From contig JAVYLZ010000001.1 in assembly GCA_038740245.1 (NCBI GenBank), forward strand, positions 29,375 to 64,844: a DNA stretch of 35,470 bases, given 5' to 3'. Positions 1-35,470 of this stretch are shown piece after piece. Both the position numbers and the translations under genes were made by a program. Numbering within the stretch: position 1 is the first letter of the stretch; every line of letters begins with the position of its first letter. The notes beneath the pieces are model-generated. The model searched no databases. It saw only the letters and a program-made list of their open reading frames with translations, and was not told the origin of the DNA. The stretch comes from Candidatus Micrarchaeia archaeon (lineage in GTDB: Archaea; Micrarchaeota; Micrarchaeia; CAILAH01).

Positions 1-1
1 C

Positions 2-442
2 AAGGAGGCGGTCAGGATAGCTGCATTTGCAGGCATGCTGGCTGCCGCGCCGGCGTTTACGTCCTGCGGAACGGTTTCAAACGTCCGCAGCGGCAATGCA
101 GTTGAGCAGTACCAGATTGAGGCGGGCGCAACTGCCAAAAGGTCAATATGGGAAGGCGTGGTCGGCGCAAAGGCCGAGGCTGCGAAGCAGGAAAAGAAGG
201 CAAAGGAATGCACTGAGTATACGGATGTATGCAAGTCCATAAAGAATGATGAGCGTGCATCCAAAGAAGCGCTTTTGAAGTGGCTGATCGCGGCGGAGCT
301 GCTTGAGACGTTCATTGAGAAATACCCACAGCACATGGACCTTCTTGAGAAGGCGGGCGACCTTGCAAAGGAGGGCAAGCCCGAGCAGGTTGTGAAGGAG
401 CTGGAGAATGCCACGCTTAAGGCAATAGAGCGTGAGCTTTAA
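2..442 (+). CDS. Hypothetical lipoprotein-like protein, 5'-truncated by the window edge
   Basis: The frame is open from base 2 (KEAVRIAAFAGMLAAAPAFTSCG...): hydrophobic stretch ending in a lipobox-like TSC-G, then a helical charged body. Confidence 0.6.
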   Translation, partial: KEAVRIAAFAGMLAAAPAFTSCGTVSNVRSGNAVEQYQIEAGATAKRSIWEGVVGAKAEAAKQEKKAKECTEYTDVCKSIKNDERASKEALLKWLIAAELLETFIEKYPQHMDLLEKAGDLAKEGKPEQVVKELENATLKAIEREL

Positions 443-450
443 GGGTGATT

Positions 451-984
451 ATGATGCAAAAGAGCGAGAATGTTGCCAAGAAGCCCGAGGCTAGGAAGGC
501 GAGCCCGTTTATGAAGATGCTTGCCGCGGGCACCATAATGCTGGCGGTGGCGTGCGGCAGCAAGGAGGAGCAGAAGGCCGATGCTGATGCAACTAAAGCC
601 GAGTCCGCAAAGGAGATGGTATGCCGCATGCCCGAGAGCTACGAGATTATGCTCAAGACACTTGCCGGCTCTGCTGGCGGCCCCGTGTGCAGGGAAGGCG
701 CGAAAGGCGCAGATGCACCCAAGAAGGTGTGCAAGGGCACTGCATGTGCCTATGTATACCCCCGCGAGAAGGAGGCCTTGGCTACACCTGAAGCAAAGGA
801 GGAAGCGAAGGCCGCAGAGCCAAAGGTGAAGAAGGCAAAGGCATTCAGCGTTGAGAGAATCAACATCCCCGAGATTCCAAAGGAGCCGAAGACGCTTGAG
901 GAGCTCAAGATGAAGCCCGAGGACAGGAAGCGCCTTCAGGAGGACATTGCACGCCTTAAGAAGCACCTCGGCATTAAGGATTGA
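451..984 (+). CDS. Hypothetical lipoprotein-like, Lys/Glu-rich protein
   Basis: Basic N-region, hydrophobic MLAAGTIMLAVAC-G lipobox-like motif and four further Cys. Follows the previous ORF closely, with GGTGA upstream and a T-rich tract after the stop. Confidence 0.65.
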   Translation: MMQKSENVAKKPEARKASPFMKMLAAGTIMLAVACGSKEEQKADADATKAESAKEMVCRMPESYEIMLKTLAGSAGGPVCREGAKGADAPKKVCKGTACAYVYPREKEALATPEAKEEAKAAEPKVKKAKAFSVERINIPEIPKEPKTLEELKMKPEDRKRLQEDIARLKKHLGIKD

Positions 985-1038
985 GTTTCCCTATTTTCCC
1001 ATCTGTATTTTTTAGCGTTAGTATCCTTATTTTAGGCT

Positions 1039-1830
1039 GTGCGCAGCGATGTTGAAGACAGGGTAATATGCTTCTACTCAAAATACCCATACCCAACGAT
1101 TAGGTTCCCGTTTGGCAAGCGGCACCGCCAGTTTGTCAGCCGGCTGGTTTCTTTATGGAGATTCAGCCCTGACAGCATAAAAGGGAAAGAGGTGCTTGAT
1201 GCGGGGTGCGGCACGGGCGAGAAATCGCTTTTGCTTGCGCATATGGGGGCGCGAGTAACGGCAGTGGATATATGCCCTGCGCAGGTGGAGCGTGCCCGCG
1301 CACTAGCACGTAAATATGGGCAGGACATTGAATTCAAGGTAGCGGACGTAACAACGCTTGATTTGGGCCGCAAGTTTGACGGCATCATATGCTCCGGAGT
1401 GCTTCACCACACCGTTGACCCGCATGAGGGATTTAGGCGCCTGTGCAGCCACCTTAGGCCTGGTGGTCGTATCCTTATTGGCCTCTACAATGCCTACAGC
1501 CGCGCGCATTACAGGATGGCACGAGCCGTCCTGCATACGGCCTTTGATGGCGATCCCGACCGCATAATGTCATTTATAGCCAAGAGCCCGCTTGCCGCAC
1601 CGCTGCGCACCGCTTCCCTTCCCACGCTTTATGACAGGTATGCCGTGCCGCACGAGTCGTACCACACGCTCGGTGAGGTGCGCCGCCTTTTTGAAAGCAA
1701 CGGCCTTCGCATATGCACTGTTTATCCCGCAGAAGTTTTCAACAGTGATTTGCTTACCCAGCTCTCCTGGCTGGTTTCAGGAAAATCATTCTTTTTTGTG
1801 GCGGGGGAGAAGCTGCGCAGCGGACCGTAA
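1039..1830 (+). CDS. Class I SAM-dependent methyltransferase
   Basis: Motif I VLDAGCGTG, acidic AVD, FDGIICSGVLHH, LRPGGRI. Confidence 0.9.
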   Translation: MRSDVEDRVICFYSKYPYPTIRFPFGKRHRQFVSRLVSLWRFSPDSIKGKEVLDAGCGTGEKSLLLAHMGARVTAVDICPAQVERARALARKYGQDIEFKVADVTTLDLGRKFDGIICSGVLHHTVDPHEGFRRLCSHLRPGGRILIGLYNAYSRAHYRMARAVLHTAFDGDPDRIMSFIAKSPLAAPLRTASLPTLYDRYAVPHESYHTLGEVRRLFESNGLRICTVYPAEVFNSDLLTQLSWLVSGKSFFFVAGEKLRSGP

Positions 1831-1898
1831 GCATATGCGGTCTTTCAGGTACAACTGTGCCCAAAGCCGCATATAATTTTTACTGCTAAAAAGCAAGC

Positions 1899-2438
1899 AT
1901 GAGGAATCCCTTATTTCTGCTTCTGCTGACTTTCGCGGTGCTGGGCGCACTTGGATGCACAGAAAATAGCGGCCAAGATCAAATTCAGGGCAAGAGCGGC
2001 GATGCCGGCTTAGGCCAGCAGGGAACCCAAGAAGCCGCTGAAAATGCCGGCACTGAGAACGGCAGTGGAGAGGGTTCAGATGCGGAACCGTTTTCAGCAA
2101 GGGCCGGCTTGGAACGCGCCAAATCGCTGGCGCTTAAATATGCGCCAGATGCGGTGCTAATCTCAATATACGGGCTGGCTGGTTCCGACGGCAAGGCAAT
2201 GCAATGGGAGTATGTTTTCAATTCGTTATCACGCAAAAAATCATACAAGATTTTAATCCCTCAGGGGATTGCCCGCGAGCAGCCGTATTCCTTTATTGAG
2301 TCTCTCCCAGAGATGTTCGCAGACAGCACGGAAATCCCATGCCGTTCGGCAGGCGAGTATTCAGTTGAAGTTGAGGAGGGCTCGGTGGTATGGGTTGTGG
2401 CATCTGGCGGCGATGTGTGCCGCAGCGGTGGTGATTAA
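1899..2438 (+). CDS. Putative lipoprotein
   Basis: Signal peptide ending LGALGC, then a low-complexity G/Q/E linker and a globular C-terminal domain. Abuts the next gene. Confidence 0.7.
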   Translation: MRNPLFLLLLTFAVLGALGCTENSGQDQIQGKSGDAGLGQQGTQEAAENAGTENGSGEGSDAEPFSARAGLERAKSLALKYAPDAVLISIYGLAGSDGKAMQWEYVFNSLSRKKSYKILIPQGIAREQPYSFIESLPEMFADSTEIPCRSAGEYSVEVEEGSVVWVVASGGDVCRSGGD

Positions 2439-5400
2439 ATGAGGCAGGTCTTAATACTGCTTTTACTGTCCGGCGCTCTTTTTGCGCAGTTTAGCAATGT
2501 TGAGGTAAGCATAAACGGCTCGTCAGCAGCCATCAGTTGGGATACAGTGTACAATTGCAGTAGCCGTGTTTTGTATGGCAAGGACCAGAGTCTGGCTTCC
2601 TCAGCAACTAATTACACGAAGTCAACATCTCATATAGTTTTTCTTCGCTCACTTTCACATTCCGTTAAGTACTATTACAAGCTCCAGTGCACTTACAACT
2701 CAACAGTTTACGAGTCAGAAATTATGTCTTTTGAGATGCCCGCAGTATACCCTGATTTAGTTGTATCAAATGTTACGTTTACGCCGGCCGCCATATACAC
2801 AGGAAAAAACATCACCGTTAAGGCATACATCAAAAATGCCGGAGAAGAGCGTGCCACAAACGTTTCTCTCATGGTGCAATGCGGTGATGGCACACGGCAG
2901 TTCAAAAACATGCAATACATAGGTACAGGGGCAACACAAACAGTGTCCATCCAGTGCACGCCGCCATCTACAGCAGGCACAGTGCAAATTGCGGTGGCAC
3001 TTGATCCTTCAAACGAGATAATTGAGAAAGACGAGGGAAATAATGAGGTGGCTCTGGCCGTTACCTACCTCCCTGCGCCAAAGCCGGACCTGGCAGTTTC
3101 AGAGCAGGATATTGCCTACCAGCTCAAGGAGGCAAGCGGCCAGCAAAACATATCACTTACGGTGAGCGTGCGCAACATCGGCTCAGAGAAGGCATCTAAC
3201 GTGCCTGTGTGCGCCAACGCAAGATGCTCCAAAATCTCAGCCATCCCCGCAAACTCAACCGCGCGCATCACTCTGCTGTTGCCGCCGTCAGAGCGCTCTA
3301 TAAGCATTTTTGTTGACCCGAACAACACAGTGGATGAGCTTAGCGAGCAAAACAACAAGGCGGTGATCCAGATATCCGAGAGCACATTCCTGCCGGACAT
3401 CCACATTGATGATTCGCTGGTTTCACACACGCCCTCCATTTTGCGCACTGGCTCAACAGCCACGCTTCGTGCAAAGGTTTATAACTACGGGCAGGCGGCT
3501 GCGAGGAATGTAACGGTTGTGTTCAAGCGCGCTGAAAGGATAGAGGTGTATGAGCAAAAGGGTGAAGAATCATCTTTCTCTGAAATTGAGATGTATCAGC
3601 TGCGGAGAAGCGCCATTTCATCACTATTGAAGAAGGATGCAGGATACGGTGCGCCAACTGTAAACATTGAAGGTGAGGTGGTTGGCAGGGCAACAATTGA
3701 TTCGTTAGCGCCCGGTGCCAGCAGGACTGTCTACGCAAATGTTGTCATGCCACCAAATGCCAAGCATATTGATATTGCCGTTATCGTTGACCCGGACAAC
3801 GGCGTGCGCGAGATAAATGAGGAAAACAATTTAGCCGTGCATCCTCTTGATATAGAAACTCTGTACCCTGACCTTGCAATAAACAAGACAAGCGGCATAA
3901 GCGTATCTCCGATTCCTGAGCCCGGAAAGACCTCCAAGGTTACTGCAAAGGTTGAGAACCTCGGCACCTTCACTGCGCGGAATGTATCGGTTGATTTCTA
4001 TTTCTCTGCTGATGGGGAGAAATATTCGCTTTTCAAGCACGCGACAGTGGACGTGCTTAATGCCAAGGCCTCAAGAAGCGTATACGCTGACTGGGCTGTC
4101 CCGGCAGGTGTAAAGGAGGTATCTTTTTTGGTTAAGGTTGATGAAGAGGATGCAATTTTTGAGCTGCCCCATGATAACAATGATGCTGCCAAAGCCGTAA
4201 ATGTTTCACTGCCGGACCTGAGTGTGCAGGGCATAAACTACAGCGGAACAGTATCAGTAGGGTCTAATATAACGCTTAAGGCCGAGTTAAAAAATATTGG
4301 CACTTCAAGGGCCACAAACGTGCAGGTTGTGTTTTATTACGTAAAGCCGTCCGGGGAGATGGTGGAGATTGGCTCAAAAGCCATCAGCTCGCTTTCAGCG
4401 GGCGCATCTTCTGTCCAAAGCATACAATGGAACATCCCTCCAGGCATACCGCAGCACCCAACAGTTCTCGTCAAGGCAAATCCATCGCGTGCCATATACG
4501 AGCGTGATTTCGGCAACAACGACGCATCTCTTTCACTGGACGCCAGGCTTCCGGACCTTTCAGCATCCCTTTCGTCTGATAAGAGTGCGGCCATAGTGCC
4601 TAGCGCTGCCGGCTACAATTCGTATGTCAAGGTATCCGCTTCAGTGAGGAATTCAGGGAATGCCCCTGCAACGGCCATCCCTGTGCAGGTTTTTGCGAAC
4701 GGCGTTAAGATAAAGGAAGAGACAATACAGAAGCTTGAGCCCGGTGCATCTGCAGAGGTTGTTGATTACTTCAGGATAAACAATACCTACAGCGGGAGAG
4801 AGGTTGTATTCTCTGCGGTTGTGAACCCATCCGGCACCATAACTGAAACCATCATGGACAACAATAACGCAGAGCTTAGGCTGCCAACTGTCCAGAACAG
4901 CCCGCCGAATGCCGTAATCGCTGCGGACAGGGCAAGCGCGCTCAGAGGGCAACTGTTCACATTCGACTGCAGAAACTCTTCTGATAGGGACAGTTCTTAC
5001 TATTACTGCAAGTGGAGGTTTGACAACGCCGGCGAGTGGGAAGACGGGTGGGTGGTTTCAAAATCATTCCCAACTGCAGGCCAGCATCTTGTCACGCTGA
5101 TGGTCACCGATAACCACGGCGGCAGTGATACAGAGCAGATTTATGTGACAGTATTGGGCAACCAGCCACCGATCGCAGTGCTTGACAGCACACAATACCT
5201 TGCGTATAAGGGCGAACCGATATCTTTCAGCCCGCTTTCATCAATTGACCGCGACGGAGGGATTGCATCGGTCTATTGGGAGTTTGGCGACGGCAGCACT
5301 GCAACAGAATCTTTTGATGTTGTAACCCACACATACTCAGCCACCGGTGTTTATACGCTTAGGATGCGCGTAACAGATACTGACGGCGCAACGTCAACAG

Positions 5401-5933
5401 CCACTGCACAGGTCACGGTTGTCCAGCCACCGCAGATGGTTACTAAAACTGGCACCGAGTATTACATAAGCCATACATACCACTCGCCGTGGGCAGCCGG
5501 ACCGCAGGCAGCCGTATACTACGGCATTTACAGGATTGATTACAAGATAAGGTATACACCCTCAGATAACGTAATCCGCTATTTTGAGTATAATATCTCT
5601 GCCGGCCCGGCTATAGTTACGCAGGTTACGGATAATGATGCCGAGAGCCTGTATATGGATATGACCGCAACCGCTGCCAACGGCAGGACATCGCTTAATG
5701 TTAACAAGGTTGAGATACGCAACGGCAATGAGGTTGCTTGGTCTGCATTAGGGGGCCCAGAAATCAGTGCATCGCAGGTTTCGCGCAAGATGTCCTACTC
5801 TGGGCTGGAAGTCCCAATGTCCGGCTCACATACATACGTCGTGGTTGATATGGATATCACCTACCCCGGCCAGATGTGTGCTGCAGAGCAGTATGACTGC
5901 CAGTGGCAGGTGGCGTTTTGGCAGGCACGCTAA
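2439..5933 (+). CDS. Large secreted surface protein: N-terminal FN3-like domain, multiple CARDB (Ig-like) domains and two C-terminal PKD domains
   Basis: Signal peptide; repeated PDL...V/I-x-N-x-G...DPxNxIxExxExNN CARDB motifs; PKD motifs NxPPxA, SxDxDG, YWEFGDG, HTYSATGVYTLRMRVTD. Confidence 0.85.
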   Translation: MRQVLILLLLSGALFAQFSNVEVSINGSSAAISWDTVYNCSSRVLYGKDQSLASSATNYTKSTSHIVFLRSLSHSVKYYYKLQCTYNSTVYESEIMSFEMPAVYPDLVVSNVTFTPAAIYTGKNITVKAYIKNAGEERATNVSLMVQCGDGTRQFKNMQYIGTGATQTVSIQCTPPSTAGTVQIAVALDPSNEIIEKDEGNNEVALAVTYLPAPKPDLAVSEQDIAYQLKEASGQQNISLTVSVRNIGSEKASNVPVCANARCSKISAIPANSTARITLLLPPSERSISIFVDPNNTVDELSEQNNKAVIQISESTFLPDIHIDDSLVSHTPSILRTGSTATLRAKVYNYGQAAARNVTVVFKRAERIEVYEQKGEESSFSEIEMYQLRRSAISSLLKKDAGYGAPTVNIEGEVVGRATIDSLAPGASRTVYANVVMPPNAKHIDIAVIVDPDNGVREINEENNLAVHPLDIETLYPDLAINKTSGISVSPIPEPGKTSKVTAKVENLGTFTARNVSVDFYFSADGEKYSLFKHATVDVLNAKASRSVYADWAVPAGVKEVSFLVKVDEEDAIFELPHDNNDAAKAVNVSLPDLSVQGINYSGTVSVGSNITLKAELKNIGTSRATNVQVVFYYVKPSGEMVEIGSKAISSLSAGASSVQSIQWNIPPGIPQHPTVLVKANPSRAIYERDFGNNDASLSLDARLPDLSASLSSDKSAAIVPSAAGYNSYVKVSASVRNSGNAPATAIPVQVFANGVKIKEETIQKLEPGASAEVVDYFRINNTYSGREVVFSAVVNPSGTITETIMDNNNAELRLPTVQNSPPNAVIAADRASALRGQLFTFDCRNSSDRDSSYYYCKWRFDNAGEWEDGWVVSKSFPTAGQHLVTLMVTDNHGGSDTEQIYVTVLGNQPPIAVLDSTQYLAYKGEPISFSPLSSIDRDGGIASVYWEFGDGSTATESFDVVTHTYSATGVYTLRMRVTDTDGATSTATAQVTVVQPPQMVTKTGTEYYISHTYHSPWAAGPQAAVYYGIYRIDYKIRYTPSDNVIRYFEYNISAGPAIVTQVTDNDAESLYMDMTATAANGRTSLNVNKVEIRNGNEVAWSALGGPEISASQVSRKMSYSGLEVPMSGSHTYVVVDMDITYPGQMCAAEQYDCQWQVAFWQAR

Positions 5934-5959
5934 TGCACGCCTACTTTGGGCCCGTAATA

Positions 5960-7141
5960 TTAGGAGAATAGGCGCTCAACTATTTCCTTTATTTTGCCTG
6001 CATCATACGTCAGCTTGATGAACCGGGTCTGGCCGCGCGTGCCCTTGCCTGAGGATGTAAGCGCGATTAGGCCAAGCATATCAAGGTCGTGCAGGTATTC
6101 GGAGAACCAGCGCGCCGTGCGCGGGGTTATGCCCAGCTGCTTGCACGCGGCAACGTAGCTGTCATACACTTCACCTGAGATAAACACGTCCTGCCCGTCA
6201 TCACTGAGTTTTCTGTAGCTGCTTCCCTTGAGGTGCAACAGTGATATGCCGTAAAGCGCAATCTGCTCGTGCTGCGGCAGTGTGGTTATCGCCTCAATAA
6301 CGAGCTCGTCATCAACACTCCTGCGCGCACTGTCAACATGTGCATCCGTTACGCGGTCGTCGCCACTGTCATTTGCAATCACGCCTGCTTTTTGCAGCAG
6401 CTTCAGCGCATATCTTGCATCGCCGGTTTCGCGTGCCGCAAGCGCAGCCGACATGTGAAGTGCAGAATCATCAACCGCATTTTCATTAAAGGCAATGGAT
6501 GCACGGTGCCTTAATATCTCATAAAGCTGGTTTGCGCTGTAGGGCCTGAATATTATCTCCTTCTCGTAAAGCGCGCTTTTGCTGCGCGGGTCAAGCCGGT
6601 CCTTGAAATGCAGCCGGTTTGATATCCCCATTATTGATATGCTGCCGCGCTCCAGCTCATCGTTCACGCGGGTCATCGTATACACTAGGTCGTCAACATC
6701 CCTTACAATGTCTATCTCATCAAGCACGATTATCAGGTGCGTGTTGCTTTCCTCAACCCACTCGAGCATGCTCTCGTAAAGCTTTGAGAGCGGGTACCCC
6801 ATCTTTGCATCGCTCTTGCAGACCTCATTCACAATCTTGAAAGTTATCTTGTAGCGTGAGTCATAGATCCTGCAGTTCATATACTTCATCATTGCATTGC
6901 GGTTCATGCTATTGAATTTCTCCATAACGAGGCGTGAGCAGCAGGTTTTTCCCGTGCCGGTCTTGCCGTACAAAAACACGTTCTTGGGCTTTGCACCCTT
7001 GAGGGCCGGAGCCACGGACTTCATTATTGCCTCAATCTCGGCTTCCCTGTGCGGGAAAACATCAGGTACATAGTGCGGCGAAAGCGCATTCATGTCCTTG
7101 AATACGCCGCCCTTCTCCATGAGCTCCTCAAAGGTAAGCAT
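5960..7141 (-). CDS. cdc6: Orc1/Cdc6 replication initiator (AAA+ and winged helix)
   Basis: LSPHYVPDVFPHRE, Walker A GKTGTGKT, Walker B IIVLDEID, LDPRSKS, sensor GDARYALKLL, C-terminal GKGTRGQTR wing. Confidence 0.95.
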   Translation of the reverse strand: MLTFEELMEKGGVFKDMNALSPHYVPDVFPHREAEIEAIMKSVAPALKGAKPKNVFLYGKTGTGKTCCSRLVMEKFNSMNRNAMMKYMNCRIYDSRYKITFKIVNEVCKSDAKMGYPLSKLYESMLEWVEESNTHLIIVLDEIDIVRDVDDLVYTMTRVNDELERGSISIMGISNRLHFKDRLDPRSKSALYEKEIIFRPYSANQLYEILRHRASIAFNENAVDDSALHMSAALAARETGDARYALKLLQKAGVIANDSGDDRVTDAHVDSARRSVDDELVIEAITTLPQHEQIALYGISLLHLKGSSYRKLSDDGQDVFISGEVYDSYVAACKQLGITPRTARWFSEYLHDLDMLGLIALTSSGKGTRGQTRFIKLTYDAGKIKEIVERLFS

Positions 7142-7286
7142 GGCTGATTTTCAGGGCGGGAAACTATATATGCTTAACTTCCACTATTGGTTTTAACGTC
7201 GGAATTAGTGGAACTGCGCCGCAGACCGGCATAAGCTCCCAATTCATATTTATATTCTTTATTGCCGAATTACTTCTGGTGGTAAT

Positions 7287-7652
7287 ATGGGTATACTGCA
7301 GAAGTTTTCTGATGCTCTTGGGCTCGGAGGCAAGGAGATGAACGTACAGGAATACCTTGACAGCGAGGACCTGGAGAACCTGCACGATACGGATGAGGAG
7401 GCGGCGGCATACGTCAAGCCGGTGGCGCTTGAGAACGTGAATGTAATCACGGAGATAAAGGAGGAGCTTAGGAACGGCAACCTCATACTTCTCAACATCA
7501 CACCGATGCTGAAGAATGAGAAGGTGCTCACGCAGGTTATTGACAAGCTCAAGGAATACACGAAGAGCATACGCGGGGACATTGCAAGGATTGACAACGA
7601 GAAGATCCTGCTGACACCTGCAAAAATGAAGATTGTAAAGAGGAGAAAGTAA
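7287..7652 (+). CDS. sepF: Archaeal-type cell division protein SepF
   Basis: IKEELRNGNLILLNITP and GDIARIDNEKILLTPAKMKI are typical of archaeal SepF. Confidence 0.85.
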   Translation: MGILQKFSDALGLGGKEMNVQEYLDSEDLENLHDTDEEAAAYVKPVALENVNVITEIKEELRNGNLILLNITPMLKNEKVLTQVIDKLKEYTKSIRGDIARIDNEKILLTPAKMKIVKRRK

Positions 7653-7663
7653 ACTCCTAATTT

Positions 7664-8440
7664 TTAACTTAACTCTTTTCTTGGCCTTGTGTTCGCGTTG
7701 CTTGATTCTTCTGTATTGCTGCTTTTTGGCTTGTCCGGGGCAGGGACACTGCCCTCCTTAAGCCGGCGTGCGGCTTCCTTGAGCACGCACATCATCGCCC
7801 GCATCTCCTTCTGCTCAACATTGCCACTTGAAAGCAGATTGCTGAACGCCTTCTTGCTTTTTGCAGGGTTGCGCAAATGCGTCCGTACCGCATCTGTGAT
7901 TTCTGCGAAGTACTGTGCCGCACGGCGCACCATCATTTTATCAGCAGGGTTGCGTTCAATTGTGCGCCCAATTGATCCCCTGAGTGCATAAAACAGGATT
8001 GACGCGGCATTTGAGATGTTCATGGAGGGATATCTATTATCAGTTTCAATAAAGGCAACAATATCCGACTTGATAACCAGCTCACGCGGCAGCCCAAAAT
8101 CTTCCCTCCCAAGCAGCAGAGCCGCCTTTGACAAGTTTATCTTCTTGCGTGAGAGCTCGCTCAGCGGAATTGGCCGTGATAGGCCGCCCTTGCCCTTATC
8201 CAATGATGCAGTTGTCGCAATCACAGGATACCTCCCCTTGACAGCAACCTCAATCGAATCAACAATTTTTGCGCGTTTGAGTATGTTTTTTGCATGGCGG
8301 GCGTATTTTTCAGCTTCAAGACCCAACGGTGCAATGGGCCTCACAATCCACAAGTCAGAAAGCCCAAAGTTAGCCATAGCACGGCATACCATCCCCACAT
8401 TAATATCATATATCGGCTCTACAAGCACAACACGCATCAT
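7664..8440 (-). CDS. trmJ: SPOUT tRNA 2'-O-methyltransferase, TrmJ/TrmH group 1
   Basis: RVVLVEP..NVGMVCRAMANFG, LGREDFGL, YPSMNISNA. Start placed at ATG 8440 after GGTGAG. Confidence 0.85.
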   Translation of the reverse strand: MMRVVLVEPIYDINVGMVCRAMANFGLSDLWIVRPIAPLGLEAEKYARHAKNILKRAKIVDSIEVAVKGRYPVIATTASLDKGKGGLSRPIPLSELSRKKINLSKAALLLGREDFGLPRELVIKSDIVAFIETDNRYPSMNISNAASILFYALRGSIGRTIERNPADKMMVRRAAQYFAEITDAVRTHLRNPAKSKKAFSNLLSSGNVEQKEMRAMMCVLKEAARRLKEGSVPAPDKPKSSNTEESSNANTRPRKELS

Positions 8441-8453
8441 CCACTCACCGAAT

Positions 8454-8978
8454 TTAGGCGCGCAGGCGCAGCTCAACCGCAAATATCTTTTCAAAGAAAA
8501 GGGCCTTCTCCCCGACAACCTCCCATGTATAGCCCATCCGTATTGCTTCTGTGCGGTACCTGCTGTAGCCGCGGTCTGAAATCACCATAAGTATGGCGCC
8601 GTCTTTTTCCAAGTGGCCTTTTGCCTCTTCCATAAACCTGATAATCACATCCCTGCCGTTCTGCATGTGCGTCCACGCAATGTCGCGCGGCTCGCTGTCG
8701 TCAAGGTATGGGGTGTTGAACGCAATAAGGTCAAACTTGCCATTAATATTGCCGAAAAGGTCGCTGACAACAAATTTGGTGTTTGGGCGCTTTACGCGCG
8801 CACGCGCCTCCTCAACAGCTTCTCTATTTATATCCGCGCAAATAATTTCATCTGCATGCCCAATGCTCTCGGCTTGTATGCCCGCCCCGCAACCCATATC
8901 AAGAAACCGCCTGCACGTGCGTGACGCAAGCACTTCCGCCAGCAGGTATGAGTCGTCAGATGGCGTATAAACTGCCAT
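8454..8978 (-). CDS. HemK2/Mtq2-like methyltransferase (release factor glutamine methyltransferase family)
   Basis: VYTPSDDSYLL, LDMGCGAG, DIN, SDLF, NPPY-like FNTPY, C-terminal LFFEKI. Start placed at ATG 8978. Confidence 0.85.
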   Translation of the reverse strand: MAVYTPSDDSYLLAEVLASRTCRRFLDMGCGAGIQAESIGHADEIICADINREAVEEARARVKRPNTKFVVSDLFGNINGKFDLIAFNTPYLDDSEPRDIAWTHMQNGRDVIIRFMEEAKGHLEKDGAILMVISDRGYSRYRTEAIRMGYTWEVVGEKALFFEKIFAVELRLRA

Positions 8979-9023
8979 GCTATGCTTGTGCCAAGTTAAA
9001 TTAAAAATGGTTGTTTGAGAATA

Positions 9024-9368
9024 ATGGATATGCAGAGCCAAAGCTTGCAGTCCCCTCCTGTGGGGGCAGGCGCCGCTGTTAAAGCGCGCAGGAGTTTTGA
9101 AAGTGTCCGCCCCAAGCAGTTCAGCAATCCCGAAGAGTTTTTGAATTTTGTTGAGCGGGCACTTCGCGAGCACAGGTTCTCAAAAGGCGGTGCAAAGCGC
9201 ATAATGCGTTTCTTTGAGGCCTACCTGCACTGCAGGCAGGAGGAGAACGCAATAACTGAGCGGACGTACGAACTGCTTTCAAACCTGCTGATGCGTGCAA
9301 TCTCATCACGGAGGCGGCGCTCGCCGGATAAGGTTGTGCGTGAGGTAAAGGAAGGGATTGCACGATGA
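9024..9368 (+). CDS. Hypothetical basic helical protein
   Basis: The ORF fills the gap divergent from hemK and precedes the AIM24 gene. No recognised motif. Confidence 0.55.
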   Translation: MDMQSQSLQSPPVGAGAAVKARRSFESVRPKQFSNPEEFLNFVERALREHRFSKGGAKRIMRFFEAYLHCRQEENAITERTYELLSNLLMRAISSRRRRSPDKVVREVKEGIAR

Positions 9369-9389
9369 TAAAATTCTTGGGGTGAGCAT

Positions 9390-10055
9390 ATGAAAATAAG
9401 AATTGAGAAAACAAACATCGGAAACATAATGTCCGTTTATATGGATAAGGGGGATATGATATGCGCAGAGCCCGGCGCCATAATCTCATCAACAGGTGAG
9501 ATTGAGATAAGCAGCGAGCTTGCCGGCGGCCTGGCGTCAAGCGCGCTTAGGTTTATCGGCGGCGGGGAAAGCGCATTCATAAACAGGATTACCGCAAAGG
9601 AAAACCTAACTTTGCAGCTTGGCACTCCAATCCCAAGCGAGATTGCTGAAGTGCCGCTTAACGGCGGCATGATACTCGGCGATGGAGTTTACCTTGCGCA
9701 CACCGGAGACATAACAATCTCATCAAAGTTTGGCGGCCTCACTTCGCTGAGCGCGGGTGCGGGATTCATGTTCCTGCATGCATCCGGCAAGGGAAAGCTC
9801 TACCTTGCAGGCGGTGAGGCCCTGTTCAAGAAATCCCTTAAAGATGGCGAGGCGTTCATAGTGGACAATGCGTGCTTTGTGGGTGTTGAGGACAGCGCAA
9901 AGATGGAAAAATTCATCGCCGGAAAGAACCTGATGAGCAAGCTTGCGGGCGGCGAGGGCATTATGCTAAAGATAACCGGTCCCGCAACGGTATATTACCA
10001 GACGGAAAGCCCGGCATCGCTTGCATCATATCTGGCAAAGTATGTTAAGGGATAA
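9390..10055 (+). CDS. AIM24/TIGR00266 family protein
   Basis: AEPGA, GGESAFIN, GKGKLYL, FIVDN, GGEGIMLKITGPATVYYQT. Confidence 0.9.
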   Translation: MKIRIEKTNIGNIMSVYMDKGDMICAEPGAIISSTGEIEISSELAGGLASSALRFIGGGESAFINRITAKENLTLQLGTPIPSEIAEVPLNGGMILGDGVYLAHTGDITISSKFGGLTSLSAGAGFMFLHASGKGKLYLAGGEALFKKSLKDGEAFIVDNACFVGVEDSAKMEKFIAGKNLMSKLAGGEGIMLKITGPATVYYQTESPASLASYLAKYVKG

Positions 10056-10153
10056 CTGCAGAACCTTTTTCACCTTTTTGTATGCACTCCCCTCCTAAAT
10101 CGTGCTTGGCCACCACTATATCTTTTTATTAATTGGTCCAGACTACATAGCAT

Positions 10154-10927
10154 ATGGAAAAGATGGATATATTATGGGGGACCGGTTTATTGGTTTTCCT
10201 TATATCATTTTTGGTTGGTTTTGCGGAGCTGCCTTATGTCCTGTATACCGCTGTAAGTTCGATCTCCCCACTATTGCTTGCAGTTATATGTGCCATCGCG
10301 TGCTACATATTTTGGAGCGAATATCGCCCGCAGCATCTGTATCTGTTTATGATAGCCATGTTCTTGTGGGCTTTGGGTGAGACACTCTGGTTTTGTGCGC
10401 AGTATATTGAAGATGTCCCTCCTGAGTATGCCGACCTGCTTTGGCTGGCAGGGTATCCCTTCCTCGTATTCGGATTTGTTGATTACATAAGAAAAAACAA
10501 TATCCGTGCAGATTCAATTGTTCTTGCAACAATCTCGGCCATCTCTATAGTCTACATTACGGTGCTTCTTAAGTACCTGCTTCCGGTAACACTTGATTTT
10601 GAGGGAATTGTAAACCTAGTTTATCCGATCGGCGATGTTATATTGCTTGCGCTATCATTCTATATAGTCCTAGGCCAAGACAAAAATAACTGCTTTGGCG
10701 GAATTGCTAGGTCAATGCTGTTGTTCACGATATTTGACTCGCTATATACTTATTCCGTTAAAATCGGTGCATATAATGATCTCGCACCATTCATAGACCC
10801 GATATATGTGCTGGCATATCTAGTGTTCCTGTATGCGGTGTATTCCCGCTACCGTGATGTTGCCGGCTCAAAAGAGATTGCCGTCAGCCGCGTGAAGAAA
10901 CGTGCGCGCCAATCTCGGAAGCGGTAA
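10154..10927 (+). CDS. Multi-pass membrane protein resembling a stand-alone membrane sensor domain
   Basis: About 7-8 hydrophobic segments. WALGETLW, ADLLWLAGYP and YPIGD motifs resemble membrane modules of GGDEF/kinase sensors. Confidence 0.7.
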   Translation: MEKMDILWGTGLLVFLISFLVGFAELPYVLYTAVSSISPLLLAVICAIACYIFWSEYRPQHLYLFMIAMFLWALGETLWFCAQYIEDVPPEYADLLWLAGYPFLVFGFVDYIRKNNIRADSIVLATISAISIVYITVLLKYLLPVTLDFEGIVNLVYPIGDVILLALSFYIVLGQDKNNCFGGIARSMLLFTIFDSLYTYSVKIGAYNDLAPFIDPIYVLAYLVFLYAVYSRYRDVAGSKEIAVSRVKKRARQSRKR

Positions 10928-12731
10928 GTGCCCTGCTGTATATTGCAACTTCATCAACCACGCCGTTGAAATACCTTGCACCGCCTGTTGTGCGGCATAT
11001 GTTTACTGAAGTGGTTGAGGACCTGAGTGCCCCGCTCGCCGACACACTGCGCTCATTATTCCCGTTGATGTATATTTTTAGTGCTGAGCCGTCGTACACA
11101 CACGCGACGTGGTACCATTCCCCCTGGATTGGCGAAGTGGTGCTGTTCACGCTTATTGTGTGCGTGGCATTGCGTATTGTGCATGTGAAGTAAGTGTTGT
11201 TTATGCTGTGGCCAAGCGTATAGTGCGCAGTGTTTCCCTTATCAAGTATTACCGCCTGCGACGTGCCGCTTGAAGGCGGGATGTTCCACTTTACGAATGC
11301 CTCGTATGTTATTTGGTTTCCTATAATGTTAAGGGAAGCGCTGTTTGGTGATGAGATGTAGCCGCTGGAACCGCAGTTTACCCCGCTGCCCGCCTTGCCG
11401 GCATCCCATGCCGCAGTGCCAGCAAGCGTGCCCACATTGTTGTTGCCAGAATCGTCAAATGTGCGTGTACCGCTTCCCTCATTCATATACCATATTGCGC
11501 TTGCGTTGGTCTCGCTGTAGCAGTCCGTTGTCACTGATGAGTTTTCGCCGAACTCGCATATTCTGTTGCCAGGCGTATAATCAACACGCGAGTAAAAGTG
11601 CGACGCAATCTCAGCAGCGCTCAGCGTGCGGTTGTAAATTATGACCTCATCAACAACGCCGTTGAAGTATCTTGTGCCTCCTGTAAGCCGGCAGAGGTTG
11701 ACTGCGGTTGTTGAGGGCCGCAGTGCACCGCCAGCAGTCACATTTTTCTCAAGCTTCCCGTTCACGTAAATACTCAGCAATTCCCCATCATATGTGCATG
11801 CAACATGGTACCATCTGCCGCGCACCGGCTGTGTGATGCTCGTTACCGAGCGTACTGCAGTTGAGTTCCTTATTGTGCACTGGAAATACTGGTTGCTGGT
11901 GCTGTGCGTCAGCGTATAATGCGCGCCGTTTCCCTTATCCAGTATAACTGCCTGCGATGTGCCGTTCGCTGGCACGATGTTCCACTTAACCCAGGCCTCA
12001 TAAGTAATGTTTGCGCCACTGAGGTTGAGCGACCTGCTGTTTGGCACAAGGACATATCCGCTGCCGGTGCAGTTTAGCGCCGTGCCGCCGCTCCCCGAGA
12101 CCCATGCAATTGCGCCGCTTAGGCTGCCCGTGTTGTTGTTTCCTGAGCTGTCATAGGCGAGCAGCCCTGAACCTTCATTAAGATACCAGGCGGCACCGGC
12201 ACCGCTGAGGTTGTAGCAGTCACCGGTTATAGTTGAGTTTTCACCCGGCTCGCATATTTTGTTGCCCAGCGTAAATTCAACTGCAGAGGGCGCACAGTCG
12301 CCGATTAGCGGCTTTGAGCCAACAAATTTGTTGCCAGTGATTGTTGTCCCCTTTGCTGAAATTATGTCACACGTAAGCATCAAGTCATAGCCGAAGCTTT
12401 TCCCGCTGCAAGGCACAGGCAATATCCCAGATACAGTGTGCCTCTCGCCAGCTGAGAATATCACGGTGGATATGTTCATTGGCTTCCCTGAAAGTGAGAC
12501 CTCAGTCAGGCGAATGCGCGAGCTTTTCCGGTTTTCAAAGGTGATCTCAACAAAGTTGCCCTTAATGTTGTAGCTTACGATGGACAACGGTGTGGCGCTT
12601 TCCCAATAGCTGGCGCTCTGTGTTTTTTCAACATGGCTAAAAGGCTGAATTATTACGAATGCAACAAGCGCGACTAAAATTGCAACTATAAGCAAGAGCT
12701 TATATTCCGCGCTTACCTGCCCGCGCCGCAT
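10884..12731 (-). CDS. Class III signal peptide (pilin-like) protein with two LamG/concanavalin A-like domains
   Basis: MRRG^QVSAEY plus a hydrophobic helix; two copies of W.NEGSG..D.SGNNN.G / WYHVAC.YDG / YFNGVVDEV.IY.R.L. Confidence 0.85.
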   Translation of the reverse strand: MRRGQVSAEYKLLLIVAILVALVAFVIIQPFSHVEKTQSASYWESATPLSIVSYNIKGNFVEITFENRKSSRIRLTEVSLSGKPMNISTVIFSAGERHTVSGILPVPCSGKSFGYDLMLTCDIISAKGTTITGNKFVGSKPLIGDCAPSAVEFTLGNKICEPGENSTITGDCYNLSGAGAAWYLNEGSGLLAYDSSGNNNTGSLSGAIAWVSGSGGTALNCTGSGYVLVPNSRSLNLSGANITYEAWVKWNIVPANGTSQAVILDKGNGAHYTLTHSTSNQYFQCTIRNSTAVRSVTSITQPVRGRWYHVACTYDGELLSIYVNGKLEKNVTAGGALRPSTTAVNLCRLTGGTRYFNGVVDEVIIYNRTLSAAEIASHFYSRVDYTPGNRICEFGENSSVTTDCYSETNASAIWYMNEGSGTRTFDDSGNNNVGTLAGTAAWDAGKAGSGVNCGSSGYISSPNSASLNIIGNQITYEAFVKWNIPPSSGTSQAVILDKGNTAHYTLGHSINNTYFTCTIRNATHTISVNSTTSPIQGEWYHVACVYDGSALKIYINGNNERSVSASGALRSSTTSVNICRTTGGARYFNGVVDEVAIYSRALTASEIGAHVSSRG

Positions 12732-12773
12732 GCTACTATATTGCACCTTTATTTTATATTGGTGATATGTTTC

Positions 12774-13010
12774 CTATACCTTAACTACCTGCCAGATATA
12801 CTGGCCCCTTGTGGTTATTGGCGTAATGCTTACTTTCAGCCGGTGTTGTGCCAGGAACTCATTGAGCCGCGCCTCCAAATCCTCCGGGATCTGGTCGCAG
12901 CTTGTCCACGTGCACACCTCTTTTGTCACTATGCAGTCGTATACAGTGTCCGCATCCACATCTGATATGCCCATGCCCATCAATAGGGCCATATACTCCT
13001 CTTTAGCCAT
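12774..13010 (-). CDS. Small hypothetical protein
   Basis: 78-aa ORF from ATG 13010, with a TATA-like element (ATATATAA, minus strand) upstream. Confidence 0.6.
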   Translation of the reverse strand: MAKEEYMALLMGMGISDVDADTVYDCIVTKEVCTWTSCDQIPEDLEARLNEFLAQHRLKVSITPITTRGQYIWQVVKV

Positions 13011-13139
13011 ATAGCACCACTCCATACGCCTATCGCACAAAACCTTTATATATGAAATTTTGCCGAACTCGGCACCGCATTCCCCCCACAAAATCAAAAT
13101 AAATACTATGTGCGCCTAAATAAGCCACAGGGTGCGCAT

Positions 13140-14258
13140 GTGAAAATTGCAATACTCGGCGATTTCCATTTTGGGTATGACCGCTTTTACGATGACAGCT
13201 TTGTTCAGGCGGAGCGCGCGCTCAGGGCCGCCTGCGAACGTGCAGACCTTGTTCTTGTTGCAGGCGATATTTTTGACGAGCGCGTGCCCAAGCAGGAAAC
13301 TATCGCAAGGGCATTTGAGGTTTTTTCATGTGTAACCAAGCCAGTTTTTGTGATTGCGGGCACGCACGAGCGCAGGCCGCAGGGCTTTGTGAATCCTGTT
13401 GAGCTGCTGTGCAAGGCAGGGTTTGCACAGTCGTGCCACGCACGCACATGCATTTTTGAGAAGGACGGCGAGAAGGTTGCGCTGTACGGGCTTGCAGGCG
13501 TGCCGGAGGAATACGCAAAAGCCGCGGTTGAGCGGCTCGCGCCAAAGCCGGTTGAGGGCGCGTTTAACATATTCATGTTCCACCAGAATGTTAAGGAGCT
13601 TATGCCTGCAGTTGAGCACGGGCTTGCAACCGAGGACCTCCCGAAGGGGTTTGACCTGTACGTGTGCGGCCACCTGCACAAGAATTATGAGCTGCACAAG
13701 CAGGGCGTGCATTTGCTTGTGCCTGGCAGCACTGTGCTCACACAGCTGCGCAGGGAAGAGGCGCAGAAGGGATTTTACATATATGATACAAAGGCAAGAA
13801 CGGCGGAGTACATAACTATTGAGACGCGGCCTTTTATTTACCGAGAGGTTGTGGTTGGCGAGCCCGCTGCACTCAAGCAAACTGTTGAAGCCGAGCTTTC
13901 GCGCATTGACCCTGTGGGCAGGCCGATCGTGCGCATAGACATCTCATGCGAGGGGCTGTGCGCTTCAGACCTGCGTGAGTTGCATTTGATTGAGGAGGCA
14001 TATGCAGGAAAATTTTTCCTTAGTATAAACGTAGCTGGTGCAGAGGCGGGGCTTGAGGGCGATGTGCAGGAGCAAATGCTTCCAAGTGAGGGCACGGTGC
14101 GCGAGCGCGGCATAGCCGTGCTTAAGAAGGTAATTGGGAAAAACGGCCATGCATTCGGCAATGTTGAGGAGCTGTTTGAGCTTGCCTGCGATGCAAGCGA
14201 GGAGCAGTTCAGGGAGTATGTTCTTTCAATGGTGCGTGAAAAAGGCAGCAGCAAGTAA
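13140..14258 (+). CDS. mre11: Mre11/SbcD metallophosphoesterase nuclease
   Basis: GDFHFG, AGDIFD, AGTHE, MFHQ, GHLH and PGS phosphoesterase motifs. GTG start assumed at 13140. Confidence 0.9.
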   Translation: MKIAILGDFHFGYDRFYDDSFVQAERALRAACERADLVLVAGDIFDERVPKQETIARAFEVFSCVTKPVFVIAGTHERRPQGFVNPVELLCKAGFAQSCHARTCIFEKDGEKVALYGLAGVPEEYAKAAVERLAPKPVEGAFNIFMFHQNVKELMPAVEHGLATEDLPKGFDLYVCGHLHKNYELHKQGVHLLVPGSTVLTQLRREEAQKGFYIYDTKARTAEYITIETRPFIYREVVVGEPAALKQTVEAELSRIDPVGRPIVRIDISCEGLCASDLRELHLIEEAYAGKFFLSINVAGAEAGLEGDVQEQMLPSEGTVRERGIAVLKKVIGKNGHAFGNVEELFELACDASEEQFREYVLSMVREKGSSK

Positions 14259-14271
14259 TGCATAAGGTGTT

Positions 14272-15021
14272 GTGATGGCTGAAAAGGTGAAGAAGGATTT
14301 GGTTGGCTCAATACGCAATGATATTGCAGCGGGCATCGGTATAATAAGCGACTCCATAAGCGCGGGTGCTCAGGCCTCCGTTTCAAAGGGGATTTTGCTG
14401 ATTAAATATCTCGTAATGACGTTCGTGGTTGCGTTTGCATATGCGATGCTTTTGGGCATCCCTTATATGGGCGATACCATATTCATCCCGCTTGCGCTGC
14501 TCATACTAATGTTCCATTATGAATTCCTTGGCATGCCGGCAAACGACCGCATGCGGCTGGCCAAAAACACACTGCTGAGCGCCATAATTTTGGCAGTGGT
14601 ATTCTATTTGTTCATGTTCTCATCAGGGGGTAAGAGTGCGGCCGCAGTTGCCGATGATGGCGCGGCACCCGGCCAGCAAGAACAAGCTGGCCAAGGCGAA
14701 GCCGCACAGCCATCTGTGGCGGCAATACTTGCATCCTCCATTTCAATTTTCCTGTTTGTGCTATTCGTGTTTATGCCCATTTATATGGTAAAGGCGGGTG
14801 CCGGCTTTATGCAGGCCGCCAGATCCTCGTTTAAGTTCATATCCAAAAACTCCATGAAAACGATGTCATACGTGCTTTTGTTGCTGCTGTCATTCTCAAC
14901 GCTTTCATCACTCCCCGCATTGGTTGGGCTGACACCGCTGTCAGCGCTTTTGTTTATGCTTCTCGGCTATGCGTTCTTCGTATTTACGTACTCCTTTTGG
15001 GAGCGGTGCCGGCCTGCATAG
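14272..15021 (+). CDS. Multi-pass membrane protein
   Basis: About six hydrophobic segments; AARSSFKFI amphipathic motif. Confidence 0.65.
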   Translation: MMAEKVKKDLVGSIRNDIAAGIGIISDSISAGAQASVSKGILLIKYLVMTFVVAFAYAMLLGIPYMGDTIFIPLALLILMFHYEFLGMPANDRMRLAKNTLLSAIILAVVFYLFMFSSGGKSAAAVADDGAAPGQQEQAGQGEAAQPSVAAILASSISIFLFVLFVFMPIYMVKAGAGFMQAARSSFKFISKNSMKTMSYVLLLLLSFSTLSSLPALVGLTPLSALLFMLLGYAFFVFTYSFWERCRPA

Positions 15022-15059
15022 GCTTAAAAACATCCCCGCATAATCATATCGGTGTTCAT

Positions 15060-15497
15060 ATGAAGTTTGTTGCAAGTGCAGGCATAGGCCTGCTTCTGTC
15101 CGTGTTGCTGATTGCGATACCGATGGTATTGGCATTTATACCCGGCGTTGGGGCAGTTGTGAACATCTGCAGATGCCTGCTCTGGCCCGGCCTCTCAGCG
15201 GTTGCCGGCTACGCTGCTGCATCAGTAGCAGGCGTGCGGAAGGAGGATTGGAGCGGGCTTGCAACTGAGATGGCGGTTCTTGCACTGTCGTTTGCAGTCG
15301 TGTCGCTTGTGCTCCAGATTCTCTCAGCGGTTCTCGGGCTGGGCATAAATGTTGCCACAGGCAGCAATGCAGTCGGCGCGGCGTTCCTTGCAGGCATGGG
15401 CATAATAAGTGCGGTGTGCAGCATTGTCATGAGTTTCGGCATCACTTTTGTGGCTGCATTAATAGGCGGCGCGATTTGCCTGGCAACAAAGAAGTAA
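15060..15497 (+). CDS. Small four-TM membrane protein
   Basis: Highly hydrophobic ORF from ATG 15060, followed by a T-rich tract. Confidence 0.65.
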   Translation: MKFVASAGIGLLLSVLLIAIPMVLAFIPGVGAVVNICRCLLWPGLSAVAGYAAASVAGVRKEDWSGLATEMAVLALSFAVVSLVLQILSAVLGLGINVATGSNAVGAAFLAGMGIISAVCSIVMSFGITFVAALIGGAICLATKK

Positions 15498-15539
15498 CCG
15501 CCGCATCTGATTTTTATTTCTTTATGCCAAGTGGTATAG

Positions 15540-15953
15540 GTGGCAAGCAATACCATTCTTTACGGTGCGGCCAACATACTCATAGGCCTTCTGCTTTATG
15601 CGGCGTTTTCAACCTACGTGCCGGAATATCTGGATTCAATGGGCATGCCTTGCACAAAAGGCGATGGCCTTACGTGCTCAACATTTCTTGATTTTGCAAC
15701 TGCAGTTGCGCTTATAATCGGGGTTGTAGGGCTCGGCCAGATACTCTACTGGGCCATTTTTGAGCGGGGCAGGGATGTGCAGGTGAGTGTGAGCTCGCGG
15801 CTGGATGCGAGCGCGCGCACCGAGCCGCCGCCGAAGGGCTTCCGCATATGCCCTGAGTGCAACCTTGCAAACGAGCCGTCCGCCAAGTTTTGCAGTGATT
15901 GTGGAGCACCATTGGCAAAAGGCAACAAGCGGGATAAGCAGGGGAACGGTTAG
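15540..15953 (+). CDS. Membrane protein with C-terminal zinc ribbon
   Basis: Two TM helices, then CPEC...N...AKFCSDCGAPL. Confidence 0.8.
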   Translation: MASNTILYGAANILIGLLLYAAFSTYVPEYLDSMGMPCTKGDGLTCSTFLDFATAVALIIGVVGLGQILYWAIFERGRDVQVSVSSRLDASARTEPPPKGFRICPECNLANEPSAKFCSDCGAPLAKGNKRDKQGNG

Positions 15954-15982
15954 CTTATGCTATACATAAAAGGAGTGGGATA

Positions 15983-16207
15983 ATGTCAAATGCAGTGAAA
16001 AAGGATGCATACGGAAACGGCAAGTACCAGTGGGTATGCCTTGCAAAGCAGCTTTCTGAGCGTGTGACAATAAACGGTGAATCGGATTTTTGCAGGAAGC
16101 GGAAATGCAAGGGGCGGTGGAGGACCTTTGACGCCAAGAAGCCGGCGCCCGAGTGCCCATTGGCAATAGTCATACTTATGGAATCAAAGGATTGTGATGA
16201 CAACTAG
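15983..16207 (+). CDS. Small Cys-rich hypothetical protein
   Basis: GGAG upstream of the ATG; five Cys in 74 aa. Confidence 0.5.
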   Translation: MSNAVKKDAYGNGKYQWVCLAKQLSERVTINGESDFCRKRKCKGRWRTFDAKKPAPECPLAIVILMESKDCDDN

Positions 16208-16222
16208 CTAACCCTTCTGCTG

Positions 16223-17311
16223 CTATCTTCCGCGAGCCAGCTCGTCAATAAGCACGGTTGCATAGCTGCCCTTCTGAAGCGCAAACCTGAGCCGCACAAT
16301 CCCCTCACCAAGGTCCGTGGCATCAAAATTGATGATGGGTGCATACAATGGCCTGTACCCGCCTTTAACATCAAATGCCTTGAATTCCTGACATGAAATT
16401 CCATATTCATCTAGCAGTGCGCGCTTATACCTGTTTATGGCCCTGCATTCATAACCCACCAATAGCCCCACCGTAAACTCATTGCCCTCAACATTAACAT
16501 CTGCAAAGCCGTACCTGTTCCTGCCGCAGGCATATTCGCCCTCAAGCACGCCGGTCTCGCCGTCGCGTATGCGCATCTCAAGCTCCCGGTTGAACAGCAG
16601 CGACTGGAATGCGTGCGTGCACAGCTTGAACAGCCGCATATTACTCCTGATGAACCGTTCAGCGCCCATTTTCCTGCTTTGCTGCAGCATCCGTTCCTCC
16701 CATTTCTCAAGCCCTACCTCCTCAGGGAAATACTCGGCAACCGCGCCCTCATAATCCCCCTTGAGCAGTTTAAGGCCTACCATTGCAGTGTTCTTGCGCA
16801 GGCTGCCGAACCGCTGCTCACCGAAATAGTTTGGGAACCGGTCAGGCGCATTCTTCATAATGTCCGATGCGCTGAAGCCGCACTCCCTCAGCGTAATGTC
16901 AAACATATTCCCGACCATATCCTCGCTTTTTATCCAGCGGTTGGCTCTCCAGAATGACAGCACTTCCACATCTTTTATCCGCCGTATCCTTTCCACAATC
17001 TCCTCATCATTGCCCTTTATGCAAACCGAAAAAACCTGATATGCCACAGCATTCCTATCCTTTATGCCCGCATAGTTGACGCGCTTCTCGTTTACGCGCA
17101 CGCGCTTTGCAATCTCCTTGGCAAGGTCTATTGTGTTCCAGTTGACCTTTTTTATTGCAATCCACAGGAACGCGCCGCCGGCCGCAGGGTCCCCCTTGGC
17201 AACGGATGCACCCTCACCGCTTGCAAGTATCTCGTCAACAACAAAATCCTCTGGATACACCTTAATTTTGTACAACCCAAACTCCCCTTCCTGCCTTGAT
17301 TTAAAATGCAA
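16223..17311 (-). CDS. truD: tRNA pseudouridine(13) synthase TruD
   Basis: IKVYPEDFVVDE, YAGIKDRNA (catalytic Asp), GNMFDITLR, FPNYFGEQRFG, AFQSLLFN, FALQKGSYAT. Exact start uncertain. Confidence 0.93.
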   Translation of the reverse strand: MHFKSRQEGEFGLYKIKVYPEDFVVDEILASGEGASVAKGDPAAGGAFLWIAIKKVNWNTIDLAKEIAKRVRVNEKRVNYAGIKDRNAVAYQVFSVCIKGNDEEIVERIRRIKDVEVLSFWRANRWIKSEDMVGNMFDITLRECGFSASDIMKNAPDRFPNYFGEQRFGSLRKNTAMVGLKLLKGDYEGAVAEYFPEEVGLEKWEERMLQQSRKMGAERFIRSNMRLFKLCTHAFQSLLFNRELEMRIRDGETGVLEGEYACGRNRYGFADVNVEGNEFTVGLLVGYECRAINRYKRALLDEYGISCQEFKAFDVKGGYRPLYAPIINFDATDLGEGIVRLRFALQKGSYATVLIDELARGR

Positions 17312-17366
17312 ATCCTTTTTATTTGTGCCAGAATGCGCTATTAAAATTTAGCGCGCTAATTGCAGC

Positions 17367-17687
17367 ATGGAAACGTTCCAGAAGCTGTTCATAATTGCAC
17401 TGCTGCTTTCGGGCACGGCCATTGCAGCCACACGGCTCGGCGATGTGCTCTCTGCAACAGAGCAGCAGATGCAGGGCACAATCCCGCTTATCTCAGCAAT
17501 ACTAATCGCGGTGGGCGCAATTATCGCGGTAGCGGCATACGCAGCCACAAAGTTTATCTCGTTCAGTGAGCAGAACGAAAAGCTAATTATGGGGATCGCA
17601 CTTGCAGTTACTGCCATATTCATACTCTTTGGGGCAATCGGCCTTGTGCTGGCCTTTATGTCCGGCTGGCTGAGCAACCTATTTTGA
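17367..17687 (+). CDS. Small membrane protein (signal peptide plus two TM helices; VirB2/TrbC pilin-like topology)
   Basis: Cleavable-looking signal TAIA^A, then two hydrophobic helices. Topology-based only. Confidence 0.55.
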   Translation: METFQKLFIIALLLSGTAIAATRLGDVLSATEQQMQGTIPLISAILIAVGAIIAVAAYAATKFISFSEQNEKLIMGIALAVTAIFILFGAIGLVLAFMSGWLSNLF

Positions 17688-18833
17688 GCGGGCAGTGTGC
17701 AGCAGTGCATACCTCTGAAGCGGTTTAGGTACCGCCAAAACCACCTTTTCCCTGAGCGTTTTCAGGGCCCTTCTCATTTCTGAACCCGCCCCGCCAGCGG
17801 ACAGCGCATCCTCAAGCACGCGTATTGTGTTATCATAGTCAGCACGCTGCACAGGGAACGGTATCCCGTCCTTGCCGCCGTGCGCAAACGAATACTTTAC
17901 AGGGTCTCTCCAAGTAATCTTCGTGCCATACACAAGGTCGGCTACGAGCGCAAGCGCCCTTATTTTCTTCGGGCCCATGCCTTCAAGCATTATGAGCTCC
18001 TCGTAGCTGCGCGGCTGCAGTTCATATGCCATCTCAAGCACGCGCCTGTCACTCTCACTCAAATCAATTCCCCTTATGTAATGGTCTCTTTTTAGTGTTA
18101 GCGTATCCTCTTCCAGGTATTCACAAATGGATGCCTGCCCTTTAAAATACCTGTAAATATGCCGCGGGTTGTCCTTAACAATATCAAGGGAAGCTTTGCG
18201 CACATCGCGGTTTTCAGGGGCACTTAGGTCAAGCACATCCCTTTCAAATGCACCCGCAATCCCTGTGTGCGGCCCATCCGTGAACCCGTGCGCGGCCACG
18301 CTTTCAGAGGTCCAATGATACCGCCGTGCATACCCGTTCGCATCGTTCAGCCCCTGCTGCACAACTGCATACCTGCCCGCACAGTCAAAAAACATGCAGT
18401 GGTGGTAAAGCTGGTAGCCATCCTGCACAACCGCACTGTCAACTTTTGCAATTATCCTGCTGGCGTGCACCAATTCATCTGCATGCCTTATATTCCTTGA
18501 ATGTATTTCAGCGGGGGCATTTCTGGCAGTTGCACCCTTCCCCCCGGCCGCATATACCCCCATGTCATTGTGTTCCATATACTCTTTCAGTGCGCCGCAC
18601 GTTGTGGTAGTAAGGCCGCTTGAGTGCCAGTCAAACCCGAGCGCGCACCCGAGTGCCTGGAAAAAGAACGGGTTCCCAAGCCGCCTTAAAAATTCTGCGG
18701 TACCGTATTCATCTATTATGAATTCGGCTATTAGCCCGCCAAGCCGCACCATCCTCCTGAAAAGCCATTTTGGTGCCCTGCCGGTATGCAGCGGTAGGTT
18801 CGCACTGCCACTGCGGATTGGCCAGTTGTACAT
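17679..18833 (-). CDS. DUF763 family protein
   Basis: LPLHTGRAPKWLF, GFDWHSSGLTTT, KVDSAVVQDGYQLYHH, ARRYHW, SFAHGGKDGIPFPV. Confidence 0.92.
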   Translation of the reverse strand: MYNWPIRSGSANLPLHTGRAPKWLFRRMVRLGGLIAEFIIDEYGTAEFLRRLGNPFFFQALGCALGFDWHSSGLTTTTCGALKEYMEHNDMGVYAAGGKGATARNAPAEIHSRNIRHADELVHASRIIAKVDSAVVQDGYQLYHHCMFFDCAGRYAVVQQGLNDANGYARRYHWTSESVAAHGFTDGPHTGIAGAFERDVLDLSAPENRDVRKASLDIVKDNPRHIYRYFKGQASICEYLEEDTLTLKRDHYIRGIDLSESDRRVLEMAYELQPRSYEELIMLEGMGPKKIRALALVADLVYGTKITWRDPVKYSFAHGGKDGIPFPVQRADYDNTIRVLEDALSAGGAGSEMRRALKTLREKVVLAVPKPLQRYALLHTARSK

Positions 18834-18980
18834 AAAGTTAGCTCGCAATTGCTGGTTTTAATCAGTATGCGGCCGTGTTTCCAGTATTTGTTGTCCAGGA
18901 TATATTCTGACATGCCACGCCAAGAAGACTGGAGTTCCCCCAGTATGAAAATTTATATTATTTCCAGTAAATACGGAGTT

Positions 18981-21900
18981 ATGAGGCAGCAGTTCCTATT
19001 GCTGTTATTGTTAGGGTCTGTGTGGGCCTGCGTTGATCTCTCAGAGCCAGGGACATGGGCTGGGAACATCGTTAATGTTTCCCCAAGCAACAAGTCTTTT
19101 TATGTTGTAAATAATACCACTTTATGCAGGCAGGACATTACAATCCCTACCGTACACCCCCTTTTCATAGTAAACCAAAGCAATACCGTGATTGACCTTA
19201 ACGGCTCAACACTGCGCGGTACCGGTCTGGGGAATGGAGTGTTAAGCCGTTATAACGGCACAGTAATTAGGAATGGCGTATTCAGAGACTTCTCAAATGC
19301 AATCGGCATATTTGATATAGACGAAAATAATAGGGACCTTTATTGGTCGTATTCTGAGAATCCAGGCAGTACTGCAGATGCTGCAAATATTGCGTTCGTT
19401 GATCCCGATGGGAACTATATAGTTGGTGGATATGAATCATCCAGTGGCAATAATGCGTGGTTTGTGAAAAAATTTTCCCCGGATGGGGATCAAATTTTCA
19501 ATTTTAGTTACAATCCGAGTACCCTAAGCGATATATTGTTTGGAGGTTGCGTTGATTCTGCTGAGAACTATATCTTTTCCGGCGGTGATACTTCCACAGG
19601 CAATATGCAATGGAGAATTATGAAGTTGTCTGCGGATGGTTCAACCCTCTGGTCACGAGCGTATGACATAAGTTCAGGTAACGACTATGCAGCTTCAATT
19701 GCAGTTGATGGGGATGGGAACTATGTGGCTGCCGGCATAGATCGCGTGCCAGGCAATTTCCAAATGAGGGTTATGAAGATTTCACCCAGTGGCGATTCTA
19801 TTTGGAACTGGACCCTAAACCCAAGCTCCGGGCAGGATTATTTAACTGCAGTTGCAGTTGATCCCGCAGGTGACTATATAGTTGGGGGATATGATAATAC
19901 ACCGGGCAACGCACAGTGGCGCGTTGTAAAAATCTCCCCAAATGGAACTGCCCTATGGAACTGGACCCAGAACCCAAGCGCTGGCTTTGATGCTCTTAAC
20001 TACATAACTGTAGATCTTGAAGGGAGCTATGTTGCAGTGGGATATGATTATTCCCTAGGCAATGCACAGTGGCGCGTTGTAAAAATCTCCCCAAATGGAA
20101 CTGCCCTATGGAACTGGACCCAAAACCCAAGCGCTGGCTTTGATTCTTTAACTTCAGTTGCAATAGATGAGGACGGTAACTATATCATTTTGGGCTACGA
20201 CTTTGTTCTAGGGTATATGAGACCAGTTTTACTAGCGATATCGCCTAATGGTAACTTGCTATGGCAATTTTCAGTAAATACTGGCGGCGCTGGCCTTTTA
20301 TCCTCTGTGGTGGTCGACAGCGAGGGCAATTACCTGGTATGTGGTTATGATTCCATCCCTGGAAACGCGGAATTGTTTATTGCAAAGATTGGCACTGAAA
20401 AGAACGCCCTGTCAGGCATTTTGCTTCAAGACATCTCAATTTATGATTCTAATATGTCAACTTTTCTGTCATTGCCTAATGCGGATGCAACGGCAAACAA
20501 TCTCACATTGGGGTATAATGAAGAAGTGGGCGTTTTGCAATATGAATCCCTGGTTTCTATTGATAACGCGGTATCAAACAGTTACGGGGTTTTGCTAAGA
20601 CCGAATTTCATTTCAGTTAACAGCGGTTCAATCCCTTCTTTTGATGCCCCCGCTAGCATTATCCTCTACGCACCGTTGTGTACAGACCGTAGCGTATACA
20701 CAACTTATAAGGGACCGGGCTTCCCTCGGAGCAGCTCAGAAATAATAAGTTATGATGAGGTGTATATTCCATTAAGCTCTGAATGCAGGTCCCCCACCTC
20801 TTTTATGTTTGAGGTTGGTTCGTTTAGCGGCTATGCGTTGTCTTATGGTGGATGTATTGACCTCTCTGATAACCGGACTTGGGCCGAAAATAAAGTACAT
20901 GCGATAGGAAACGGTTCAATGCTGCATATACTGCGCAACATTACCCTATGCAGGCAGGACATTACAATCCCTACCGTACACCCCCTTTTCATAGTAAACC
21001 AAAGCAATACCGTGATTGACCTTAACGGCTCAACACTGCGCGGTACCGGTCTGGGGAAGGGGGTGTTAAGCCGTTATAACGGGACTGCTATTAGAAACGG
21101 AGTATTTGATAATTTTGGAAATGCGATAAGCATATACGACATAGACGATGGTTCACCCACAGTTGATTTCAAATTGAATTTTACAGATGGTGCGATTTTC
21201 TCAGTGGATGTTGACCAGGACGGAAATTATGTAATAGGTGGCGCATATAATTTCAGTTCTGGCAATCCTGGCCTTTATGTTGCGAAGATGCTTCCAAATG
21301 GCAGCATTGTTTGGGAATGGAAAAGGGGACCTTCCGGCGCGCAGAATTCAATATTGGATGTAGCAATTGATCAGGACGGCAGTTGCATCGCCGTAGGGTT
21401 TGATTCAGCCTCTGGTAGCCAGCGGATGTTTGCTGTTAAGCTTTATGCCAATGGCTCTGAGGGATGGACTTGGGGCAAAGATATTAGTCCAAATGCCGAT
21501 TATGCCACTTCCGTTGCAGTTGATCGCGATGGGAATTATATCTTAGCCGGGATGGATTACTTATCAGGCAGGTATGGTATGAGGGCGATTAAGCTTAGCA
21601 GCAGCGGTTCAGAGCTTTGGAATTGGAGTTTTATTGGTCCACTTGGGAATTATGAAGCTTATGATGTGGCGGTTGATTCGGATAACAACTATATGATAGT
21701 TGGATCAGGGTATAATAGCTCTTTGGGAAATTATGAGATGAGGGCTGTTAAATTAAGCGGGGGAGGAGATACCCTGTTTAATGTTACAATTAATCCGACC
21801 GCAGGATACAACATATTATATTCCGTGGCAGTTGACCAGGATGGTAACTATGTTTGTGTCGGGGTTGCAGATGATGAAGGCGTATTAGTTAAGCTTTATC

Positions 21901-23687
21901 CAAATGGAAGCCTGATCTATATGGGATCTTATGATGTTATGGCCGGAGATGAACAACTTGTTTCGGTTGCAGTGGATCAAGATAACAACTATGTTCTTGG
22001 TGGCGATGGTTGGTCTTCTTCTGGCAACAATGAATGGTTCATCATAAAAACCTTGAAAAATGGGAGAGAGTTGTTTAGTTCTCCCCAGAACTTTGCCCCG
22101 GATGACGATTTTATTAGTAAAGTTGCAGTGGATTTCAACGGTGACATAATTGCAGTTGGGGATGGGACAGACTCTAGCAGCCAGTTTATGGAAGTGTTGA
22201 AGCTTAAAACAAATAAACACAGTCTCTCAGGAGTTTTATTGTCCAACGTTTCGATTTATGACTCAAATATGTCTACGTTTTTGGCTCTGCCCAGCGCAAA
22301 CGCAGAACTAATAAACACGATTGTGGGGTACAATGAAACGGCAGGCAAAGTAAGGTATTCTTCTGTTCCAGCAGCTGGCGGGTTGTTGGCAAATAATATG
22401 ACTATTCTGTTGCGCCCTGAGTTTGTATCACTTGATGAAACTCAAGTTCCATCATTTAGCACCAATGCAGAGATAACACTCTACGTGCCAAACTGCTCAA
22501 CTCCAAATAAGTATGCAGTATACCGATTGGCAGGATTCCCGCAAAGCAGGGATGAAATAATTGCTACTGGAAGCGTTTACTCTTCTACAAGCAAGGTTTG
22601 CCAATCAGAATCTTTGCTTGCATTTGGGGTTACCTCGTTTAGCGGCTATTCTCTCAATGAAACAATAGATGCGCCTCAACCACCCAGTGGAGGATCCGGG
22701 GGGACCAGCAGGAGGCATCTTCTTAGGGTAGCCCCCATAGAGAAGCAATACGTGAGAGTTAATGAGCCGCTATTGCTGCAAGTAACGATTGAAAATACAG
22801 GGGATTATACAGAAAGAAAAATCTCAGTTGGTTTAGAGCCTCAGGATTACATTGTGGCAGCTAATTCAACAATATACTCGCTTGAAAGTGGATATTCGGC
22901 CAATTCCTCGATTGCAATTACCGGTCTTAAGCCAGGCGAATATCTGCTTCGCATTATCGTGAGTAGTGAGAGTGGAGCGGGTGATGAGGCTGGACTTGAG
23001 CTATCGGTGCTTCCGCAGTGCAGTTCAGATTTTCAGTGCAAGTCGGATGAGTATTGCGACGAAGGAGTTTGTTCAAAGCTGAAATGCGAAAAGGGGAGAA
23101 TAGAAAATAACAGGTGCGTATACTATGAATGCATTATGGACTCTGATTGCAGTGGGGGCGGCAGATGCATTGAACACAAATGCATTGAGATAAATTGCAG
23201 CCGCTTTGAGAAGATAGTGGCAAATGAATGCCAACCTCTTAAAGCTGAGATCGGCTTATCGGCAAGCAGTGTAACGGTTGGCGATGATTTTGTAGTGTTT
23301 GTGCTAATAGACGGTGTAAAAACAGCTGGTGTCCCCCTCCTTGTCAAATATCCAGATGGATCTATTGAAAGAATCATTTCAGAACCAGAAGGGGCAAGAG
23401 TACGTGCATTAAATGCAGGCATTTATGTATTTTCAATTGAGGAACTTCCAGAGCATACCAAAAAAGCATATGCGTATGAATTGCCTGCGATAACACCAGA
23501 GCCCGTTTCTGAAACCGTTTCTACGCAAGTACAAACGCCGCAGCCAAAATGCTGCCTTATTGGGATTTGTTTAGAGCTGTTTGGTGTATGCTGGTATTAT
23601 TGGGTATTCGCCGCAATTGCAACACTAGTTGTATTAAGGCTGGTGCTTAAGCAAAATAAAAAGTTGCAAAAATCAAGAAAATACTAG
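18981..23687 (+). CDS. Very large membrane-anchored surface protein: two duplicated modules with beta-propeller-like repeats, Cys-rich EGF-like region, C-terminal TM anchor
   Basis: Signal peptide from ATG 18981; ~51-aa repeats SVAVD.DGNY...G.D; C..D..C repeats; CC..GIC...FGVCWYYW TM tail followed by a basic end. Confidence 0.8.
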   Translation: MRQQFLLLLLLGSVWACVDLSEPGTWAGNIVNVSPSNKSFYVVNNTTLCRQDITIPTVHPLFIVNQSNTVIDLNGSTLRGTGLGNGVLSRYNGTVIRNGVFRDFSNAIGIFDIDENNRDLYWSYSENPGSTADAANIAFVDPDGNYIVGGYESSSGNNAWFVKKFSPDGDQIFNFSYNPSTLSDILFGGCVDSAENYIFSGGDTSTGNMQWRIMKLSADGSTLWSRAYDISSGNDYAASIAVDGDGNYVAAGIDRVPGNFQMRVMKISPSGDSIWNWTLNPSSGQDYLTAVAVDPAGDYIVGGYDNTPGNAQWRVVKISPNGTALWNWTQNPSAGFDALNYITVDLEGSYVAVGYDYSLGNAQWRVVKISPNGTALWNWTQNPSAGFDSLTSVAIDEDGNYIILGYDFVLGYMRPVLLAISPNGNLLWQFSVNTGGAGLLSSVVVDSEGNYLVCGYDSIPGNAELFIAKIGTEKNALSGILLQDISIYDSNMSTFLSLPNADATANNLTLGYNEEVGVLQYESLVSIDNAVSNSYGVLLRPNFISVNSGSIPSFDAPASIILYAPLCTDRSVYTTYKGPGFPRSSSEIISYDEVYIPLSSECRSPTSFMFEVGSFSGYALSYGGCIDLSDNRTWAENKVHAIGNGSMLHILRNITLCRQDITIPTVHPLFIVNQSNTVIDLNGSTLRGTGLGKGVLSRYNGTAIRNGVFDNFGNAISIYDIDDGSPTVDFKLNFTDGAIFSVDVDQDGNYVIGGAYNFSSGNPGLYVAKMLPNGSIVWEWKRGPSGAQNSILDVAIDQDGSCIAVGFDSASGSQRMFAVKLYANGSEGWTWGKDISPNADYATSVAVDRDGNYILAGMDYLSGRYGMRAIKLSSSGSELWNWSFIGPLGNYEAYDVAVDSDNNYMIVGSGYNSSLGNYEMRAVKLSGGGDTLFNVTINPTAGYNILYSVAVDQDGNYVCVGVADDEGVLVKLYPNGSLIYMGSYDVMAGDEQLVSVAVDQDNNYVLGGDGWSSSGNNEWFIIKTLKNGRELFSSPQNFAPDDDFISKVAVDFNGDIIAVGDGTDSSSQFMEVLKLKTNKHSLSGVLLSNVSIYDSNMSTFLALPSANAELINTIVGYNETAGKVRYSSVPAAGGLLANNMTILLRPEFVSLDETQVPSFSTNAEITLYVPNCSTPNKYAVYRLAGFPQSRDEIIATGSVYSSTSKVCQSESLLAFGVTSFSGYSLNETIDAPQPPSGGSGGTSRRHLLRVAPIEKQYVRVNEPLLLQVTIENTGDYTERKISVGLEPQDYIVAANSTIYSLESGYSANSSIAITGLKPGEYLLRIIVSSESGAGDEAGLELSVLPQCSSDFQCKSDEYCDEGVCSKLKCEKGRIENNRCVYYECIMDSDCSGGGRCIEHKCIEINCSRFEKIVANECQPLKAEIGLSASSVTVGDDFVVFVLIDGVKTAGVPLLVKYPDGSIERIISEPEGARVRALNAGIYVFSIEELPEHTKKAYAYELPAITPEPVSETVSTQVQTPQPKCCLIGICLELFGVCWYYWVFAAIATLVVLRLVLKQNKKLQKSRKY
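19123..21058 (+). repeat. Identical 112-bp direct repeat pair (19123-19234 and 20947-21058) inside the large surface protein gene
   Basis: TATGCAGGCAGGACATTACAATCCCTACC...ACCGGTCTGGGGAA reads identically at both sites. Confidence 0.9.
19905..20144 (+). repeat. 87-bp near-identical repeat pair (19905-19991 and 20058-20144; offset 153 bp)
   Basis: GGCAAYGCACAGTGGCGCGTTGTAAAAATCTCC...GCTGGCTTTGAT with two synonymous mismatches. Confidence 0.9.
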
Positions 23688-24043
23688 ATTAGATCAATTC
23701 AATTTCCCTATCTCGCTATCAAACGATGATGCCAATTAAACTTATTGACGAACCACAGCTCACGGGTTATCTTTACTATACTTTGCATATGCCTGTACGC
23801 ATGCCGGCGAACTTTTAAGCTCCAGGTCTACCGGCGATGCAGCAGAAGGCGATAATGTGAGGAGTGCACCCTGCCAAAACGGCCATCTTAAGAAATGGCT
23901 TGCTCGTCGGCCTGCATTTGCAATTAAATGTGGCGTATCCTTGCAACTGGCTCATATACGTAACGCATCCTCTTTTATTAAATGTTGCGATTTTGATGGC
24001 AGGCACGGAAAATGCATAAAAGTATGTTGGGGGATATGCATGT

Positions 24044-24595
24044 ATGCCCTACAAGTTCCTATACGAGCGCAGCGACACCTGGCTGCAACGGCACGAGGCG
24101 CTTGAGCTGTTTGGGTTTTCATTGCTTTTGCTCACACTGCCGTTCATCATCCCTGGCCCGCAGTTTATCACGGGCACGCTGGTTAATGCAATACTCATAC
24201 TCTCTGCATTGCACCTCCGTGGCGCCCAGCTCATGCCAATAATCATGCTGCCATCCATAGCAGTGTATGTTACAGGATACATATTCGGTTCTGCATCGCC
24301 AGCACTGATTTACATAATTCCTGCAATTTGGCTTGGGAATTCAGTGCTCGTTTTCGGCATGAAGTACCTGCACGTGCACAAGGGGTGGGGCTATGCAAGG
24401 GCGCTTTTAGTGTCCGCAGCAGCAAAGGCCGCGATACTCTTTGCAAGCGCATATGCACTTTTCACAGGGAACCTTATTCCGCAGGCAATACTTAGTGCAA
24501 TGGGTGTGATACAGCTTGCAACTGCGCTTATGGGCGGTGCGCTTGCATACTCAGTAGCGGGCATAATGTCAGCATGCCTGCGGAGCCGGCCTTAG
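24044..24595 (+). CDS. ECF transporter S-component-like membrane protein
   Basis: About six TM helices; PQFITGTLVNAILI, LPS, IPAIWLGN, QLATALMGG. Confidence 0.7.
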   Translation: MPYKFLYERSDTWLQRHEALELFGFSLLLLTLPFIIPGPQFITGTLVNAILILSALHLRGAQLMPIIMLPSIAVYVTGYIFGSASPALIYIIPAIWLGNSVLVFGMKYLHVHKGWGYARALLVSAAAKAAILFASAYALFTGNLIPQAILSAMGVIQLATALMGGALAYSVAGIMSACLRSRP

Positions 24596-24615
24596 CGTTT
24601 TATTCTGTGCGCAGC

Positions 24616-25167
24616 TCATATGCTATTGTAAATTGTGGCACGCACTTCCTCCGAGATTGAAATGATGTCAATGAACTTCCCTATAAAGCCTTGGTTTAGC
24701 AGGTTTGCACTAACTACGTTGTTGAACTGCGATGAGTAAACTACCTCCATGAGTATCTCATCCTTGCCGAGTAACGGAGAGGTGCGCCAGCAGGCGAGCA
24801 TTTTTTCAAGCGGAGGCCTTGCCTTTTCAAGGAGTGTTGCATAGTATAGGTTTGCATGGCCGTAGCTTATCTCAAATGTCTCTGTCTCAGAATAGCCGTT
24901 TGGTGCATGCTGCTGGAATTTGAATGTATTTTTTTCATCTAAGGAGAGCGCGAGCTGGAGCTCCTGCAGGAGTGTCTTGTGCGCATTTGCATTGAAGAGC
25001 TTGGCACGCTGCACAATCTCGTCAAAAATCCGAGGTGCGTTGCCCCAGAGCCTAACACCGATAATGCCCTGTGAATGCTTTGCAATGGTGATATCCTCAA
25101 GCAAGCCAATGCACTTGAATGCATTGTTCTGACTGCCGCTAACAATGGCTTTTTTTTGTAGCTCCAT
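24616..25167 (-). CDS. Hypothetical protein
   Basis: Long ORF filling the gap, with GGAG upstream of ATG 25167. No recognised motif. Confidence 0.55.
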   Translation of the reverse strand: MELQKKAIVSGSQNNAFKCIGLLEDITIAKHSQGIIGVRLWGNAPRIFDEIVQRAKLFNANAHKTLLQELQLALSLDEKNTFKFQQHAPNGYSETETFEISYGHANLYYATLLEKARPPLEKMLACWRTSPLLGKDEILMEVVYSSQFNNVVSANLLNQGFIGKFIDIISISEEVRATIYNSI

Positions 25168-25244
25168 AGTACCACTCCATTTCAATTAGGTATTGGCTGC
25201 ATTAAGCAGCCAACAAATTTAAACCTACTTAGCGAATGCTAATT

Positions 25245-26330
25245 ATGGAAGAGATTTACCTAGGCAAGACAGACCTGCTCATACAGAAGCTTGAAGAGGA
25301 GCTGAAGGGCCCTAAAACTGTCGTCGTCCAGATTGCACCTGCGGTCCGCGTAACGCTCGGTGAGATGTTCAGCCGCCCGTACGGCGAGGATAACACAGGG
25401 AAAGTGATAGGCGCGCTGCAGGCGCTGGGGTTCACGCACGTTGTTGATACCTCAATAGGCGCGGATGCGGCTTCATACTTGGAGGCGCGCGAGCTTGTCA
25501 AGTACCTTGAGAAAGGCGACAATTCAGTGTTCCCAAAGTTCAACTCCTGCTGCATCGGCTGGATGCTATACGTAAAGCGCAGGCACAAGGAGCTGCTGCA
25601 GAAAAGCTCAATATGCCCGGTGCTCTCGCCGCAGCTCGCAACCGGCGCGCTCGTAAAGCTCTATTCCTCAAAAAAGCTCGGCCTTACGCCAGACGACATA
25701 ATCGTTGTTTCAATAATGCCCTGCACGATGAAGAAGGAGGAGGCGCTTGAGCGCTCCCGCGAGGGCCGGCGCCACGTTGACTATGTGATGACCACGGTTG
25801 AGCTTGCCGAGTGGATGAAGAAGCGTGGCATTGATTTCAATTCGGTTAAGGAAGGCTCGCTCAGCCCAATACTGCCCGTCCCCTCACGTCTTGGCGTGGG
25901 GTTCGGCGCAACCGGAGGCGTGTCAGAATCAATAATGGAGACGGCTGCGCATTTCTTGGGCGAGCGCCCGGTGCTCGCGGACCTGCGCAACGACGACCAG
26001 ATATACAGGAAAACCTACCGCATAGGGAAATATGAAGTGAAAATGGCAAAGGTGTTCGGATTCAGGAACCTTGAGGCGGTGCTCAAGGAGATTGAAGGCG
26101 GTAAGTTCTACCATTTTGTAGAGGTTATGCAGTGCGAGTACGGCTGCGTTGGCGGGCCTGGCCAGCCGCAAGCGTCCAGCGAGCAGATAAAGCTGAGGGC
26201 GGCAGGCATGCGCGGGGCATCTATAAAAGCAAAGGCAAACGATGTGCTTGACACCCCGTCACTTAAGGAGATAATTGATGAGGTTCTGGGTGTGCAGGGC
26301 GAGTGCACGCTTAATTTCTCTTGGATGTAA
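25245..26330 (+). CDS. hydA: Minimal (H-domain-only) [FeFe] hydrogenase
   Basis: VQIAPAVRV, P1-like FNSCCIGW, SPQ, P2 IMPCTMKKEE, FGATGGV, P3 EVMQCEYGCVGGPGQP. No N-terminal ferredoxin domains. Start could also be 25236. Confidence 0.9.
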   Translation: MEEIYLGKTDLLIQKLEEELKGPKTVVVQIAPAVRVTLGEMFSRPYGEDNTGKVIGALQALGFTHVVDTSIGADAASYLEARELVKYLEKGDNSVFPKFNSCCIGWMLYVKRRHKELLQKSSICPVLSPQLATGALVKLYSSKKLGLTPDDIIVVSIMPCTMKKEEALERSREGRRHVDYVMTTVELAEWMKKRGIDFNSVKEGSLSPILPVPSRLGVGFGATGGVSESIMETAAHFLGERPVLADLRNDDQIYRKTYRIGKYEVKMAKVFGFRNLEAVLKEIEGGKFYHFVEVMQCEYGCVGGPGQPQASSEQIKLRAAGMRGASIKAKANDVLDTPSLKEIIDEVLGVQGECTLNFSWM

Positions 26331-26333
26331 AAT

Positions 26334-26348
26334 GCCCCCTTTTGGGGC
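26334..26348. terminator. Short hairpin between convergent hydA and radA
   Basis: GCCCC-CTTTT-GGGGC stem-loop in the short gap between the two stop codons. Confidence 0.35.
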
Positions 26349-26368
26349 CGTGAAAATTAATTGAAAAA

Positions 26369-27367
26369 TTAGGAATCGCCGATGCCGTCCTCGGTCACCG
26401 TGAATATGACCTCGCCTTCAGGCAGGCTTGGCGAGTCCACGAGCCTTGCAATCCTCTTCTCCGCCTTCCCTTTCCTCAGGTAAACGCGGAATGTTGCGTT
26501 GTGCGCAAGCACGTGGCCGCCGATTGGCGCAGTTGGGTCGCCGAAAAGTATGTCCGGCCTGTCCATAACCTGGTTGGTAATATAAATCGCGATGTTGTAC
26601 ATATCGGCGAGCTTCTGGAGCTGGTGCAGGTGCCTGTTTAGTTTCTGCTGGCGCTCGCCGAGCGCACCGCGGCCCATATAATCGCTCCTGAAGTGCGACA
26701 TCATTGAGTCCACAACAATGAGCTTGATGTTTTTCTCCTTTATGAGGTTGGCCGCCTTCTCCGCAAGTATTATCTGGTGGTCCGAGTTTATTGCCTTCGC
26801 AACATAAATGTTCTTGAGCACCTGCTGCGGGTCAAGGTTCTTGGCCTCGGCCATCTGCACAATCCTCTCGGGCCTGAACGTTGACTCGGTGTCAATGAAC
26901 AGGCACGCGCCGCCAAGCCCGCCCTCCTCGGGGGGCAATTGCACATTGACCGCGAGCTGGAACCCAACCTGGCTTTTACCGGACGAGAATTTGCCGTAGC
27001 ATTCGGTTATCGCCTGCGTCTCCACACCGCCGCCCAGCAGCTTGTCAAGCTCCTTTGACCCGGTGCTTATGCGCGCAATGGTTTTCCGGCGCTCCATAAT
27101 CACGTCTGCGCTCTCAAACCCCATCTCAAGCGCATCCCTTGCCGCGCTTATTGCCTTCTTTGCGGTCTCCACGCCAATCTCAGCAATCTCGCTTATCTCG
27201 TGGGCGGATGCGGTGGCAACCTTCTCAAACGAGTCGTACCCGGCCTTCCGGAGCTTCTCAGCGGTGGCCTTCCCGATGCCCGGCAGGTCCTCAAGCCTCT
27301 GCACATTCTTGCCTGCGGGCAGCTCCTCATACTCCATTTCCTCAACAACTTCCTCTTCACGTGCCAT
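26369..27367 (-). CDS. radA: DNA repair/recombination protein RadA
   Basis: N-terminal Hh[14 protein letters not shown] polymerisation motif, Walker [43 protein letters not shown]. Confidence 0.98.
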
Positions 27368-27443
27368 TTAAACACACCGCTAATTAGTTGTGGGTTTCAG
27401 TGTTTAATAAGTTTTCAGGGTGGGTTTCCAGTGACTTTTCGAG

Positions 27444-28034
27444 CTACACTCTCTTGCAAATGTTATAGAAACCGCAGTCCGCGCACTTTTTTAGGTAATC
27501 AGCGGCCTCAGGCATCTCCTCTGTTTTGATGGTTTCTCGCATTGAGCTTAGCACAGCCAAAAATTCCGCATCAGAATAGGCCCCCACCCTCACTTTGATT
27601 AGTCGCTTATCTTTCAAGTATTTTACATATGCACAATATATTTGCAATCCTAAGACTTTTCTCACGAGATATGCCTCTGCAAATAACTGGAATTTTTGGG
27701 TCCGGTATAACATTCGCGGTGCAAATGAATCCTTTGCCTGCAATACGTACGCAGAATTGTTCTTGGTATCAATCATAAGGCAGTCCAGAACAGTCCTGAA
27801 CCCGCTATCACTATCCTCAAGAAATACATCATACTTTTTTTCGTAACCCCTAAATTCATCGGCAATCATTGCCCGCTTTGAATTCGTGTTGAATTTTTTG
27901 TGGAACTCTCTGCCCCTGTATTCTTTAACTGTGGTTGCTTGTGGTATATGAAGTACACGTTCAAAATACAGTATGCGGGGGCAATAAATGTAATTCATCA
28001 GGTCTCGCACGGTAAAATACTGTTCCCAATTCAT
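27444..28034 (-). CDS. cas4: CRISPR-associated Cas4
   Basis: YCPR N-terminal Cys, G..FH, QLFAEAYL, C-terminal KCADCGFYNIC Fe-S motif. Adjacent to cas2. Confidence 0.9.
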   Translation of the reverse strand: MNWEQYFTVRDLMNYIYCPRILYFERVLHIPQATTVKEYRGREFHKKFNTNSKRAMIADEFRGYEKKYDVFLEDSDSGFRTVLDCLMIDTKNNSAYVLQAKDSFAPRMLYRTQKFQLFAEAYLVRKVLGLQIYCAYVKYLKDKRLIKVRVGAYSDAEFLAVLSSMRETIKTEEMPEAADYLKKCADCGFYNICKRV

Positions 28035-28321
28035 TATTCCACCAGATAAAAGTCTTTTTCACGTACACGCTCCTCATCAAGGAACCCAACTATGATTTTG
28101 TTGTGCATACATCCTTCACAAGCAGGTATGAGAAATGCCACGTCAGTTTCTTTATTTAGTGCGTCTTCTATCTCAGATCCAAGCATTTCAGCCTTATTTT
28201 TCGAGAGTGTTCCTAAAAAAGCACTCTTTTGAACACGCAAAAGCCCATAGTTCTTACAAAGCTTAACGACATAATTTCTAACCTTAGTTTCACTAATGTC
28301 ATATATAACCCAGTAGTTCAT
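28034..28321 (-). CDS. cas2: CRISPR-associated Cas2
   Basis: VIYDISE..VR...K.CKNYGL.RVQKSAFLG, C..C. Confidence 0.95.
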   Translation of the reverse strand: MNYWVIYDISETKVRNYVVKLCKNYGLLRVQKSAFLGTLSKNKAEMLGSEIEDALNKETDVAFLIPACEGCMHNKIIVGFLDEERVREKDFYLVE

Positions 28322-28325
28322 CTCA

Positions 28326-29303
28326 TCACCATTTGTGCACAAACGCCCTGAACTTGTAGTTATCATCAGTAAGCGCTCTCGCAATATTTCGCGATTGCCT
28401 AAGAATAAGATCCTTTATTGATGCGCGCCTACCCTCAAATGAGATTTCAGTAGTAAGCCGCTTAAGTACCTCACTCAATATCTTATCGCGACCGCTTTTT
28501 GAAAGCCTACCGCCTTCAAAATCTTCTTCGGTTGCCATCTTTCTTGAGAAAATAGTTATAACCGCACGATCGACTATAACCGGCCTAAAGTTTTCTATCA
28601 GATCAAGAACCATTGAGGGTTTTCCATAGCGATCTTTGTGATAAAAACCTAAATAGGGATCTAGACCTGAGATAATACATGCCCGCTCCACTTCGGAATA
28701 CAATATACCGTATCCGTAGTTAAGGAAAGCATTTGTCAAATTATCTCCTTTTTTATCCCTATTCCCAAGAGGCATTAATTCAGATAGTGCATCCCAATAT
28801 AAGCTGCCACAGTAGCCCTCAATCCCCAGTAAAGTTTCACCCACTTTAGCAAGGTTCAGTTCTAACAGATCTATCTTCTCAACCTGTGAAATTATTATAT
28901 TGGCGTTTCGAGTGACTTTCTCATTTGGTCTTTCCTTGGCAAGTGCCTTAAGGAGGTATGCCTGGTTTTTCACTTTTGCGTCGATTATTGATTTGATTAT
29001 TCGTGCGCCGGTTGGTGTTGCACTTGCCTCAAGCTGTTTTTTCCGTATTAGGGTCGTGCCACCCAGTTTACACGGGTATGTTCTCGCAAGCGGTGTACCT
29101 CTCCAGTCAAGGTAAGTAATATCTATATCGTGCTCCATCGCAAGCTCGATCGCACCCATGGAAATTGATGAAGCCCTTGCAATTAAAATTTGCTCTACCT
29201 TTTCAGCTGCAAATTCTTCCTCGGGCTTTTCAGGAATGCGCACGTAAAATCGTTCGGAGCGACGGCCTATGAAGGCGGCGTAGTCATTAATCACTAATTC
29301 CAT
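28326..29303 (-). CDS. cas1: CRISPR-associated Cas1
   Basis: LLGIEG, NAFLNYGYGILY, GLDPYLGFYH, SMVLDLIENFRPVIVDR. Confidence 0.97.
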   Translation of the reverse strand: MELVINDYAAFIGRRSERFYVRIPEKPEEEFAAEKVEQILIARASSISMGAIELAMEHDIDITYLDWRGTPLARTYPCKLGGTTLIRKKQLEASATPTGARIIKSIIDAKVKNQAYLLKALAKERPNEKVTRNANIIISQVEKIDLLELNLAKVGETLLGIEGYCGSLYWDALSELMPLGNRDKKGDNLTNAFLNYGYGILYSEVERACIISGLDPYLGFYHKDRYGKPSMVLDLIENFRPVIVDRAVITIFSRKMATEEDFEGGRLSKSGRDKILSEVLKRLTTEISFEGRRASIKDLILRQSRNIARALTDDNYKFRAFVHKW

Positions 29304-29354
29304 ATGGAAACATCAAATGCAAAAATTAAATACTCACTTATACTAAAGTATAAC
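29304..29354. promoter_or_regulatory. Divergent promoter region between cas1 and cas12f
   Basis: 51-bp AT-rich gap containing AATTAAAT and the inverted repeat TTATACT-AA-AGTATAA (29338-29353). Confidence 0.55.
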
Positions 29355-31187
29355 ATGCTCGCATTCAAGCTTAAGCTTAACCCGTCCTCAGAACAGCAGG
29401 CTCAGCTGGATTTAATATTTAGGAAGTGGGCGTATATGGCAAGCCGTGCCGCAAAGTTTGAAAAGAAGAGATGGAAGAAAGAAGTTGATTCAATGAGTTC
29501 AACTACCTCTGGTTTTGGGAAAACCCAGTTGGTCCACAAGATATTTGATGACATTGAGGCAGCCAAAAAGGGGATGGAGCACCAAAAACAGCGCCTGGAA
29601 TGGGGTTTGAGGAAAGACGAGCTACGGCTTCAGGATTACAAGTTGCTTATTGACGATGAATCTGCCAGGGAATATAAGCCCGGTGGCAGAGGGTCGTTTA
29701 GGATGGCCGGCAGGGGAATCGGGACTTATAAAACCTTGAAAGAATGGCAATCAGAGTACGAAAAGCAGGAGAGACGCATTTACAAAGTCAAGAAAACGCT
29801 TGACAAAATAACGCGTGTCTTGGAGGGGAAGCAACCGGTGCAGTTTAAGCCTACTAGAATAACGCTCTGGAATACAGTTTACTCTTTGGATTTCGCTAAT
29901 AAACTCCTAGAGCTTTCATTGCTTAAAGATTCAAAGATGTCAATTCCATTTGTTACCGCACCATATGCTTTAAGAGGCAAATCAAACAAAAATAGCTCAG
30001 AATTTATCGAAGAATCTTTGCTGAACTTCGTTAAGTTTGCACTGCACACTGGATATCTGTATGGGTTTTCATCATCGGAAAAAGCAAAATTGCGCTCGAA
30101 TAAGCCTGAATATGCTGAGAAAAAACTAAAAATAATCTCGTCAAAGCGTGATAAGATCAAGAATAAGTTTCCAAAATTCTTCAATAAGGTAATGAAGCGT
30201 GGGATCTCTCAAGAAGAGCAGGAAATCTTGCTTAAGGTATTAGATGATATAGTAGCCGGCAATGATGTTTCCACTAACAATGCTTACCAAAACCTGCTGG
30301 AACAAATGTCACGAAATATTCTTGCGGGTGATATTGAGTTTAGGCCGTTAAAATACCCAATATTAATTAGAAAGCCACTCCCCTCAAAAAAATACAAGAA
30401 GCTTAAAAACCTAAAGCCGCAAGAGTGGAAGTACTACCTTCAGCTTTCATATGAGCCATTCAGGCAGGGTACTGTTCCAGAAAAAACAATAATGGGCATC
30501 GATCGGGGTATAAGGCATTTGGTTGCCGTTTCAGTATTTGATCCGAAATCCGGTAAATTCATATTAAACAAGCTTATAGACAATCCCGTAAGGGGGTGGA
30601 AAATAAAGTTGCGTGCGCTTAAGGCTCATATCCGAAATAGGGAGCGACGGCTACGTGCCAAAAAAAATATCCATATTAAGGAAAATCAGGCAAAGAAAAG
30701 CCTAAGATCACTAAGAAATAAAATCAGAAATTATACCCACGAGATTTCACGTGTGATAGTGAATGATGCCAAAAGGTTAAACGCAGCAATAGTTTTTGAG
30801 GATCTTTTTGATGTAAAGCGCAGCGGTCGCAAAAAAAGCAAGTTTACCAAGAACCTTGATTATACGCTTAGCCTATTTGACTATGGGCAAATATATCGTA
30901 TGATAAAGTACAAGGCAATCAAGGAGGGGATCCAAGTCTATAAGGTAAAGCCAGATTACACAAGTCAAAGGTGCGCAAAGTGTCTTCTTACTGGATTTAG
31001 CCAAAGCACTTACATAAGGGGGGTGCCGCGTAAGGGAGACAAGCATAAAATAAACTCAAAGGTTGGAGTGTGCAAAAATTGTTGCGGATCAGGCAAAGAT
31101 TACACTATTGACGCAGACCTGAATGCTGCACGTGTGATCGCCCTTTGCAAATTCAAAAACCTTAATAATCCTCAGCCAGATAATTAA
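29355..31187 (+). CDS. cas12f: Type V-F effector nuclease, Cas12f2 (Cas14b)-like, ~610 aa
   Basis: N-term MLAFKLKLNP..EQ...LD..F.KWA; FKPTRITL; KYPILIRKP; EWKYYLQ; RuvC-I MGIDRG, RuvC-II VFEDL, Zn-finger TSQRCAKC...CKNC, RuvC-III IDADLNAARVIA. Flanked by cas1/2/4 and an array. Confidence 0.92.
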   Translation: MLAFKLKLNPSSEQQAQLDLIFRKWAYMASRAAKFEKKRWKKEVDSMSSTTSGFGKTQLVHKIFDDIEAAKKGMEHQKQRLEWGLRKDELRLQDYKLLIDDESAREYKPGGRGSFRMAGRGIGTYKTLKEWQSEYEKQERRIYKVKKTLDKITRVLEGKQPVQFKPTRITLWNTVYSLDFANKLLELSLLKDSKMSIPFVTAPYALRGKSNKNSSEFIEESLLNFVKFALHTGYLYGFSSSEKAKLRSNKPEYAEKKLKIISSKRDKIKNKFPKFFNKVMKRGISQEEQEILLKVLDDIVAGNDVSTNNAYQNLLEQMSRNILAGDIEFRPLKYPILIRKPLPSKKYKKLKNLKPQEWKYYLQLSYEPFRQGTVPEKTIMGIDRGIRHLVAVSVFDPKSGKFILNKLIDNPVRGWKIKLRALKAHIRNRERRLRAKKNIHIKENQAKKSLRSLRNKIRNYTHEISRVIVNDAKRLNAAIVFEDLFDVKRSGRKKSKFTKNLDYTLSLFDYGQIYRMIKYKAIKEGIQVYKVKPDYTSQRCAKCLLTGFSQSTYIRGVPRKGDKHKINSKVGVCKNCCGSGKDYTIDADLNAARVIALCKFKNLNNPQPDN

Positions 31188-31194
31188 TCATGCA

Positions 31195-31445
31195 GTACAC
31201 GCCAATGCGTGTACGGTGTTACACTACTAGGTCAGAGCGCTATATAGTGAGCGTAAAAAACCTGTGGATGCCATTCCCTATATGGGACGTGGCAGATATG
31301 GCCCGTTGCAGGCCACCTGGGTCCATAAGTTCCCGCATTGGGTTCTAACGGCCCGATTGCTCTTTGGTTCAAAGCTTAGCCGCTCGGTGGGTCTTTATAA
31401 ATGCTAATGCAATTTATGGTCCGCGTGCGGCGCTCTGCAATAAGT
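31195..31445 (+). ncRNA. Putative tracrRNA of the Cas12f system (ends approximate)
   Basis: Hairpin GTACACGC-CAAT-GCGTGTAC (31195-31214); loop-displayed GTTGCA (31305-31310) complementary to the repeat 3' end; TTGCTCTTTG (31357-31366) and GCTCTGCAAT (31432-31441) complementary to the middle and 5' end of the repeat. Confidence 0.75.
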
Positions 31446-31490
31446 GACTTTCTAGTGATGCATAAGCTCTAAAATAGTGCATTTTTGGCT

Positions 31491-31974
31491 ATTGCAGAGC
31501 CCGAATAGACAAAGAGTGAGATGCAACTTAAATATCGTGATGTGATAAGGGCGATTGGCTACTTTATGTAATTGCAGAGCCCGAATAGACAAAGAGTGAG
31601 ATGCAACACGGTGTTTGGACACCTATGGAAAGCAACCGTGCCCACAATTGCAGAGCCCGAATAGACAAAGAGTGAGATGCAACGGAGGTTTCCCCATCCA
31701 TATAGTAGCCTTGATAACTTATTGCAGAGCCCGAATAGACAAAGAGTGAGATGCAACCCAGCCGATTACTTCATCTGGTCATACATTAGGAGGATTGCAG
31801 AGCCCGAATAGACAAAGAGTGAGATGCAACCTCATCGGCAGTCTTGCTATGGGCGTAATAAGCATATTGCAGAGCCCGAATAGACAAAGAGTGAGATGCA
31901 ACTCGCCATGAGGTTACCTGATGACGTGCCAGTTTCGATTGCAGAGCCCGAATAGACAAAGAGTGAGATGCAAG
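31491..31974 (+). CRISPR. CRISPR array: 7 x 37-bp repeats ATTGCAGAGCCCGAATAGACAAAGAGTGAGATGCAAC, 6 spacers (43, 39, 37, 36, 35, 35 bp)
   Basis: Repeats start at 31491, 31571, 31647, 31721, 31794, 31866 and 31938. The last repeat ends ...GCAAG (degenerate trailer). The sequence resembles Cas14-type repeats. Confidence 0.99.
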
Positions 31975-31994
31975 TTGTATGTCGTGCGAGGGAA

Positions 31995-32117
31995 GGATTC
32001 AGACAGCCTGAACGATTTTGCAAGCCGTGTTGAGTACCTCATTGCATAATCCGCGCTCGTTACAAGGATGAATAGCGAGGTGAGTAGGAGTATCAGCTGG
32101 TGCAGCACGGCGCTCAT
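31995..32117 (-). pseudogene. N-terminal fragment of a CaCA/YrbG-type Ca2+(Na+) antiporter, truncated at the CRISPR array
   Basis: MSAVLHQLILLLTSLFILVTSADYAMRYSTRLAKSFRLSE matches the family's first TM pattern (L..L..AD.......LA..F..SE). The frame then runs into the last repeat. Confidence 0.65.
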
Positions 32118-32165
32118 CTTCAGGGCATCTCAGTGTAATTATAAAAATTTTCGGCAAAAAACAAG

Positions 32166-32546
32166 ATGGGTGACCTTATGGTTTCACTGAAGCAGATAGG
32201 TCCATACGCATACATTGCAGGCGTTGTTTTGGCCCTTATACTTGGTTTTGTTGCGCCTAGCAGCCTGTTGTGGGCTCTGATACTGGGCCTGCTCGGCATT
32301 GTTGTGGGCTTGCTTAACATAACCGACAAGGAGGTCAACACATTCTTGCTTGCCTCAGTTGCATTCATAGTATCGGCTTCAAGCCTGTCTGACCTGCTGG
32401 TAAAGCTCGGCCAGATGCTTGGCATGGATGCAACTGCGATGGTGGGTGGAGGCCTTGCAAGCGCACTGGGCTACATGGTTGCGTTCACTGCACCTGCAGC
32501 AGCCCTGATTGCAGTGCTCGCGCTGTACCGCCTTGCAAAGGACTAA
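32166..32546 (+). CDS. Conserved small membrane protein
   Basis: Four TM helices with LGIVVGLLNITDKEVNTFLLA; poly-T after the stop. Confidence 0.75.
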   Translation: MGDLMVSLKQIGPYAYIAGVVLALILGFVAPSSLLWALILGLLGIVVGLLNITDKEVNTFLLASVAFIVSASSLSDLLVKLGQMLGMDATAMVGGGLASALGYMVAFTAPAAALIAVLALYRLAKD

Positions 32547-32547
32547 A

Positions 32548-32563
32548 CTTTTTTTTAACTTTT
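32548..32563 (+). terminator. Archaeal-type poly-T terminator
   Basis: CTTTTTTTTAACTTTT immediately after the stop at 32546. Confidence 0.5.
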
Positions 32564-32602
32564 AATTTCTCAACATTTTAATTCTCAACAACGGTGTAAT
32601 GT

Positions 32603-33169
32603 ATGGTTAGGATTGGTGAAACTATCGGCGATTTTGAAATGGATGCATTCCATAATGGCGACCTCAGGAAAATCAGGCTGTCTGATTACCGTGGGAAATG
32701 GCTTGTGCTGTTTTTCTATCCAGCGGATTTCACGTTTGTGTGCCCCACAGAATTGGGGGAGCTTGCGGATTATTATGATAGGATTAGGCAACTTGGTGCA
32801 GAGGTGATGAGTGTAAGCACTGATACGCATTACACTCACCTCGCGTGGCATATGAGCTCGCCACAGGTTAGCAAAGTTAAGTTCCCGATGCTGGCCGATC
32901 CTGCAGGTAAGCTTGGCAGGCATTTTGGTGTTTATATAGAAGATGAAGGGGTTACTTTGCGCGGAACGTTTATCATCAATCCTGAAGGTAAGCTTGTTGC
33001 TGCTGAAGTTAATGACAACAGCATAGGCAGGAGTGCAAAAGAGCTCCTTAGGAAGCTGCAGGCAGCAAAGCATGTGTATGAAAACGGCGGTGTTGTTGCG
33101 TGCCCCGCAAGCTGGGAGCCCGGCAAAAGCGACTTAAAGCCGAGTGCCGGTTTGGTAGGGAAGATTTAG
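32603..33169 (+). CDS. ahpC: 2-Cys peroxiredoxin (AhpC)
   Basis: FFYPADFTFVCPTE peroxidatic motif, RGTFII, GRS, ACPASW resolving Cys. Confidence 0.97.
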   Translation: MVRIGETIGDFEMDAFHNGDLRKIRLSDYRGKWLVLFFYPADFTFVCPTELGELADYYDRIRQLGAEVMSVSTDTHYTHLAWHMSSPQVSKVKFPMLADPAGKLGRHFGVYIEDEGVTLRGTFIINPEGKLVAAEVNDNSIGRSAKELLRKLQAAKHVYENGGVVACPASWEPGKSDLKPSAGLVGKI

Positions 33170-33207
33170 TTTTCTATTTTATTAACTTTAATAGCGCAAT
33201 TTTACAT

Positions 33208-33807
33208 ATGGCATACACACCTAAAAATTATGACGCGCTTCTGGGCACGGCTGGCCTGAGCGATACGCTATTGAGGAACCATTTCACGCTTTACAACGGC
33301 TACGTTGCCAACTTCAACAAGCTTGATGAAATGATAATGCAGATGGAGAAGGAGGGCAAATTTGGCACGCCTGAATATGCGGAATTGAACAGGCGGCTTG
33401 GCTGGGAGTTCAACGGCATGCGGCTGCACGAGCTTTACTTCGGCAACATGTGCGGGGGCGGCAGGCCGTTAAGCAGGGACGGCCAGCTGGCACAGCAGAT
33501 AAAAAAAGAGTGGGGCTCGCTGGAATTGTGGGAGAAGGATTTCCGTGCGATGGGTGCTATGCGCGGCATCGGCTGGGTAATACTTTACTATGACAATGCT
33601 GAGAAACGGCTGTTCAACGTGTGGATAAATGAGCATGACGTGGGCCATTTTGCGGGGTGCACGCCGCTATTAGTGATGGACGTGTTTGAGCACGCGTACA
33701 TGCTTGACTACGGCCTGAAGCGTGCCGATTACATTGAGGCATTTTTCAGGGCAATTGACTGGGGCGCGGTGGAAGCACGCCTTTCAGCCTGCAATTCACA
33801 TATATAA
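33208..33807 (+). CDS. sod: Fe/Mn superoxide dismutase
   Basis: NHFTLYNGYV, LHELYF, GIGW, MDVFEHAYMLDYG...YIEAFF..IDW. Confidence 0.95.
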   Translation: MAYTPKNYDALLGTAGLSDTLLRNHFTLYNGYVANFNKLDEMIMQMEKEGKFGTPEYAELNRRLGWEFNGMRLHELYFGNMCGGGRPLSRDGQLAQQIKKEWGSLELWEKDFRAMGAMRGIGWVILYYDNAEKRLFNVWINEHDVGHFAGCTPLLVMDVFEHAYMLDYGLKRADYIEAFFRAIDWGAVEARLSACNSHI

Positions 33808-33841
33808 TACTATATTGAGATTTGTTAGCAGGTGGATGTTT

Positions 33842-34369
33842 ATGAGTGACCTTTCAAATCTCGTTAAGGAGGCAACTTCGCGCAAGATGCCCGAATACAC
33901 GCCCGGCAAGGATGACCCCAACATAATTGAGGGGGGCGGTGATGCGCCTGAGGATGTGCCAACGCTGCCCAAATCTTCGCTGGGCAGTGTTAAGGTTGAG
34001 CTCCCTAAGAGCGGGTACAGGACAGGCCAGTCTGTTAAGGGCACCGTAACAGTTACACTTAAGGAGCCAAAAAAAGCAGAATCGCTGGTGGTTGTGCTGT
34101 GGGGCGAGAAGCGCGTTGCACTGCCATCCCATTTCAGGACACCCGGCGGCAACAACGACTCGCGCGTTGTGCGCGTGAGCGAGCGGTTTGCAGAGCTTAC
34201 AGGTGCACGCGAGCTTTCAACAGAGGAGAAGTTCCAGTTTGAGCTTCCGGTAGCAGCCCCTGTGCCGGACCTTGCAGCAAACTACAAGTGGTACGTCGGT
34301 GCATCTCTTATCCTGTGGCCAGACACTGAGATTGCGGATATGATTGAGATAAAAGTCGTTGATGCCTAG
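33842..34369 (+). CDS. Hypothetical protein with arrestin-N/SpoOM-like beta-sandwich
   Basis: Y.TGQSVKGTVTVTL..PKKA..L.V.LWGE...FQFELP pattern. Confidence 0.6.
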   Translation: MSDLSNLVKEATSRKMPEYTPGKDDPNIIEGGGDAPEDVPTLPKSSLGSVKVELPKSGYRTGQSVKGTVTVTLKEPKKAESLVVVLWGEKRVALPSHFRTPGGNNDSRVVRVSERFAELTGARELSTEEKFQFELPVAAPVPDLAANYKWYVGASLILWPDTEIADMIEIKVVDA

Positions 34370-34428
34370 TTTTATCATATTCTTTTAATCAAAAGAAGGA
34401 TAGCCCCGAGCGGATTTTCGTTTTGGCC

Positions 34429-34563
34429 TTTTTTTGGGGCCAAGCCCTTTTAGGCATCCCAAAAAGGGCGCCTTGTTTTTTTGGGGTCAAGCCCTTTTAG
34501 GCATCCCAAAAAGGGCGCCTTGTTTTTTTGGGGTCAAGCCCTTTTAGGCATCCCAAAAAGGGC
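34429..34563. repeat. 47-bp tandem repeat (~2.9 copies) inside the tRNA T-loop intron
   Basis: TTTTTTTGGGGTCAAGCCCTTTTAGGCATCCCAAAAAGGGCGCCTTG at 34429, 34476 and 34523 (partial), with one mismatch. Confidence 0.95.
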
Positions 34564-34596
34564 TGTTCGAACCGCTGTCTGGAGGTCTCTCCTGTG

Positions 34597-34675
34597 GGGC
34601 GCATCCGCCCCCACACCCCCGGTAATTTCGCTTACGCGAAATTGTTGGGTTGGGCGCATCCGCCCCCACACCCCC
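34597..34675. repeat. Two identical 24-bp GC-rich hairpin motifs inside the anticodon intron
   Basis: GGGCGCATCCGCCCCCACACCCCC at 34597-34620 and 34652-34675. Confidence 0.9.
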
Positions 34676-34859
34676 CTCAGTGAATTTGAGGTTGCGAAGG
34701 GCCTTGCAAACTGGCGTTTGCTGGCCACACGTGCAGAACACGTGTTGGACCGCAGGCTTCCTTCGTCCAGAGCCTCCCATCCTTGACCACTAGACGACGG
34801 GGCTATCAGCACACTTTAAGGCCATATCATTTTTAATTGTTGCTATTGAGTTTGTGGAC

Positions 34860-35396
34860 ATGTTTGCCAAAATTGCAAGGAAGCGGCGCAGTGTGCGCAA
34901 GTTTCTTGCCAGAGATGTGCCTGACAAGGTTGTTGAGGCAGTGCTCAGGGTTGCGATACAGGCGCCCAGCGCAATGAATAAGCAATCTTGGGAGTTTATT
35001 GTGGTGCGTGACCTTGAAACGAGGAGGCGGCTTTCACAGGCGAGCTTTATGCAAGGGTCGCTCGTGAGCGCTCCAGTGGTTATTGCTGTATGTGGCAACA
35101 CAAAAAGGGCAGGGGGCATCCCTATCGTCGGGCCCGGTGCGGAAGAGTTTGCAGCGACCGATGCCATCATTGCAGCCGCGTACATCCAGCTGGCGGCGCT
35201 GGACAAGAAGCTCGGAACGGTATGGGTGGGCGGGTTTGACAGGAAGCAGGTTGCGGCAATACTTGGCCTGCCGGATTATGTAAAGCCCGTTGCGCTAGTG
35301 CCGATGGGGTATCCCGCTGAGAAGCCAAAGCCGCACGGCCGCCTGCCGCTTGAGAAGGTGCTGCACACGGGGAGGTACGGGCAGCCCCAACGTTAA
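34860..35396 (+). CDS. Nitroreductase family protein
   Basis: RRSVRKF, APSAMNKQSWEFIVV, LGTVWVGGF, MGYP. Confidence 0.93.
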   Translation: MFAKIARKRRSVRKFLARDVPDKVVEAVLRVAIQAPSAMNKQSWEFIVVRDLETRRRLSQASFMQGSLVSAPVVIAVCGNTKRAGGIPIVGPGAEEFAATDAIIAAAYIQLAALDKKLGTVWVGGFDRKQVAAILGLPDYVKPVALVPMGYPAEKPKPHGRLPLEKVLHTGRYGQPQR

Positions 35397-35470
35397 TTAT
35401 TCATCTTATTAGAAACATTTATATATATCTTTTACGCAAAATAATACATGGCCCAAATGCAGCGCCCCAA

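Follow-up and report, generated by a model that had tools for sequence, protein, structure and literature searches.

A predicted type V-F (Cas12f2/Cas14b) CRISPR-Cas locus with its own adaptation module in a small-genome archaeon

Organization of the locus

Within the window, the 35,470-nt stretch of archaeal DNA analysed here, the minus strand carries cas4 (27444-28034, 196 aa), cas2 (28034-28321, 95 aa) and cas1 (28326-29303, 325 aa). These genes lie head-to-head with a plus-strand gene for a 610-aa RuvC effector of the Cas12f2 (Cas14b) type (29355-31187). The open reading frames correspond to the initial annotation of cas4-cas2-cas1 facing a protein of about 610 aa. Its proposal of a dedicated adaptation module agrees with profile searches, in which Cas1, Cas2 and Cas4 all scored above the Pfam and NCBIfam cut-offs, with additional PADLOC matches for Cas2 and Cas4. 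The 51 nt between cas1 and the effector gene (29304-29354) have an AT-rich TATA-like element at their centre and, judging from their sequence, are probably a bidirectional promoter; this spacing is similar in two related loci, L002 and L039 (51-63 nt). A longer frame of 627 aa opens at 29304, and the effector start was placed at 29355 based on homologs and the protein collection.

Downstream of the effector, a gap of 303 nt (31188-31490) includes a predicted tracrRNA (31188-31392, plus strand, ends approximate) and a leader (31394-31490, plus strand), followed by a CRISPR array with seven repeats and six spacers (31491-31974, plus strand). The computed features of type V-F, namely a cas1/cas2/cas4 module, an adjoining array of 37-nt repeats and a tracrRNA in between, are present at the locus. 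The host of the locus lacks RNase III.

CRISPR array and predicted tracrRNA

The array contains seven 37-nt repeats, as had been annotated; six are identical and the seventh differs at the final base, a degenerate last repeat that marks the trailer end. The spacers are 43, 39, 37, 36, 35 and 35 nt long in array order, and scanning the 0.69-Mb genome for 24-mer periodicity revealed no second array. The repeat had been likened to the Cas14a1 type, and 28 of its 37 positions are the same as in the Un1Cas12f1 repeat (PMC7229846 supplement) when compared by eye. A TATA-like box (31394-31401), positioned 97 nt upstream of the first repeat and conserved at 68-102 nt across 15 loci, represents a putative array promoter. 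A sigma-70 promoter scan, whose model is not suited to archaea, gave results at chance level.

The gap, initially described as a structured region of about 300 bp, folds better than shuffled sequences (z -2.2, with 1 of 100 shuffles as good) and had no match in an Rfam search. The tracrRNA that such effectors were said to need is predicted here by conservation, co-variation, pairing with the repeat and a cognate-duplex test. On the plus strand, it comprises variant 5' hairpins (~31190-31290), a stem-loop (31299-31315) with a loop (31305-31310) complementary to repeat nt 32-37, a stem (31319-31354), an anti-repeat (31357-31370) pairing with repeat nt 13-16 and 20-29, and a 3' hairpin (31379-31392). 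Double-sided changes were found at 9 of the 16 pairs in the consensus stems. When anti-repeat:repeat duplexes were ranked, the locus's own duplex was the best at 10 of 15 loci, the second best at four and the fourth best at one; none of 100,000 permutations was as good in this test, which ignores the kinship of the loci. The tracrRNA of Un1Cas12f1 (Cas14a1; PDB 7C7L, 7L48) has the same plan, with a loop-to-repeat-end duplex, a long stem and a second anti-repeat, and the window layout corresponds to its Stem 3 loop, Stem 4 and AR:R2. The gap encodes a predicted tracrRNA with two-site repeat pairing as in Un1Cas12f1.

Family placement of the effector

The effector has an N-terminal WED/REC region (residues ~1-370), a RuvC domain with the acidic residues D383, E482 and D588, and a C4 zinc finger (C540/C543/C573/C576). 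It thus has the make-up of a type V-F effector, a lone protein of 400-700 aa combining a tri-split RuvC with a zinc finger. The annotated motifs were located at residues 381 (GIDRG), 480 (VFEDL) and 586 (DADLNAA), with CAKC at 540 and CKNC at 573; the three acidic residues and C540, C543 and C573 are invariant in 17 aligned clade sequences. The PADLOC Cas14b profile matched the protein end to end (model residues 2-606, E 1e-109), and the remaining PADLOC Cas12 models, except one further V-F model, were at <=2e-25. In a FastTree phylogeny of 66 rows, which carries long-branch warnings, the effector falls on a long branch within a 100%-supported clade of 23 proteins of ~600 aa, including that of L040, the locus of the Cas14b.10 cluster-mate, which stands for named Cas14b in the tree. 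These results are in line with the earlier assignment to type V-F, Cas12f2/Cas14b-like. The nearest relative shows 48% identity, and the effector is not identical to a characterised protein, which would have removed its novelty.

A search of named-genome contigs with an alignment query retrieved seven full-length matches, all of them clade members and five with an array in the DNA retrieved for them, unlike a single-protein query of the same contigs, which found nothing. The clade keeps the tracrRNA and the array under three different gene orders. The effector scored 166.5 bits against the NCBIfam Cas12f2 model (NF049972), below its cut-off of 450; from its length and match range, we infer that this model represents the Mi1/Mi2 branch. 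By sequence comparison, two branches share the name Cas12f2, one with the ~600-aa AuCas12f2/Cas14b.10 proteins and one with Mi1/Mi2, and the initial label holds for the first and not for the second. The cutting enzyme is from a side branch of Cas12f2, with a predicted function.

Comparison with known systems

AuCas12f2 (Cas14b18, 603 aa, RJP56748.1) has been shown to cut dsDNA in lysate with a 5' TTTR PAM after positions 21/23 (PMC7229846). It resembles the window effector in length class and in the order of effector, putative tracrRNA and array (PMC7229846), and its first 400 residues (PMC7229846 supplement) contain the N-terminal and pre-RuvC motifs of the clade, its membership being judged by eye. 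AuCas12f2 has a bacterial host label, whereas the window is archaeal. In contrast to AuCas12f2, the window effector shares a separate long branch with P0002/L039 and has an N-terminal lobe that is shorter and remodelled, a zinc site of C4 instead of C3H-like type and a different 5' tracrRNA. Cas14b.10 (QBM01473.1), for which no functional data were found in the literature searched, is 36% identical to the window effector over 608 aa (E 7e-102). In the locus of its cluster-mate (L040), the tracrRNA core and the repeat type match those of the window, but the cas1-2-4 genes are located downstream of the array.

Mi1Cas12f2 (Cas14b4) and Mi2Cas12f2 (Cas14b17) share the subtype name, RuvC and zinc finger with the window effector, and Mi1Cas12f2 also has a cas1/2/4 module. 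However, their alignment to it is confined to the RuvC half (28% and 32%, respectively), and these proteins form a separate clade with 96% support.

An AlphaFold model of the effector (pLDDT 85) was closest to Cas12f1 structures in a fold search (Z 17.4, rmsd 5.1, 336 aligned), with Un1Cas12f1 itself at Z 15.4 (rmsd 16.0, 300 aligned). The 11 PDB sequence matches to the effector at E <= 0.01 did not include Un1Cas12f1, and neither sequence nor fold searches returned a Cas12f2 structure among the PDB matches. Un1Cas12f1 is an obligate asymmetric dimer of 529 aa with a REC1 of ~170 aa, whereas the 610-aa window effector has a longer N-lobe. In the model, ~320 residues separate the first from the last WED strand of this lobe, and the domain sizes are mixed, with a long N-lobe and a short REC2-like hairpin (~65 aa). 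Homodimer prediction for residues 1-372 scored 0.00, which gives no answer for dimer or monomer.

A variant Cas4 in the adaptation module

The Cas1 residues E162, H222 and E237 are invariant in all seven aligned clade Cas1 proteins. Canonical Cas4 proteins contain the RecB motifs II (D) and III (E-x-K), a QxxxY motif and four Fe-S cysteines (PMC8610317). The window Cas4 keeps the cysteines (C18, C184, C187, C193) as well as H45 and D84, with motif III present as Q99-x-K101 and the QxxxY helix as Q116xxxE120. It is a Cas4 by profile, and its motifs indicate an active-site variant that departs from the canonical nuclease. The absence of the motif-III glutamate needed by other Cas4 proteins counts against the interpretation of the locus preferred below. 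The non-canonical active site runs through the clade: of 26 rows, 21 have Q-x-K at motif III and the other five have E, and QxxxE replaces QxxxY in all 26. The single-sequence fold of Cas4 had a pLDDT of 31.

Spacer targets, PAM and proposed mechanism

The spacer search suggested for deducing the PAM was run on viral, phage, plasmid and genome sets and yielded no protospacer. Exact 19-20-mer scans of viral contigs with all six spacers gave no acceptable protospacer, and L112 was rejected as a target of spacer 4, its match of only 24/36 nt being attributed to chance. The whole array matched two phage records (E 2), no plasmid records and, among 401 genomes, only sequences overlapping the repeat or at <=63%; no self-targets were found in the host genome.

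The PAM had been presented as possibly uncharacterised, which holds for this locus and not for its relatives, with reported T-rich PAMs: besides the TTTR of AuCas12f2, TTAT and TTR for Mi1Cas12f2 and Mi2Cas12f2. By analogy, the 5' PAM of the window effector is quite probably T-rich. This prediction is a loose one, because identity to other clade members amounts to only 27-37% in the N-terminal half, on the PAM side, and the nearest tested enzyme is distant, at roughly 35-40% identity as estimated from clade averages.

In the proposed mechanism, Cas1-Cas2(-Cas4), divergently transcribed from the effector, would insert spacers of 35-43 nt at the gap-proximal end of the array, and array transcription would start from the TATA-like box. 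The tracrRNA would hold the repeat at two sites, with a hairpin loop pairing to its 6 final nt and a duplex of 10+4 bp at mid-repeat. The effector-RNA complex would then read the 5' PAM and unwind dsDNA, and the single RuvC site would cut PAM-distally near position 21-23. Collateral ssDNA cleavage by the effector is likely, by analogy with Un1Cas12f1.

Integrity and activity of the locus

We interpret the locus as a complete, intact and apparently functional type V-F (Cas12f2/Cas14b) CRISPR-Cas system of a small-genome archaeon, from the ~600-aa AuCas12f2/Cas14b.10 branch, and assign this sequence-based reading a probability of about 0.85. A dormant or decaying, horizontally acquired island of the same family, no longer acquiring spacers or cutting, is unlikely. 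Such an origin would fit the failure to find the locus in a search of eight further genomes from the order (61-93% complete) and the composition of the cas genes (GC 37-43%, GC3 0.34-0.47, compared to 52% for the genome and a GC3 of 0.74 for radA), although GC3 is likewise low (0.41-0.50) in other genes of the host. Decay would be consistent with an array of just six spacers, none with a target, and with a genome of the same family in which a near-identical repeat forms an orphan array and the query used found no Cas1. However, none of the four frames is interrupted, the catalytic residues and the tracrRNA pairings have been preserved, and the array has six identical repeats. Furthermore, synonymous changes account for 12 of the 13 coding differences that separate the cas genes of the window from those of run X1 contigs (one study, contig depth <5, array outside these contigs), and the cas genes therefore look maintained. 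From the annotated intact and probably active ortholog, these open frames and this synonymous bias retain an intact and probably maintained one.

It is improbable that the effector of this system binds DNA mainly without dsDNA cutting, acting in ssDNA targeting or transcriptional blocking like some type V variants. Plasmid interference in E. coli was seen neither with the three tested Cas12f2 proteins nor with the tested Cas14-family enzymes in general. For Mi1, native expression gave a cleavage signal of only 2.5-fold, and the effector branch is long; on the other hand, the RuvC acids are invariant in the 17 aligned clade sequences and clade-mate AuCas12f2 cut dsDNA in lysate. The lack of interference, together with a length of 610 aa exceeding that of Cas12f1 editors, also weakens the suggestion of a miniature genome editor, and the value of the effector in this role is doubtful.

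A chance placement of an IS200/IS605 TnpB beside the array, to which a passed NCBIfam guided_TnpB model (110 vs 100 bits) and weak OrfB_IS605 similarity might point, can be dismissed, barring alignment artefacts, on the co-variation of the RNA with the repeat and on the suggested tree analysis, where the effector groups with Cas14b apart from short TnpB-like rows, and is further contradicted by its length (TnpB, about 400 aa), single copy in the genome, cas and array neighbours, the gene-order-independent retention of tracrRNA and array, and the absence of any transposase from the 16 proteins scanned in the window.

The intact Cas12f2 locus is a usable new ortholog of a known type and no new kind of system, leaving the classification of CRISPR systems unchanged. 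No part of type V-F has been studied less than Cas12f2; the literature searched contained one functional study of three enzymes, with whole-locus lysate assays and a tracrRNA termed 'putative'. The locus described here is complete, comes from a hot-spring carrier and has a tracrRNA mapped from sequence. Single-guide design, the PAM, the monomer or dimer state and type V-F acquisition thus become directly testable.

Relationships within the clade

A broader reading, which is tentative and rather doubtful when all of its parts are taken together, would treat the ~600-aa AuCas12f2/Cas14b.10 branch as a type V lineage distinct from Mi1/Mi2 and as an intermediate of dimeric Cas12f1 and the large monomeric Cas12 proteins, where the enlarged N-lobe may allow a monomer on a Cas12f1-like tracrRNA. 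The window sub-branch, with its remodelled PAM-side lobe and own 5' tracrRNA, might read a PAM unlike TTTR and be active at elevated temperature, its effector and 5'-tracrRNA cassette possibly having been swapped between loci. In Cas4, the catalytic carboxylate used in acquisition may have moved out of motif III and into the QxxxE helix.

The long ORFs have an IVYWREL fraction of 0.404 and a CvP of 0.05, which we take to correspond to roughly 45 C; this composition does not support strong thermophily. The window and L002 share 82% identity in the Cas1 N-terminus, 104 of 119 nt in the 3' tracrRNA and 36 of 37 repeat positions, with only 40% identity between the effectors. An effector swap between them is not proven, since one topology fits both the effector and backbone data: the effector data rejected a window+L002 pair (p 2e-6) and did not reject window+L002+L039 (p 0.15), and the backbone DNA did not reject a window+L039 pairing (p 0.48). 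The remodelled N-terminal lobe and the variant 5' tracrRNA are both common to the window and one relative.

Locus organization

The window encodes a compact type V-F locus in which the minus-strand genes cas4 (27444-28034), cas2 (28034-28321) and cas1 (28326-29303), each called by Pfam, NCBIfam and PADLOC, are head-to-head with a plus-strand effector ORF of 610 aa (29355-31187) that starts 51 nt away. The effector gene is followed by a gap of 303 nt and by a CRISPR array of seven 37-nt repeats (31491-31974). ORFs, profiles and repeats thus bear out the head-to-head arrangement, the gap of ~300 bp and the seven-repeat array described in the initial annotation. The three RuvC acidic motifs and the zinc finger that it listed were located at GIDRG 381, VFEDL 480 and DADLNAA 586, with two cysteine pairs at 540 and 573.

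The six spacers are 43, 39, 37, 36, 35 and 35 nt long, and only the last repeat deviates, at its final base. This degenerate end, found also in a relative (L006), places the leader on the gap side of the array. Spacer lengths (31528-31937) drop steadily away from the leader end, with no such clear gradient in the arrays of seven relatives. The repeat had been described as close to the Cas14a1 type, and by eye, read in the plus orientation, it shares 28 of 37 positions with the Un1Cas12f1 (Cas14a1) repeat (PMC7229846 supplement).

Family placement of the effector

Over residues 2-606 the effector matches the PADLOC Cas14b model at E 1e-109. Another V-F model reaches 1e-99, and the remaining Cas12 models score 2e-25 or weaker. 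The NCBIfam Cas12f2 model aligns mainly with the C-terminal half and scores 166, below its cut-off of 450. Among 7999 candidates scored, seven proteins including the effector itself reached E <= 1e-10, the nearest being P0002 (48% identical). The clade is small: among 1.84 billion representatives, a profile search returned 21 at E <= 1e-30. In a FastTree phylogeny of 73 rows, which carried long-branch warnings, the effector pairs with the P0002 gene product (locus L039) at 100% support, nested in a 23-row clade, also at 100%, of mostly ~600-aa proteins. Mi1Cas12f2 (P0041) and Mi2Cas12f2, the latter placed through P0035, whose cluster includes RLG21245.1, form a separate clade (96%). Only the RuvC region of these two enzymes aligns with the effector (28% and 32%), as against 36% identity across 608 aa for Cas14b.10. 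The first 400 residues of AuCas12f2, judged by eye, contain the N-terminal and pre-RuvC motifs of the clade.

The alternative that the protein is a TnpB, raised with the initial annotation, was rejected by tree and profiles: the effector just passes the NCBIfam TnpB cut-off, but short TnpB-like rows fall apart from its clade and the Cas14b model matches end to end. Based on profiles, tree, Cas14b.10 identity and AuCas12f2 motifs, the sequence assigns the effector to the AuCas12f2/Cas14b.10 branch of Cas12f2/Cas14b, in line with the earlier identification, as a protein distinct from any characterized enzyme. Cas12f2 is the name to prefer, since the 2025 classification gives 'Cas14' to the type VII effector. 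Clade effectors of 710-843 aa occur in L007, L042/L043, L044, L046 and L047; they carry insertions both in the N-lobe and within the zinc-finger region.

The importance attached to the locus had been overstated. Type V-F2 loci with cas1, cas2 and cas4 in DPANN archaea are already known, and the window locus is a new, divergent member; PAM data for three Cas12f2s are reported in PMC7229846. No paper with a Cas12f2 tracrRNA map or structure was found in a search of mainly open literature, and patents and most subscription papers, which lie beyond it, may list this locus or its RNA.

Predicted tracrRNA and leader

The gap has no Rfam match and its sequence is conserved across clade loci. RNAalifold on 13 loci predicted a 5-bp hairpin with an almost invariant loop and a two-part stem, with double-sided changes in 9 of 16 consensus pairs. 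The loop of this hairpin (31305-31310) is complementary to repeat nt 32-37. A second site, 31357-31370, lies directly downstream of the stem and base-pairs with repeat nt 20-29 and 13-16. This second site was analyzed in a cognate test using the window and 14 loci having both gap and repeat, drawn from 30 clade loci; near-duplicates, repeat-less loci, L053 and L005, whose repeats are degenerate, were excluded. In 10 of 15 loci the own repeat gave the best duplex; it came second in four, including the window, where it was beaten by a repeat differing at one base, and fourth in one. Mean duplex energy was -14.6 kcal/mol with own repeats versus -7.6 kcal/mol. None of 100,000 permutations equalled the observed result, a count uncorrected for kinship of the loci.

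In the Un1Cas12f1 tracrRNA, according to PMC8053092, the Stem 3 loop forms AR:R1 and is followed by the long Stem 4 and AR:R2. The predicted gap RNA has the same plan of loop-repeat pairing, long stem and second anti-repeat. The gap is thus read, from sequence, as a tracrRNA with a leader, which agrees with the structured gap and tracrRNA requirement proposed initially. All 15 loci have a TATA-like box 68-102 nt ahead of the first repeat (31394-31401 in the window); we infer that it is a promoter, and such boxes are described in other archaeal leaders (PMC13748974). The 5' tracrRNA of the window deviates from the clade consensus and resembles that of L039 only (69 of 95 nt, versus 47-57 matches for five others).

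Effector structure and inferred mechanism

The AlphaFold model of the effector (pLDDT 85) has Cas12f1 as its best structural matches (Z 17.4, rmsd 5.1, 336 aligned), and no PDB entry labelled Cas12f2 was among the sequence or fold matches listed. Domain sizes are mixed as a guide to oligomeric state: ~320 residues separate the outer WED strands of the modelled N-lobe, a size closer to that of monomeric Cas12s (~300 aa) than to the ~170 of Un1Cas12f1, whereas the predicted REC2-like hairpin has the short length seen in Cas12f1. By analogy with relatives, the effector would cut dsDNA with a single RuvC site, depending on a tracrRNA and a 5' PAM. As reported in PMC7229846, AuCas12f2 in lysate has a TTTR PAM and cuts after positions 21 and 23, and the lysate PAMs of Mi1Cas12f2 and Mi2Cas12f2 are TTAT and TTR. 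None of the tested Cas14-family enzymes achieved plasmid blocking in E. coli. For the window effector the likeliest PAM is T-rich, and this guess is probably correct; it is loosened by the low identity of its N-terminal half (43% to L039, 27-37% to other clade members). With regard to crRNA maturation, archaea lack RNase III according to PMC12669027. Cas12f2s are predicted, though not from a study of the property, to tend toward thermostability (10.1101/2023.03.27.534365).

Cas4 retains D84, K101 and four cysteines, with motif III as Q-x-K and the QxxxY helix as QxxxE. In an alignment of 26 rows (16 homolog hits, the window among them, and 10 locus proteins, one duplicate dropped), motif III has Q in 21 and E in five, and QxxxE is found in all 26. 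A relocated carboxylate occurs in other PD-(D/E)xK nucleases, and our guess is that the clade Cas4 may likewise have moved its carboxylate out of motif III. Canonical Cas4 requires the motif-III glutamate (PMC8610317), and the rival reading is an inactive or structural protein. The Fe-S cysteines are absent in nine homolog hits (P0176-P0184), and the C-terminal ones in L043/L044/L047. Literature-index listings returned no paper on the Q-x-K/QxxxE variant. That the branch is monomeric or reads a new PAM, and has a rewired Cas4, seems unlikely.

Distribution and possible cassette exchange

The effector and other cas frames are open, with invariant catalytic residues. The locus was present in one hot-spring run (one of three listed runs, one study, and perhaps the material from which the window itself came), whose contigs differ from the window at 13 cas coding positions, 12 of them synonymous (depth under 5). 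The genes are probably maintained. The locus was not found in eight other genomes of the order searched, and of 401 genomes of the phylum, six, counting this one (0.69 Mb, 81% complete), yielded clade effectors. RadA is 59-70% identical to that of four Micrarchaeota-labelled genomes, which suggests a DPANN host, probably of the Micrarchaeota, although RadA is a conserved protein. Four relatives preserve the region upstream of radA (27368-27433), which contains a conserved 9-nt motif and a TATA-like element; similarity stops sharply at ~27433, beyond which each genome has different genes. By sequence comparison, the radA upstream region ends at a variable insertion site. GC content of the cas genes is below that of the host genome, and together with the patchy occurrence and replacement at the radA flank this makes horizontal gain or patchy loss likely.

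The divergent layout is found in 2 of 30 clade loci (L002 and L039). In the others, cas1-2-4 lie upstream in the same direction, follow the array, or are absent from the fetched DNA. L002 (1-2496, matching window 29085-31527) is a 2.5-kb contig labelled Thermotoga, a label that may be a binning error. It resembles the window closely in Cas1 (N-terminus 82%), 3' tracrRNA, leader and repeat (36/37) but is distant in effector (40%) and 5' tracrRNA, which suggests that a cassette of effector and 5' tracrRNA was exchanged between loci. Topology tests are compatible with no exchange and thus do not force this interpretation.

Searches of the own genome, phages, plasmids, viral contigs and the 401 genomes returned no protospacer for the six spacers, so the PAM is unreadable from them. 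A same-family genome has an orphan five-repeat array (L120, G003:C21:5764-6091) with a near-identical repeat, flanked by acetyltransferase-like and MCM-like genes and with its AT-rich flank on the opposite side; no Cas1 was found there using the window Cas1 as query.

Other features of the window

Three intergenic 47-nt tandem repeats with internal palindromes (34429-34569) are followed by a duplicated GC-rich element (34592-34680). The plus-strand gene at 18849-23687 encodes a probable surface protein of 1612 aa with ~51-aa internal repeats, low GC3 (0.41) and weak DUF5122 beta-propeller and CARDB matches. An archaeal gene at 25236-26330 (plus strand) encodes a [FeFe]-hydrogenase large-subunit C-terminal domain (Pfam E 3e-67), and [FeFe]-hydrogenase enzymes are reported in DPANN archaea.

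Follow-up and report, generated by a model that had tools for sequence, protein, structure and literature searches.

Shared hairpin modules fill two long introns of the only tRNA-Gln(CUG) gene found in a Micrarchaeia archaeon genome

On its minus strand, at 34401-34804, the DNA analysed here (the window, 35,470 nt in all) carries a tRNA-Gln(CUG) sequence divided into three pieces. The locus raises two questions: can a tRNA gene that is mostly intron be a working gene, and where did its intron DNA come from? The sequence-only reading had proposed three exons (38, 21 and 14 nt) with introns at 37/38 and 59/60. The same exons, joined in silico, gave a 73-nt product that ARAGORN called as tRNA-Gln(CTG), with 7/7 acceptor, 5/5 anticodon and 5/5 T-stem pairs. 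Exon 1 (34767..34804, 38 nt) covers positions 1-37, ends at G37 and contains the acceptor 5' strand, the D arm and the anticodon CTG. Exon 2 (34566..34586, 21 nt) covers positions 38-59, and exon 3 (34401..34414, 14 nt) covers positions 60-73, with CCA not encoded. Intron 1 (34587..34766, 180 nt) lies at the canonical 37/38 position and intron 2 (34415..34565, 151 nt) at the T-loop position 59/60; both have hBH junctions. On the same strand, a TATA-like, AT-rich hexamer 32-33 nt ahead of +1 (34831..34837) is a putative promoter by pattern match only, and comparable motifs were seen at -22 to -40 in 21 of the 38 catalogued tRNA genes. A T-rich tract directly past the discriminator base (34390..34400) is a putative terminator. 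A sigma-70 promoter scan, which uses a model unsuited to archaea, gave nothing relevant.

The sequence-only reading had suggested that standard finders may miss such a gene, and both ARAGORN and Rfam missed the genomic copy. ARAGORN returned 0 genes on the window. Its intron mode called 13 genes in the whole genome, none on the contig of tRNA-Gln(CUG), and four of the 13 carried an anticodon at odds with our own catalogue. The Rfam search placed 10 tRNAs over the cut-off genome-wide, with tRNA-Gln(CUG) absent. Covariance models run against the region itself gave two sub-threshold microRNA chance matches only, and no group I or other described intron RNA. Two open reading frames that overlap the gene (34481-34786 and 34534-34812) had no Pfam match and were rejected.

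The gene is flanked by an arrestin-like gene (33842-34369, a weak Pfam hit) and a divergent nitroreductase gene (34860-35396). The latter belongs to an oxidative-stress cluster around the tRNA (32603-35396), together with AhpC-like peroxiredoxin and Fe/Mn superoxide dismutase-like genes. A Type V CRISPR locus at 27444-31975 comprises cas4, a probable cas2, cas1 and seven 37-nt repeats; its effector (627 aa) is Cas12f2/TnpB-like, below the family cut-off, and a hairpin module was noted just ahead of the effector gene (about 29304-29333; contig-relative C1:29230-29258, outside the window). A link between the introns and the neighbouring CRISPR array was rejected: only two scattered 11-mers were common to any intron, and neither came from Gln(CUG). 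The window also encodes archaeal RadA and Orc1/Cdc6, a 364-aa [FeFe] hydrogenase group A-like protein (25236-26330; NCBIfam E 6e-76, below cut-off), and a 1612-aa protein with delta-60/SBBP-like repeats, likely a surface protein (18849-23687), whose gene contains a tandem repeat of 153-nt period at 19803-20202.

To place the gene among the other tRNA genes of the genome (G000, 81% complete), we used a three-anchor scan in which acceptor and T-stem anchors may be separated by long gaps. The scan returned 40 rows on the genome; three dinucleotide shuffles returned 2, 0 and 3, and no row among these had perfect stems. Removal of five longer versions that ended in downstream duplicated 3' ends, and addition of three ARAGORN-only genes, left a catalogue of 38 tRNA genes, no two with the same anticodon and a single Gln(CUG) among them. 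An intact second copy had been named by the sequence-only reading as one sign of a disrupted pseudo-tRNA, and none was found in the 81%-complete assembly. Once joined, 37 of the 38 genes passed ARAGORN; the exception, Val(TAC), has a further insert in its D loop.

Interruption was the rule in this genome. Introns of 22-287 nt (n=55) were found in 35 of the 38 genes: anticodon-loop introns in 30 genes (22-287 nt, median 74.5), 59/60 introns in 25 (36-198 nt, median 72) and introns at both sites in 20. Gln(UUG) is laid out like Gln(CUG), with two introns (124 and 131 nt), and tRNA-Ile(UAU) (G000:C3:4137-4420) has introns of 56 and 153 nt. Three further interrupted genes stand outside the catalogue counts: Leu(TAA) with 106/72 nt, a second Met(CAT) with 209/85 nt, and an Ile(GAT) cut by a contig end. 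Since 35 of 38 genes are interrupted and each anticodon has one gene, interrupted genes are the sole source for most codons. The median number of Rfam tRNA matches was 11 in nine genomes of the family vs 29 in 32 others of the class, and a congener genome that is 93% complete showed seven tRNAs by Rfam. In practice, tRNA counts for genomes of this kind are badly underestimated; a search approach for such introns is set out for tRNAscan-SE 2.0 in the available part of its description (PMC8450103). Three genomes of other families (G025, G029 and G038, 89-97% complete) gave only 7-12 Rfam tRNA matches and may hide similar long introns.

Both splice junctions of tRNA-Gln(CUG) have a bulge-helix layout, with a 4-bp central helix and putative cut sites that follow the second base in each 3-nt bulge. 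Junction 1 pairs CTCT with GGAG (three Watson-Crick pairs and one G-U, score 3.5/4) and junction 2 pairs TTCG with CGAA (4/4 pairs), reproducing the central helices and bulges first proposed. The exon-side helix is perfect, and the intron-side helix h' has 0 pairs at both junctions; the motifs are therefore classed as the relaxed hBH type, not strict hBHBh'. The earlier label, BHL-like, was loose, and hBH is more exact. Across the catalogue, the central helix scored at least 3.5/4 in 19 of 25 T-loop introns vs 0.6% of interior 4-mers. A score of at least 3 was reached in 22 of 30 anticodon introns vs 7%, a comparison that is partly circular because the score helped to pick the 37/38 parse. The central helix scored at most 2.5 in eight of the 30 catalogued anticodon-loop introns, for which 37/38 placement is assumed.

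The predicted precursor fold was far more stable than those of shuffled sequences (z -7.5). Pair probabilities in the predicted ensemble were 0.87-1.0 for the acceptor stem, T stem and junction-2 helix (0.87-0.96 for the junction-2 central helix). The anticodon stem and junction-1 helix reached about 0.01 in the unconstrained 37°C fold, and forcing them cost 6.2 kcal/mol. Intron 1 is thus predicted to compete with the fold needed for its own splicing, a mild point against easy splicing.

Cleavage at non-canonical sites needs a broad-specificity endonuclease, and the enzyme encoded in a genome of the same genus fits that expectation. This full-length EndA of G002 (386 aa) matches 4FZ2, the ARMAN-2 epsilon2 EndA, over residues 10-386 (E 5e-125). 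It keeps K161, Y236, H251 and K282, the ASL lysine and the Tyr-His-Lys triad, which are required in the ARMAN-2 enzyme according to the available text of Hirata et al. 2012 (PMC3488258). The EndA family was present in 30 of 30 relatives searched, including 8/8 family members; in the 81%-complete assembly itself it was not found, either by the Pfam model or with a relative's protein. The RtcB ligase is encoded in the genome (G000:C6:25708-27012, E 3e-175). Intron position, junction motif and enzyme type are all known from other systems, and by analogy tRNA-Gln(CUG) is probably spliced in the same way. If so, the epsilon2 enzyme may tolerate multi-branched introns of 150-290 nt.

Comparison with other genomes showed how variable the introns are around a constant tRNA. 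We found 23 distinct Gln(CUG) loci, counted without two duplicate rows, one truncated locus, and non-Gln and doubtful parses: 14 were intronless, three had the 37/38 intron only, two the 59/60 intron only and four both, and all gave 73 nt. The ortholog L002, from another genus, is one base off the mature tRNA-Gln(CUG), a difference located in exon 1, and its T loop is uninterrupted. Long introns recurred in separately assembled relatives (250/78, 114/195 and 125/157 nt, for example), and intron interiors turned over between close relatives. A locus from a genome titled Aenigmatarchaeota (L052) has introns of 49 and 258 nt at the same two sites; long T-loop introns are therefore not confined to the family. 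The exon-1 pattern occurred in 19 GTDB records: seven Micrarchaeota/Micrarchaeia, four Aenigmatarchaeota and eight others. Taken with the EndA match, this makes Micrarchaeota the likely lineage of the genome.

The interiors of the two introns consist of shared, duplicated hairpin modules, which the sequence-only reading had overlooked, and this is what the locus adds to the known intron position and enzyme. Intron 2 is largely a tandem array (34429..34563, minus strand) of 47 nt x 2.9 copies with 98% matches, each unit a hairpin. Single copies of the same hairpin family form the 45-49-nt introns of Val(GAC), Met, Gly(TCC), Pro(TGG) and two Leu genes, and one lies within a 5S rRNA gene. A comparable relation, again with a period of 47 nt, links the 149-nt intron of Glu(TTC) to the 55-nt Arg(CCT) intron, of which it is a threefold version. 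Internal exact repeats of at least 15 nt were found in 11 of the 55 introns, all among the 19 introns of at least 100 nt.

Intron 1 holds such modules too, all read on the minus strand. A hairpin cassette at its start (34690..34765) carries an additional insert, about 45 nt long and made of two hairpins. In empty or filled form the cassette also opens introns in genes for Arg, Leu, Met, Trp, Lys, Gly and Ile, it opens the orthologous introns of L002 and L004, and it has an intergenic relative at G000:C3:32437-32501 (85% over 65 nt). Its two-hairpin insert recurs in T-loop introns of Gly, Lys, Ile and Arg. Within the Ile(TAT) intron, empty and filled forms of the cassette stand in tandem with a 4-nt direct repeat, an arrangement seen for one module only. 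A GC-rich hairpin pair (34594..34675) consists of two 27-nt copies with a period of 55, flanking a second hairpin. A 62-nt piece (34588..34649) matches the tRNA-Arg(CCG) intron in its 3' part at every base (G000:C33:2051-2112, E 7e-27). It reaches up to the 3' splice site of intron 1; the mature exons of the two tRNAs are alike at 41 of 74 positions.

Sharing of this kind extended through the genome and was mostly partial. A BLAST partner among the other introns was found for 30 of the 55; of the 30 pairs, 26 joined introns of the same site class and four were in opposite orientation. The T-loop introns of two Gly genes and a Lys gene were 93-95% identical over about 198 nt. In genome G001, the Gln(UUG) intron holds the intron-1 module reversed. 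Such inverted copies would favour a DNA-level process over simple reverse splicing.

From the anatomy of the gene, its uniqueness in the assembly, its orthologs, the repeats and their sharing, we infer, at a probability of roughly 0.85, a working single tRNA-Gln(CUG) gene with two protein-spliced introns that grew long from shared hairpin modules. In the expressed precursor, each intron end would pair four bases with the exon beside an intact tRNA stem. A three-unit epsilon2 endonuclease would cut both junctions, RtcB would join the exons and CCA would be added later. Because the enzyme reads the junctions only, intron interiors would be free to grow. Growth may have proceeded at the DNA level in three ways: by insertion of short hairpin modules dispersed through non-coding and stable-RNA DNA, by local tandem duplication (in intron 2, from one unit to three), and by copying of intron pieces between unrelated tRNA genes (the 62 nt in common with tRNA-Arg).

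Hairpin modules also occur beyond introns: flush against tRNA 5' ends, after tRNA 3' ends, behind a protein gene and in intergenic clusters. At G000:C3:32100-32500 and C6:4850-5075, intergenic stretches several hundred bases long are made up of the same modules, one in 2.5 tandem copies. A search with the cassette motif gave 22 genome matches, vs 4, 0 and 2 in shuffles, and 17 of the 22 lay within 200 nt of catalogued tRNA genes, a zone that makes up 3.4% of the genome. In 11 of these 17 the hairpin end was no more than 1 nt from an exon edge, facing the exon (chance 0.014 per site); the edge cassettes were sense after 5' splice sites and antisense before +1 or a 3' splice site. Of the other five matches, one starts no more than 3 nt from the 3' end of the RNase P RNA. 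The RNase P RNA itself (G000:C1:5454-5801, minus strand; 68.6 bits, below the Rfam cut-off; L116) has an apparent hairpin-family insert near its 5' part.

Ends of tRNA genes were themselves duplicated. Downstream 3'-end duplicates (11-50 nt, period 62-92) were seen in seven tRNA genes of G000 (C2:42805-42882, C3:28184-28280, C5:2695-2768, C26:258-350, C26:541-604, C34:2743-2824 and C40:5852-5914). Five of the seven begin exactly at position 60, and one of these belongs to a gene with no T-loop intron. The 5S rRNA gene (G000:C22:856-1023, equivalent to L057:457-624), 168 nt long, has a 52-nt hairpin insert of the intron-2 family in loop C, with three of four central-helix pairs by eye. The insert may be an excisable intron or an expansion segment. 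No other 5S insert was found at the loop C site among class genomes (135 of 141 had a 5S match), and archaeal 5S rRNA has a single named insertion site, different from this one, in the available part of PMC7812874. The only other long 5S rRNA among these matches (G120:C3:12256-12411, 156 nt; L115) is interrupted elsewhere, by about 40 nt of unrelated sequence.

These edge positions suggest another origin for the introns, one compatible with a functional gene: the cassette could be a site-directed mobile mini-element. Attached to processed stable RNAs at their ends, or to the ends of the corresponding genes, it would have seeded introns instead of falling at random into those already present. 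We regard this as possible though unlikely. The 11 flush copies, the copy at the RNase P RNA 3' end and the five duplicates starting at position 60 all speak for it. However, the motif was defined after the examples had been seen and its copies are related rather than independent, so that a binomial value of 4e-17 overstates the case; edge adjacency is a strong lead, not a clean test. Selection could also leave the same pattern, for a hairpin right past the bulge may protect the junction fold. Nor was a candidate mobilizing enzyme recovered: searches of the 81%-complete genome for Y1 transposase, tyrosine integrase and reverse transcriptase found none. Y1 transposases were found in none of the eight family members and in six of 41 genomes overall. 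Among possible donors, intron 1 had no match in plasmids or phages, and two exact hairpin patterns found 0 viral contigs.

A more specific version, which we consider doubtful, is that a protein-free cassette inserts flush at stable-RNA processing ends (tRNA +1, cut sites, position 60 and the RNase P RNA end), directed by RNA ends or by structure. It would seed and swell tRNA introns, and a sister hairpin would have made the possible 5S loop C intron. If this were true, the cassette would make visible one path by which archaeal introns arise.

Part of the intron length could instead be an artefact of assembly, through repeat expansion or through jumps between tRNA genes by way of shared pieces. 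The 135-nt array is close to short-read length, and its copy number of three comes from the assembly. We therefore looked at contigs from three DNA runs (X1, X2 and X3) of one study, which have a depth of about 3 and may include the source sample. A contig of X2 joins across 95 nt of the intron-2 array, as a one-copy form would, but contigs of X1 and X3 contain the junction between units and thus two copies or more. This suggests that the copy number of the array varies. The shared 62-nt piece is connected to exon 2 in contigs of X1 and X2 and to the Arg exon in a contig of X3. In L003 (1666-1967), hairpin modules past Gln exon 2, in the T-loop intron, lead into an apparent D-loop and anticodon part of tRNA-Val(UAC), a transition that looks like either an assembly jump via a shared repeat or real recombination. 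With the run contigs supporting both links of the 62-nt piece and long introns recurring in separately assembled relatives, we judge an artefact improbable.

The locus might also be a decaying pseudo-tRNA disrupted by repeats, its role taken by a compact Gln(CUG) gene in the unassembled fraction or by tRNA-Gln(UUG), which would then read both codons. The incompleteness of the assembly, the failure to find EndA in it and the predicted fold that disfavours junction 1 are what this reading has to offer. Against it, the exons carry no lesions and differ by one base from the ortholog in another genus, both splice helices are kept, and Gln(UUG) has a similar two-intron layout; the decay reading would also turn 35 of the 38 catalogued genes into pseudogenes. 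We consider decay very improbable. Some archaeal tRNA introns encode guide RNAs, and the stability of the precursor against shuffles would suit excised introns that act as structured guide or regulatory circles with hairpins kept for function, but this too is highly improbable given the lack of any Rfam family match, interiors that turn over among close relatives, introns absent from most orthologs, modules in both orientations and overlapping reading frames with no Pfam match.

The locus, read as a working tRNA gene with introns grown from shared modules, has its closest known counterpart in ARMAN-2 (Ca. Micrarchaeum acidiphilum), in which pre-tRNA-Cys(GCA) has a 59/60 hBH intron that was cut in vitro by the epsilon2 EndA, as set out in the available part of Fujishima et al. 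2011 (PMC3239211). The two systems are alike in the T-loop position, the relaxed hBH motif, the enzyme type (here in close kin), multi-intron tRNA genes and tRNA-Ile(UAU). They may differ in the repeat-built interiors, of which the available portions of PMC3239211 and PMC3488258 make no mention for ARMAN-2. Archaeal tRNA introns are 'relatively short (less than 100 nt)' in the accessible text of a review (PMC4033280), and those of Haloferax measure 31-103 nt in that of PMC7714728. By this review and Haloferax standard, introns of 151 and 180 nt are long; within their own genome they are ordinary. The sequence-only reading, which had called them unusually long, made too much of their rarity: 19 of the 55 catalogued introns here are at least 100 nt long, and a 59/60 hBH intron was already known.

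Intron copies across different tRNA genes of one genome are known from Thermoproteales, where near-identical introns were read as DNA-level spread (available parts of PMC4090602 and PMC4033280). The present case is similar in that respect and differs in lineage and enzyme type. Sharing here is mostly modular and partial, with tandem duplication and some inversion, and copies also occur outside introns, in leaders, trailers, 5S rRNA and beside RNase P RNA. In Asgard archaea, 92-95% of tRNA genes are interrupted and many are missed by standard annotation (PMC11291895, available part); a high intron load, 35 of 38 genes here, is common to both. The accessible text of a 2026 Asgard preprint gives copying between tRNA types as 1.5% vs 28.3% in Thermoproteales and leaves the route of arrival open. 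Copying is plain in the present genome: whole-intron families at 80% identity include 7/55 introns counted by anticodon (12.7%) and 3/55 across amino acids (5.5%), figures obtained by a stricter global-identity procedure that is not the preprint's, and shared modules come in addition.

The modules also invite comparison with the short dispersed hairpins of bacterial REP/MITE-type repeats, which occur in both orientations, in tandem copies and with short flanking direct repeats. Dispersed palindromes in both orientations are found here too. In contrast to those repeats, no partner transposase was found in the search for Y1 enzymes, and copies cluster at the edges of stable-RNA genes, not between protein genes. 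A literature search, with most subscription journals outside it, gave no report of long tRNA introns built from repeats in Micrarchaeota. As a gene, the locus belongs to a class already known; the new part is its system of modular repeats that abut edges. Intermediate states occur together in one genome: empty and filled cassettes, one- and three-copy introns, pieces common to unrelated tRNAs and hairpins outside introns. These side-by-side states make the arrival of intron DNA in archaeal tRNA genes testable by population sequencing and cleavage assays.
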